From contig JAAILG010000163.1 of the NCBI GenBank assembly GCA_012026655.1, forward strand, positions 62,001 to 126,000: a stretch of DNA of 64,000 bases, written 5' to 3'. Below the pieces are notes generated by a model. The model did not search any database and had not been told where the DNA came from. It saw nothing but the letters and a program-made list of their open reading frames with translations. Each line of letters starts with the position of its first letter. Within the stretch, counting starts at the first letter, position 1. Of this stretch, positions 1-64,000 are shown piece after piece. Source of the DNA: Hydrolagus affinis. Its lineage: Eukaryota. The position numbers and the translations under genes were made by a program.

Positions 1-396
1 TCCATTACTAACTTGCTTGTTGTTATGGTTCCAGGAGAAGACAACACATCAATCACTGGCTGAAAGATCCCAAATGCTCATCAGATTTACAGCATAATAA
101 AATTACATTAAGGCGAAACTACCTGTAACTTATTCAGTAAGTTGCTTGGCCTCCCCCCCAAAAAAATGCGCGTTGAATACAATATTGCTGTGTCTTTATT
201 TTGACTCTCATCAGCTGGAGATTGGAGGGCTGAATACATCTTTAAATCAAGTGAGAGTGGCATTTCGAGAGGGGTGGGGGTGGGGTGGTTGGGTAGCATG
301 AACCGTGCATTTAATTCAGTCTTGTTACTGCATTTGCCTGAATTCCTTAGCAGGAATTCTGATCAGGGTTCTGACCACAAAACACACCATCAATTC

Positions 397-490
397 CCTT
401 TACAGTGCATAGCACGAAGCGCTTTGAGACGTCTCAAAGTCACGATAAAATGCAATTTATTAAATCCAAGAGATATTATTATTATTATAA
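397..490 (+). mobile_element. SINE 3' fragment (L2-like tail)
   Basis: gaagcgctttgagacgtc...aaatgcaa followed by an (att)n tail; matches the 3' end of the full-length SINE at 26616-26923. Confidence 0.75.
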
Positions 491-679
491 TCTGTACAAA
501 GCCCTACTCTCAGCATCACAATTCCTGTTTTTTGTAGATGAGACGTTTATGATTATCATTGTGTAGCGATGGGGGCATCGCAGATTAAAAAAAGAAAAGG
601 AAAGTATTTTCAGTATTGATTGCTTTTCTGATCTTAGGCACCTTAAGGACTGAAAAGGATCCGGGGAATATAATAAGAC

Positions 680-958
680 CAGGGACACAAGCAGCACAGG
701 GGGGCATGACCTTTATTTGCAATCATAGCCGAGATTTACAGTTTATTACTGATAGCTTTCATAAAGAGCCATTCAGTTCCGAGGTGAGTGGTTTGTCATC
801 TGGAAATGCAATTAACTTCATCCTTATCCCAATCCCTGGTCTAGATGTGAACAGCGCTCCAATAACATCACATTTTCCCTAATTTCATTTTATTCTCCCG
901 GATCTATCCTTTGAGCATTAGTGGAGTTGCATAATTATTATCCATCCAAAATTGCCTA
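680..958. promoter_or_regulatory. candidate conserved non-coding element
   Basis: Repeat-free, non-coding, complex sequence bounded by homopolymer runs, with several TAAT/ATTA cores; conservation not testable here. Confidence 0.3.
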
Positions 959-1493
959 AAAAAAAGGCACTTGTGAATATTTTTTAAATTGATTACATGA
1001 TTGTCCGGGGTCATTGTGGCAGACACTTTCCTTTTCAATCATAAAAAGGGGGTGGGGGAAAAAAAGATAAGAAATAAACCTTCTGCAAGTTAATTTTTTT
1101 TAAAAATTCCATGCAGGTAAAAGAAATTAAGAGTTTGTGCGAAAGACAAAAAGAATGCCTGAGTGTTGGTGCAAGTGACACACTTCAAGGGAAGGGGTCA
1201 ACGCTGTAATCTGCCAGCTCACTCCCTGAAGCAATGTTCAGCATTATGTATGTTTTCTGTCTGCTAAGCGGGTCTGTAAGAATTTAAAAGCCAGATTCAA
1301 ATAGCCAATATGTTAGTATCTGAGCGAACATTCATCTGTTAATCTAAAGTCAGAAGTGTTTCTTTTTTTTACCAGGGGGGAAGAATTGTTTTATTTTTGT
1401 GCAAATGTTTCCATATTGTTTGGGGAAATAACTATCATTAATATTCACATTATCGAAAATAGCAAGTCTGTGACGTGTTGCAAATGATACTAA

Positions 1494-1599
1494 ATAAATA
1501 ATAATCCATTGAGAAGCCTCAAATCGCTTCGCAGAATATACTGTAAAGTGAATTGACTATATTTTGTGGGAAAAATGCAGCAGTCCTTTACGCACAGTA
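1494..1599 (-). mobile_element. SINE 3' fragment
   Basis: cagaatatactgtaaagtgaattgactatatt matches the same stretch in the minus-strand SINE 39850-40171. Confidence 0.8.
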
Positions 1600-3224
1600 T
1601 ACACGAAAGGTAAAATACTACCATTTCCGTTCAATTCGTCAATCGAAATGCACTTTCGATTTTATAATTAAGAATCATTTACGATCCTTTATATTTGCCT
1701 TTTATATTAAAAAAAACCCTTTGCTTTTTAATTTTAACAGCTTTACTTAAATTCTAATACCTTTTCCAATTAAACCTTAAATTTGTCAGTTAAAGCAATC
1801 AGTAAGAAGCACTGAAACTCAAGACCATAAAAAGTGATTATAATTTGCTAATGTCTTAACTGAAATTGGATTTGATAGTTTTTTTTGATAAGTTAATGAA
1901 GAATTGGCTGATTGTTGGAGTATTTTCATGTGTATTTTTTGGTAACAAGTATGTTGAAATTTAGCATAGCACATATAATGCAGAACTGAGACGTCAGTGC
2001 AGGGTGCACAGGAATTTATCTTACATTAACAATTCGTAATCCCTCCATTAAAATGTTCTAGTCTATCATTTTGGCTATCAGTAAAATAAACTAGATAGGT
2101 TATACTCTTTGAGTATTATTCCCCTTTGGTCTGTTTGACAGTGCTTTGCCAATGAAATATTGCAAGTGTTGTGTATATTACTGGTTTTAATGGTGATAAT
2201 ACCAATAGTAATCCATGTACAGAGCCTTTCACGTCAGGAGGACATCTCAGAGTCCTTCGCAGATTGGGCGATTGCAGCAGCTAACCTGCACACAGCACAA
2301 TTTTATCGACAAGAGAAGTAAAAGTAACAATACAGTGACCCTGAACATGTTAATATTTAGTGATTGCTTTATTACAAATAGCAAGGCCATAGTTTCTAAA
2401 TAGTGCAAGTTTTGTGAGCCTGGCAGTGCTGGTGCTTGAATGCCAGACTACTTTTTTCATTGATTTGCTTTCCAGACACCCAGTCATGTCCCAACTTCAG
2501 TGCCATTCAGTGGGTGAACTCTGGGGGTTATCAGTGGATGAATCGTATTTTGGGAGAGGGCATTTTTGTAGCTCTGTTCACTGCCCCTTGGTTGATGGAG
2601 AACGCAGATCCCTGCTTTTCCACATCGAAAAGGCAACAGGGAAGGTGCCAGGCGAGTTTGTGATAATATAACGTAGCAAATTGCCAGTAGAGAGGAATGG
2701 TGCATTTTGTGAAAAACGTTTCCCACCTGAATACTCAAAAGCGGCTTTCAGAGCAAAGCCCCGACATGACTGGGATGGAGATTATAAACGCATTGATCTC
2801 AAACATGTGTGTTTTTTTTTTTATGAGCTGACCTGTTAAAAATGCTATTATATGAGGTAATTAGAAACTGCTCTATTTTTTTCACACCTCCAACGACATT
2901 AAAAGATACACATGTGGGATGCCTGCAGGGGTTCCATTGAGGTGAATTTCTTGCGAGGCACACAACAAATAGCCCAAATACTGTGATGTTTTATTGCTCA
3001 GGCACCTCGTTTGGGAAATATTTCAGACTTTTTTTTGGACGGAGAGAACGTTCCAGATCACCTGCTCGACAGAATTGCTGAATGAGATTGAAAATCAATG
3101 ACTGAAAAGTTTCAAAGGCCGAAGTGCCTCAACCTCACTGTTAGTTCAAGCAGCTCTGGCGTGTTAAACACAAGCTGTGAAATATTACCCATTCAGCACT
3201 TTTCTTCGTGAATAAAGAGAGCAG

Positions 3225-3660
3225 ATTGGGCAAGACACGAAATGTCTATTTCAGCCCATCTAGCCCGTTCCCAAATTAGAAAAATACCATAAAATCCTGC
3301 GTTTATCTTTATTCTCCAGGATCTTCAATGCTTCACTAAGATCTCCTCTTCCCCTTTTCTCCAGCAGAAACATTGCCATTTTCCACTGCCTTTCCTCACA
3401 GCTCAGGTCAGTAATTCCAAATACCAATGGAGTTGACCTTTGCAGCACACCCTGTAATGTCACAGTGTCCACGGCATTATTTGTGACCAAAAATATACCC
3501 GGTACACTTAAGTGGGGCCAAACCAGTCCTTTGAATAAACTTGTTATCGCTTGCTCACAGTTTTGCTGTGTCCCACTGATTGCTCAAGTGAACATCGTGT
3601 TTGCTTTCCTCACTGAACACTCTATTGCTAGTTCTAGTGGGAATTCTAATTTTGGAAAAT
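3225..3660 (-). mobile_element. CR1 LINE 3' fragment (decayed ORF2 C-terminus)
   Basis: ORF 3260-3490 reads LQRSTPLVFGITDLSCEERQWKMAMFLLEKRGRGDLSEALKIL, resembling CR1 VQRRATKLIPGL..LSYEERL..LGLFSLEKRRLRGDLIEVFKIL; upstream KANTM..LFKGLVWPHL resembles KANRML..LYKALVRPHL. Confidence 0.85.
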
Positions 3661-4124
3661 TAACGATTGTTATGTAGCTGATAAATGTGAATTTTTGGAT
3701 GGGGTTGGGAAGTTTTTTCTATATAGTAAAGAAAAACAGATTAATCAAATAAAGCTGCTGAAAGTACAACAGGATTGTAAGTGAAATAGCATCAGGGAGA
3801 CTTGTGTTCAGAGATTTCCCATCTCACTGCATTTTTTCAAATTTCTAGACGTTGCAGATCATTTGTTCAAGTCTACAGCCTCTTATATATCTCAGGATTA
3901 TTGTTTTTAACAGTCTTTTTAGTGAGTACAGATACAATCAACCCATTCGTCTGATTTGTGTAAGTGTGGATTCTTAATTGAGTAATGTTTTGGATTCCTT
4001 ATTTTATGTTTTAATCTGGTTACTCCGGTAGACTTTTCCTTCTGTAAATGTGGTTTGAATCATGAAATGAAATGAGAATTACATTCGATGTAGCAACTTA
4101 TCACCAATTTTTTTTGATTTGGTG

Positions 4125-4250
4125 GAGGTTGTTGATCAGGACACAGGGAGAAACTCCCTTCTCATTTTGAATAGTACCATAGGATCTTTATCATCTGGTT
4201 TGAGTAGGCAGAAGGGATCTCGGTTTAACACCTCAATCAAAGAAAAGCCA
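4125..4250 (-). mobile_element. Deu-domain SINE fragment
   Basis: gggagaaactccc..ttttgaatagtaccataggatcttt..aggcaga..cggtttaacacctca is homologous to the core of 11626-12058. Confidence 0.75.
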
Positions 4251-4576
4251 TAGGTGAACAGGGATTAAAAAAACAGATAACGATGTTCAAAAATTAAAGC
4301 CAGATGCAATAGGGCACAGTTTAGAAGCATTATTGACCATTCATAAACTTGTTTGTTATCGGAAAATATTTCTTATGTATCGCAAGTGGAAGCTAAGGTA
4401 TATCTTAACTGCTTACCAGAATTATTGTGGGCTAGTATTACACACTATAACTATATTGTGCTTTAGGCAAGAAGCCAAAGATGCACATCAGCAGTTAGGA
4501 CAAATAAAACATATTCTATATCCTCGGACCACTGCCTCTTTCACCCCTGGCTGTTGTGATCTTATAAATCGCTACT

Positions 4577-4749
4577 GGGGAGAAATTCCGTCTAGGTCTG
4601 GATTTACTTCATCTTGGAGAGCAGTTCGGAGTGCGCGGGATTTGCCAACTTGTTAACTTTGAAGTCGTTTTCGGGTATTTTCTTAAAAGAACTTGCAGAA
4701 AACCAACTTCAAAATTAAAGCTGTAATCTGGACCTGGGCGGTATCTCTC
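4577..4749. mobile_element. palindromic MITE-like element, family P copy A
   Basis: Left end gagaaattccgtctaggtctggatttac and right end gtaatctggacctgggcggtatctctc are imperfect inverted repeats; inner tttgaagtcgttttc/gaaaaccaacttcaaa is also inverted. Confidence 0.7.
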
Positions 4750-4991
4750 TCTCTCTCTTTCTCTGCACGAGTTAAAAATGCAATACAATTAAATTCTAAA
4801 TATTAGGCGCATCTGAAATACGTTATGATTTGGTGATTCGCAGCTTGATCTAAGTAACTTTGTTTCAATATTTTAACGCCGGGAATGGTGAACATTTTGC
4901 AATTCTGAAGTCATTGGAGGACTTAAGAAACTGACTTACCCACTTGTAAGTCGATAGACAAATGTATCATTGTCCTGCACCAAAGAAACTG

Positions 4992-5100
4992 AATAATAAT
5001 AATCCTTGCATTTAATGTGGTGCCTTAACACTTCCTTGAGATGTTTCAAAGCATTTCACAGAATATACTGTGAAGGTGATTCACTGTGTATTTTGTGGAT
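4992..5100 (-). mobile_element. SINE 3' fragment
   Basis: aataataataatccttgcattt...cacagaatatactgtgaagg. Confidence 0.8.
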
Positions 5101-5296
5101 GATGCTGAAGACCTTAAACACCAAAGAAGAATCAATAGTTGGGCCAATCTTCCCTGAGAGATTGCCAATGAATTGAGCAGCGAGGTTGACATTATGCAGT
5201 CTGTTTTCTTCCATTCTCCCAGGTCTCTGCCCTCGAAAGGGGCTTTCTCCCCCAATTGACCATCATTTCGATTTAAGATTCTTGTAATGGTAATCT

Positions 5297-5375
5297 GTTG
5301 ACGTCTTTCTCTTGCAGATACCGAGTCACCTGCTGTGGATTTTCAGTATTTTCAGTATTTATTTTAAATTTCCAT
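5297..5375 (+). mobile_element. degraded Penelope-type terminal fragment (homolog of 9657-9754, hammerhead core lost)
   Basis: gttgacgtctttctc..cacctgctgtggattttcagtattttc aligns by eye with the reverse complement of 9661-9725. Confidence 0.5.
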
Positions 5376-5447
5376 AGGTTTTTTTTTTCTTTTAGTTTTG
5401 CGAGGTCGCGATGACTTTACATTTCCACAGAAACTTTATATTTCCAC

Positions 5448-5648
5448 GGAAATTCCACCCGGTTCTGAGAATTACTGTATTAACCCAGGCTTAATTTTGA
5501 AGACAGTTTTCTGTAAATCTCTGTCAAGAATTACAAGGGGGAAAAAATAACTTCAAAGTTAAGACTGAATTCAACAATCTGCCAAATTCTGAGTACTCTG
5601 ATATGATACGTAAGTAGAGTAAATCTAGACCTGGCTGAAATTTCTCCT
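5448..5648. mobile_element. palindromic MITE-like element, family P copy B
   Basis: Right end agagtaaatctagacctggctgaaatttctcc and left end ggaaattccacccggttctg; body homologous to copies A, C, D, E. Confidence 0.7.
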
Positions 5649-5666
5649 CATTTGTATTTAAATCGA

Positions 5667-5733
5667 AACATAGGATTTAGGAACAAGAAAAAATTATTTT
5701 GGCCCATTGTGTGTTTGCTTGAGTTTTACCTTT

Positions 5734-5771
<38 letters not shown>

Positions 5772-5850
5772 ATCCTCCAACCACGTATCGGGATCCATAC
5801 TTACTGATTTCATAATGCGCCGATTGCCCTTACAACTATTTGGGGGTATT
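5667..5850 (-). mobile_element. probable CR1 3' end remnant interrupted by (CT)n at about 5736-5766
   Basis: aacataggatttaggaacaag...ttggcccatt resembles the reverse-complemented CR1 terminus; contains a CT microsatellite. Confidence 0.45.
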
Positions 5851-6404
5851 TTCAGTTTAAAGAAAGTTAAACTTAGCAGGAGCTTAAAAATGCCGTAATA
5901 TAATATTAAAAGTTGCAATGATATGACTATTATTAACAATAATTCAGTGTATAACATAATAACTGCATGGGCTATTTAGAAACAGTTAATTGGATCCTCT
6001 GCTATTTTGTACAAGTTTAAACGAATGTACTTTTCTTTCAAAATCACAAAATGCTAATTATAAAAATGCTGAGGCACAAAATGTACACCAAGATCTTTTT
6101 TAATAGCTACAATACATCATTACCTTATAGTAGATAATAATTTCATTTGCTTCCAAAAATTGGAACCCTGCTTCAAAATGCATGTGATATGGCTTTTGGA
6201 ATCACTTGCTCAAAAATAGAGAAGCAAATCTGTTTATTTGCAATTTGGCTGAACTATTGATTTTTGTTTTCCGACTGTGTTCAATTCTTTGAAATGTATT
6301 CAGTTTGTAGGGAACTCTTGGCTTCCTTAGCATGAGATTGCGTCGGCTACATCTTGAGACAGAGTGAAAGAGCTTCTGAGTTTTGTGCTGTGAATATTAC
6401 ACAA

Positions 6405-6580
6405 TACAATTTATATTTATACGGTGCCTTTCATGTCGGGAGAACGTTTCAGTGCTTCAAAGTGGTGGATCAGCACCTGAGCTCAGGGGGGGGATCTGAG
6501 GGGAAAGGTTTGGGTAAAGGAAGGGAAAGATGACCGAAATGATGTTGATGAAAGCGTGTGTTTTTGGTGTGAATCGCTTT
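6405..6580 (-). mobile_element. L2 3' end remnant
   Basis: atttatatttatacggtgcctttcatgtcgggagaacgtttc resembles the tail of the L2 at 50257. Confidence 0.55.
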
Positions 6581-6849
6581 GGAGGTGGTGGGGATGGGGG
6601 GTGGGTTGGGGGAAGAGCACTAATCCATTAAATTTCCTCTAAATCCAACCCCTAACAGTCTGCAAGTTCAGTTTCCATGCCTTAATTTTTTGTAACGTTA
6701 TTATATAACGTTCAAAAAATTAATGTATTGTTGATACCTTTTAGGGAGGAGCGGGGTATTTCTTCAGGATTTTGGTTTTTACACATTTTTGTTTCTCTCT
6801 TCCCCCCTCCCCACACACCCCACCCCAGCTTAATCCCTCTGCAGGCAGC

Positions 6850-7130
6850 TCCCAAGGCACCTCAACCTCCTATTTGGAGGATGAAATGGTCTGGGCCACG
6901 GACACCTCTCTGAGCACTGTATCACTGCACATGAGGCACAGTCGAAACAGGGCAAGATGGATTATTTTGTTCCCATGAGATATGAGCCGGCTAACCTGGC
7001 AAAGACCTGATGGCACTCACCTGACCTGAGGTAGGTGGATTCGAGTGATAGACCAAGTCTAGGACTTGGACTCGAACCAGCAAACTTTTTGATTGACAGG
7101 CAAGCAATCTGCTGCTTGCCATAGCCACCC
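6850..7130 (-). mobile_element. divergent tRNA-headed SINE-like element
   Basis: Perfect B box GGTTCGAGTCC on the minus strand (7068-7078) with a degenerate A-box region near 7110-7128; extent of the body is uncertain. Confidence 0.45.
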
Positions 7131-7364
7131 TGACCCCACTTTATTCCTAGTTCATTTTCATGTACCAGGTCTTTGTATGTAGTTCATACTTTATGATGTA
7201 TGTAATATCTGGCAGTAGTCATACTGTTCATATATTAGTTACCTTTTCATTTCTCAATGATCTCAAGCGACTTATGCTGTGAGTCCTTAGTCCATTGGCT
7301 AGCCTTGTCCCTTTGAGTGTAGTTATAACCTTTTTGCTTCCAAAATACAGAGTCAATCAACTTG

Positions 7365-7440
7365 ACAGAATATTCTATGAAGCGCTTTGAGACTTCTCAA
7401 TGATCACGATAAAATGCAAGGATTATTATTATTATCATTA
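7365..7440 (+). mobile_element. SINE 3' fragment
   Basis: tattctatgaagcgctttgagac..aaatgcaaggattattattat. Confidence 0.8.
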
Positions 7441-8559
7441 CATCACCTAAAATTTTTACAAATTTATAAAGAATGGATGTTCATTTCTTAGTCGTTAGCT
7501 ATCTTGTTGGTTTCTGAGGCCTGGTAGTGTGAATGTCTACCATCCTTCTCATGTTGTCCTTTTCCAGTTGTACGATCATAGAACACAGACACATTCTTTT
7601 CCCACTGGACCACCAGGGAACAGAGATGTAATCTGGATGTAAAGTGAATAAGAAAGAGCTTGCGGTCCTCCGTAGAGATTTTTCTCCCATGTGTGTTTTT
7701 GGTTCTTTGGTTAAATAGTAAAATCAGGAACAAGGTAAAACACAATTTTACTGTATATAGTCTACATCGATCTTTTTGTTTGCAATAGATCTGACCTTTA
7801 ACTAACTTCCATTGTTGATAAAGAAAAAATCAATGTTCCTTTTGGGTTAAAGATGCCAAGTGGAAATAACCTACGTGGATACAGAAGAGTATTATCTCTG
7901 TATGTTTTTATGAATGGTGGGCAACTTAACTACTGTGTTCCTTATTTGTAGCGTTAAGTAGAGAGGAACAAGCTTGTGTGTGTGTAAAAAAAACATTGGG
8001 GCAAGTTTAACTACTTATGATGCTTCAGTGAAGACAAGCAAACCAATTCACAATGAGCAAGATAATCATTCCTCTGTGTTCTGGCATCATTTCAGAAATA
8101 TTTCAACGTCTTCAATAAGTGAAGTCATTCAATGTATTCAGACTGAGTGTAGCCAGAGCTTTTGTTTGTGTTTGAGCCACTCTCTAGCGAATTGCACTGT
8201 AATTCTTGATGATCCGCCTATGGTAGTTTCCTGTACGACTGTGGGGAGAAATAGATGTTTTACTTGGGCCCCGCTCCCTTCGAGAATTTATTCATTTTTC
8301 ACTCCCTACTAATGTACAAGAAAATAATTGATTTGACCTCAACGACCATAATCGATTCACTTCTTGGCAACTTTCTCTTGCCCTGCTTCTAAGCAGGAAA
8401 AATCAGGGTGTCCCCTCTCAGAAGCTGGATATCTTTTACTAATCACATCAAATCTGAGTAATCTGGTAGCGTTTGATTTGATTTTTTTTATACCATTGTC
8501 CGTACGGTAACTCCAGAAGAATTTACACGATGAACTTGAGGAATCAAGCGCAGTAATCT

Positions 8560-8635
8560 TCCAGCACATGAACAGCATGCGTTCTGGGACTGTCCCCTGT
8601 GTGAGGGGCGCTAGATAAATGCTAGTCGTTGTTGC
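8560..8635 (+). mobile_element. L2 3' tail
   Basis: gcgttctgggac..gtgaggggcgctagataaatgctagtcgttgttg. Confidence 0.55.
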
Positions 8636-8754
8636 AAACCCGGATCGCATTATGAACTGTAAGGGGACAAACTAAGGCATCGACTGCCTATTTTAATAAA
8701 TAAATTCCAAGAAATAAAACTGTTTCTTCTTCACTCAGATAGTCAGGTTCTACT

Positions 8755-9006
8755 CTTCCAGGCAGGGCAAAACTTTGGGCAAGTTTCCTTACTCCACACG
8801 GCTGATAATAATCCCTAATTTTTTTGAAAAAAAAATTGGTCATTTCAATCCACAACTGTTTTTGCGGGACTCTGCTGTGTCAAATTGGCCTCCACATTTC
8901 ACCCACATATATACAGTCAATTCACTTTATAATATATTCTATGAAGAGCTTTGAGACGTCGAGAATGATGTGAAAAGTGCTATACCAAATGCAAGGATTT
9001 TTATTA
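8755..9006 (+). mobile_element. 5'-truncated tRNA-SINE (young family)
   Basis: ttgggcaagtttccttactccacacg..cagtcaattcacttta..aaatgcaaggat is colinear with 26616-26923. Confidence 0.9.
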
Positions 9007-9656
9007 CAGTGTGTTGCACCTGGAAGTTGGTTAAGCCCATAAGTAAGGACAACATCATCATAGTGACACCTAGATAGACATAATATCCACTTCTTGAGAA
9101 AGCCCATCACATCACCTTACTTTCGATCAAACAAGATGAATAAATTATGAGATATTTATGCCAACAATGCAGAAAAGTCAGGGGCTGGGGTGACTTCTGC
9201 ACTCCAGGGCGATGGGTTGGAGCTGGAATGGAAGCTAATGCAGGGGAAGCACTCGCACCAGTCTCTGGCGTGCACCCCAGTGTTAGAACGTGTATACAAT
9301 ACCTTGTCTGTAATCTCAGGGCAGCTGCAGGAATTAATACAAATACCTACTGCTTGGCCCAAGGCTGCCGACCAGATGGTATTGGGCTGAGCATTGCCAG
9401 CAACCTTGGTGCGGTGAATAGACCATCTCAAAACCCTCCACGTTGTTGGGTGGGAAAATCAAACACACTAAAGCACAGGTTCAGCTTCAGAGATGCTGTG
9501 CAAAAGTGAATTGAGTTATTTTGTATTTGACCAAAGGTTCCATTTGAAAGGACTGCATGTTTTTATTAAAATGAATGCTAGACCAACCCTAAACTCTAAA
9601 TAAAGACATTTGTGTATGTGACATACATACCATTGATAACCGCACATGAATATATC

Positions 9657-9754
9657 ACAAAAACAGAAGTTGCTGGGGAAACTCAGCAGGTCAGGCAGCA
9701 TGGAGAAAGGAAAAAGAGTCAACGTTTCGGGTCCACAACCCTTCGTCAGAACTC
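9657..9754 (-). mobile_element. Penelope-like element terminal fragment carrying a hammerhead motif
   Basis: Minus strand reads gagttctgacgaagggttgtggacccgaaacgttgactc...tgctgcctgacctgctgagtttccccagc; minimal hammerheads are an established feature of Penelope terminal repeats. Confidence 0.7.
9716..9754 (-). ncRNA. minimal type-I hammerhead ribozyme
   Basis: Stem I GAGUU/GACUC, core CUGACGA, extra A, stem II GGGU-ugugg-ACCC, GAAA, palindromic AACGUU stem III, cleavage triplet GUU. Confidence 0.8.
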
Positions 9755-10749
9755 AACATATATCATGTCAGTGAGATGACAGGTGTACAGTCTATGGGGA
9801 GATTCTGTATACTGAAGGCTTGAATCGCAGTTAAGTTGGGGGCTGGATACTTGTCTATGCTGTAACCAACTCTGAATGGTTACATTCCTCTAAGTTATCA
9901 AACTAGAGAATTAAAGGCCGGGACTGGAGGGATCTCCTAGGTGAAGCTACCAATCCCTCCCTGAAGCGGAAAAAGTATCATTTATAAACAGGGCATTTTG
10001 AGCAGCTGGCATGAACCCAGTAATATTCAGCGCTTAAGTGAATTATGTGAGGAGCTTTACACATTCAAGGTACAGAATTCATGATGAACCCATGCAAGAA
10101 CTCTATTGTCTTGCCAAAGCTGTAAATGCTGATAAATCCTTAGCGATACTGATTGAATTATTGAATTAGATTAAGTAATAACTGCTCTAATGAAGTTTTA
10201 AAAAAAACACACAATTTTATTTTATTTTACAAAAACTAATCACAAAATTGCCTTCTGTTTAATATTGATGAGTAATAATTTATGCCAATATGTTTTGCAT
10301 TTTGTAAGGAGAACAATGATATTTATCATCAAACCATAAAGTCCGTGCATTATACATCCCCGTTTCATTAGTTCGTTTCTAATTTGCAGATGAACAAATG
10401 GGGTCTATGCCCAACATATTCACAGCATAACTTGGTTGGCACATTGGTAAGTATTGTAACCGTAGGATGTATTTCGGGAAGAGAAAGATAGAGAGGAGCA
10501 ACGAATTATGTTTTTCAGATACATTATTTGAAGTCAGCCACCAATTTTAATTGGGGGATTATTGGTCAGGGAGAACTGCTCTTTCTATTTGACCAACATA
10601 ATAAATGTTCTTGACTGAATACATTTTGATTTATGCATTAAATCAATAAATATTCGCTCAAGAAAAAAATTGAAACCACATCTCCGGTCGAACAGAGACT
10701 TATGCAGACTCATGCGAATGTTTGAGGGTGGGGAGAGGGAGGGGGGTGA

Positions 10750-10920
10750 GGGATACTTCTTGATGGTCCTGCGAGCCACAGGTTAGTCCACACTGGTTTA
10801 AAGTCTCACCGAAAGCATAGCACCTCCAATGATGAAGCACCTCCCCAGCACTGTACTGGAGTATAAACTTACACTGAGTTTAAACCTCCGATGCAGAAGT
10901 GACAGTGCTACAACAACTTG
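10750..10920 (-). mobile_element. Deu-SINE 5' half, degraded
   Basis: ggtttaaagtctcaccgaaagcatagcacctccaa..cagcactgtactgga is homologous to about 11900-11970. Confidence 0.65.
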
Positions 10921-11625
10921 CATTTACATCGCGCCCTCCATGCCGGGCAGCAACTCAGAACAATGGCGGAGGCCGAGCCAGGGGTAGGGTGAGTGCTACT
11001 ACTTTGAGTTACGGTGACATCTGAGCTGAATAGGTTCAATTTCCATCCGTACTTACTAATCATGACTATGGCAAACTCCAAACAGACAGCCAACTAATGA
11101 AGATACAGTACTTGAAAAATCGCCATCACCATTTCTGCTGCAGAGACTTCTATTAATCCAATTATCTCTCAGTTCTGAGTGAGGAAAGATCGAGATAAGT
11201 GAGTAATTTTACCTCTCTCTCTCTTCCCATCTCTCATGACCCAGCCATAGTCTTATAAATACCTTTCCCTGACCTTGAATGAATTTCAAAAATAATGGAT
11301 TACTCATAATAACCATTTTAATTACTTGTGATAACAACTATAATAGAGAGCAAGTTTTGTGACTCGGAAGGTTCACCTGGTTCTGATCAAGAATTCACAG
11401 TTTTCTCTGTTCAAAACTAATCTTAAACTTGATCCTTGGTGAAATGGGAGACAAACTTGGGAGTAGTTGTAATCTTTATATGAAAAAAGTCTGACATGTG
11501 AGATGGCTTAAAAGACCAACGGAATATTAATGCACTTTACTAAAGATTCGTTGACATTATTTAACGCACTATAGAGACGAGGGTTTGGGGTCTGCAAGCA
11601 GTTTGGGATATAATAAAACAGTGGA

Positions 11626-12058
11626 TAATAATAATAATAATCCTTGCATTTGACATTCTACCTGATCACGTCATTGATGTCTCAAAGTGCTTCATGGGAT
11701 TTACGATAAGTATTGTGACTGCTTAGGTAAACTATGCAGCTACTTAGCGCACAGCAATGTCCCACCAACAGCCATAAAATTAATGACAAATTTTATCTGG
11801 GGGATTGTTGGCCAGGGTAGAGGGAGAAACTCTCTTCATTTTTTGAATGGTGCCGTGAGATCTTTGCTTTGATATCCACCTAAACAGGCAGACAGGACCT
11901 TGATTTAATGTCTCATCTGAAAGATGGCACCTCCAACAATGTTGTGCTCACCTGCCAGCACTGCACTGATATGTGTTCACCTGAACTAGGAGCTCATAAG
12001 TCCTGACATGGGGCTTGAACCCACAAAATTCTGGCTACCGACAGAACCAGGCTGACAC
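11626..12058 (-). mobile_element. near full-length Deu-domain SINE (SacSINE1/AmnSINE1-like)
   Basis: Minus strand has a tRNA head with gtgggttcaagcccca, a Deu core ggaggtgccatctttcagatgagacattaaatcaaggtcctgtctgcctgtttaggtgg, an L2-like tail and (att)n. Confidence 0.85.
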
Positions 12059-14589
12059 TTAGATGAGAACGCTTGATTTTGATTCCTGATAACAATCGAA
12101 GGCAAAGCGACTAAAGTAGAAGCTAATATATGGATTAAAATTAATCAGAAATATTGGACAAACAAGATAATAAATAAGAACCCTTCACGTAAGCCAAGTT
12201 TTGAAAGAAGAAACTCATTCGTGTTAATTTATGGACTTGGCCATCTTGTTCAGTGGCTCGCCCAATTTATTTTCAACAAAACATTAAAACTAAAGTAACA
12301 TTTTTGCAATTATCAAAGCAAAGGCAGAAAGTGAAGCTTAACAAATCAGTTTGGTCACTGGGACGAGCAGAGATGCTTTTTCTTTTAAAAAAGAATTTCA
12401 CGGTCAAATGGGGAGTGTGACTTGGAATCATTTTTGTACAGTAATGTGTGTCTGCCAAGTCTACCATATGCAGAAGCACTAACAAATTAGAAATTTATTG
12501 ACAGCTCTATTATTCTTAATTCCTTGAAAGTTTTGGAAGGATACAATAATATTTTGACACTGTGACATTGTCGATGTTAACTCCAAAGCACAAGTGGTTT
12601 CTAACTGTCATCCGAGCCCTGAGATGTTCACTGCAATGCACTCAAGTACTCAAACACTCTTTAGCTCATGATTTCATTCATGATCGTAACACAACCAAAA
12701 GACCTTCGGATTAAAATTTCCAGAGTCTGTATAGTGTTGATGCTACAGATGCGCTTTTGCTACGGATTAGTAGGGCCCAGCATGCCCATGGTATCCCCAC
12801 TGGGTACATTTTGATCTCAGCCGTTCCTATTAAGAGATACCACTGCAGCCTCTTGGATGTTTCCAATGTGAGAATGATAAACCCGGATCATAGTTTCCCT
12901 GTGCTGTAGCAACTTCCATCACCAACCCCCATATTATTATTTCATCAACTTAAAGTGGGGGAGAGGAAAATGTAACCCGTAAAAAAAAAAACATGTCAAC
13001 TGTACTGCCTTTTCCATAAAACTTTTTTTAACTGCGCCAGTTCACCAGCCATCAAGAAATTGTTGTTGTATATCACCATTTAAAACTCTCCCCGCGTGAA
13101 ATTTTACAAATGGAACAATGGGAAAATGCTTAGATTCGAACACCCAAAGGACAAGCTTTGTGCCCCACATCAATCTAAAAACGCAGACCTGTAATAAGCA
13201 TAATTTGCAATCTGGCGTTGTTTGTCAAACCGACTGTCCTCAGCCATTCAGCTGAACAGACAAAGTCTAAGTCTTGCGTTTGTTTTCGTCTCTTTCACAT
13301 CGGGAGGACCTCTCAAAGAGCTTCATGTGATATACTGTGTATTTTGCAGGTAAACGTTGATTCAAACCAATGTTAGAAAGCAAAATGGCTTGAGATGGTA
13401 ATACGGGTAGATTCTGAAAAAGCCAGTTGCCCAGCATTGTGGTCAACTGATAGAACGTCAGCCTTTCGTGCTGAATGTTACTCATCAATTTGTTAATGCA
13501 CTTTTTATGCTACAGTTGCTGATGTTGTTGCTCGCATTTCCCCAGTCAGATATATCAGCTGCAAATCTTTTGAGCGCAAAGCAGTACACTGCCAGTAATG
13601 CAGACCAATTGGCTTTCAGTCTATCATACAGTTTCAGATTATATGTAGAAATGGATCCAAATACTAGGGGCCCACAGAGATTGAATATTAATGCAAACTG
13701 TCGTGTGAGATCTCCTGTATGTACCGTGTGACTGGGGTACCTGTGTGTCAATAATTACTGGATCATCCTTGAATACTTTAAGCAATCATTTCAAGGGAAA
13801 GCTATGGGGTTTCACACAGAATTGCACATTGGAAGTAAAAGAGCTTTATTTTAAAGCTAGTGAATATTATGCTCCTTAACTGTGTTCCTTCATTTTACAT
13901 CTGTCTAATGGAATAAGTGGCAAGAAACAATGATTTTGTAATAAGAGAAAAAAAAATGCAAATACCCCTCAAATTAGTTAAGATGGGATTTATTTTGGAA
14001 TACATTTGCTGAGTTAGTGAGGCCTTGAAGATTAGAAGTAAATTATTTGTGTCAATGAGGAATAAATTGTTGTGGTTACTTGTTGTGTCGATAGTAAAAA
14101 TGTAAGTAAAGGTTTTTTAATGATCATGTATACAATTGATAGCGATGAAATGGCTGAGGTTTGGATATGCACATTTCTTGGTAAGAGTTGAAGTTTGTAG
14201 ATCAGACTACAGTTCTAACGAAAAGAGATTTGAGATTCGAATTTAATTAATTGAAAGTCCATCAGCTCAGCAGTGAAATGCCTATTTCATTTACTGTAAA
14301 CCTAAACAAAAATTGGTCTACCACTTTCAACTTGGCTGCCATGTGTGCCCACAAAACACACAGTCATTTTACAGTAAACCCTGTAAAGCGCTTTAATATA
14401 TCCTTCCAACATGAATGATGCTCTACGTTATGCCATATTTAAATATAAATATGAAAATTATATTTGGTTTCAGAAATAGAATAATTTGTATTTTAAATAT
14501 CCTTTTCATGGTACACATTAACTGTAGCTCAAACCACTAAAATGTAAGTAAATGGAAAAATAAGCAGATGGTAAAAAAAAATGCCATTG

Positions 14590-15042
14590 CAATTCAGTGG
14601 TATGAATTTTGTTAACTGTCCCAAATCATATGAATTCTGTTAACTGCCACCAAATCACCCTGGAGCCTGCTGGCCAGAGCAATCCATGTGATTTTTGTCT
14701 ATGAAAAAAAATCAGGCTAAATTGCGCTGGCTTAATTTATTAATGGGAAAAAAAGTATACTTAAGAAAAAGCTAGAGTTTGTATCCTTGCATATTTTTTT
14801 CTGTGATATTCAAGCCTTTTGTTGCCTCTGGTTCTCAGCTCTTTCTCCAAAGAGATTGGTTTACAAGGGTTATTATGTACTTAATGCTGAATTGGTCTTG
14901 CAAAAGGGTTTTGCTTCTCTCGCCATTTTTTCCTGCACACTCAGCTAGATATATGATTAATGGAGAACATCACATACAGTGGACCCTCTCTGTAATGTCT
15001 TTTGGCATCTCACAAAGAGACTATGTAAATGTGAGATGTCAG
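14590..15042. promoter_or_regulatory. candidate conserved enhancer
   Basis: Repeat-free block with a PBX-HOX-type TGATTAATGG at 14954-14963 and ttaatttattaatgg homeodomain cores. Confidence 0.4.
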
Positions 15043-16242
15043 AAGGGGGGGGTGGTTATAATTTATCATTTTGGTGGTTGGGGAGTAAATTTAAAAATAA
15101 AATTTTTGTCACTAAAGTATAAATTCAGAATTTTGCAAAGATTTTCATGTACTGTACTTTAAACAGTTATATATTTTTGATATGATGTATTTATGATAAT
15201 TTTGGGTCCGATTGAGTACAGATGTATTTGTGCTTTATAGATCATTACTAATAACTTTCACTTGAGTGAAGGTATCACTTCCATTGTGGTTCAATGTTTG
15301 ATTTTTATTCTGAAGGAAAATTTACTAAAATAAAGTTTGTATTTGAAAAATGACTGTTGAATTATTTTCGCTTTTATTCAGCATAAAGTCGAGAAAACAT
15401 CAAACAATTTGATGTTTGAACCTGCTGGTGTATTCACAGCCCAGTCTATTCATAATACAATATTGTACACATTTGATTTAGTTATTCCATTCAGTAGAAA
15501 ACTGCTGACATTGCTACAGTAAAGCGCGCGCACACACACATACACATATTGTAATTTTTTGAATATTGGCTGAAAGACTGATGTATATTGTCTCATAAAA
15601 CCAAACCAAAGCCATTGTGGTTTGCTTCGTGTAATAATTGTTCTTGGCTGTTTTCTGAACCTCCTCCAATGCTACACCAAACCACCTTTTGAACAAGTTG
15701 CGTCCGAAGTTGCGCACAAATACATCCCCCCAAAGTCCTAAACAAATTTGGAATAAATATCTTCTCTGTAGTTATATTCAGCTGCCCCCAGGATGTATCC
15801 TCCGATTTGTTTTGCTCAACCTTCTTTCAAAGTCACACATGTGCAACTTTATGAAATGCCTTTTGAGCGTCCAAGTCAATTAAATCGTCGAGGGAGTTCT
15901 CATCCCTCTCTCCATAGCCACTTCCTTAAAGAATTTCGTGAGATATGATTAGTGAGATATGATCTACTGTTTCTAAATGCGTGCTCCTCATGATCTCTTT
16001 GCGTTGTAGATGAGTGTTGAAAGCATCCTGCATAACACTCTTGAGTTTCATGTCCACCAGAGACATTATTCTAACTGATATGTGATTTCCAGAGACATGT
16101 CTGTACTTTCTGTTGTGTGATTCAAAGCACTCTTATTTCAGAACAGATGCTAAATCCACAGGACGTCTTAAAGAGGAGCTCAGTCCTGTTTAAGTGATCA
16201 ACTCTGGTACTTTTCTCAGAAACCTCAAGTCTCATAAAAGTA

Positions 16243-16438
16243 CAGTAAAAGCCCGTTTATCCGTGACCCGTAACTTCCGTATAACTGGCACGTCAGAAAA
16301 GTCTGCATTTGATTAACCGGAATTTATCCGGCACAATGTATTTTTTTTTTTAAATTGTGTTTTCGGCCGAATATCCGGCACGCGCTTTAACCAGCATTGG
16401 CCAGGTCCCGAGGGGGCCGGATAAACGGGCTTTTACTG
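16243..16438. mobile_element. 196-bp Tc1/mariner-pogo (Tigger-like) MITE
   Basis: Perfect 21-bp TIRs cagtaaaagcccgtttatccg (16243-16263) and cggataaacgggcttttactg (16418-16438); TA on the left flank, AA on the right. Confidence 0.9.
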
Positions 16439-17644
16439 AATTCAGAAGTGTGTATTCTAGAGAACTTCCATCTTCAAACATTACAGTGTGTCTCCAATGG
16501 CTTTTTGATCTGGCTAATTACTTTACAGTCGTCAATATTGATTGCTTGCAGTTTAGTTTTGCGTTAAGGTCTTTTTATAGAATCTTGACTCATGAAGAAT
16601 TTTTGAAACACTTGAAAACAAAGCAAGATATCAATTAGATGAGCGGACAATTATTCATTAGGATAACCAATGCGCAGTGAGGGTTGCGTGTTAATAATTA
16701 AGCCCTTTTCTGGATTCCATCCCTTTGCACACTTGAACTGCTCATTTCATGTTTGTCTTTTGTTTATTTCCAGGTCACTGACATTTCCCCGTTTTCGGCT
16801 TCATGCTTTTCTGATTCTCTTGCTGTGTTGTTCCTAATACTGTATACTGGTTAATGAGCAAGGAACATATTCCCCACCCTTGTCACAGTTTTATAGAAAT
16901 TAGTTTTTCTGTTGGCTCTCTGGTCTTTAGCACAAGTTATGGTTCCTTTGGTAAAATAGGAAACGCTTTGCAACTCAAATCTCACAACTGATTTTTTTGT
17001 TGTTGTTGCTCAAAATACAATTTACAACAGCCAAAGAGAGAGAAAATGTTTCCTCTCCCCATTACAATTTAAAAAAAATCAGAAAAAAATAAAAGAAAAC
17101 ATTTTGTGTTTAAAGACGATAAGGATACAATTCTTGATATGATCTGAATTTAAATCATAATTGTGTGGGGGGAAACAATGCATTTGTATAGTTGTGAGTG
17201 GATGAAAAACCCCTCTGTCGCTTTTCTGCATATGAACACATGAATTGATATTTTACACTAGTGGTAAAAGACAGACAGAGGCTTCCACATTTTTTTTCCA
17301 GCTTCTGCGACTGTACAGTAAGGGCAGCAGGAGAAATTGTCTGTCATACGAGCCGCAAGTTTCTGTTCTCGGAATTTAATTCAAGCCTCTCAGCAGTCAT
17401 TCGGAAAGATCAATTTCATGACTATGTTGCTGCCGTGATTTGGTAGTTTGTCTTTTCTGACCATTGAAACTGTCCCACTAGTTTGAGGAGTCGCGTGTGT
17501 GTGTGTGTGTGCGTGTGCTTTTCGGTTGCAAATATTTTGATACTCCTTTTTTAATATTCTACCACCTCCCCACCACCACCCACTTGACGTCGTGCTCTGC
17601 CACTGTCAGGGCCTCTGGGAAGCTTCCCTGCATGAGGGACACTA

Positions 17645-17725
17645 TATAATAATAATATTAATAATAATCCTTGTATTTGATATTGCGTGTAGCGCCTTAT
17701 CACGTCTTCCAGACGTTTCAAAGGT
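17645..17725 (-). mobile_element. SINE 3' tail
   Basis: aataataatccttgtatttgat..agcgccttatcacgtcttccagacgtttcaaag. Confidence 0.8.
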
Positions 17726-17899
17726 GCGAGTTGTTGTTGATACTCAAGGCCTTCTCTTCAGAGCAATGCTCTCTTGTGAATCACAAAAGACTGCTGTGCA
17801 CTTTTGCCTATAATACAGTAAACTCGATGAATTTGGAGCATCTGTGATGTGTTTCTCTGGCGTTTTTGACGTGATTTACACTTGTAGGCAATATGTTGT

Positions 17900-20720
17900 C
17901 ATGTTTTGAAATTTTATCAAAGTTCTACAGGGAAGCTCATTAAGGGTCACAGAACTTAATTTGTAATCTTTTTGTGTCTTGATACATGTCACACCCACGA
18001 GAAAGCCTTCAGTCCCAAAGAAAGCGGTGCTATAAACCTATTTTACAAAATTATTCTGTCTTCAAATGCTAATGCAGGAGTTTTCTTTTAAACTTTACAA
18101 TGGCAATCTGCAAGCTTTCATTAAATTAGAGATTTCATTGTTTCCATGCAAATACGCTTTCTGATGTGCCCGCCGATTACCAGAAGTTACTTTTCACATT
18201 TCACAATAGAATTTGCTGAATGAGGACAGATCTGTCACATTATGACAGATTTTTGCATACACTGTGCTTTGACTTTTTTGTTAAAAAAAATCTGTTGACT
18301 CAATTGAAAAGTGACAGGGCAATATTTAACCTGAATAGAGGCATGTTGACTCCTCTTATTAAAAGTGACAGTTAAGGACATTTCTTTCTTTGTTTTCCTT
18401 GATGTACAGAGACAAGTGCGCTTTGCTAACTAGTACATAAGTCTAACGAATACAAAGTCGCATGACTTTCCCCCCCACCACCCCCCGCCCCCCCATTCCA
18501 CAGCAATTTTATAAATGGTGTCTGTGGAGTGGTTTAATGTAATGAGGCAACATATTTTTTTCCCTGAAGTGTGAAGTTTCTCCCCCTTTTCTCTCTCCCT
18601 CCCTCGCCTCCCTCGGGTAGGGGGTTTAGTAGATGAGCTCAAAAAAAGAGTCAGTAATCTTCCAGGGGTCAGGAATGACTGAGCCTGAGGCATTAACTTT
18701 TGCATGTCCTATTTTCCACAAGTAATTGTTGACGATCTCATTTCATTCCAAAGCTACTCTCAGAAGGGTTGAATTTACCAATCTCATTTGTAAAGCTGTA
18801 CTCTGCATTTATTTATTTTAAATGTACTATATACAGTATATATATTTTTTAAAGCATACAGTGTTCACTTGTTAAGTTTACCATAAGCCTTTTTCCCCCT
18901 TTATAAATATATATTTTTTCTCCTTTTATGAAAAGAAATAGCATTTTATTTATTACTTGACAAATAAAAAAATTCTACCAGTAGTATCCAAGGCAAATTA
19001 AAACTGAATTAGCCTTCACAAACCATTTCCTTGTGTTTTCTGATTATTCTGCCTGTTGTAACCAGAAGGCATTAAGAATAATTTCAGTGCTGGACACACT
19101 CATTCTTCTCTCTAGCAAGGTGAAAATAATTTTATTTTCATCACCTTTTTTCTGTGATGGATTTACTTGAGAAAAATAATGACAGGCTTCCTCACAGCAG
19201 CTGACAATTCTGATGCTGAGAGTGGGTAGACTGAGCAGACTGAAGAAGTATCTCTCTACCTATTATGGCAAAAATCGATAATGCACTATCTAAATTGCAC
19301 CTCCCATAGGAGCAGAACAAATCCAGAAGGGGGAAGTCATCATTCTCTGTGAAAGCTCCTGCAAATTCAACCAGCACAATTATGAACAGATTTTCAGAAA
19401 AAGAAAACTCATCCACCATAAAATTAATTGTGCACTCAGATGCTGTGAAGTGTGCAAGAACACATGTGCCTGATTCCTAGGGAAAAAAAAACATTTCTCC
19501 AGCAACTTTTGCCCCAAGTTATTATGTGCCTTGCAATAAAAAAAATCTCCAGTATTCAACACCCATGCCCCCCCACCCCCCAAAAGCACCTTGTTATTAC
19601 ATATGAGAAGAGCAAATGATCATATTATTTTATATATTGCAGGGCTATTTTTAACTAAAAATTTTGTAACTGAAAATAACTGGAAGGATATTTTAAACAG
19701 AGGTGTGTGTGTGTGTGTTTTATTTTAAGGTGTGTGTATGTGTTGGGGGTGGTGGAGGGGGGGGGGAAATTGCTCAGTGCTGTAAATTAATTAGCATTTC
19801 ATAGCCCCCTCATCTCCTTGAATCTGATTGCTTTTTTAGGGTCTTGAAGACAGAGGCGGGAAAAGGAAAATCAAAGGTTCCCTGCGAGTCTATCAAATTT
19901 AAATTGCTTAAGAAAAGATTATGAAAAACTACGCTGACTATTATTGGCAATGAGTAAAAGTCCATGCGACATAACACACTGTGGACCTGGTAGGGCCATC
20001 AGACAAGGTGTCATCCATCAAATCCCTGCCACCAGCTGGATATTGGCGATCTGTTTCCGCTTGCAGTAGTTATCCCACTGAAGGAAAATCTCTAAACAAG
20101 GCTGTGAATTGGTTTTCATGCTTGCATTGACAGATTGGAAAAGCAGTTTGTTCTACCAAATTTAACAATGATATATCATTATCACAACTTTGGGAGAAAT
20201 CTATAAAATCAATAAGTTTGTAGCCTAACTAGGATTTGTATTGCTTACATGCTGAGCTTCTGTCAAAGTAAGAGTGTATAGATTGAGTCACAGGCAGATC
20301 AATGCATTTGTGGACACTAAGCTCAATAACAACCCTTCTGAAAAGAAATAGATGTAAAAAGCAAATTTACTAGGGAAAAAAAAAGCTAATATCCTTTCTG
20401 TTTGTGGCTGGAGCACTATTCTGCCGCTACTGGCGCTGGCAGCTTTAATGCTCACGTACTATGTGCTTGCCATGCCGAGTGCTGCTGCTGTTTCAGATTC
20501 TTGCTCTGTGATGTACAGTTGAATGCTCCCATTTGCAGGGTTTGTCGGAAACTGGCCAAGAGAAAAAAGGGCCCTTTATTGTAAATTGAATACGAAACTC
20601 AGTCAGCGCTGTTGCTGAAGAAACTAGGCAGCTTTTATTTACTTTGTGCTGGCAAGGATTGCTAATGGAGAAAAAGAAAGATGCGTAATTAAATAGTTTA
20701 ATGAATTTGTATGTCTTTTG
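17900..20720. promoter_or_regulatory. repeat-free cluster of candidate conserved enhancers
   Basis: About 2.8 kb with no recognisable SINE/LINE; TGACAG x4 in 18232-18371, TGATGGAT at 19155, tgtcatccatca at 20009-20020. Confidence 0.45.
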
Positions 20721-21224
20721 TTTGAGTGAGATGTGGAATGTGTGGGGCTGCAGGGTTGCACAAAGAACTTGGCTGGTACCAAGTAGTGTAGGAAATCCGC
20801 TCTTTGAATGATACTAAAGCTTTTTATACTTCATTATCACAGCATGTTAAATTGCTTGCAGTAAACGGTTTGGATTTTTTTCTTTGATTAAACAAAAGAA
20901 GCGTTCAGTGCCTCGATTGTAACTCTTGTGTTGAGAAGACAATAAATCAGAGCTTTTTTTGTTGAAATGTCATGACTGCGCTTGTATGTCATTTCAGGAT
21001 AAAAAGAAACAATGTTCTGGGAAGAATTATATTCTTTCTCTCTGTAATTGTACACATAGAATATTAATATTTACTCTTAAGATGAAGAATTTCAGTCGCT
21101 AAGACTTTTGCCTTCGGTTTTAGGTTTTACCAACTCAAACACGAATTTTTCAAATTTTACGCAGTATTGTTAAAAGAACAGTTTATTGACTGGATTGTGA
21201 TTTTCTTAGGATTCATAATAATAT

Positions 21225-21424
21225 TAATAATAATTCCTAAAAATGAATCAATAATAATTTGGTCACTTAAATCCCTGACTGTTTGTGGGACACTGCTGTG
21301 CTAAATTGGCTGCTGCGTTTCGCCCACAAATATAGTCAATTCACTTTACAGTATATTTTGTGAATCGCTTTGAGACATCTAGAAGATGTGAAAAGCGCAA
21401 CGTCAAATGGAAGGATTATTATTA
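21225..21424 (+). mobile_element. 5'-truncated tRNA-SINE
   Basis: ctgtttgtgggacactgctgtg..aaattggctgctgcgtttcgcccacaaatatagtcaattcactttacag..ggattattatta. Confidence 0.9.
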
Positions 21425-21588
21425 CTTATATGATCAAGTTAATTGAAATGCAAGTTTATACTTCAAATACACTGGCTCGAAAATCAGGTCTTGGTTTAAA
21501 ACTGGTTCCATCTTTTTGATTGCCAACAAATAAGCTTGTGAAGCTTGGGTTCACCTCAGCATGCTCTGCCCTGAAATGGCAAGACTTG

Positions 21589-21858
21589 GATGATGATCAT
21601 AATCTTGCATTTGATATGTTCAAGATGTCTCAAAGCACTTCACAGCAGAGTGAAAATTGTCTGCCGCAAAACAGCCATGGAGTGAGTGACCAATTTTTTT
21701 TGGGGAGGCCTGGTAACTGGGTCTTTAACATCTCACCTCTGAGGATGCATTGCATCCAAACCCCAACGCTGCATTGGTGTGTCATCTTAGACAATGTGAT
21801 TCCAAGTCCCAACGTGGGGCCTCAACCAACAAGCTTCTGACTGACGTGAAAGGTGCCA
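21589..21858 (-). mobile_element. internally deleted Deu-SINE
   Basis: Tail aatcttgcatttgata, core tttaacatctca, head ggggcctcaaccaacaagcttctgact; colinear with 11626-12058. Confidence 0.7.
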
Positions 21859-21984
21859 TGTAAGTGTAATTTTGTTTGTTTGGTCTATTTGTGCATATTG
21901 ATGACGCTGTTCATTTCTCTGGACAGGTGAATTGGCTGTAGACAATCCCTCCCCCCACCCACACACAGTTCTGTAAGCAAGCCC

Positions 21985-22085
21985 TTGTGTCTACTCTCTT
22001 ACCTTCAGAACATCCCAGCACCTTGGGACGTTCTCTTGACGTGAAAGGCGCAATACAAATGTAATTTTGTTGTTGTTGTTGTTGT
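21985..22085 (+). mobile_element. L2 3' end
   Basis: cagcaccttgggacgttctcttgacgtgaaaggcgcaatacaaatgtaattt(tgt)n. Confidence 0.8.
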
Positions 22086-22149
22086 ATTGCCCAAAGATTC
22101 CATTTGGAATCCTTTTCACTTGCACTCAACCTCATGCGTCCTCTGTCCT

Positions 22150-22390
22150 TCAGGATAAGAAATTAAACTGAGGTTCTGTCTGCCTGTTTGGGTGGAAGGT
22201 AAAAATCGCATTTTGAAAAGAGAAGCAAATTTCTCCCAGTGTCTTGGCCACAATCCCCCTAATAAAATTGGTCACTCACATCATGCTTGTTTGTGGGATA
22301 TTATTGGCTGCGGTGTTTGCCTTCAAAAATATATATTCACTACACTGAGCAGTAAAATCCTGTGAAGTGCTTTCAGATCTCTCAACATCA
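22150..22390 (+). mobile_element. Deu-SINE fragment
   Basis: ttaaactgaggttctgtctgcctgtttgggtgga..ttctcccagtgtcttggcca..ttgtttgtgggat. Confidence 0.8.
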
Positions 22391-22744
22391 TTTTAATTCA
22401 TAAGGTTACCAAGGGTTATTATCAGTAAATTTGCGAAGCTACTTGAAATGTTTTGAACAAACCATGAGAAGAGAGGAGTGAGAAAGGGTTACACAGCTCA
22501 TTTCTCATCAATTTCATTATCCATTAATTAAATTTTTTAACAGTTTCTTAGACCAAACCTTTTGGCAGATGAAGAATTGATCCGATTCCCTTTAGAATAC
22601 TTCAACTCAGTCTGTATTTATTACACTAGGTGGCGACCTGATCCATAGGCCAATGGCTGAAATGCGAAGTTGGTCTGATTATATTTAATATCGTCGGAGG
22701 AGTAAATTTGCCACAAACTTCATGGTTTGTGAATATGTTTCTAG

Positions 22745-22945
22745 AGATCTCTGTGTCCTGGCCAAACATCCCCCAGATAAAATATGTCCCTCGCTAATGG
22801 CTCTTTGTGGGACGTCGCTGTGGCTGACCAACAAAATACACTGTCTTTGCAATTGGCAGTATATCCCACAAACAGTTTTGTGACGTCTACCCAATGTGAA
22901 AGGCGCTGAATCAAACGTAAGGATTCTACGTGTTATTATATTATT
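22745..22945 (+). mobile_element. Deu-SINE 3' half
   Basis: gtgtcctggccaaacat..tttgtgggacgtcgctgtg..gtgaaaggcgctgaatcaaacgtaagga. Confidence 0.7.
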
Positions 22946-22952
22946 GTCTGGT

Positions 22953-23328
22953 TTCACTGGAATGATTCACTAGTCACCAGAGAGAGCAGCACAGATATAA
23001 TAATATGCATCCAGCTAAAATTTCCAGAATTAATTTTTACAGACCTGGGTGCTTAAAGCTTGCCACCTGTGCAGAACACTTAAATCTGCTGTTACATTTC
23101 TGTAATATTATGGTAGCGAGTTGGCTGAGTGGCATTAAATGTAGACTGAGGGAATTTAATTGAAAACAATATAACACAGCGCACAAAGGTTGCCAAATTT
23201 AAAAAAATTAAAGCCTATCTTTTGGTGAAAACTCATAAGTTGCATTCACTGGAATGATTTGCTAGTCACTGGAGAGAGCAGCACAGGTATAATAATATGC
23301 ATCCAGCTAAAATTTCCAGAATTAATTT
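22953..23328 (+). repeat. 84-bp direct duplication (22953-23036 and 23245-23328)
   Basis: ttcactggaatgatt..agagagcagcacag.tataataatatgcatccagctaaaatttccagaattaattt occurs twice with 5 mismatches. Confidence 0.95.
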
Positions 23329-24045
23329 CATGAAAATGGTATTTTCTTCCATCCATTTTCCATGCAGAAGCATTTTATTTATTTGACTCAACCTGTAAAA
23401 CTCTGAGGGATTTTTTAAAATTAACCAAGGAAGCAGTGATTTTCCCGATATAATGAAACACTTATAAGGTAATTTAGAACATTTGGCAGCAGATATCTAC
23501 TTTCTGCTGAGAAGCAAAGAAACCCTATGAAAGTGACTGGCCTTATTGATTATCCTGGCCACAGACACCTTCACCTCTGCCATTTAAATGGTCAGAAAAC
23601 CCAGTATTAAAGTATTGAAGGTTGCACTCACTGGCTCTTGGGGATGGCTGGAGCAGAAAGGAAACTTGTCAATTACCTCCGTTAGATGAGCTCTTAACAA
23701 TGCTCACTGAAATGAAGGTAGACTGGGGGACACACCAATGAAAGTGCGCCAGGAGTTGTGGGGAAAGCAAAACTGGCAGCTTATGGGGTTAGGAAATGGG
23801 CTAGTCAGGAAGGTGATTACAGACTCAGGTCTTGTTTGCCATTGTGTGGGTGGACCCATTGCTATGATATGTTAGTTATTCATTACCCCAACAAGTCAAT
23901 TTGAGAATAGGCATAAAGCCAAGTGCTTCATTGTAGCAGAATGCACCTTACTGTAAAGGAAAGATTTCGGATAGAAGATGGACTAGTGCGAAATGTGTTC
24001 CTTTTGTAATGGTATTAAAGAGTTAGCTGCATGGTTTGAAAATAA

Positions 24046-24080
24046 GTTTCAAATAGACTCCGAGGGAGTCTATTTGAAAC
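24046..24080. repeat. perfect inverted repeat (16-bp stem, 3-nt loop)
   Basis: gtttcaaatagactcc-gag-ggagtctatttgaaac. Confidence 0.95.
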
Positions 24081-24549
24081 AAAATTAAAATAGAATATGG
24101 AATATAAGTACTGTATATGGGCAGTGAACATCAGAGAGCAACTGGAGGCCTGACCTCTTCTCACCTAGCTGACACCCATACCCGTGACACTCTCTCATAC
24201 ACTATCACTGTTCTAGTGCGAGCAGGTGCAGGAATCTTGGTTGGTTTTCCCCTCTCTAACCCTGTGGAAAGCCTGTGCCAATTTGCCAACGGATGCAGCC
24301 TTTCTGAGCCGGGTTTTAAAAAAAATTCCAGCACTCTGAGAAACCTTTGAGTTCTGCGATTCCAAGAGCGTTTTGTGAGCCACCACCACATCCCCGGGTT
24401 GTGGGTTCCATAAGGTGCAGATTGCCTTCTGGCATTTTAAGCAATCTTCGAGGATTGTAAGTAATACAATAACAAGTTGCATCAGCTTGTAGGTGGGTTG
24501 GTAGTCTCATTGGGATTGTGGTTAAGCAATTGTTTAAATGGTTTTCCTT

Positions 24550-24720
24550 ATTGTTGAGTAGGTAAATGCACTGCCTATTGTAGTACTCAGCTACACAGTC
24601 AAACAGGGTCTCAGGATAAATCCCTGGTCCTTGCCCAGTCACTAATTAAATATCATCTGAATTGTCAGCTGGCATCAGGATCCCTGGGCTGGAGAAGGGG
24701 ACAAACTAAATAGGTTTCAA
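24550..24720 (+). mobile_element. old tRNA-derived SINE of a different family
   Basis: ggtaaatgcactgcc..gtactcagctacacag..ggtctcaggataaatccctggtc (decayed B box)..ccctgggctggagaagggga resembles, from recall, a widespread shark SINE. Confidence 0.5.
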
Positions 24721-26317
24721 GTCCGAATCTTTTGTGTCACATGAACAATCATTGAAGTTGACTGAGGTGATACATCGAATATTCATATGCAGAAATCCAT
24801 CATATAAGTAGTTCATGATTAAGTATTTATTCAGTGTTTCTCTGACACCTGGTGCATTAAGCATCATTTTCTTCCTGGTTATATTGGTCGTCCAGTGAGT
24901 ATCTCTAATCTGAACTGAACCAAAGACACAGTCTGAATATATGGTTTAATTGTTTGAGCTGTAATGAATTTATCAGTTGATGATTGCTATTGTGGTGTGA
25001 GGTGATATATACCTGTAGAGGTTTCTCAGTCCTCAAACTTTGTACATCTATGGCTGTTGTTATCTTGGGAAAATTGGCTCCAAAATGAGGAAAAGACGTT
25101 ACTGTGATTTCTGACATATTATCAGCAATACTAGAAGAAATTCCTTCATTTGTTTACATTTTCCTGTGAATCCTGTGCATTGAAATAGCCTACTGACGTG
25201 AAAGGCACTATATCAAACTTGAGGATTATTATTACTGTATTAGTTGTTTTTTTCCGGTTTGTCTGATCAAACTAATACGAATGACTATTTTACAGCATGG
25301 ATTGATAGATGATACAGAAGTCATTTTTTTTCAGCACATCATACAATGTATTTTTTCACACTTCAGTAGGAATACCTGTTTCCGCAGCTTTGCGTTCTGT
25401 TGACCGGTGTAATATTTTAAGGATCAAATAGCACAGATAACTCCACTGATTTCATAAAACTGACCGCATTCCTACTCACACACAGACACCAGCGGTCTGT
25501 CTGGATTCTGGGCAGCCATTATATTAACAATGATTATGGTGTACTGTGCAGTGCAATGAGAATGTGCTGTACAATACAGTATAGATTTTCATTCTGTATC
25601 CAGTGGTTTAACGGTTATTATTTGAGGAGTACAATCCAGTTTTGCAATCTATTTACCTTGTTATAAACAAGTTGGCCAGTGAGGAATACAATGTACAGTT
25701 CAGTAATTAGATGCACATGGACTAACTACACATAAAGTTAATGGTTCATTGTTGCACAATGGATATGAATGTAGTTTGAATATTATGGCTTTTACAATAT
25801 AAATCTGCACATAATTTAACATTGCATGCCTTCTCCCTCTTGTTTTAAACCTGTGATAAGTCCAAATACAAAGAGACCAGACTGAGTATGGTTGCACAAA
25901 AATGTACTGCAACTCAGTCTACCATCAATAAAACAACAGGGTTTTTCCTTCCAGTTCTGGTAGACTCTTGCATAGTAATTTTATGTGTTAGTCAATGGAA
26001 AGAAGAGTTCTTTACTTGACATTCACAAAATGTTACGACACACAAGACACAAGCTGCTATGATCAACGCATTATTTGCCTTTTCAGGTTTTATTTTTGCA
26101 GATGTTCAAATATACAAGCACTTCAGAAAGTGGTTTAGAAGCAACTGAAGGATAAATATACAACTTACAAAAGGGTACTGAATCAATGAATAAGCTCTTC
26201 CCAATCCCATCCTCTTTATCCTCTGATATTAAGGAACGACTCACCTAAGGCCCACCAATGCTCTATTGATATCAACGTGTCAGATATTATTAATGTGTAA
26301 GAACTTCAAGTGTGAAG

Positions 26318-26385
26318 AATAATAATCCTTGCTCTTCACAAAGTGCCTTATCGCATCGTTGAGACGTCTCAAAGCGCTTCATTCC
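26318..26385 (-). mobile_element. SINE 3' tail
   Basis: aataataatccttgc..gccttatcgcatcgttgagacgtctcaaagcgcttca. Confidence 0.8.
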
Positions 26386-26615
26386 TAAGGATTTTTTTTA
26401 ATGGTATCACTGACACTAGATAGCAGCTAGCGTGTTGGGTGTGCTAACCACCTATTCTGGTTTGTTCTTACCTGTTCTGCACCTGTAAGGCAGTCACACC
26501 CTAACTACTCTGTTGTTAAATTACAATCGGCCACAAAAAGCTGCAGACCAAAAAGAACCATCATCAGAACAAGAAGCATCATCTCTTGGAGAGACTCTCA
26601 GACCATCACCATCGT

Positions 26616-26923
26616 GGAGTCCGGTAGCTAAGTGGTTAGAGTACTCCTATTATAAGCGAGAGACCTGGGTTCGATTCCAGGCTGGGGGAAACCTTGGGAA
26701 TGTTTCCTTACTCTACACGCCTGATAATAATTCCTCAAGAAAATAACCTAGTAATAAATTGGTCATCTCAATCCACGACCGTTTGAGGGATACTGCTTTG
26801 TGCAATTGGCTACCTCATTTGCCCACAAATGCACAGTCAATTCACTTTACAGTATCGTCCGTGAAGCACAGAGACGTCTAGACGACACGGTAAAGAACTA
26901 TATCAATGTAAGGATCATTATTA
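26616..26923 (+). mobile_element. full-length tRNA-derived SINE (SINE2 class, young family)
   Basis: A box TAGCTAAGTGG 26625-26635, B box GGTTCGATTCC 26668-26678; body and L2-like tail shared with many copies in the window. Confidence 0.95.
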
Positions 26924-28364
26924 ATATCACAACCATACTATTGAATATTAAAGATTCAACATTTGCTGTTTCAAGATGTCGAAGAACACCTGTTATATAA
27001 CCTTGTGTCCTTAATGCTTTTACAATCCACCATCTTACATCCTGTTGTGTTAACAAAGGCCATTTACATTTGTACAGGGCCTTTCATATGAGGGGACGTC
27101 TCAATACAATTCACATAGAGGATTAGGAGCGTGTGTATGCGTGTGTGTGGGGGAGGGGCGGGAGCTACGATGAGACTGGAAGGGAGAAATATACCGAAAA
27201 GCGTATTTTTTGTTTAGCCTGCTCCAGTGCTGTAAACTCCAACCAACCTTGAGGAAGGTAGTCATTTACATTAAGCTGCCTTCCTGGCAGGAGATCTTGG
27301 ATGAAAGCTATGTCCTTTTTTTGATGATCTGCATGATCTGGTGACTTGCTTATTGCAACTCGATATGGACCAATGGTTTGAGTGTGTTTCATCTTCCGAA
27401 ACATACAAAGCAAAACCACTCAGAAATCTGTACATGCAATCACCGAAATTTCCGACTCATATTTTTGTATCTGCAGACTTAGGTTTCCTCTCCCTTCCCT
27501 TCCCTCCCCCATCCCTGAATTCCTCGAGGAACGTGAGTGACACAAAGGGAATATAATAGCACTCTTATGAGATTTTCGTCTTTTTAGCATGAAAATAAAT
27601 TGGGAACAGGTTAGCAGGGAATGATCTAATGTAGAATAGATGGCAGGAGGAAAGCTATACACTTTATCACTCAGATGGGTCCCTGGACTCAGCATTGAGC
27701 AAGATTATCAAGATGCAGCAGACAAATCTGCCAAAGACGATGCCCAGTTATATTGATCAGATGATAAGTAGGCGGTGAATAGGTTGGCATTTGCCAGCGT
27801 TATGTTTTGCTGATGCCTGCTTGCTCTCCTCGTTTTAAACAAACATCACAGCGACCTGCGCATTGCCAATGCTGCATCTCATTTGCTGAGTTTGATATAT
27901 ATATGTGGATGTTATAACTGCATGTGTTCGAAGCAGTTTGGGTTTGGTTTGTCCGGTCACAAAACGGTTAACGGCACAATTTAGCCCCCACTTGAAAATG
28001 GCCAAGAATAAAAAGCACGAAACGTAATGTGCGTTAGATTATGCTTATCGCCCAACTTGAAATGGGAGTGTTTCATTTTAATATCGCCGATTTTTGATAT
28101 TCATAATTAATGCCACTCTCCGGAGGTATCGGAGGATTTTATTATTAATTTACAGCTCATAATTTACTCATAGATTTATTAAGAGAGGGAAAAAACAATT
28201 TATCACGGTTTGGGATAAAAGTGACTCGAAGTTCACTGAATTAAGTCTTCTGAATCATTGCAGAACTTCTTCTGTTTGTGAGAATTAAAAAGTTAAGACT
28301 CTAGGGTCAGCCACCGATCAGCAGTAAAGGAAATAGCTTCTCTCTTCATCGTTCGTGTTTACAG

Positions 28365-28445
28365 TTAATTTGTGGTTAAAAGTGCTTTGAGACATCTTGA
28401 TGATGTGATAAGGCGCCACATCAAATTCAAGGATCATTATTTTCA
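28365..28445 (+). mobile_element. SINE 3' tail
   Basis: aagtgctttgagacatcttgatgatgtgataaggcgccacatcaaattcaaggatcattat. Confidence 0.75.
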
Positions 28446-29102
28446 TTATATTACCAATTGTTAAAACAATTTCAGGAATTTAATTTTACATTTCAATTCA
28501 ATTTTATATCCAAGTTTAACCCCCCACAAAAAACCTACACCTCTAAGTCAAGGAGGGCAAATTCAAGAATCCTACTGAGCAGATCAAAAGAGGATACAGT
28601 CCTCATCAACCGGTTTACCTTGAACGGCATAGAGGAAGAATAACCCTTTTGTCTGAACAGTTGAATCCTGGCCACAGCAAGGCAGTGCATAAACACAAAG
28701 GTATTTTGTAACAATGCTGTTCTGTCTACTTGATAGAAAAAAATGCTTATTTACTTTTTTTTCACAGCGTATTCTCCGGCTAAATGACTTTTGCATTTCC
28801 TTTTGTCAAAGCAGCTAATAATATTCAAACCAAATCACCCTTAAAAAAACAATTGTCGGTGTGAATTTTATTGGAACCCATAAGATAAAGCTTGAATCTT
28901 ATCAGATTTTATATTTGTTTCAGATACTTACCAAACCAATTTTGTTAAAATATTTGATTTTACAGATTTTTTAATAGAAAATCATAGAATGCTTTTTTAT
29001 AAGTGTTCCACAGTAATGAAAATTCAACAATGATTAAGAGAAGAATAAAGACTGTTATTGCAGAACTACAGGAGAAAAAATATATAATTTAAGAGACTCT
29101 AA

Positions 29103-29320
29103 GGGAAAAATTCTAGCTGAGTTTAGATTTGCTCTATTGATATAGCATTCCATATGATCCAGAATTTGCCCGAATCTTAGAAAACCCTTACTTTTCAAGC
29201 CATTTTACTGTCACTTTTGCTTCTAAGAACTGCAGAAAACGGGTGTTAAAGTAAAGTCTGAATTTAGCAATTTGTCAAATTCTGAACAGTGTAAATCTAG
29301 ATGGGAGGAGGAATTTCTTT
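29103..29320. mobile_element. palindromic MITE-like element, family P copy C
   Basis: gggaaaaattctagctgagtttagatttgctct ... agtgtaaatctagatgggaggaggaatttc form inverted ends. Confidence 0.7.
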
Positions 29321-29664
29321 CTCCCCCTCTCTGTCTATAGTTTCAATTGTTTATCTGGCATAATCACTGTTATACAATTATCAGTTCACAGCCTGAAATA
29401 AAATGTTACCTACTCTATAAAACATCAGAGTAGGTGAATTGAAGTTATGCTCCAATTATCACCTTCACTCCCATGATGGAAGTGGTTAAATTTTACTGTG
29501 TTTTAAAACTTCAGACACAGAGGTTGCAGAGCATGTTGGAAGTGTTATCTGAATGACGGATGCTGCAAGACGTTTATGGAATAAAAATGAAATAAATGCA
29601 GGCATTGCAGTTTTTGAATGCATTCGACAAAACAATATCAATATTTTGTGTTACGGGCATTTAA

Positions 29665-29912
29665 GATTGGTGGAGGTGCCATCCTTTTGTATGAGATATT
29701 CAATCAAGACTGTCTATTAGATCAGGTAAACATGAAAGATCCCATGACGCCATTCAAAAAGAGGAGGAAGTTTCTCCTGAAGTCTAGGTCAATAATCTCT
29801 TTGTGGGCTGTGGTCATTGCATAAAGCTACTTTGTTTGCCGATAAAAACAGTCACTACACTCAGTAATTACCTGTGAAGCGCTATGAGACGTTTTGGCAT
29901 GATAAAGTGCCA
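29665..29912 (+). mobile_element. Deu-SINE fragment
   Basis: ggaggtgccatccttttgtatgagatatt..aaagatcccatgacgccattc..cagtcactacact..gtgaagcgctatgagacg. Confidence 0.85.
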
Positions 29913-30666
29913 CAACATTCCTTTAAGGTACATATTAAACGTGTGGAAATTAAGTGCTGTAAAATTAAGCAAGGCGCACTTTAAAGCAAGTAATAAAACA
30001 AATCTATTTATATGGATATTGATTCAAAATAGTTTGTGTCTGTCAACACACTATTTATGCCTTTACTAAACAAACATCATTGATACAGCTTCATAATGAA
30101 CAACAGCATTTGTGCTTTTGGGGACAAAATATTTTGTGCTATTACTCGGCAAATCTCTTGCTGAAAATACAGTGTGTTTGTGCTTTGAATTTACTTAAAG
30201 AGAACAAGCAATCACCTGAGATAACATATTTTGCTAAAAGTCTTGCTAAGCATTTCACGTTAATTTTGTGGTGATTTAATAGATAATAACCTCAATATTT
30301 GTACTTGATTCATGTCCAGTAAGAATATTAGAGCTATTAAAATCCACAGAAGCCTTTTATTCATTAAACCAATGAAAGCGTCTTCATCATTCACGTACAT
30401 TGTATTGCTCTACCTGTACATTTTCTGGAGATTTTTGGACGAGATAACTGAGCTTTTATTTAACTTAGCCATTAATTTCATGAACCTAATTGGAAGCATA
30501 AAATGCTTCATTTCATGTATCTGAAACATTGTTGTTCATATAACAATGATTCAATAGTATATTGGATGACAGGAATGGGCTCTTACATAAGGCACAAAAT
30601 CACTATGGTGGCAGAATAAATAATATGTTGCTTTATACTGTACATAGTTCCAAATTATGTTCATAA

Positions 30667-31685
30667 TAATTTTTTTCCAAATGCTACATTACAAATTGAG
30701 GTTTTAATGTTGGCTGCTGTGTGATTCATCACATGAACAGAATGCTTGAACTATCGTAAACATGCATATCAAAGTTCTCAAATAGTTTTAAATTCAGTTC
30801 CTATTCCGGACTGTATTTTGTGCAACACAGACATAATGTCTTCAAGATCACAAGACTGGTTTGAATGTAGAAGGCCCATTGGCTCATCCAATCTCATCCC
30901 TCCAGAACACCCACCCCACCATCCTCCCATCACAGCATTAAGTTGATTTTTAAATGAGTCCCAGTGTCCTGGACTCAACCATCCTCCCAACCGTGTCTTC
31001 ATTCAGGAATTCCTGGCCACTACAATACCAGAGTGTTGGATTCTGAACTTGAAGACCCAAGTGTACATTCAAATTCCTTCTTATGCAAAGAAACTCCTAC
31101 ATGTTGTACACACTGACTAGAATTTCTGGATCCAGTTTGATGTATTTCATTTTATTTTCGCAAGATTTTGCTCTTATCTGGTGATTGCACTTTCATCGGT
31201 ATATAGGAAGGCGACTGAATGTATTGAAATTCATCCAGTTGTGATTTCACAGTTTGACACACACAGGAAATTGAGTTAGCGTTTCTCTGACTTTGGGAAA
31301 CTTTGCATTAAAGGTTCTTAACAGCACTAAACTCCAAGTAGGTTTCCTCAAAGAATCCGCGTCCGGGTCTGGAGGTAACACTGGAACGTGAGGGAATTTT
31401 TTACTTCAGCAACATTATACACATCGGAATATGGTGATACAATTTTAAATCAAGTTCTTCTAAAGACAGATGTCAGGGTGTGATATTCTGCTGCGGGGAT
31501 TTTTCATATGATTGATTCTCTAATAATTCAATAAAAAGAGATGGTGATGGAAGTGATAAGAAGCCCCATTAGCTTGAAACGTAGCGTGTTGGATTTCCTA
31601 TATAGTGTGCCACATAGTGCCATGTTGTCTGCCTTTTAACAACATTAAAACCTCAATTTGTAATATAGCATTTGGAAAAAAATTA
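30667..31685. repeat. 46-bp inverted repeat pair (30667-30712 / 31640-31685)
   Basis: taatttttttccaaatgcta[c/t]attacaaattgaggttttaatgttg and its reverse complement, 45/46 identical. Confidence 0.95.
30851..31005 (-). mobile_element. CR1 3' end
   Basis: tctcatccctccagaacacccacc..cccatcac..ttaaatgagtcc is the reverse complement of the CR1 tail at about 58230-58350. Confidence 0.75.
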
Positions 31686-32654
31686 AATGATGCAATGAAC
31701 AACAGGCACCAAATTTACTGGCATTGGCAATTTTGTTTGGAATTCGCTAGAAAAAGTCCAGTGTAGTATCCAGGTGTTGGATTAACAATGTAATACAAGG
31801 GAGTGAGTGAGAAGGCATAAAAGGCATTGGAAGAATCTCCAAGTCAATGCTGCAGTGATCTTTCAGACTAGTTGAATCTTTCACCAGTGAGTTTCTTAGA
31901 CACGTGCTTAGAATTATTTGCATATCCTTACTATCAGATGCAAAATAACCGGATTTCCTTCAGCACAAAAGGGGCACAGATAAGGTATTGAACATTATCA
32001 ATATTTATCAAGTTCATCAAATGTCATTTACAATAATAATACTAACGATAATAGTTCTTCCATTTGGAGGATATCTCAAAGCACTTTACAGGATTTATTA
32101 TTGTGTTTGGTGACTATATTTTGCAGTTGAACATTTATAGAAACAAGTATCAGTTCCAGAATTATTTTGCAACATTACATTTATAGAAGCATATTGACTT
32201 GCACCGGACAAGTATGTATCATATGACACTGCCACTGCTTACTGTTTTCAAGAAAAGAAAAATGAAATGTTTTTGATAACATTTAGTGAGTGCAATTAGG
32301 ATTTTGTAAAACAATCAGTTCTATATGCCGACGAATATTGAAATGATTCATGTTTTGAACGTATCATCCTTGTGTTTAATGCACCTTCTGCCTCTCGCAT
32401 CGTCATGTGTTTATGTAAAACTAGGATTATTCAGACTCATTCAGATGACTTTATTCAGTCTGCATTTTATCGGCTCCTCGTGATGGCTAGCAGACAATAA
32501 CCTAAAGCTCTTATACTTTAGACACTGTTACCAGTGAGACTGAGATTCCGCAGTTAGTCCATTGGCTCCAAATCATTATCTCCAAACACTGAGGTCAAGC
32601 AAAATGGAACTCTGCACTCTGGAACTAAGTGTACTGTGGAACTCCACTAATAGG

Positions 32655-32790
32655 TGGAAAACAGTGGTCACACTTTCAAGTTATTATTGAGCAAGGAATG
32701 TGTTCATTTCCGTGTTGACATTCAAAATCGTGAGGCTGTTCTATTGGACTGCCCCGGAACTTTTAAACTTCTCGTTAGGTTTGAAAGTTT
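32655..32790 (+). mobile_element. CR1 ORF2 C-terminal remnant
   Basis: SGHTFKL resembles the CR1 RGHSFKL motif; rest degraded. Confidence 0.4.
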
Positions 32791-33334
32791 GTCTCGGCTG
32801 TGGCAACACCTGGATTATACGGTGGCTTTCGGTAACTGATAGAACTTGGCAGTCACGTTCCGAATACCCATGAGTCTCGCCGGAGTTTAAAGGCCAGACT
32901 ACTTTTGAGTGTTTGTTTATGACGACAGCATCACCAGCCTTCTGAGGAACAGGATTCTGAACCTCAGGGTCAAAATGTGGGAAGCATTCCAACAGTGGCT
33001 GGCAAGGTGACAAGTCAATTAGTCGCTTATTTATTGGTCTGTTGATTAAAGCGTAATTGATCAATCAATTATAAGCGGTTAATCAGCATAGCATGAGATA
33101 CCACAGGGTGTGCAATGTATTGTGTTTTCCTTGTTGTTAATAATTCAGCGCAATATTCTTTTATTTGGTAGAATGTTGCAGTGTGTTGTAAATAATGTGC
33201 TGTAATACTTAAAAAGACGTTAAAAAAAATGTGGAAAAGTGAGATGCTGGAGGTACAACTATGAAAGCAGAGGTTATTATATTTAGAACACAGTGTGGAG
33301 GGTGTGGGGGAGAGAGTTGCTCTCATAAAGACAA

Positions 33335-33455
33335 TTATAATGGTAATCCTTGCATAAAGCAGCAGCTTATCGTAAACGCGTCAAAAGGTTTTAAACGACA
33401 AAAACAAAATTACATTTGTATAGCGCCATTCAATTCAGGAGGACGTCCCATAGCA
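33335..33455 (-). mobile_element. adjacent SINE tail and L2 tail
   Basis: taatccttgcata..cttatcg then caaaattacatttgtatagcgcc..tcaggaggacgtccca. Confidence 0.7.
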
Positions 33456-33759
33456 TTGAAAATCCACTCTTACAGAAATTACTGTAGCATGTATAAACTG
33501 TGTAGTTTGTTGACAAATTTTTGGGTGGGAGGGTGTGGGGGTGGGTGAGAGGATTGAAAATGTTATATATTGAAAGATAATCTAACTCCCCCGCAAGTTG
33601 ATTGAAGTCATCTCTATTTCACAAAGTTCCTGCAGTTTAAGTCTCGCCACCACATCTCTCCACTCGTGGCAAGCGATGCATTTCTTTGTATCCACTTGTT
33701 CCCATCGAACAAATGGTGCACAATGTGCAGGGAAATGAATGGTGTCGCAGCAAATGTTC

Positions 33760-33965
33760 CTGTTAGACAGATGCTCTCATTAATCTGCTAATAAACAGCA
33801 GAGCCACCAAGGTGACAGCTTTCTTATCATTCTGCATCCCAAAAAATGGGCAGTGGCTGATAGCTGGTGATAGAACACTAGTCACTGGATAATTTAATCC
33901 TAAAGTTTGATCATTCTTTCTCCTAGTGAGTGCGTAATAAATCTTTGCTGTTATTTTATTAGAGT
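33760..33965. promoter_or_regulatory. candidate conserved enhancer
   Basis: Repeat-free, with cattaatc, TGACAG, tttaatcc and gtaataaa (posterior HOX/CDX-like) motifs. Confidence 0.4.
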
Positions 33966-36900
33966 AAAAATGTGTATGTGTGGTGGTGGGAGGAGTGGGG
34001 GGGGGGGGGGAGGGGGGCGGGGTGAGTGGGTAAATCAAATATTGGTGTTTATTGTTTTTTTATATTTGATAACCCAATGTGAGAATGATCAAAGGGAGGG
34101 CGATGTGCATTGCAATACAGTAACAGCATATTGTGTGTGGCAGGTCACAGAATAAAACATGACAGAGTATAAATATTTTATTTGGAAAGATGCTTCATTT
34201 GAGTGTTTTAAGAGCACGGGAGTAAAAATATATTTTTCTGTAGCCATCGTGTTTTGTAAATTAGCTATTTGGATATTCCTCCTTAGGAAGCTTGCGATTT
34301 AAATTCTGTTTTCATTTTTAAATAACTAAATATGTATTTATCCATTACGGAAAGACATTTTTTTTAAAAATGGTTGCAAACAAATAAACTGGTCCGTGTT
34401 CTGTTGTGTTTCGACAACAAGAAAAAAATAAGTCTGCAATTCGAAGCTATTTGACCCATGGAAAATGCAAAGCATCTGCTTTCTCCTTTTACACCTTCCT
34501 CTTGGCTTTATACAGTATTGTTACTTGGAAGCATTTTAACAAAGGCTTAAAGTACTAAAGAGACATGGAAAATAATGCACAAAACTTTTGCTTTAAACAA
34601 AGAGGCAGCGAATCCTTCTCGTCCTGTTTTTCAAATGCACAGAAAGAACAAAAATGTTTTTTTTCAGTGCCTTTTAATATATATATTTTTTATCTTGAAC
34701 AGTATATGTGTGTGGGTGGGTGGGGAGACAGAGCAGCATGGTTCTGGAAAATAGAGGTTGTTTTTATTCTGTTCCCCATTCTCTCAGAAATTACAGTTGC
34801 AATCCTCTGAGGGTTAAAATCTCATCCTATGGTAACTCATCCAAAAGATTAAGAGATGAATATCTTACTGAACGGTTTTCTGGGAGAGAATGGCAGACTT
34901 TAGTGACCACTACATCTGGTTAAGGGAGAAAAATGCAGGCAGCAGGTGAAAGAGAAATGAATTTTCCCAAGCTCCTGGGTCTTTTAAGCTGCTAATCATG
35001 GGCTGCTTGTGAGTGGTCCTGCTGGGTTTTGGAGTATGCCGTTAGCTGCTTTTAGCAAATCATGCTCACAGCAGTGGCCTTTAGTTTGGAGTGGATTCAC
35101 AAATTTTCTGCCCATACGAAAAAAAATTATCATCTCAGACCAGGCTTCTCTCCAAAATTAATGATGGGGACATGCGGAAAAGGTGTCAAATTGTGATAAA
35201 ATGTTCAGTCAAAATTACCGGCGAATCTTGTCTGGAATTGAAGACAAAATGAAATAATTTCACTCTGCCTCGCTGTTTGTTTTCTGACCGTTTCTGCCAA
35301 TTCTCTGAGGAGGTTAGACAGAGAGAGAGAGAGAGAGCGAGAGCGAGGAAAAAAAAGATATCCCATCTTTTATTGTAATCAAATTTATCTGGCATCTCTT
35401 ACCCTTTTAAATTACTTATGCTACAGTCATCTGCCCCACTGCTAGGTTTGAGTGAGTTTATTTATTTATTGTTCTAAAGAGAGAGTTTGTGACATGATGT
35501 CCGCAGTTTGTCCTCGGGGACCTGGGAAGAGAAAGCTTCAGATATGTACTTCAAATCGCAAATTGTTAAGGTTACATCTTTTCTTTATATGTATTTAAAA
35601 AAAAACCTTTTCCTCTCAGAAAAGGCAACAAAGCAATGAGGAGGGGAGAACGAAATTTGTTGAAAGATGCAAGGTTCAAGCTTCTTTTTAATTTGTGTGA
35701 CATTTTCTTCATGGAAACAAAATCGGTAACTGTACCCTTGTACTTTGTATGCTTTCATTCCCACCCCCACCACCACCTCCCCCCACCCCACCCCCCGCAC
35801 CTCCCACCCACTCCTTCCAAATGTATGAACTCTGACCTAAACCTATTAATTGGCCGGCTTGTTGCACTGCGTATGCTCTAAGCGGCAAACAGCTGATTTC
35901 TTTTGTGTTTTCTGTCAAACAGAAAAAAAAGGCAACAGATCAAACGTGTTCAAATTACAGGTATTTAACTTGTTACCTAAAAAAAAACATTGGAGATCAT
36001 TGTTTCTGGAATGTGTAGTCCAGAGCAAGTATCGATCCTGGCGCTTAGGTTATGGAGAGAGAAACCTGAAGTGTAGGAGAGTGAATGGGTAAACTCTCCC
36101 TTTTGTTTCCAGCTACACTGAATGTTTACTTTACCCAACCTCCTCCCCTCCCCTCACTGTCCCCACACCCAGACACCCCACTCCCTTGAATATCCTTGAT
36201 CATTGTTAAAGTTTGGTATGAAGTGTGCTTTTTCAGTGTAATTTCACTGTAATGCTTCAAGCCTGAAAACAGACTGTTAAAACCGTAGGTTCAATAAGAC
36301 CAAAAGAGGGGATTTTTGGTGAAATTTAAATGAAATACAAACACAGCAAAAAAACCGAACGAAATAAAAGACGTGCTTGTGGTAAAACAATTCTAAACAC
36401 AGAAACACTTTTGTATTAAGATTGAGCGAATACAATTCCAGTTTTAAACTCTTGATTTTGGCAGTTAGAATTGATCCGAGAGCAGACATTTTTAGATTTT
36501 TTTTAAATATTAAAAAAAAGCAAATTATACCATGGTCATTCTTTTTCAAATTCTTTTTAATTCGAGATTCCTGTTTTGGAACAGCGCAATTTATTGAAAC
36601 CATATTTTCGTTACACTTTCCTTTTCCCTCCATTGCCTGCCCTTGGCAAGTAATTTGATTGATACAAAATTTCATACATTTTACAATCTGAATCAGACGC
36701 TGTCTGCTTTATATCGTTCTCAAATCTTTTCAGATTTTCCCTTTTTCAGTGAGTTGCCCAGCACAGAAACAAATTTGTTTAACATCACAGGGGGAAAGTT
36801 AAAAGCCCCCAAAACGCCATACCGCTGAACAATAATTCAGACCGGGTTTAAGTAAGGACTACAGTGAGATGCAACAAAGATAAATTAGCCATTTAACTAA

Positions 36901-37534
36901 AATGAAATATACCGATGAAAAAATCTAGTCTAATGAACACAGACGCATCTTCCAAATTATGTACAAAACACTGAGATTTCCTTTATTTCACCACAATTTA
37001 AGATTTCTCTGTTGCTCAAAATGTATTGTTCAAAATATTTGCCTATTGCAGATATCAGGAAAAAGCTATAAATAAGCCACCTATTATTTGACATCAGCTA
37101 AATGTCTTCAGAAAATGCTTACTGTACCACTATAATTGTAAAAATCCTACAGTTTTGTTTTAACTACCTGTACACTTTAGTCCGATAGATTTGTGTTGTA
37201 TTTAATTTTTACAATAAATTTTACTCTGAAGAAAACCATATGCCCAAATCATTATGGGGAATTCACACTGTCGTATTGTAAGCCTTTTGGTTGAAGATTC
37301 AATTTAATTCAGACCTCCTCTTTTATTGGAGAAACTATTTTTTTTAAAAATAGGAGTTTTTCATACCAAATGAGTTTGTCATTATAGAACAAATGCAGTA
37401 AATTCACAGCAAAATTAACAGATTTCTGCAAATTAAACAGTGGCTCAACAAAAGAATAGTATTTTATATGTTCCTTTTATTTAAGTTATCAAGTACAACT
37501 GGAATCAATGCTTAAGCACCACCATAAAATTCAT

Positions 37535-37615
37535 CTTACAGTATATTCTGTGATGCACTTTGAGACGCCTTGAAGATGTGATAAGCGGCTGTATCAAATG
37601 TAAGGATTATTATTA
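37535..37615 (+). mobile_element. SINE 3' tail
   Basis: tacagtatattctgtgatgcactttgagacg..tatcaaatgtaaggattattatt. Confidence 0.85.
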
Positions 37616-39849
37616 ATATCAGTACATATTCCTGTTTCTTTAATGGAAATTGTAAAATATAATTGATATACAGTTTGCAAACAAGAGACTACATTTGTTA
37701 CACAATATAATTCACACACTACTTTTGTATAACGTAATATTTAAAAACACAACATGGTCGTTCATTTAAATGAAATTGAAGAGATGTCTGGCTGAGAAAT
37801 GCTTTAACCTGGTGCATTGCAGATTTATTTTAAGAGGCTCACGAAGCAAATGCACAACACAATCTGGGTTACATTAGTGGCTCGCGGCCTCTTACTGTGA
37901 CCTGCTGTTAAATTGGATCAGACCTTACCCAGAAGATGGTGCTAAATTTTCTGCTTTGATCCAAAGACTGACGGGGGTCTGGTTTTGGCGGGAACACCAG
38001 AGGAATCCATTTTGTTCCCTTAGCCCTTTTTAACGCACGTGATGAATGAGTTACCATTTCTCTTCATTTTAGACCCGTTAAGGTTTCTGTTTCCTCTCCG
38101 TTCACCTCCTCGCTCGGTGGCAGGTGGCTGCTATTTTGCTGTGTCCAAGGCCCGAACGGCGCAGATATTTCTGCAAAAATTAAGGCAGGAGCCGGCTGAA
38201 TTGAATTGAGATTTATATCCTAAACAAAGATGTTACTGCCCTGTGAACGAAAGTGTAAAGGTGTAATGCACTTTGGGGGGGAATCACTTTCTTTAAGCCG
38301 TGACGCAGGAGTTGGCTGTAGAAGTATACAGATGAAAAATTGTCAATGGAAGGTAACCAGTAACTAATGCAATAGAGTTCTTGACGGATTGTATATGATA
38401 CAATTTGATGATGCAGTATAATAATAGGATTTCAACAAAATAATTGTATTTAAAGATTTCAGTGTAATGGGGCTTGTGCGCTTCATTTGTTCGGCCGTTG
38501 ATCTTGAATCTTACAACGTGGCTGAGTATTATTCAAACCACAATGTTGGGGATGAAACCTTCACTACATGAGAAATTTAAAGTGGAGTTGTAGCTTATCC
38601 TGGAAGAAAAAGAATGTTAAAAAAAAACGATTGGACTATGTTCCATCAACACTTTGGAAAGGGAACAAAAGACTGTCATGTTTGATAGAATTTGCCAGTA
38701 GGGTTGGTAATCATGTTTTTTTTGGTTTAATTGTGTTTGTTTTTCGTTCTGTTTCTGGTAATGAAATAAATAATCCGCAAAGAAAATGTATTAAATCACT
38801 GATAAATTAAAATGACCGTTCCCCGGGAAGCATTCGGAGGCTGAAAAAAAAGCTTTTCATCTTCTGATTAAAAAGAAACAAATTGAACCAGAATTTCAGA
38901 CAGCAAGTTTTTATTAGTATAACATCTGCGTGGATGGCAAATCAATCCACTGCTGCTAACTTTTAATAAATGTCCTTGTGATTTTCTTCTTTTCAGCCTA
39001 AGTAAGTTTATCTTTCACTTTGTATTTTTACTTTGCATTTCATCCTTTCCACATGGATTGTGTTTAATACCCATAACTGTGGGATCATTCCATTATTAAT
39101 TACCGTTTTTTTTTAAAAAAGTCATAAATATTTCTGAGAAACACTAATCAACTAAAAGTAGTTTGTGACGATCTCCAGCTTGGAAAATGTGCGACAGCCC
39201 TGAAATAAATATATTTGGAAAGGTTTCATTGAATTTTTGTTACCATAAAAAGCAAAGTATCTAAAGTCAGAAGTTTAGTGGTTCTTTGGAAGTTTGAATC
39301 TTTCCCTTGTTATTTTCTTCTCCAGTGCTGTTTCAACATAGTAATCTGGGTATATTACACAATTAGTACAGAAAATGTTTTGAAGTTCACTTCTTTGTTT
39401 GTCTTTGGGAAAGATCCTTGAACTAAGACATTAAGAGCGTAAATTCATCATTATAATTTATTGTTCTGCAAAAGGAATTGCCTTCAGTTATTGTGGGAAC
39501 TGTGTTATTTAAAATGTGACTTGGCTGACATTTCAGGCCAGCAGCTTGCTCAAAAGAAACAGCCTTACTTTTGAAATTGGTTGTCAATTTTTTATTATTC
39601 CACAGTTAACATCTTGAACCAGGGTAAAATATTGAAAAATGTATAAATTATTTTAATAGGCTTCATAAAAATATATTACAGCTCATCTCCTCCTTACAGG
39701 AAAAAAAATAAATTGCATCAAAGGATTTGTAGCTTTATGCTATGAATTTTATTTACTACATTGCGTTCTTTTTCCTTTTTATTTTGCATGTTTGCCAAGG
39801 TGAAGGACATTGGTGCTGGAGACTTCCTTCTTGCACCCACTTGCTTCTT

Positions 39850-40171
39850 ATAATAATATAACAATCCTTGTTTTTGATATAGCACTTTACATGTCTTCTA
39901 GACGTCTCAAAGCGCTTCAGAGAATATACTGTAAAGTGAATTGACTATATATGTATATGTGTGAGCGAAATGCGGAAGCTATTTGCGCACAGCAGTGTCC
40001 CATAAGCAGTTGAGGATTGAAATGACCAATTTTATTATTGTTTTTTTTGGAGAGATTATTATTAGGTGTGTGGAGTAAGGAAACTTGCCCAAGGTTTCAC
40101 CCTGCCTGAAATTGAACCCAGGGTCTCTCACTTGTAAGGTGAGTGCTCCAACCACTGAGCTATAGGACTCC
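39850..40171 (-). mobile_element. full-length tRNA-derived SINE (young family)
   Basis: Minus strand starts ggagtcctatagctcagtggttggagcactc..ctgggttcaatttcagg and is colinear with 26616-26923; decayed 17-bp target-site duplication. Confidence 0.95.
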
Positions 40172-40309
40172 TTATACCCGCTAACTTCAAGAGGCATGTC
40201 CAGAGTGGGTCTCACACAGGCACTGTTCCTCATCAATACTCTCCCGACACTGTCCTTCAACCTTAAGTCAGAAGAGTACCAAGTAATGTACTCCACCACT
40301 ATCCATTTC

Positions 40310-40395
40310 CCATCTAGAAGACATGAGAAGCGCTATATCAAATGCAAGGATTATTCTTATTCTTAAGAATAAGAATATTCTTATTCTTCTTATTA
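40310..40395 (+). mobile_element. SINE 3' tail with expanded simple repeat
   Basis: aagcgctatatcaaatgcaaggattattcttattctt... Confidence 0.8.
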
Positions 40396-41839
40396 TGAAT
40401 ATATTCTCTGTGAACTCTAGACCGCTAATTTTCAATGCTTCAGAAGCTCTGGGCATCAGTAGATAAAAACCCCAATTCTAGAAGAACTTTTGTTACCATA
40501 AAAAGCAAAGTATCAAGAGTGAGTTTCAGAACATTAAATGACATTAAATGACACTAACCAATCATTTATCAATCACCCCTTTCTTAACTCTGCCTCCTGT
40601 TTCTCACACGCCACGCTTGCTCGCACTAAGTATTATTCTGCAGCCTAGAGCATCTGCTCCCAGGCTTTTCTGTCCTGGTGTTGCTCTTGATCTGCCCACA
40701 GGAGATGCTTAAGAAATAGCTTTGGCACTCCTGTACAAAACAGTGAGTCAGATGAGTTGCAGTCACTCTTCCTTTAATTGATGCTTATAAGAAGTACAGG
40801 AATCTGAAATAACTCCACAGTCATAGATAGGCATTAGAACATTCCATAGTTTATCCGTAGCTTTTTATTTTAAACGTATAAATGGCAATACAGTTCTAAA
40901 TAGTCCCTTTGTGCACGCATCTTATTATTTCTGAAAAGGTATCACCGACCACCAGCCAAACATGAAAGTCTGTAGTCGCTTGTCTCTTTGAAGTTCAGGG
41001 CTGCTCTGAGGGATTTGACGGAAAATCTGGACAATATTAATCAGTAATTGCATAACTCTTTCAGCTTGTCTGAGGGGACAGAGAAGTTTGATCAAATTCC
41101 TGGGAAAGAGGCAAAGCAGAAATCCTCGAACCGGCTTCATGAGATGTTCTTCCATCACGGTGTCTGTGATTGGCGTGAGCTCTCAATGACTGTCTGTGAT
41201 AATGATGGCTTCTGCAATGGTGTCCTGAACTTTGTGAAACATTTTTTGTCACGGGCAGTTTTGTGAATGAAACCTGAAACCACAGAACGGTGAGCACATT
41301 TCAGAAGCCACTCAAGTCACTTATTGCAGTCGTGCATATGGCATTTATTACATTTTATTTTTCTTTCTTTAATTTAATGCCATGCGCATATCGGGGTCAA
41401 ATAAAGAATAAAGCAAATGTGTTTACATTTATAAAGATCAGTGTTGGTTCAGCATTAGTGATTAGAGGCCAACTATACCCATTAGATAAACAATTCTGTT
41501 CAAATTTACAATTAAACCGTGAACGAGAGGGAATACATGTTATGGTACGAGAGATGATACCGAAAGCTGTTAACATCGGAAAGCTTTAAATTCAGAAACT
41601 AACTCAGCAATTATCTTTGGCTAAATCATTCGAAAGGTTTACTGTGTTGGAAGGGTTATCAGGCAAATTCCCATCGGTCGATGCAGCTGATAAACAGAAG
41701 GCTTTATCGAGGCTCTGCTTGACCTAACATCCCTGATAACTTCACCAATAAACTGAATCTGATCTGTCAGGATTGTGCATATTTGCAAATTTGCATATTT
41801 CTAAATGTTGCTGGAAAAAAAATCCTAATTTTTTTTTGA

Positions 41840-41960
41840 AGCACTCCCATCTCACTTTACATCTCGGAATCCCTCCAAAGCCGGCTTTGAACTTCCATGT
41901 TCAAAGCCTGCATCAAGACTTCCTTGTTGTCTACACTTTTGGTCATCTCCTAAAATACTG
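41840..41960 (+). mobile_element. old L2 3' remnant
   Basis: atctcggaatccctccaaag..cttttggtcatctcctaa resembles the L2 WNSLP region and downstream UTR. Confidence 0.4.
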
Positions 41961-42252
41961 TAGGAGAGGGCTTCTTTCCCATAGTGCCATATACCGATTT
42001 TACAGCAGGTGGAAGCCCGACACAAAGCGAGGTGTTTGCACAGAGTCTAACACCAGTGAAAGCTGAGCAGATATTCAGACCCACAGAGTTTGATATTATT
42101 CACCCATAGAGCAAGAACTATCGGGCAGAAATGACCTTGTAAAAGTAGTGAAGGAATGCGGCTCTCCAAACAGATACAGGACTCTCATCCATAAAAGTCA
42201 GTCTTTAGTGTCAATAGATCTTCTCAAGGGTGATCTTAAATAAATTTGCGGG

Positions 42253-42385
42253 GACAAGTTTGCGGGGTTATGAGGGGAGAGCTGGGGAGTGCAATTGAGT
42301 TGAGTAGCTCTTTTCAAAGAGCCGGCACAGACTCGATGGGTCGAATGGCCTCCTCTTGTGTTGAAAAATTCTGTGAGTCCATGAA
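42253..42385 (+). mobile_element. CR1 3' terminus
   Basis: agctcttttcaaagagccggcacagactcgatgggtcgaatggcctcctcttgtg..ttctgtgagtccatga is a typical CR1 3' hairpin plus terminal repeat. Confidence 0.8.
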
Positions 42386-42599
42386 ATAGGTTTCATTACA
42401 TCCCTAAACTTCAGGGACCACTGTATGAAGCATTATGAGGATGCAGTTGGATTGAGAGTTGTCGACTGTTGTTTCCACCCACATCTCCATTTATTTCATT
42501 CAAAGATTGAAAATGCCAGGACCGAGATGCAAATTAAAACAATTTCTATTTGAATGGAAATTTGCCATTCTGTAATGGAAGTGTGCTGTTAATACTCCT

Positions 42600-42735
42600 G
42601 CTGATAATAATCTTTGCATTTGATATAACGCCTTATCACATCGTTGAAACCACTCGAAGGACTGGCAAGTGCAGTGACTGTGTATATTTGCAGGCTAATG
42701 TGGTAGCCAATTTGTGTCCTACAAACAGCCATATT
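42600..42735 (-). mobile_element. SINE 3' fragment
   Basis: ataataatctttgcatttgatataacgccttatcacatc..gtgactgtgtattt..gtggtagccaattt. Confidence 0.8.
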
Positions 42736-43852
42736 AGTGTCAGTTTCAGGTCAAAGTTAATCTCTGCAATTGGATTTCTATTGAGTAAAATGCAGCAATA
42801 TGGATTCACATAAATTTGCACTTATCATTCTGGGGGAGATATCACTGGGTACTGGACTCAGTGGCATAACATGATTTGCAATACAGTTGACAATGCTGAC
42901 TACATCTGGTGCTTATTTCACACCATGTTTTCCTGAAAGCATTCATCTTTTCCAGCAGGGATAACTGATGGGAAGAAAATGCAGTTTTGACACTTGTCTC
43001 TCTTTCCCTGCAGCAATGCAGCAAGCACAACTGATGCAGGGGAAGTGAACAAATCGTTTTCTATGCCTCTCGTTTTATGGAGCGTAGAGATGAGAGGACT
43101 TGGTGGGAGGAAGGCCAGGAAGCAAGGAAGAAAGATTTGGGCAAAAAATGGCCCCCAAATTTTTTTTTCAAAATCTGCTGCAGATTTAGCTTTCGGTTGA
43201 ATAAGCCAGTTTTTTTTAATTGCAATGTGCCTTTTTTAAAACCCTGTATGGAAAATCATCATCTGTTAACGCATATCCAGTGTTTTGTTTGAAATCACTA
43301 CACTATAGAGTATCTGGAATGCATAAAATAGGTATACAAACGGCTACATCTCCAACCTCTCAAACTAAAACCACCTGTTTGTCTGACACGTCCTCAAAGA
43401 ATTCTTTCCTTAAATTTCAGGCACGTTCACATTTAATTGAAGTATTAAGAACTTAGTTTACACTGGACCCTTCGCAACTGACATGCACTGAAGGTAATGT
43501 GTTTTTTTTAACGGGATCTTCGTAAAGTCATTTTAAATTATGTTTACTACCGTATATACCTTCTTGAATCTGCCACAGTGAAATATTGCACTGTAAAAAG
43601 AAAATTGAACAATGGAAGAAATATGTGGCCGTAAATATTTTTAGAAGTGCCAATTTAACAAAACAAAACACCACGGATTTCACTTACATCAACTGTTTTT
43701 GGCCTACATAATTTTATGTCCTATGTTTCCAATCAAACTAAATGTCCTATTAAAGAACCCCACAAAAAATGATCCTGGATTTAGTGTTTTCTGACCACTG
43801 GCAGTAAAGCTCATCTCGTTTTTTTTCTTAAGGTACAAAGAGCAAAGTCATC

Positions 43853-43962
43853 ATAATGATATTAATAATCCTTGCATTTGATATAGCGCCTTATCACATT
43901 ACTGGGAAGTCCCAAAGCGCTTCACAGTATATATTATATATGGACTGTGTATTTTTGCGGGT
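43853..43962 (-). mobile_element. SINE 3' fragment
   Basis: aataatccttgcatttgatatagcgccttatcac..caaagcgcttcacag. Confidence 0.85.
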
Positions 43963-45829
43963 GTTACTCTGTTTCATTACTATGTTATCTTGTGGATTTT
44001 ATTCAAAGACTGGAGCAGTTTACAAATGTGGAGTCTAAGGAAAGGTTGCTGTGCTAACATTCTCACCCTGTACAGTAAAATGCTGCAGGATTGTCACATA
44101 AGAATGCTGCAGAATTGTTGGAAAATTCTTAAATTTCAAGCTAAATTCAGACGGTCGCTCTTATTTAAGAACCGGCTTCTGAGTTAACACTGAATCGTAA
44201 GTATTTTCCACGGTTCTGAGCAACCTCTGGCCCTTAAAGTTGCAAGCAAACAAGCGGGACTTGAATAAGATAGATTAAGCGGTCAGGAATATACTGCGCT
44301 GGGAAACACCAGCGCTTCTGCACAATTTGGGTGAATGCATGTGTGTAATTATTTAGAGTTTGTTTCTGAAAGCATTCTTTTGTGTCGGCTACACAGACGC
44401 TCCCTGTAGCTTGGCGATGGGACTTGAAACATGCCCAATGCTGTCGCTTGCCAATAGGCCCCACTGTGGCTACAAATTCAGTGGTGTCTAGTGGCCCACA
44501 GGGGCACTTTCGCTGCATAAATACATTTCCCCTCGCTTTGCAGGCACTGCCCTGCTTTAATTTTTATAATTTCATCGAATCAATTTTCTTTTGACTACTA
44601 TTAAACTCTGCAAGCACCATCTCCCTGAAGACTGGAACCTGGTTAATGTCCTCAGTAAAAGTTGTTGTGCTCAGTGTGATGGTGTAGCAAGAGTATGAAT
44701 AAAGAGGCTAATATGGTACATTCTTATTTCTCGCAGTTTTATTTTCAGATTTCACCTTTGTTGTTTTTTAATGTTCGCAGCTGAGCTTGTTTCTTCTGCT
44801 AGTGTTCCAGCTGAATACACCATGAGAGGGGGTTTGAATGATTTGTTTCGTACGATATAAAAACCAGTTCTTGGACCTATCTCTCTCTTTTTTTTAAAAA
44901 AAGAGGACATTGTAACATGAAAATACGCTTCTATCTGTTAAATCAGATCGTCCTATTCAGCACTGGAGTCATCGATCTTTAATCAAATCTCAGTAAGGCC
45001 AGTGGTGTTGCACATCTGTTCATCCTGCCAGTGAATTCGCAGCAGACTCCGTATCAATGCATCATGTTTGTAATGTCGCCAAACTTTAACGCATGCAATC
45101 TCTTGCTGCCGACTCAAGATGGAGGGCTTCCATTTAATGCAGTTGATGCAGAAAATGGCTGTGAGGTCAGATTATTACGAATATCACACTGAGAAAGCGC
45201 ACAGGACCTGCGTATGCTTCCTGCTGATTCATGCTCCCGTTTCCCAAAGAATGAAAGAAAACAAATATAATTCATCTGAAAAAATAAAACAATTTTGCCC
45301 TTAGCGTGCGCTGTTGACTGTAAGCTGCTATAAGAAATCAAATCTTATTCCCATTATTTGAATATTTGTGCCAGATCAATGTCCTTTACATTGCTGCCCT
45401 ATTAACAGATGCTTGATAGAATGTATTCACTTCGGCAAAATCAATTACGTGGCTGTTAAAGCATATCTTTACATGTTGAATTTTCGGTACATTACAGATT
45501 TTATATTCCTTCTTTCCTAAGAGTCTTAAACTCACAACAAAAAAACGGTAAAAGATTTCTATTGATTGAGTAATGTACCTGCAGACTGTAGTCTCAGACA
45601 GTATTCTCTAAGCTGCATGCAGGGAGTGCTTAAGCAGAAAGTGCACTGAATACTTTTGACCTGTATGTGTGCGTGTGTGTGTGTGTTTGTGTGTGTATGT
45701 GTGTGCGGGAGTGATACTCTATAAGCAAATAAGATGCCCAAGAATTTATGTAAGAATATATAAAATGTGCACTCTTGTTTTGTTTGTGGTTGACGAGATT
45801 AGTTTCACTGATGTCTCATGCAGGGTTGC

Positions 45830-46070
45830 TGGTCTTAATGTCAACTGGGAGAAAATGACTCAAAGGGGACCTTGCTGAGGTATATAAAATTTTAAATAGG
45901 ATTGAAAAAGTAAACCTGGATCAATACTTTAGGATGGATCAAGACGATAGAAAAAGAGGACGTAGGTTTAGAGTTGCAAAGAAAAATTTCAGGACAGATA
46001 ACACAAAGGTTTTCTTTACCCGGAGTGTAATTAATGACCGGAACAGGTTGCTAGGATGTTTGGCTGATTT
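45830..46070 (+). mobile_element. CR1 ORF2 C-terminal fragment
   Basis: GDLAEVYKILNRIEKVN..KRGRRFRV..FRTDNTKVFFTRSVINDRNRL matches the CR1 motif GDLIEVYKI..RGH..FFTQRVVN.WN.L. Confidence 0.85.
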
Positions 46071-46364
46071 TGGCTCATTACCTCACCACAAAGGTTTGGT
46101 TCGATTTGATTTCTGTGACTTTTGCATGAATTACATTTTGTATTGTGAAAATGATTTTGCTTTCTGATTCAGTTGACGTCAGCGAGGTGGTTCCTGTAAA
46201 GTCGTTCTCGCTGATGTTACAGTCATTATTGGCAATAGTCTGTGTACAACTCTTACATATATATAATTCAACTGCTTGTAAATCACAAGAAAGTAGTTTC
46301 TGGTCAAGTTACTTCAGCAGGTTGTTGTAATAAATAATGGATTCATAGCATGTATAGGTCGCTA

Positions 46365-46655
46365 GATAATAATGATGATCGCATTTGATATTGTGCTTTC
46401 CACATCACGGCATGCTGCAAATAGCCTCACAGGATTTTACTGTAAATTGTAGTGACTGTGTACTTTATAGGCGAAAGTGGCAGCCAATTTACAAACAGCA
46501 ATGACCCACAAATGGTCGTGAAACAAATGACCAATTTTACTTGTGTTGAAGAAACTCTCTTCTCTTTTCCAGCAGTGCCATAGGATCTTTAATGTTTGTC
46601 TGAACACCTCAAAACACAGTTTAACACCTCAAAAGAATGGCACCTCCGACAGTTC
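46365..46655 (-). mobile_element. Deu-SINE (head missing)
   Basis: gcatttgatat..gtggcagccaattt..cagtgccataggatctttaatg..tggcacctccgacag. Confidence 0.85.
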
Positions 46656-47774
46656 AGAGTGTTGATACGTTCAAATAATGAGAAGAGAAGCCATCTTTGG
46701 CACTGAATTAGATGCTGCTTAAATCATTTATCAAAGTCTATTTGCTATTTAGTTCATGGCTAGATTTCATCTGCATGCCGGGTTTTCTGGATCACATCTT
46801 TTCAAACTGCAATCGGTCCCTTAATTATCCCGGGCAATAATGAAAGAATGGGAAGCATTTAGAAATATGGCAATTTTCACCCCTCTGTCAAAATATTATA
46901 CTTTTTACTGAATCCTTATATAAATAATTGCCACAGTGAGCCCTAAATATGCTAATATGTTGAATATTTTAGGTTATTTTAAATAATTGTCTCTGCTCTT
47001 CATAGTGTGACTGTATTTATACTACTGTATTTTTTTTTGCAAACTCGTTTAATTCCCGAATATCTCTTTGACAAGTCAAAGGGCTGGCTTTCTGAGAAAA
47101 TATCAGTGCTTATCTGTAGAAAGTTCCAGTAATAAAGGCATTGATTAGCCTATTATAAATTTTTAAAAAGCCAATTTGATGTCGCTTATAAATCGGAAGC
47201 TGGGATCCCGGTTAACATGACAGTATACACTTGTTTGTTCCACTGGTTACACTCTCTGTACATCAATACCCATGTCACAAAGATGACTTTTCCTAACCTA
47301 CATCAATAAATATTTCTGAAAATAAGACTTTTAGAGCTGAATTATTCATAACTTATGATTAGAAGACATATTTGAGGAAACCTGATACTCATTTACAAGT
47401 ATCTTGTTTCTGGAATGTTTGTCTCTCGTCGGAGAGTTTTTTTTTCTGTCTCTCTCTCTCTCTGTCAGAGATTGTGACATTTAAATGCTATGTAGGCTTC
47501 CATATGCAAACAGTCTCCAGGTTACGTGCTGCAAAAGGTCATGCAGAGCAGGTAAAATTCCTAAATACCAACTGCGGGGATGGCTTAACTGTGAGGTGGC
47601 GGTAATAAGGTGTTGCATTCATCTGTTACGTTAAATAAACTGAGTGTGCATAGCCCAAATTACAGGAACTAGACCACAATGACCCAAACATACAAGGGAT
47701 TAATTCGTAAGAAGGCTGCATGGAATATTTTCTGGATACCTGCATAAACTCAGAACTTCTTAAATCTGCATCGT

Positions 47775-47840
47775 CCAACTCAGACTAGTTGAGCCGAGTG
47801 TTCTTTTTCCCTGTTGTATAATGCTATTTCATCCTACGTT
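47775..47840 (+). mobile_element. CR1-type 3' tail remnant
   Basis: cagactagttgagccgagtg..ctgttgtataa resembles the tail at about 42330-42365. Confidence 0.45.
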
Positions 47841-48219
47841 TTAATCCCGAAACAATGTTGAACTGAAACTGAACTTGTTTTTACCTTTTTCCTTTGGCCT
47901 ATCAACTTAAGATCCATCAATTTAAGACCCATGCTAACCAAGGAGTCAAGGCATGGACTGATTCCCAATAATGGTGGGTGATCTAATTGCCAAAGCTACA
48001 GCAATTAACTTCCAGGCAGTCTTACCTGAAACACTCTCCCTCCACTATTATAGCCACTTGCTGGGCCTCATGTAACTCTGGTGCCATTGTTTTTAATAAA
48101 TATTATCTGACCATCCAATGGTTCCAATTTTTTTTGAACAAATTGCTTAATACTAGATTCAATCTTGAAACCTTTTGAATTTAAGATTTCTTTATCAAAA
48201 TATCCTGTTGAATACTTTG

Positions 48220-48590
48220 ACCTGTAACTTGCTGATGCCCTACCAACCTGTCCGCTCTCTCCATTCAGCAGACTCTGGCTCATTCTATGTCTCCTGCCCA
48301 ACCTGGGTTACCATTGACGGCCAGGCTTTCAGCCTCTCTGCCCCCACCCTTTGGAACTCCATCCCACAATACCTTTGGTTTGCTCCTTCCCTTGCCTCCT
48401 TCACGGCCCGACTCAACACTCTTCTCTTCGACCGTGCCTTCAGCCACGCTCCTTCCCTCTCTGCCTTCCCTCGTACCAACCCTGTGGCCCCCCATCCACC
48501 ACTTGGCTCCTGACCCCTGACTGTTCAGCGTCTTGGGACGTCCTCCCAAAGTGAAAGACACTCTACAAATGTAATCTTGTTGTTTTTGTT
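48220..48590 (+). mobile_element. L2 LINE 3' fragment
   Basis: PYQPVRSLHSADSG..GQAFSLSAPTLWNSIP..SLASFTARLNTLLFDRAF is the L2 ORF2 C-terminus; tail cttgggacgtcctc..aaatgtaatcttgttgtt. Confidence 0.92.
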
Positions 48591-48749
48591 TGTGTTAATA
48601 AATCTATTTCGTCCTAAAGGATCACTTTACTATATTTCATTCATGTTGGTTAATGGATTGCTTATATGCTTAACGTACTCATGTAGGCTTTGTTTGGACA
48701 GTTAAAATATCAGATGCTTTGGATAGGAATTTACACTTTTATTGTGTTA

Positions 48750-48913
48750 AGTTTCAGTCCACAACTGTGTGTGGGGACACTGCTGTGCGCAATTGGCTGC
48801 TGTGTTTCGCCCATAAATATACAGTCAATTCACTTTAGAGTATATTCTGTGAGGCGCTTTGAGACGTCGATAAGATGTGAAAAGCGCTTATCAAATGCAA
48901 GGATTATTATTAA
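48750..48913 (+). mobile_element. 5'-truncated tRNA-SINE
   Basis: gggacactgctgtgcgcaattggctgc..cagtcaattcactttagagtatattctgtgaggcgctttgagacg..aaatgcaaggattattatt. Confidence 0.9.
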
Positions 48914-49614
48914 TATATAAGTCAGCAGTCTAACTCTTTGGCGTGCAGGAGAACACTTATACAAATGCCTTTTATTACAAGTGGACTTAATAGTTGGACC
49001 CAACACTTTTGTAAATGTGGAGCACAGCTGCTATTAAACAGCAGTTATCTTCTAATGCCTTCTATAAAACCATCTTACCCTGATTTGGGGTTTAGGAGCA
49101 GTGGCTTATAGGAGAAAACAAATGGAAGATTGTACAGTAGGAAGCTTCGAAACGGGTTACAGCTGAAGCAGAATGGAATACAAAGGACCTTTTAAAGCCA
49201 TGGAACCCCCCAAAAAGGTGCAACATAAAATTTACAAAAATGACTTTGGAATAGATTCTTACAATATCTCGGTCGCAACACAAAAACATTCTTGATGTTG
49301 GTTTTGCGACTGGATGCAGTTTCTAATAACTGTGGCTTCTAAACCAGAAATTAAGGTCATTTTAAATTCATTGGCATTAAGTATTCCATTTATTTTCCAA
49401 CAGCAGACAATGAAGGGCATTAACTGTTTGAGTTCTGTAGTCAATTTGTATTCCAGCCCCCGGGATATCAATGTATTTTCCATTCATATAAAATTCCTAG
49501 ATTGTACTTTGTAAAGTGCATGCTTGAATATTGGAAGGGAGATTGAACTTTGGAATGCTTGCATTTCTTTCTCTCATACATTTGTAATTCCTCCTCAAAT
49601 ATTCCCCCACCCCA

Positions 49615-49700
49615 TGTGCACACATGTGCGCACGCACACACACACACACACACACATACACATACACATACACACACACATACACACATCCACATCCACA
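49615..49700. repeat. (CA)n/(CATACA)n microsatellite
   Basis: Direct inspection. Confidence 0.95.
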
Positions 49701-50256
49701 CCATAGGAGAGAAAATAGAGCCGGCAGTCGTTTCATTGCTGTGGTCATTGCTGTTCTTATTATTGACCCTGGGATAGAACAATGTGGCTGACACTGAAAT
49801 TCTTTGTGTTCTTCTTTAAAAGTCCCTGTTGATAAAGGTAGCTGCAGTCGACATGAGCAGGTTTCGATTCTTTTGGCCCAAGTTCAAATCTCAGCTGCCA
49901 TTGCATATTGATTCATTGCAATAATAGTTGTTTTGCTGGTGCACGCGGGGGAATAACAGCAATACCTTCCTTTCCAATCGCACCTTTCACCAAAAACAAA
50001 TGTCTCGAAGCACGTTACATTCATTTGAAGGTAAGTCATTAGACGGGGCAGTGTGTGGTGGCAGAGAGTCCCGAGTCTGGCACTGTTCTCCTGTTCTGCA
50101 CAAGCATCTCTTGAGTTAGTTGTCCTCAAATTGTTGTTGAGTATGTGAAATACGAAGCAGTCTGGGACTGTGGTTTTCCTGGCTGGAGAAGCAATGCACC
50201 AGCCGTGAATATCTATCTACGAAGGAAAATAAACATAGATGAAAGATTTTGAAGTT

Positions 50257-50832
50257 CAACAACAACAACGAGATTACATTGGTGTAACACCTTTTATGTC
50301 AGGAGGACGTCCCAAGGCTCTACGGTCAGTGTCTCGGTCCCGAGCTGGGGGTCGAAATCGAGGAGAGTGGAGGGACCGGGGATTGACCGATGGCACCTTC
50401 GAAGAGGAGGGTCTTCAGGCGCGACTTGAAGGAGGCTAGGGAAGAGGTGAGCAGTAGGGATTGTGAGATGGAATTCCAAGTATTGGGGGCAGAGTTGCTG
50501 AAGGCTCGCCCGCCAATGGTGGGGCAGCTGGGTCAGGGGACATGGAGCAGGCTGAAGTCCACTGAACGGAGGAAATGGGCAGATTTGCAGGGGGTCAGGT
50601 GGTCGCAGAAGCAGGGTGGGGCAAGGCCACGGAAGCTTTGAAGGTGAGAGCCAGGATCCTTAACTGTATCCTCTGTCTGATGGGAAGCCAGTGGAGTCGG
50701 ACGAAGATAGGGGTGATAGGGTCACGAAGCCTGGTGAGGGAGAGGACACGAGCTGCAGAGTTCTGGATGCTCTGCAGCCTATGGAGGGAAGAGTTGGGAA
50801 GGCTAACAAGCAGAGAATTTGCATAGTTTGCA
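50257..50832 (-). mobile_element. L2 LINE 3' fragment
   Basis: YANSLLVSLPNSSLHRLQSIQNSAARVLSLTRLRDPITPIFVRLHWLPIRQRIQLRIL is the L2 ORF2 signature; (caa)n tail at 50257. Confidence 0.95.
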
Positions 50833-50909
50833 TAATCAATCACAATAATGTGATTGTGCTTTTTGTTTTTAAAAGGATAAATGCTCTGATTCATCCCAAC
50901 ATTGGAGTC

Positions 50910-50978
50910 ACTCTGTGAAGCGTTTTGAGGCGTCTTGAGGTCGTGAGAGGGCGCTGTATCAAATGCAAAGATTACTAC
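50910..50978 (+). mobile_element. SINE 3' tail
   Basis: ctgtgaagcgttttgaggcgtcttgaggtcgtgagagggcgctgtatcaaatgcaaagatta. Confidence 0.8.
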
Positions 50979-51281
50979 AATAGTATTAATCTCTCCTAAT
51001 CTTTAAAATTTATATATTAATTTGTTGGTGATTTTTTAAAAAAAAAAATCTTTCAGCTGAAGGACGTTGAGTACTTTATCATTACCAAGCTAGAAATGGA
51101 CTGCTGGCTGTGCATTGGTGGTATGATACAGGTTGAAACTACGGAGGCTGCTGCAGTATTCACCAGACGCACAAGAAAGGAACGCTGTCCTGTAAATAAG
51201 CAAGCAGCCTCGCAATATTTTGACTTGTATGAAATCTACTGACGTGCTCGTGGAAAGGCGAGACCCTTCTCCCGCAGCCCC

Positions 51282-51347
51282 CATTCCCCCTCCCCCTCCT
51301 CCTCCTCCTCCTCCTCCTCCCCCTCCTCCTCCTCCTCGTCCTCCTCC
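51282..51347. repeat. (CCT)n simple repeat
   Basis: Direct inspection. Confidence 0.95.
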
Positions 51348-51361
51348 CACACAAACCACCA

Positions 51362-51610
51362 CCTTCATTTGTGACAGAAGGGTGATGCGCTTGTCAAAAT
51401 TTTTGATGACCTCAAATTGCGTCCGGAGCAGCAAATGTCATTCTTTTGTTCTGAAGCCTGCAGGTCACTCGCGGAGCATTGCTGGTGTGATCATGGAGGG
51501 CTCGTGATGAATTGATCTTACATTTTCATAATCATTGAACCCCTACTGATTATTCTGCATGTTAAAAAATTTTTTCGCCACAATGCAGCTCACTTCAACA
51601 GCCCTTCACC
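51362..51610. promoter_or_regulatory. candidate conserved enhancer
   Basis: Repeat-free, CpG-retaining block with gtgacaga, ttgtca, atgtca and tgatgaat motifs, bracketed by C-rich tracts. Confidence 0.4.
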
Positions 51611-54600
51611 TCCACAGGATACATAAAAACTCGGGCTGACATTATATTGTTCCCCACCACCCACCCTCCTCCATTCCCTTCCCCATAATTACCTAAACGT
51701 TCTCTTTAGAGTTTTGGCCCTGATTTAATCATAGCCAACCAAGAATGCCTACTGTTTTTGATAAAGCAGTGTTATGTATACCAGCCTTAGTGTTTCCACA
51801 GTACAATAATGCGGCATTGTGGGGATCCAGCGCTGTGGGAGTTTAATGCAGGGGGCTCATCAGCAATTTCTGGTCAAGTTAGGCAATTGAAATGTAAATA
51901 GGCATCACCTTCCCCCCACCTCTATCAGATATTGCAATAATAATACAGATTCAACACCCGCTCAGGACTGAGGACTTAGAGAATTATACTTCAAAGAAGT
52001 GTAGCAAATGATTCTGAAGTGAAAATGCTCTTAGGATTTAATTTCATCAGCAACATTGCAGAAACAAAATCACATGTATTTAAGCGCGTCCAAATGTCTC
52101 TCTCTGTCTCTATAGATATGACCACTCTTTTATTCTTGGCTATCGCCATAAATTGTCAAGAAAACAAATATCAGAATATTGAACAATTGTTTCTCTCTAG
52201 GGCTCTGTATTCTGGTGCTTTTAATTCTGTTTATCTGCGTTTAACTGGAATGACAGTACAGGACACTATGGGCAAATGAATGTGCAATGTAGCCTAAGGC
52301 TCTTATCAGCAAAAAAAAACAAAAGTGTGTGACCATGCATACCAAGGAAGAATGTGTGGTCATGTAGTGTCAAAAATTAATGCGTAATATCCCAGTGTGT
52401 TTAAAAGAAAATGAGTCAAATGTTTTGAGCTGGGTGTTTTTGTACAATTGTTTCGACTTAAAAATTCTCTTTTGTGCTATTGTTTTTCCGTTGAGTGAAA
52501 TTTGTGTGAAAATGAAATCCGTTGAGGGAAATTAATTGGGAGACACAACCGGGTTGGGATTTGGATCGTAAGACTGAGTGCAACACATTCATTTTAACTT
52601 CCAGCAGTCAGTTCAGAAAACCAACTCTGCCTTGAATTTTTGGTTGAATTCACAAGAATAGTAGTTGAACAAAGAGAGACACTGCCTATCCTTAGAAATA
52701 CTTGTAATTAAGCTATCAAAGTAAATGCAATGGAATTTACGCGCTGGCAATGACTAAATGAATACTCCAAAGAAATTATAAAATAGTTCATTTAAAGAAC
52801 AGGAATGCGCATTACAATAAATATTAGTATTTAAAGACCTTTTACTGTTTAATTTTATTGCTCCTCTTTCTTTGAAAAATACATAAGATAATGGATCCTC
52901 AAATGAACTGACTGTTTTTTGTAACAGATACATATTTATTCCCTGGTTGAGAGTTTGGCTGTGTTTAGCGGCATGTGATCAGACAACACCGTCTGCAGCA
53001 AAGTTGCTTTTTTGATGAACGTAACCGTGGTATCACATTATCTAAATGCACTTTGGGCAGCTTGCATGTATGAATTATAAATTAAGGGACATATGAGACA
53101 CAGGCATGATAATACGAGGCAAAAAGAATCAGTATATATATATCTATATGTATGTTATGCCTTGCACATCATTCAAACTATCCAGCAGTACAGGAGGTAA
53201 ATACATGACAGCCTTAGAGACAGCAAACCACAGTCATGCCCTTACCAATGTGAGAGGTCATGTCCATGAAACATAGACTTATTTCCTATTTTTTGTGTGA
53301 AATGTGATAGCACAAATGAGTTGGAAAAGTGGGGGGAAAAAGTCCTGTAAATTAAACAGAGGAACAATGCAAAAAGCGTGGGCTGAGCAAATATTTGAAA
53401 TGAATTGTATAATTTCAGAGAACAGACTTTCTGGGTGTTTTTATTCAACTCGCATTTCTACAAATATCATGAAATTTTGATGGACACGAATGTACAGTAT
53501 CTTCTTTCTCTCTCTCTCCCATTGACACTCTTACTTTATACCTGTATTTGAGAATAAATGACAGATTGTCTCCAAAGAACAGCAACGAATTGCACACATA
53601 ACCAGCGATCAGAGATTTCCATACTTCACAATTTAACATTAAAAAACATTGACCTGATTCCATGCATTAATTGTAAATATCAAGCCCCCAAATCAAACTT
53701 ATTCTCCTGAAGGGTTTTGAATCTTAAAAATATAGTTTGCTTACATAAGACCTAAATGTAAATTGTAAAACGTGTATCCTTGCTGATATTTTGATGTATT
53801 ATTTTAGAGTGATTCTAGATTATGCCATCAACATTTGTGTTAAGGATATTAATATTTTGTTACATTTATATTCTATATTTTCAATGCAATTGTAGAGCAC
53901 ATCACTCTGAATAAACAGGGAATTTGGGAGGATCCTAGGATTGAAATTATATTAATGAAGTACTATAATAAAAAAGCAGACAATGCTAAATTGTTGGATT
54001 GTTTATCTTAGTACCATCGGATGAAAGATGTTAATCAATTTATTATTAATGCAATTGTTTCATTAACAATTGACCCTGGCATGTAAAATCGTTCAATTAC
54101 AATTTAAATCGCAGTAATCATGTAATGCTGAAATAGTTCTACTTGTTTCCAACTGAACATTTTCCTTTGGCCACAATATATATGTTGGTGCCTACTGCAG
54201 TATATCTTTGTCTGTGAGAAAGTCAGTAATTTTTCTTCGTTAGACAATGAAACACTTTCCTTCGTTAATAAGGTAAACCTCTCAAGGAATGAAGGCTGGT
54301 AATTTTAGTATCTTTTTTAAGCATTGTAATTTGGGGGGCTAATTTTTTTAATATAAATCACGGTTCGTAGAAATCAAATTGCTTTGCTATTTTACAAGTG
54401 CAACATTGCCATGCAGAGATGTGTGTTTCAAAGAGTTCAGCCATGAAACAATTCTAGTTTTCAGTAGCTTTAAGTGATATGTACCCAATTGTAATTTGAT
54501 TTTAAATGGTTTAGTGTTTTTTTTTCGTAATCTCTGCAGCAAATGCAGGAAAAATTAAGTGACTTTAGTAAACACTAATTATGTGTTTACTAAAGACATC

Positions 54601-55129
54601 ATTTTGTAACACTTTTGGTGCCTAAATACAAGGATACAAAGAAAAATCATACACACCTGATAAGCAACTGCCCTGTATTCCCTGATTGTAAAATAAGCTC
54701 CTTGTTCATTTCAGTCAAATAAATAAGAAAAATGATAATAGAGTTGGAGGGAATAAACTTAAGGTGTTTGGTGGTAAGTCTGCTTATAACAAAGTATAGA
54801 AAGCCAGTGTTATTAGTTAAAAAGCATTTTAAATGTAGCACATTCTGCATAAACATAGAAAATTCTTATTAAATGATGGACTCGTTTCTTTATGACAATA
54901 GATCTTTTTTTGATTTAAAATTCTGCTCCATTAAATGATGGAAGTAATGCAATCAAGAGCGTATAATTTTCTCATGAATCACCTGTTTGTGCAGAACCGG
55001 AGTTGGAATTGGTTAGGAGAAAGAATTGGTTTGGAAATTCACACTTAGCAAAAAAAAAAAAAAGGTCCCTCCACTCCCTGCTCAACAAAAGAAATCAAAC
55101 TTCCCCGAAAATGAGATGCTCCGTCACAC

Positions 55130-55450
55130 AAAAATAAGAAATCTGCCAAATGCTGAAATATTAATTTGTTTGCCATTGTTTCCCCAGCCTCTTTTCCGGG
55201 CCATTTGGGATGGCATGTAAATATTTGACTGTTGTGGTAGACCCTTGCAAAAGAGCTCAGTGACATCGGATTAATTTGTGTCTCATGCATTATGATGGGG
55301 TACCAAATATTTAACAGCTGGTCCTGAGCCTGATTGAATCAAAATATTGTTTTTACAAGTTGATGAAAGCTTGATTGATATGGTGCCAGGGATCTTTTGA
55401 TGGATTAAATTGTGTATACAGATTACAGCATGAAGACCAATACTAGATAT
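55130..55450. promoter_or_regulatory. candidate conserved enhancer
   Basis: TGATTGAT at 55372-55379, TGATGGAT at 55398-55405, GGATTA sites; lies in a region of about 7 kb (51000-58100) with no SINE recognised. Confidence 0.4.
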
Positions 55451-55524
55451 GTGATTTTTTTTCAGATGTAAAAAAAAATTCCTTCTAGATTTCTTCAATC
55501 TTTTGGAACAGATGCAGCAAGGAT

Positions 55525-55590
55525 GCTCTCTCTCTCTCTCTCTTTCTCACACATGCACACACACACACACTCTCAGTCTCTGTCTCTCTT
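55525..55590. repeat. (CT)n(CA)n compound microsatellite
   Basis: Direct inspection. Confidence 0.9.
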
Positions 55591-58151
55591 TCTATTTTAT
55601 TTTCAGTTTAAAGCAATTCCCTTATTGAATGAAATCCTCAATTTAGCAAATGTAATCCATGTGCACCCTGAATTTATTCGAACCCATTAAGGTATCTTTA
55701 TTTTGTTTTTTAGGAAACAAAAGAGGAACAATTGGATTAAGTGCAATAAAAGGAATTGAAATTTCACAAAAAAGAGTCTTTTATTTGTAGAAAATTTGAA
55801 GATTTCTGCTGTTAACGCACACAAGAGAATGAGAATATTTTGTCCCTTTTTGTTTCTTTTTTTAAATTATTTTCAAGATACTTCATGACATTCAGTTGTT
55901 AATCCAACAATTTCACAAATGCTTTAAAGTGCAACAATTTTGTATTCCTTTTGAAAAGTTTTAAAATACACTCGAAGTCTCTTTGATTTCTAAACGATTT
56001 AAAACATACAAATTAACCCCGATTTAATATCAGCAAATTAATTCTTCATGCATTTACTAGCTATGTATAAAAGTAGTTAGGTTATCAAGGTACAGTAATT
56101 GTTTTAATTGTTGAAGGCAGCAGATAAAGTTGAATTAAAAGGACAGATTAATATCATTTGATTTTTATTTGCCCTCACATCTTTGACTATTGTTACAGTT
56201 TTACACATGGATATTTCATTGCTCAGTTAAACACGCATCTGTATAATTCGTTCAAGAGAATTCAGGTTTGCTTGTTTTCTTTAGTATCGAGAGAATTGTA
56301 AGTGAGCATTAATTTTGAGAAAGTATTCGATGAGGAGCAGATCATTTGGAAAATAGAATGACACAAAGGAGGAACAGGAAAGTTTGTTTTATATCAAAGC
56401 ACACAGTGCCTGAACAGTAACACCCAGTGAAATGAATACCTGCATTGAGCTCAAGCATGTGAAATTATATTTTATTCAGGGAATTTGAGAATTCACATTA
56501 TATCAGTGGAAATTTAAAACACTGAATACAAATGAACTAAATAGGCCAGACTGATACACAACAAATAAACTGAATACATAAATAATTATCACTTATCCTT
56601 TTATTGAGAATTTGATTTCATAAATGTTAAAGTATTACAGAAGAACAAAGTGAAATGATTCGAAATTCTAAATTTTGTTGTAGATTTATTTTGCCAACCT
56701 GATTTGGGAGTGGTAATTCAATGATTCAAAATGCATCAAATAAAATGCCTTAAAAATAAGATATATAACAGAAGTGTGGATATAATAGAGGGGGAAACAT
56801 TTTAATAATTTATCAATATTAACAAAAGGCCACAGCACAGAAATCAATTTTTTACTGGGAATTATTTCCATTTTTAGTGGTAAAAAGGTGTGTTTTTGAT
56901 TCAAATAAAAAGGCTGAGGCAATGCTAGTTTATATCATAAAACGTTATGAAGGAAGCAAGCAAGCAGCATGTTTCATAGCTTCTGGTTAACCTGCTAAAT
57001 CTGAAGAGCATGTAGTCCTTAACTTAACAAATCTTTAATCCTGATTTAAGGACCAGCACATTTTGGCAGTTTTAAAGGGGAAAAAAAAACAATGATCTAA
57101 AAGATATTTTTTTATTTGTGATATTTAATCGAGAATTGTAGACATACAATGCATTATACATGCTGGTTTCTACCAATATATTGCTGTAATAAAGTATTTT
57201 TTTCCAAAATGCATTGTAATACTAAAGAAGATGGGCTTAAATTATACATGAACTGTGGGCTGGATGAATTCATTCAGTGCACACTGTAGGTGAATCTTGC
57301 CTTGACCTTGATAGCCTGGGTTGTATAGAATAACAGTTTGGTGAAATGATCGGAAATTCTACCATTTTAAATGCTTTGTCCAGAGGAGCTGATTTCAGCA
57401 CTACTTCCGAAAAAGATATTGAAATTGGCTTTTCAAACAGTAACTGATTTTTCTCTGGAGCATGAACATTTGTTGAGTATATCGGTTTGCGTATGGGTTC
57501 ACTAATTTATTGAGAACATTTAACAACAGTCTTAGTAGAAAATAGCTGCAATGCTACACAAAGCAATTTAGAAGTATTAAGCATCTGTATCAGGGTGGAT
57601 TTGTATTTATTGATCATGATTATATAAAAGTAATATTCTGAACTGGATTGGAAAGGACATGTGCCACTAAGTGAAACATGCTTTCATGGATTTTGAAAAT
57701 TAAAGTTGGAATGTAGAGCTTAATAGCAGAAACAAAGTCTTGGGTCATTTCATAACTGAAGCATAATCATCATGCTTTGTGAATTATTAGATTTGATATT
57801 AACACAATATCACCTGCGTGAATAGATTTCTTTCAAATTCCCCATACTGTTAACAAAACCAAACAGAAAAATATATTCCTCCAATGGCAGGGAAATCCTT
57901 TTAGATTCAAAAATCCTTGCAACCAGGAAAGCTTTAATATCTGTATTTAAATATAAGCAGCTGAGATAATCTAGTCTCATTTATAAAGAGGGCACCTGAG
58001 CAGACAATTTGTTTCAGAAAACCCCCCTGCACCCACTCCCCATCACAAAAACACACTTTAATTCTGTTTTTTCATCTTATTTAGTTTCCGTTGATTTAAA
58101 AAAAATTAAGTGATACACGTGGCTACACATTCAATGGAATATTGGCTTTGT

Positions 58152-58355
58152 GACTGACACCAGGAAGTATTTCTTCACCCAGAAGGTGATTAATGACTGG
58201 AACAGCTTGCCATGAGCGAGCGGTTGAGGCCAGAATGCTGGACTCATTTAACACAAAGCAGTTTGGTGTAGTGATGGGAAGCAGTGAAGGTGAGTGTTCT
58301 GGAAGGATGAGAGCAGATAGATTAAAGGACTTTCTTCATCTGAACCATTCTTGTG
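58152..58355 (+). mobile_element. CR1 3' end
   Basis: aggaagtatttcttcacccagaaggtgattaatgactggaacagcttgcca encodes RKYFFTQKVINDWNSLP. Confidence 0.85.
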
Positions 58356-58369
58356 AGCTTTACAATATA

Positions 58370-58460
58370 TTTACACTTTACAGTATATTCTGAGAAGCGC
58401 TTTGTGGCATCTCAATGATGTGTTAAGGCGCTGTATCTAATGATTGTGATTACCATTATC
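58370..58460 (+). mobile_element. SINE 3' tail
   Basis: cactttacagtatattctgagaagcgctttg..aaggcgctgtatc. Confidence 0.8.
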
Positions 58461-58634
58461 ATATCTCGTGCACATACCCCCAGTGGGTTTTCAACCCCTT
58501 CACACTTTCAGGACACAATAACCACATCAATGGTGACATCGTATGAAAACAAAAAGTGTTCGTTCAAATGATCAAATTAGTAAAACGACAGAGCGACAAA
58601 GGTTATTAAATATAACAAATTAATTAATCAAGCA

Positions 58635-58796
58635 GCTGTAATTTTGAAGCCGTTTCCCCACCTCCCACCCAGGTGTACTTTATTTTGGAAAGAACGATTT
58701 CAAAGTTAACACAAAATTCAACGTTTTGCCAAATTCCGGGCACTCTGAAATCCTGCGTAAATAGAGCCAATCTCATCCCCCGGCGGAATTGCTTCC
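58635..58796. mobile_element. palindromic MITE-like element, family P copy E (right part)
   Basis: ttcaaagttaacacaaaattcaac..gccaaattccgggcactctga..cgtaaatagagccaatct..ggcggaatt aligns with about 5552-5647. Confidence 0.7.
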
Positions 58797-59044
58797 TGTG
58801 AGCTCTCCAGGTGCAGAGCTCCTGATCGAAGCAGAAATGTTCCTTTAATTTTGTGACAGCAGGGGGCTGCTAGTGACCATTACATCTCTGCTCTCACACT
58901 GCGTCACTGGGCATTTCTGATTTCTCACACGGTGAAATATCAGACCTTTAAGCAGTTGAATTAGCAACCAGGTGTACATGTGTGCATGTCTGTCTGTGTG
59001 CAAAAACAACTGTCTTGAAACATGACCATTTCTGGTTTTATGTT

Positions 59045-59250
59045 AACAACAACAAAATTACACTTGTATAGCGCCTTTCACATCAGGAGGACGTCCCAAG
59101 GCGCTGGACAGTCACTGTGTCACATGCACCTCTGGCATTCACGACTTGGTATCATCATAAAATAATTCTTGCATTTGATATAGCGGCTTATCAGAATATA
59201 CTGTAAAGTGAATTGACTGTAGACGTTGTGGGCGAAACTTGTGGTGCTCA
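59045..59250 (-). mobile_element. L2 tail (59045-59112) followed by SINE tail (59155-59250)
   Basis: caacaacaaaattacacttgtatagcgcctttcacatcaggaggacgtcccaaggcgct; cttgcatttgatatagcg..cagaatatactgtaaagtgaattgact. Confidence 0.85.
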
Positions 59251-60094
59251 CAGCATTCCGTGCTCTTCCCAAAGAATGAAACACTTTATTCAATCTGAGC
59301 TAACTTTTCTCCAAAGTCTCTGAAAACATAATTGTTTTTAAATCTATTCATTCAAGTCATACGGATAAGTCAGCCCATTTTGATTATTTTTGCATTAGCG
59401 TCAACCTTTAGAATGTCACTTTTGCTCAAACACAGCGTTTTGACTCTCTCTTTGGAGGTGGAGGCCACATAGCTCCTTAGCTGGGAGGGCAAGATTACAC
59501 TGGACAGCAAATTAGAAAAAAGAACAGTTCAGTGGTGGTCTGTGACTGTCCATGTGACTGTCCCACAGAAAGTGCAATTTGAACAGCATTAATCATAGAG
59601 TATCGGTCTCATTGTTACCTCGCTGGTGTGTTAACTGCTTTTAGTAGCTTAGCTTCTGAATAAAGCTACCAACTGAAGAAAGATACATCCTTGGAACACA
59701 ACCCTGGGCTCCTCTGGCCTGGGGCAGAATAGAATTTACTTAGAAATACTGTTCTCTGCAAAACAATAAACACCACTTGTCCACTCCAAAGCTACCTACG
59801 CATTGGGAGAGATCAGCCCTGTGGATTTCTCGTTACGTTTACCCTGACTGCCCCCACCTCCTCGTTCCCATTTTACCCAATGCCAACACAAGACACTCTT
59901 GATTGCATCTCTCATCTTGATCGTGGGTGGGAAGAGGGGAAGCAAAAACTGGTGAAGTACGTCAGACATTTCTTGCGTATAAAATCTAAAATAAGTAGAG
60001 CAATCAAAGTCTTCAGGAGAAATGCAGTAAATGACAAACGACAACTGAAAAGGTTTTTTGGTTTTTTTGCTGCCACATTCTGAATACACAATTA

Positions 60095-60265
60095 GGGGAT
60101 AGGAAATCCACCTGTGTCTAGATTTACTCTGTTAACATAACATTCCAGAACCTCCAGAAGATGGCAAATCCTTAAATACGTTTTTTACTTTTGAAGCCTA
60201 TTTTTGGTAAATCTCTTGTAAGAATTATGGAAAAATGCCTTGAAAGATTGAATTCAACAATATTT
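60095..60265. mobile_element. palindromic MITE-like element, family P copy D (right end missing)
   Basis: ggaaatccacctgtgtctagatttactct..ttttgaagcc..gtaaatctct..aagaatta..gaattcaacaat. Confidence 0.7.
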
Positions 60266-61639
60266 CATAGTTTGCTTGTTCTAAAATTCAAATAATCTAC
60301 TGATGGGATTTCATTCCACAGATGTTTGTGAGGTACTGGATTACACTGAGGCTTTTTGAATTCTACAGAGTATTGGAGTGTATTTGCCAGTCTGACTTCC
60401 AATGATGCTGCCTTTTGCACACCCTACACTTGTCTTAAAATTTCAGTTTATATACAAATCAACTGTCGTTTGCAGTTCAAACTTTTTATGGATCTGTAAA
60501 AGTGTAGTGCATTGCGTGAAATAAATATTTTCAGCACAAATGTATACATATATATATATAGTAATAGAATGCATAAGTTAAGAAAATACAGAAAGTGCAT
60601 TTGTTTCTGAAGGCTTTAAATACAACGCTATGTGGCTTGGGAATAAGATGCAGTCATTTTTTTTAAAACAATGTAAAAGACTGCTCCACAGTTCATATAA
60701 ACACCAGCCTGGAGGCCAATAAAGTGTGAATAGCATTGAAGGAAGAGTTCCCAGGCGGGTTTATCAACGGTTTTAAAATGTTTTGTAAGACAGCAGCCTG
60801 TCGAGCTAACAATATTGAACGAAGATGGGGAGATCAAACGTGTCGATAAGAGAGATCCCATCTTATTAACGCACTCAGGAAGCAAGATTAAAAGCAAGTG
60901 CAGTAAGAACATTTTTCCCTTTAGTGCCACGTTATGGATGCAATTAGATGTTGGACAAAGCAGTGGATTATATTGAGCCTTTCTTTATCCAACTGGCCCA
61001 AAGGTATTTATGACTCTTACTACTGTACTATCAACTGCGGTGTTGAGAAGCTGGTGAGGTGGTCACTCAGATGTGGTGAATCCATACACTGGGAGTCAAA
61101 TCTTACTTACAGCTGCTTTACCTCTCAACAATGTGAGTGAAATAAAGGTCAGACCTTGGTCTAAACAGCAACAAACTGGGAACTCCTCAACACATCAAAT
61201 TTTTCACCCAGAATGATTCCTCTTGTCCAATGCTTCACTGTTTTTATTTAGGATTATGATGCACAGAGAAGCCTTGATGGGAACGTGGGCTTTTTTCTGC
61301 TCTGTCTATGTGTCAATGTATATAAACTGCACTCAGTATTCCTCAATCAGCAATCAGGAATATGTGATGACAAGTTAATGCATGACAATTTGGATTGAAG
61401 TGATTCATAGACACCTGGTTCCTTGATTCATGAATGCTTTAAAACTTCCAGGTTACCAAAACATGGGTGTTTGTGAGACTTTAATCAATAGTACATTATT
61501 CAACATCAAAGAGCTCCAATTAATTCCAGTTTAGCAACTTAATGCAGTCGTTAATCTTGAAACTCAGACATCTATTGTGTTCAAGCTTATGAACTGTCCT
61601 TTCAATCTCTTGTTTTTGTTCTTCCTGATGACAGATCAA

Positions 61640-61792
61640 ATTGCTGATCATTTGTTTCATGATTGCTCGTGGACTGTTGCTATGTACAAATTGGCTAGCA
61701 ATTTGCCAATACACAGTCACTACACTTAGCAATAAACCCTCAGATGTTTTAATGATGTAATAAGATGCTATGCCATATTCAAAGGTTATTAT
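61640..61792 (+). mobile_element. Deu-SINE 3' half
   Basis: ttgctatgtacaaattggct..acacagtcactacactt..ttcaaggttatt. Confidence 0.6.
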
Positions 61793-61924
61793 GACACAGA
61801 CACTGGGTCTTGGCCAACTAGTGAGAAGTTCATACAATCTGCTTAAAATACAACAAATGTATTCACCAGCATGAGGTGCACAACCTTAGAATCCATTCTA
61901 AATCCAGTAAAAGTTTTAATTAAT

Positions 61925-61980
61925 CATTTTAATCCTTGCATTTGATATAGATCTCTTCACGTCTTCTAGATGTCTCAATG
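61925..61980 (-). mobile_element. SINE 3' tail
   Basis: aatccttgcatttgatatag..cacgtcttctagatgtctcaa. Confidence 0.75.
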
Positions 61981-62334
61981 TAATATGAATGCTCATGCTA
62001 AAAGTTTGCTGAATCTAACTTCAAAGAGAATCGGGGAGAGAGAGTAGGTGTTTGAAAATTGCAAAAATGTTTTGAATTTAAGTGAAGTCAAGAGACCTGT
62101 GTCAGGGCCATCGTTCACTCTTGTTGCTGCCTTCCGATAGTTACAAATTGTGGTTCTGCCTGTTGGTGTGTTATTGCTGTGAAGCATTGATTGAATTATT
62201 GCATCGAATATTTGATGAAATATTTATATAAAAGAGCTGAACTTTATTTCGCTGAATGGAAATTCAGGTATCCCTGATTTGGGAAGAATTTTGAATGATA
62301 GATTTGTAGAGAAGTAACCTCCTCACAAGATACA

Positions 62335-62450
62335 CAAAGTGTAGTGACTGTGTATTTGTCGGCAAATGTGGCAGCCAACTTGCGTGTAACAAACATCCTA
62401 CAAAGAACAGTGAAGTGAATGACCAATTGTGGGCCAGGATACCAGGAATG
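62335..62450 (-). mobile_element. Deu-SINE fragment
   Basis: aagtgtagtgactgtgtatttgtcggcaaatgtggcagccaacttgcg..aatgaccaatt..ggccaggatacc. Confidence 0.75.
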
Positions 62451-62839
62451 AAACACATTAGCCGCACATTGTGACATCAGCTTTAAAGTTTAAAAGATTC
62501 AAAAGGTTCTTGGCCATCACTGCAGACTTCACGACAAATATGGGATCTATAGTTTACCGCAACCTAAACCACAAAAGGACATCAAGCTGGATAGCTCATG
62601 TTCCAGAGTGTGAGTTATGAGGTCCAGTACACAAGATGGTTTACTTTTCAGTGTTGAGAGCTAATCATACCATATCCAATTTCTGCCACGTGTTAGTTTG
62701 TTTTTCATTTTTTGTTCGTATGGACATTTCTATTGTGCAAAGCAGAAAGGTACATATGCCAACTGGGAGAACGTCCAGAAGACCATCATTCATATATTGG
62801 CTGTTGTGTAATGAATATCACGGCACAGTGTACATTACA

Positions 62840-63160
62840 TGAAGGGATTTTGTAATTGGAAGCTGAAAAGGCAAATTGTGTTGGTAGCATGAACGGCCCA
62901 AGGGATGAAAGTTTGAAGGCCATAAGAGTGCAAAGCTTGGATGTGAGGGACCGATGTGGGTCAGGAAATCAGAGGCAAGCACTTTGTGGGTCTTGAGAAA
63001 ACTGTGGGGCTTCATGTCAATGAGTTGGGAATAATGTTCTAGTTTCTTGGAGATGTTAAAGACACAATCTGGCAGGTCAGAGTCAAAACCTAGTAGGAGG
63101 AATGGTTTTGGATGGGAACAATTAGGAGTTGCGAGTAAGGCTTGAGTTTGGCTGAATCAA
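62840..63160 (-). mobile_element. possible highly decayed L2 ORF2 remnant
   Basis: Purine-rich plus strand like the L2 at 50257; faint peptide resemblance only. Confidence 0.3.
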
Positions 63161-64000
63161 TGAATCAAGACTGAAGTTAATAAAGCCATGTTCAACCATA
63201 GGCATTTTTGCACCTTTTTGTCAATGGGAACATTTTCCAGCTAATTCTGGTGTTTATTTTAACTAATCTGATGAAGAAATCAACACACTCTGGTCAGGGA
63301 AGTTCACCCACCAAACTGACCATCACCTCCAGAAGAGATTAGCAAACTCTAGAGAGAGAGATAGAGGACTGTAAGAGATCAGTCTCCCATGGCAAACAAA
63401 TTGGAATTGGATAAATATAAAATGGATAGTGAGCAAAACCTGAGCACGACTTAGGTTAGCATTGTGTCAGAATTTGTTTATGACGGAGTTGGTAATGAGA
63501 GCCAATTTGCTACCTAACTTGTGCATAGCAAGCATTTCAGGTCAGATTAATTTTCCCTGCCATAGACATGAAGGCGGTGCACGTGAAGATTTGTGACTGT
63601 TCAATTTGGGATAGTAAATGTGAAAGTCATTCTAAGACCATAAATGGACAATATTGCAATATTGTGTTCATTTAACTGAGTAATTAGTCTACGGGCTTCA
63701 AAATATCTCCATAGTACAACTGTGCATCTCCTCTTATGTCTCATTTGCTTAGAATCTGTTATAATATTACAGTCTGTTATAATATTACAAATATTGATCA
63801 TTTGGGAAATATTCATTCATGGTTCCAATGCTGGTTGGCCAGACACCCATCTTTAGTTTCAATTGTACATTGCAACTGATTGTTTACAGGTATATGGATG
63901 TCGCGAGGCTTAGAATTAACTTGCCACTTTACAAGTATATACGTAAAATATTTATGCTGAAGGAATACAGTCAGCGGGAGGCTCTCAGAATAGACTGGAG

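Follow-up and report, generated by a model that had tools for sequence, protein, structure and literature searches.

A Minimal Hammerhead Motif in Hydrolagus affinis as the Head of a Solo, Truncated Penelope-like Fragment

Does a complete but minimal hammerhead found as a single copy in the genome of Hydrolagus affinis act as a ribozyme, or is it a leftover of the mobile element that carried it there? The motif lies in a window of 64,000 nucleotides (assembly GCA_012026655.1, contig JAAILG010000163.1, positions 62,001 to 126,000 of the forward strand), to which the coordinates of the locus refer, and occupies 9716..9754 on the minus strand. Read from 9754 to 9716, this minimal type I hammerhead opens with the stem I strand GAGUU and the core segment CUGACGA (C3-U4-G5-A6-C7-G8-A9; 9743..9749), followed by an extra A at 9742 between A9 and position 10.1, stem II with its loop (GGGU, UGUGG, and ACCC; 9729..9741), GAA, the self-complementary ACGU, a single U, and the second stem I strand GACUC. 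The core is complete, since C3-A9 (9749-9743) are joined by G12-A14, A15.1, U16.1, and U17 (9721), and the G10.1-C11.1 pair is formed by G9741 and C9729. Stem I has four Watson-Crick pairs and one U-G pair, while stem II has four Watson-Crick pairs and can be closed by a fifth (U-G). In all of this, the sequence, core, and stem counts of the original prediction are borne out, and its GUU triplet with a predicted cut after U17, between 9721 and 9720 (9720..9721), is correctly placed. Its stem III, AACGUU, is palindromic as claimed, but the predicted intermolecular helix III of a dimer consists only of ACGU (9722..9725); the outer A and U of the palindrome are core A14 and the cleavage-site U17.

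The core letters by themselves prove nothing: shuffled versions of the window contain the bare pattern 1.08 times on average, and 65 of 100 shuffles have it at least once. A comparison with Rfam, for which Hammerhead_1 had been proposed, returned no hammerhead match, either at gathering score across the window or at E<=10 on 9400-10100. Evidence for a real motif therefore comes from its family. The exact 37-mer has 48 genomic copies (control 0), and intact cores, searched as a 14-nt spacer plus GAAACGTH, number 4,345 genome-wide against 25 for the control, which places the motif in a repeat family and beyond chance. Of the first 100 intact cores listed, 99 have GUU as their triplet. Downstream of the ribozyme, a conserved 18-nt motif (9682..9699, minus strand) serves as a hammerhead-independent anchor and has 10,301 exact genomic copies (control 0). 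The genome-wide copy count that had been proposed as a check thus turns out high. A search of the same genome (1.11 Gb, 245,464 contigs) with a 106-nt query around the motif yielded 2,190 first-look candidates, and the main matches among the 40 that were scored are 92-100% identical to the query. The repeat presumably resembles one that is common in cartilaginous fishes.

On sequence grounds, the repeat is the pLTR of a Neptune-like Penelope retrotransposon, with the clade read from a linker that Nematis shares. One copy (L011) has coding sequence for RT and GIY-YIG directly upstream of the hammerhead repeat, and its GIY-YIG piece matches the Pfam model at E 0.0077, just below the curated cut-off. 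Among 30 loci picked by their RT part only, most show RT, EN, 3′ region, and hammerhead pLTR in that order, and the 3′ region between EN and the hammerhead repeat is 300 nt long and pyrimidine-rich. A near full-length element of about 3.1 kb (L033; G000:C11589:1186-4891, minus strand) consists of a 5′ partial pLTR with tail, the body, and a 3′ pLTR with tail, and is flanked by a 12-bp duplication. Its 487-aa open frame contains RT motifs, a CX4CxxC linker, and a GIY-YIG motif, and matches Pfam RVT_1 at E 1.5e-6 with 28.6 bits, just below the curated cut-off of 29.6. The same linker lies between RT and EN in three further loci (L051, L056, and L059), and a Cys linker marks Neptune or Nematis (bioRxiv 10.1101/2021.04.23.441226). 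A tail of about 35 nt is present in 42 of 96 anchor-selected copies (by motif match), and blastn detects an inverted partner on the 5′ side of 54 of 99. Together with the RT-EN frame and the partial tandem pLTR, these are listed hallmarks of EN+ Penelope-like elements. The attribution of the motif to a minimal, dimer-type type I hammerhead of such an element accordingly stands, with an RT-EN-linked pLTR and the features of the class present.

The family also offers some observations in their own right. The 5′ body of the near full-length element repeats the 7-mer AGTTCTG of the hammerhead start (L033:3560-3575, minus strand), a possible template-switch site. In another locus (L030; G000:C17417:5745-8847), two head-to-head pairs of hammerheads, which belong to different subfamilies, are separated by about 490 nt. 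Four loci (L041, L042, L043, and L052) carry an inverted 3′UTR and pLTR 5′ of the RT region, which indicates that inverted partners can span hundreds of bases.

The copy in the window is a solo insertion composed of an 8-bp target duplication, a 4-nt filler, and 96 nt of pLTR headed by the hammerhead. Along the minus strand, the upstream copy of the target duplication, TGATATAT (9758..9765), is followed by the filler GTTG (9754..9757), the 5′-truncated pLTR fragment (9658..9753), which has the short 3′ end and no tail, and the downstream copy of TGATATAT (9650..9657). The last G of the filler provides the fifth pair of stem I. In copies that extend upstream, the place of G9754 is taken by C in 39 of 41 and never by G, so the fifth pair is a by-product of insertion. 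Helix I is 4 bp long in parent-type copies and 5 bp in the window copy, whose stem I is the stronger of the two. Apart from this, the window copy differs from the RT/EN-linked L011 by one substitution and one 4-nt deletion, the latter downstream of the ribozyme.

Neither the window nor about 26 kb of neighboring contig holds a second piece of the element, and no tandem repeat is found at the locus; the window and its flanks hold a single copy, and the nearest other intact core on the contig, among the matches listed, is about 58 kb away on the opposite strand. Contigs from run X1 extend from both flanks into the element with about 1-2% divergence, which indicates that the insertion is common to that sample, and they show no listed difference from the window in the covered parts of the element. 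An insertion shared in this way is expected under neutrality and is also compatible with constraint. A Pfam scan for a host exon (36 of 119 window ORFs scanned, >=75 aa) gave no match. Elsewhere in the window, two short frames (60740-60973 on the plus and 57273-57506 on the minus strand) have a protein-like composition and might hold host exons, with no Pfam match. Three others (45859-46164 and 48169-48510 on the plus and 50598-51002 on the minus strand) we take, by eye, to resemble C-terminal pieces of CR1/L2-type LINE proteins, and these too were without a match in the Pfam scan. A tRNA-like sequence (40097-40169, minus strand; Rfam tRNA, 41.4 bits) has a broken acceptor stem, and is likely a tRNA-derived SINE since a similar head lies beside the hammerhead repeat in another locus (L130).

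Intactness of the window motif could reflect selection or youth, and the copies speak for youth. Of 99 copies selected by the downstream anchor, 53 cover the whole motif. In these, non-CpG mismatches amount to 22/477 (4.6%) in the core and 99/1971 (5.0%) downstream (p 0.81), and CpG mismatches to 24/106 (22.6%) at core G8 and G12 and 40/212 (18.9%) outside the core (p 0.46). The core is intact in 23 of the 53, whereas 8 retain the core along with both stems and the palindrome, a figure lowered by 5′-clipped alignments. Two-sided stem changes are almost absent (2 cells over 11 pairs in 88 copies), the family being too young for covariation, while one-sided subfamily changes from U-G to C-G occur in the same 88 copies at stem I.1 (8) and at the loop-closing II.5 (32). 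Since the core decays like its neighbors, intactness in the window would reflect youth rather than selection. The core is somewhat better kept in 24 RT-linked copies (3/216 mismatches vs 42/1112 downstream), a small difference, and subfamily differences fall in loop II, at position 2.1, and downstream, but never in the core. The overall pattern of core mismatches and subfamily letters fits selection on master elements followed by neutral decay after insertion.

The 5′ ends of copies provide a second view of the ribozyme. Relative to the cut, 40 of 96 ends fall at -36..-29, of which 27 are at -34..-32; another 41 are spread over -28..+25 and 15 lie further upstream, with 8 of the 96 at -3..+2. 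Genome-wide, 29 copies have their first base precisely at the cut, preceded by three bases foreign to the element, compared with 30 and 53 at control positions -3 and +3, or about 1.4%, 1.5%, and 2.2% of 5,280 after correction, and by eye many of the 29 are inverted-arm junctions or small deletions. A cleavage footprint at the cut site is rejected for this family on these counts. Exact copies with non-element flanks start 275 times at -33 and 217 times at -34, numbers that used a different anchor and are thus not strictly comparable with the cut-site counts. With ends at the first bases of the hammerhead, about 33 nt upstream of the cut, the template would usually have held an uncut ribozyme.

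The pile-up hints that the RNA has a fixed start immediately ahead of stem I, to which we give slightly less than an even chance. The parent sequence at this place (corresponding to window 9750-9757) is CCAGTTC, which matches the initiator consensus YYANWYY and also resembles a splice acceptor. A splice event using the pyrimidine tract and CAG before the hammerhead was considered and rejected, with no GT..AG joint among the 15 listed of 28 joints in RNA reads. The Penelope element of Drosophila has an intron whose end falls at helix I (PMC4209133), and its promoter is within the pLTR (PMC2377424). Among the first 100 of the 275 copies, 47 have a G immediately before A(-33), where about 23.5% is expected (p 2e-7); the comparison with the -3 control (8/30) gives p 0.06. 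For C(-34), a hand count puts T at the preceding position in about 65 of 100 copies. An untemplated G has been read as a cap signature for L1 and SVA (PMC4859970). Among 19 solo copies with a script-found target duplication, taken from a crude inverted/solo split in which the window's own copy is mislabelled, none has a single-G filler and 7 are flush; many fillers resemble the head of the element copied a second time. A cap signature in the preceding G is therefore doubtful. No published description of this family or of its 5′-end pile-up was found in the literature searched, which was largely without subscription papers and Repbase.

RNA from the family is abundant. Three polyA runs, which are labelled with another organism code than the DNA, each place 3,420-5,234 reads on a 1.5-kb stretch, nearly all on the repeat and in both directions. 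The family thus occurs in RNA, be it from a relative or from the same species. Because the reads fall almost only on the repeat and may come from another species, the empty flanks say nothing about transcription at the window locus; the abundance of family RNA means, though, that partners could exist in trans. As for RNA ends at 9720/9721, which the original prediction had put forward as a check, no pile-up of read ends is seen across the motif in the three polyA runs, libraries that are weak for this purpose, and the predicted site is thus without a footprint among both genomic copies and read ends. On a full copy, reads are thin over the ORF and deep over the pLTR, again with no pile-up of ends. 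At the locus L034 (880-2970; runs X2-X4), one mate direction outnumbers the other several-fold among reads over the ORF, whereas coverage of the pLTR is symmetric; provided that the libraries are stranded, this would fit transcription of some full copies in the sense direction.

Folding predictions also favor inactive forms. In the best fold of the monomer, GACG of the core pairs with CGUU to give an inactive rod of -13.3 kcal/mol (43 nt, z -1.77) or -12.1 kcal/mol (39 nt). For the dimer, the active double hammerhead reaches -15.3 kcal/mol and the best structure, an inactive duplex, -30.5 kcal/mol; for each of the 14 commonest natural variants, the active dimer lies 13-20 kcal/mol above the best one. 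Nearest-neighbor energies penalize three-way junctions and ignore Mg2+ and protein, so the gap of 15 kcal/mol overstates inactivity, and such models, being free of Mg2+, tertiary contacts, and protein, show a bias and not inactivity. With this in mind, the lone window copy is predicted not to cut. Published data on the class point in the same direction, as a single min-HHR does not cleave and dimers show low cleavage (PMC4209133). Cleavage as a dimer is stated for the class (PMC6765202, in a passage citing Lunse et al.), an Anolis PLE hammerhead cleaves only with protein and insertion is possible without the ribozyme (PMC11167929), and GUU is an allowed but not optimal triplet (PMC9217987).

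Taken together, we consider it probable, at roughly 0.88, that the motif is the hammerhead head of a solo, 5′-truncated Penelope pLTR, likely inserted by the element's own RT/endonuclease, predicted to be silent, and decaying neutrally. Under such a mechanism, the element's protein would nick an AT-rich site and reverse transcription would begin at the shorter of two internal start sites, which would account for a copy without a tail. It would then run off a preferred template end at the first bases of the hammerhead; with this end about 33 nt upstream of the cut, the template would be uncut RNA. Selection for the ribozyme would act only on master elements, whose tandem transcripts may dimerize, probably with the help of protein, for slow cleavage. 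The original prediction, which recognized a PLE minimal hammerhead, is upheld in that part, but the copy-number-dependent cleavage that it derived from it is unsupported, given an unprotected core, no nearby partner, an inactive predicted fold, and no enrichment of genomic 5′ ends at the cut site.

Such cleavage would require solo copies in host transcripts to pair via ACGU and cut each other, scaling with expressed copies or element protein. The material for it exists in 4,345 intact cores and family RNA amounting to thousands of reads in each of three runs, and both the dimer cleavage stated for the class (PMC6765202 passage) and the protein-assisted cleavage of a PLE hammerhead in vitro (PMC11167929) lend it some credit. 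The reading is nevertheless very improbable: the core decays neutrally, the cut shows neither a footprint nor a pile-up of read ends (for which polyA libraries are weak), inactive folds are favored by the models, 54 of 99 copies carry an antisense partner of their own, and activity is low even for tethered dimers (PMC4209133). Equally improbable is a latent network of the thousands of intact solo hammerheads, in which the protein, once the Penelope element is expressed, binds pLTR RNA, brings together copies on different host transcripts as a double hammerhead via ACGU, and cuts both. If true, it would couple transposon activity to the turnover of many host RNAs without selection on single copies.

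Still less credible is domestication of the window locus as a ribozyme that acts in cis on a minus-strand transcript of the host, with the filler G lengthening stem I. The motif is fully intact, its stem I has five pairs, and the insertion is also present in a second sample; against this, it is young, with just a single substitution and a deletion of 4 nt separating it from an RT-linked copy, the junction G is common in the family (47/100), the motif has no helix III of its own, and no host exon was identified (36 ORFs, no Pfam match). An unlikely but somewhat better candidate is that the short copies descend from a non-autonomous master of their own, similar to a SINE or retrozyme and beginning at the hammerhead, and not from truncation of full-length RNA. 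The sharp 5′ pile-up (27/96 at -34..-32), the 275 and 217 exact copies that start at -33 and -34 with non-element flanks, and the description of monomeric retrozyme derivatives of PLE pLTRs (bioRxiv 10.64898/2026.07.22.740005) speak for such a master. Yet the short copies carry the subfamily letters of RT-linked copies, no tandem units are found, a same-strand upstream piece within 300 nt occurs in 0 of 99, and 5′ ends also fall at -28..+25 (41/96) and further upstream (15/96), all of which count against such a master.

As a fragment left by a Penelope element, the window locus is unremarkable, since stubs of this known element type number in the thousands. The 5′ ends of its family bear on the open question of the role of the hammerhead in these elements, as copies that start at the first bases of the ribozyme, and not at the cut, fit uncut RNA as the insertion template (PMC11167929). 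Trans cleavage between solo copies, if real, would give transposons a new means of acting on host RNA, and is unsupported here.

The kind of hammerhead was already published by Cervera and De la Pena (2014), who defined the min-HHR class and reported that the genomes of Xenopus and coelacanth each hold thousands of copies, most of them solo, and that the motif is present in fish Xena, Poseidon, and Neptune elements (PMC4209133). The present family may already be listed in the supplements of that paper or in the tables of Lunse et al. (2017). The motif described here shares with PLE min-HHR the core, the extra nucleotide after A9, the G10.1-C11.1 pair, a helix I of 4-5 bp, a palindromic 15.2/16.2 without loop 3, the seat in a pLTR, and the thousands of mostly solo copies (PMC4209133). 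It differs in helix II, which has 4(+1) bp here and 7-8 bp in the Schistosoma min-HHR families, and in the near-uniform GUU triplet of the listed cores; cartilaginous fishes are not named in portions of that main text (PMC4209133).

With EN+ PLEs of the Neptune clade, the parent element shares RT, a CX2-5CxxC linker, a C-terminal GIY-YIG, a partial tandem pLTR, an inverted 5′-truncated partner, and a tail of 30-40 bp (Craig et al., bioRxiv 10.1101/2021.04.23.441226), the assignment to Neptune resting on the linker, which Nematis also has. The Anolis Poseidon element PAc shows the same two 3′ ends with and without a tail, explained for PLE copies by two RT start sites, as well as a pLTR hammerhead, no RNA ends at the cut, and an AT-rich target (Frangieh et al., 2024; PMC11167929). 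Its ORF, however, starts inside stem II (PMC11167929), whereas the ORF here lies beyond the tail. The account by Craig et al. lists no Cys linker for the Penelope/Poseidon clade, of which PAc is a member (bioRxiv 10.1101/2021.04.23.441226). Non-LTR (metazoan) retrozymes, which a survey covering one cartilaginous fish derives from pLTRs, are likewise non-coding, with a type I hammerhead and an origin in PLE pLTRs, but form tandem arrays of two or more hammerhead units (bioRxiv 10.64898/2026.07.22.740005), in contrast to the solo 100-nt insertion with target duplication in the window.
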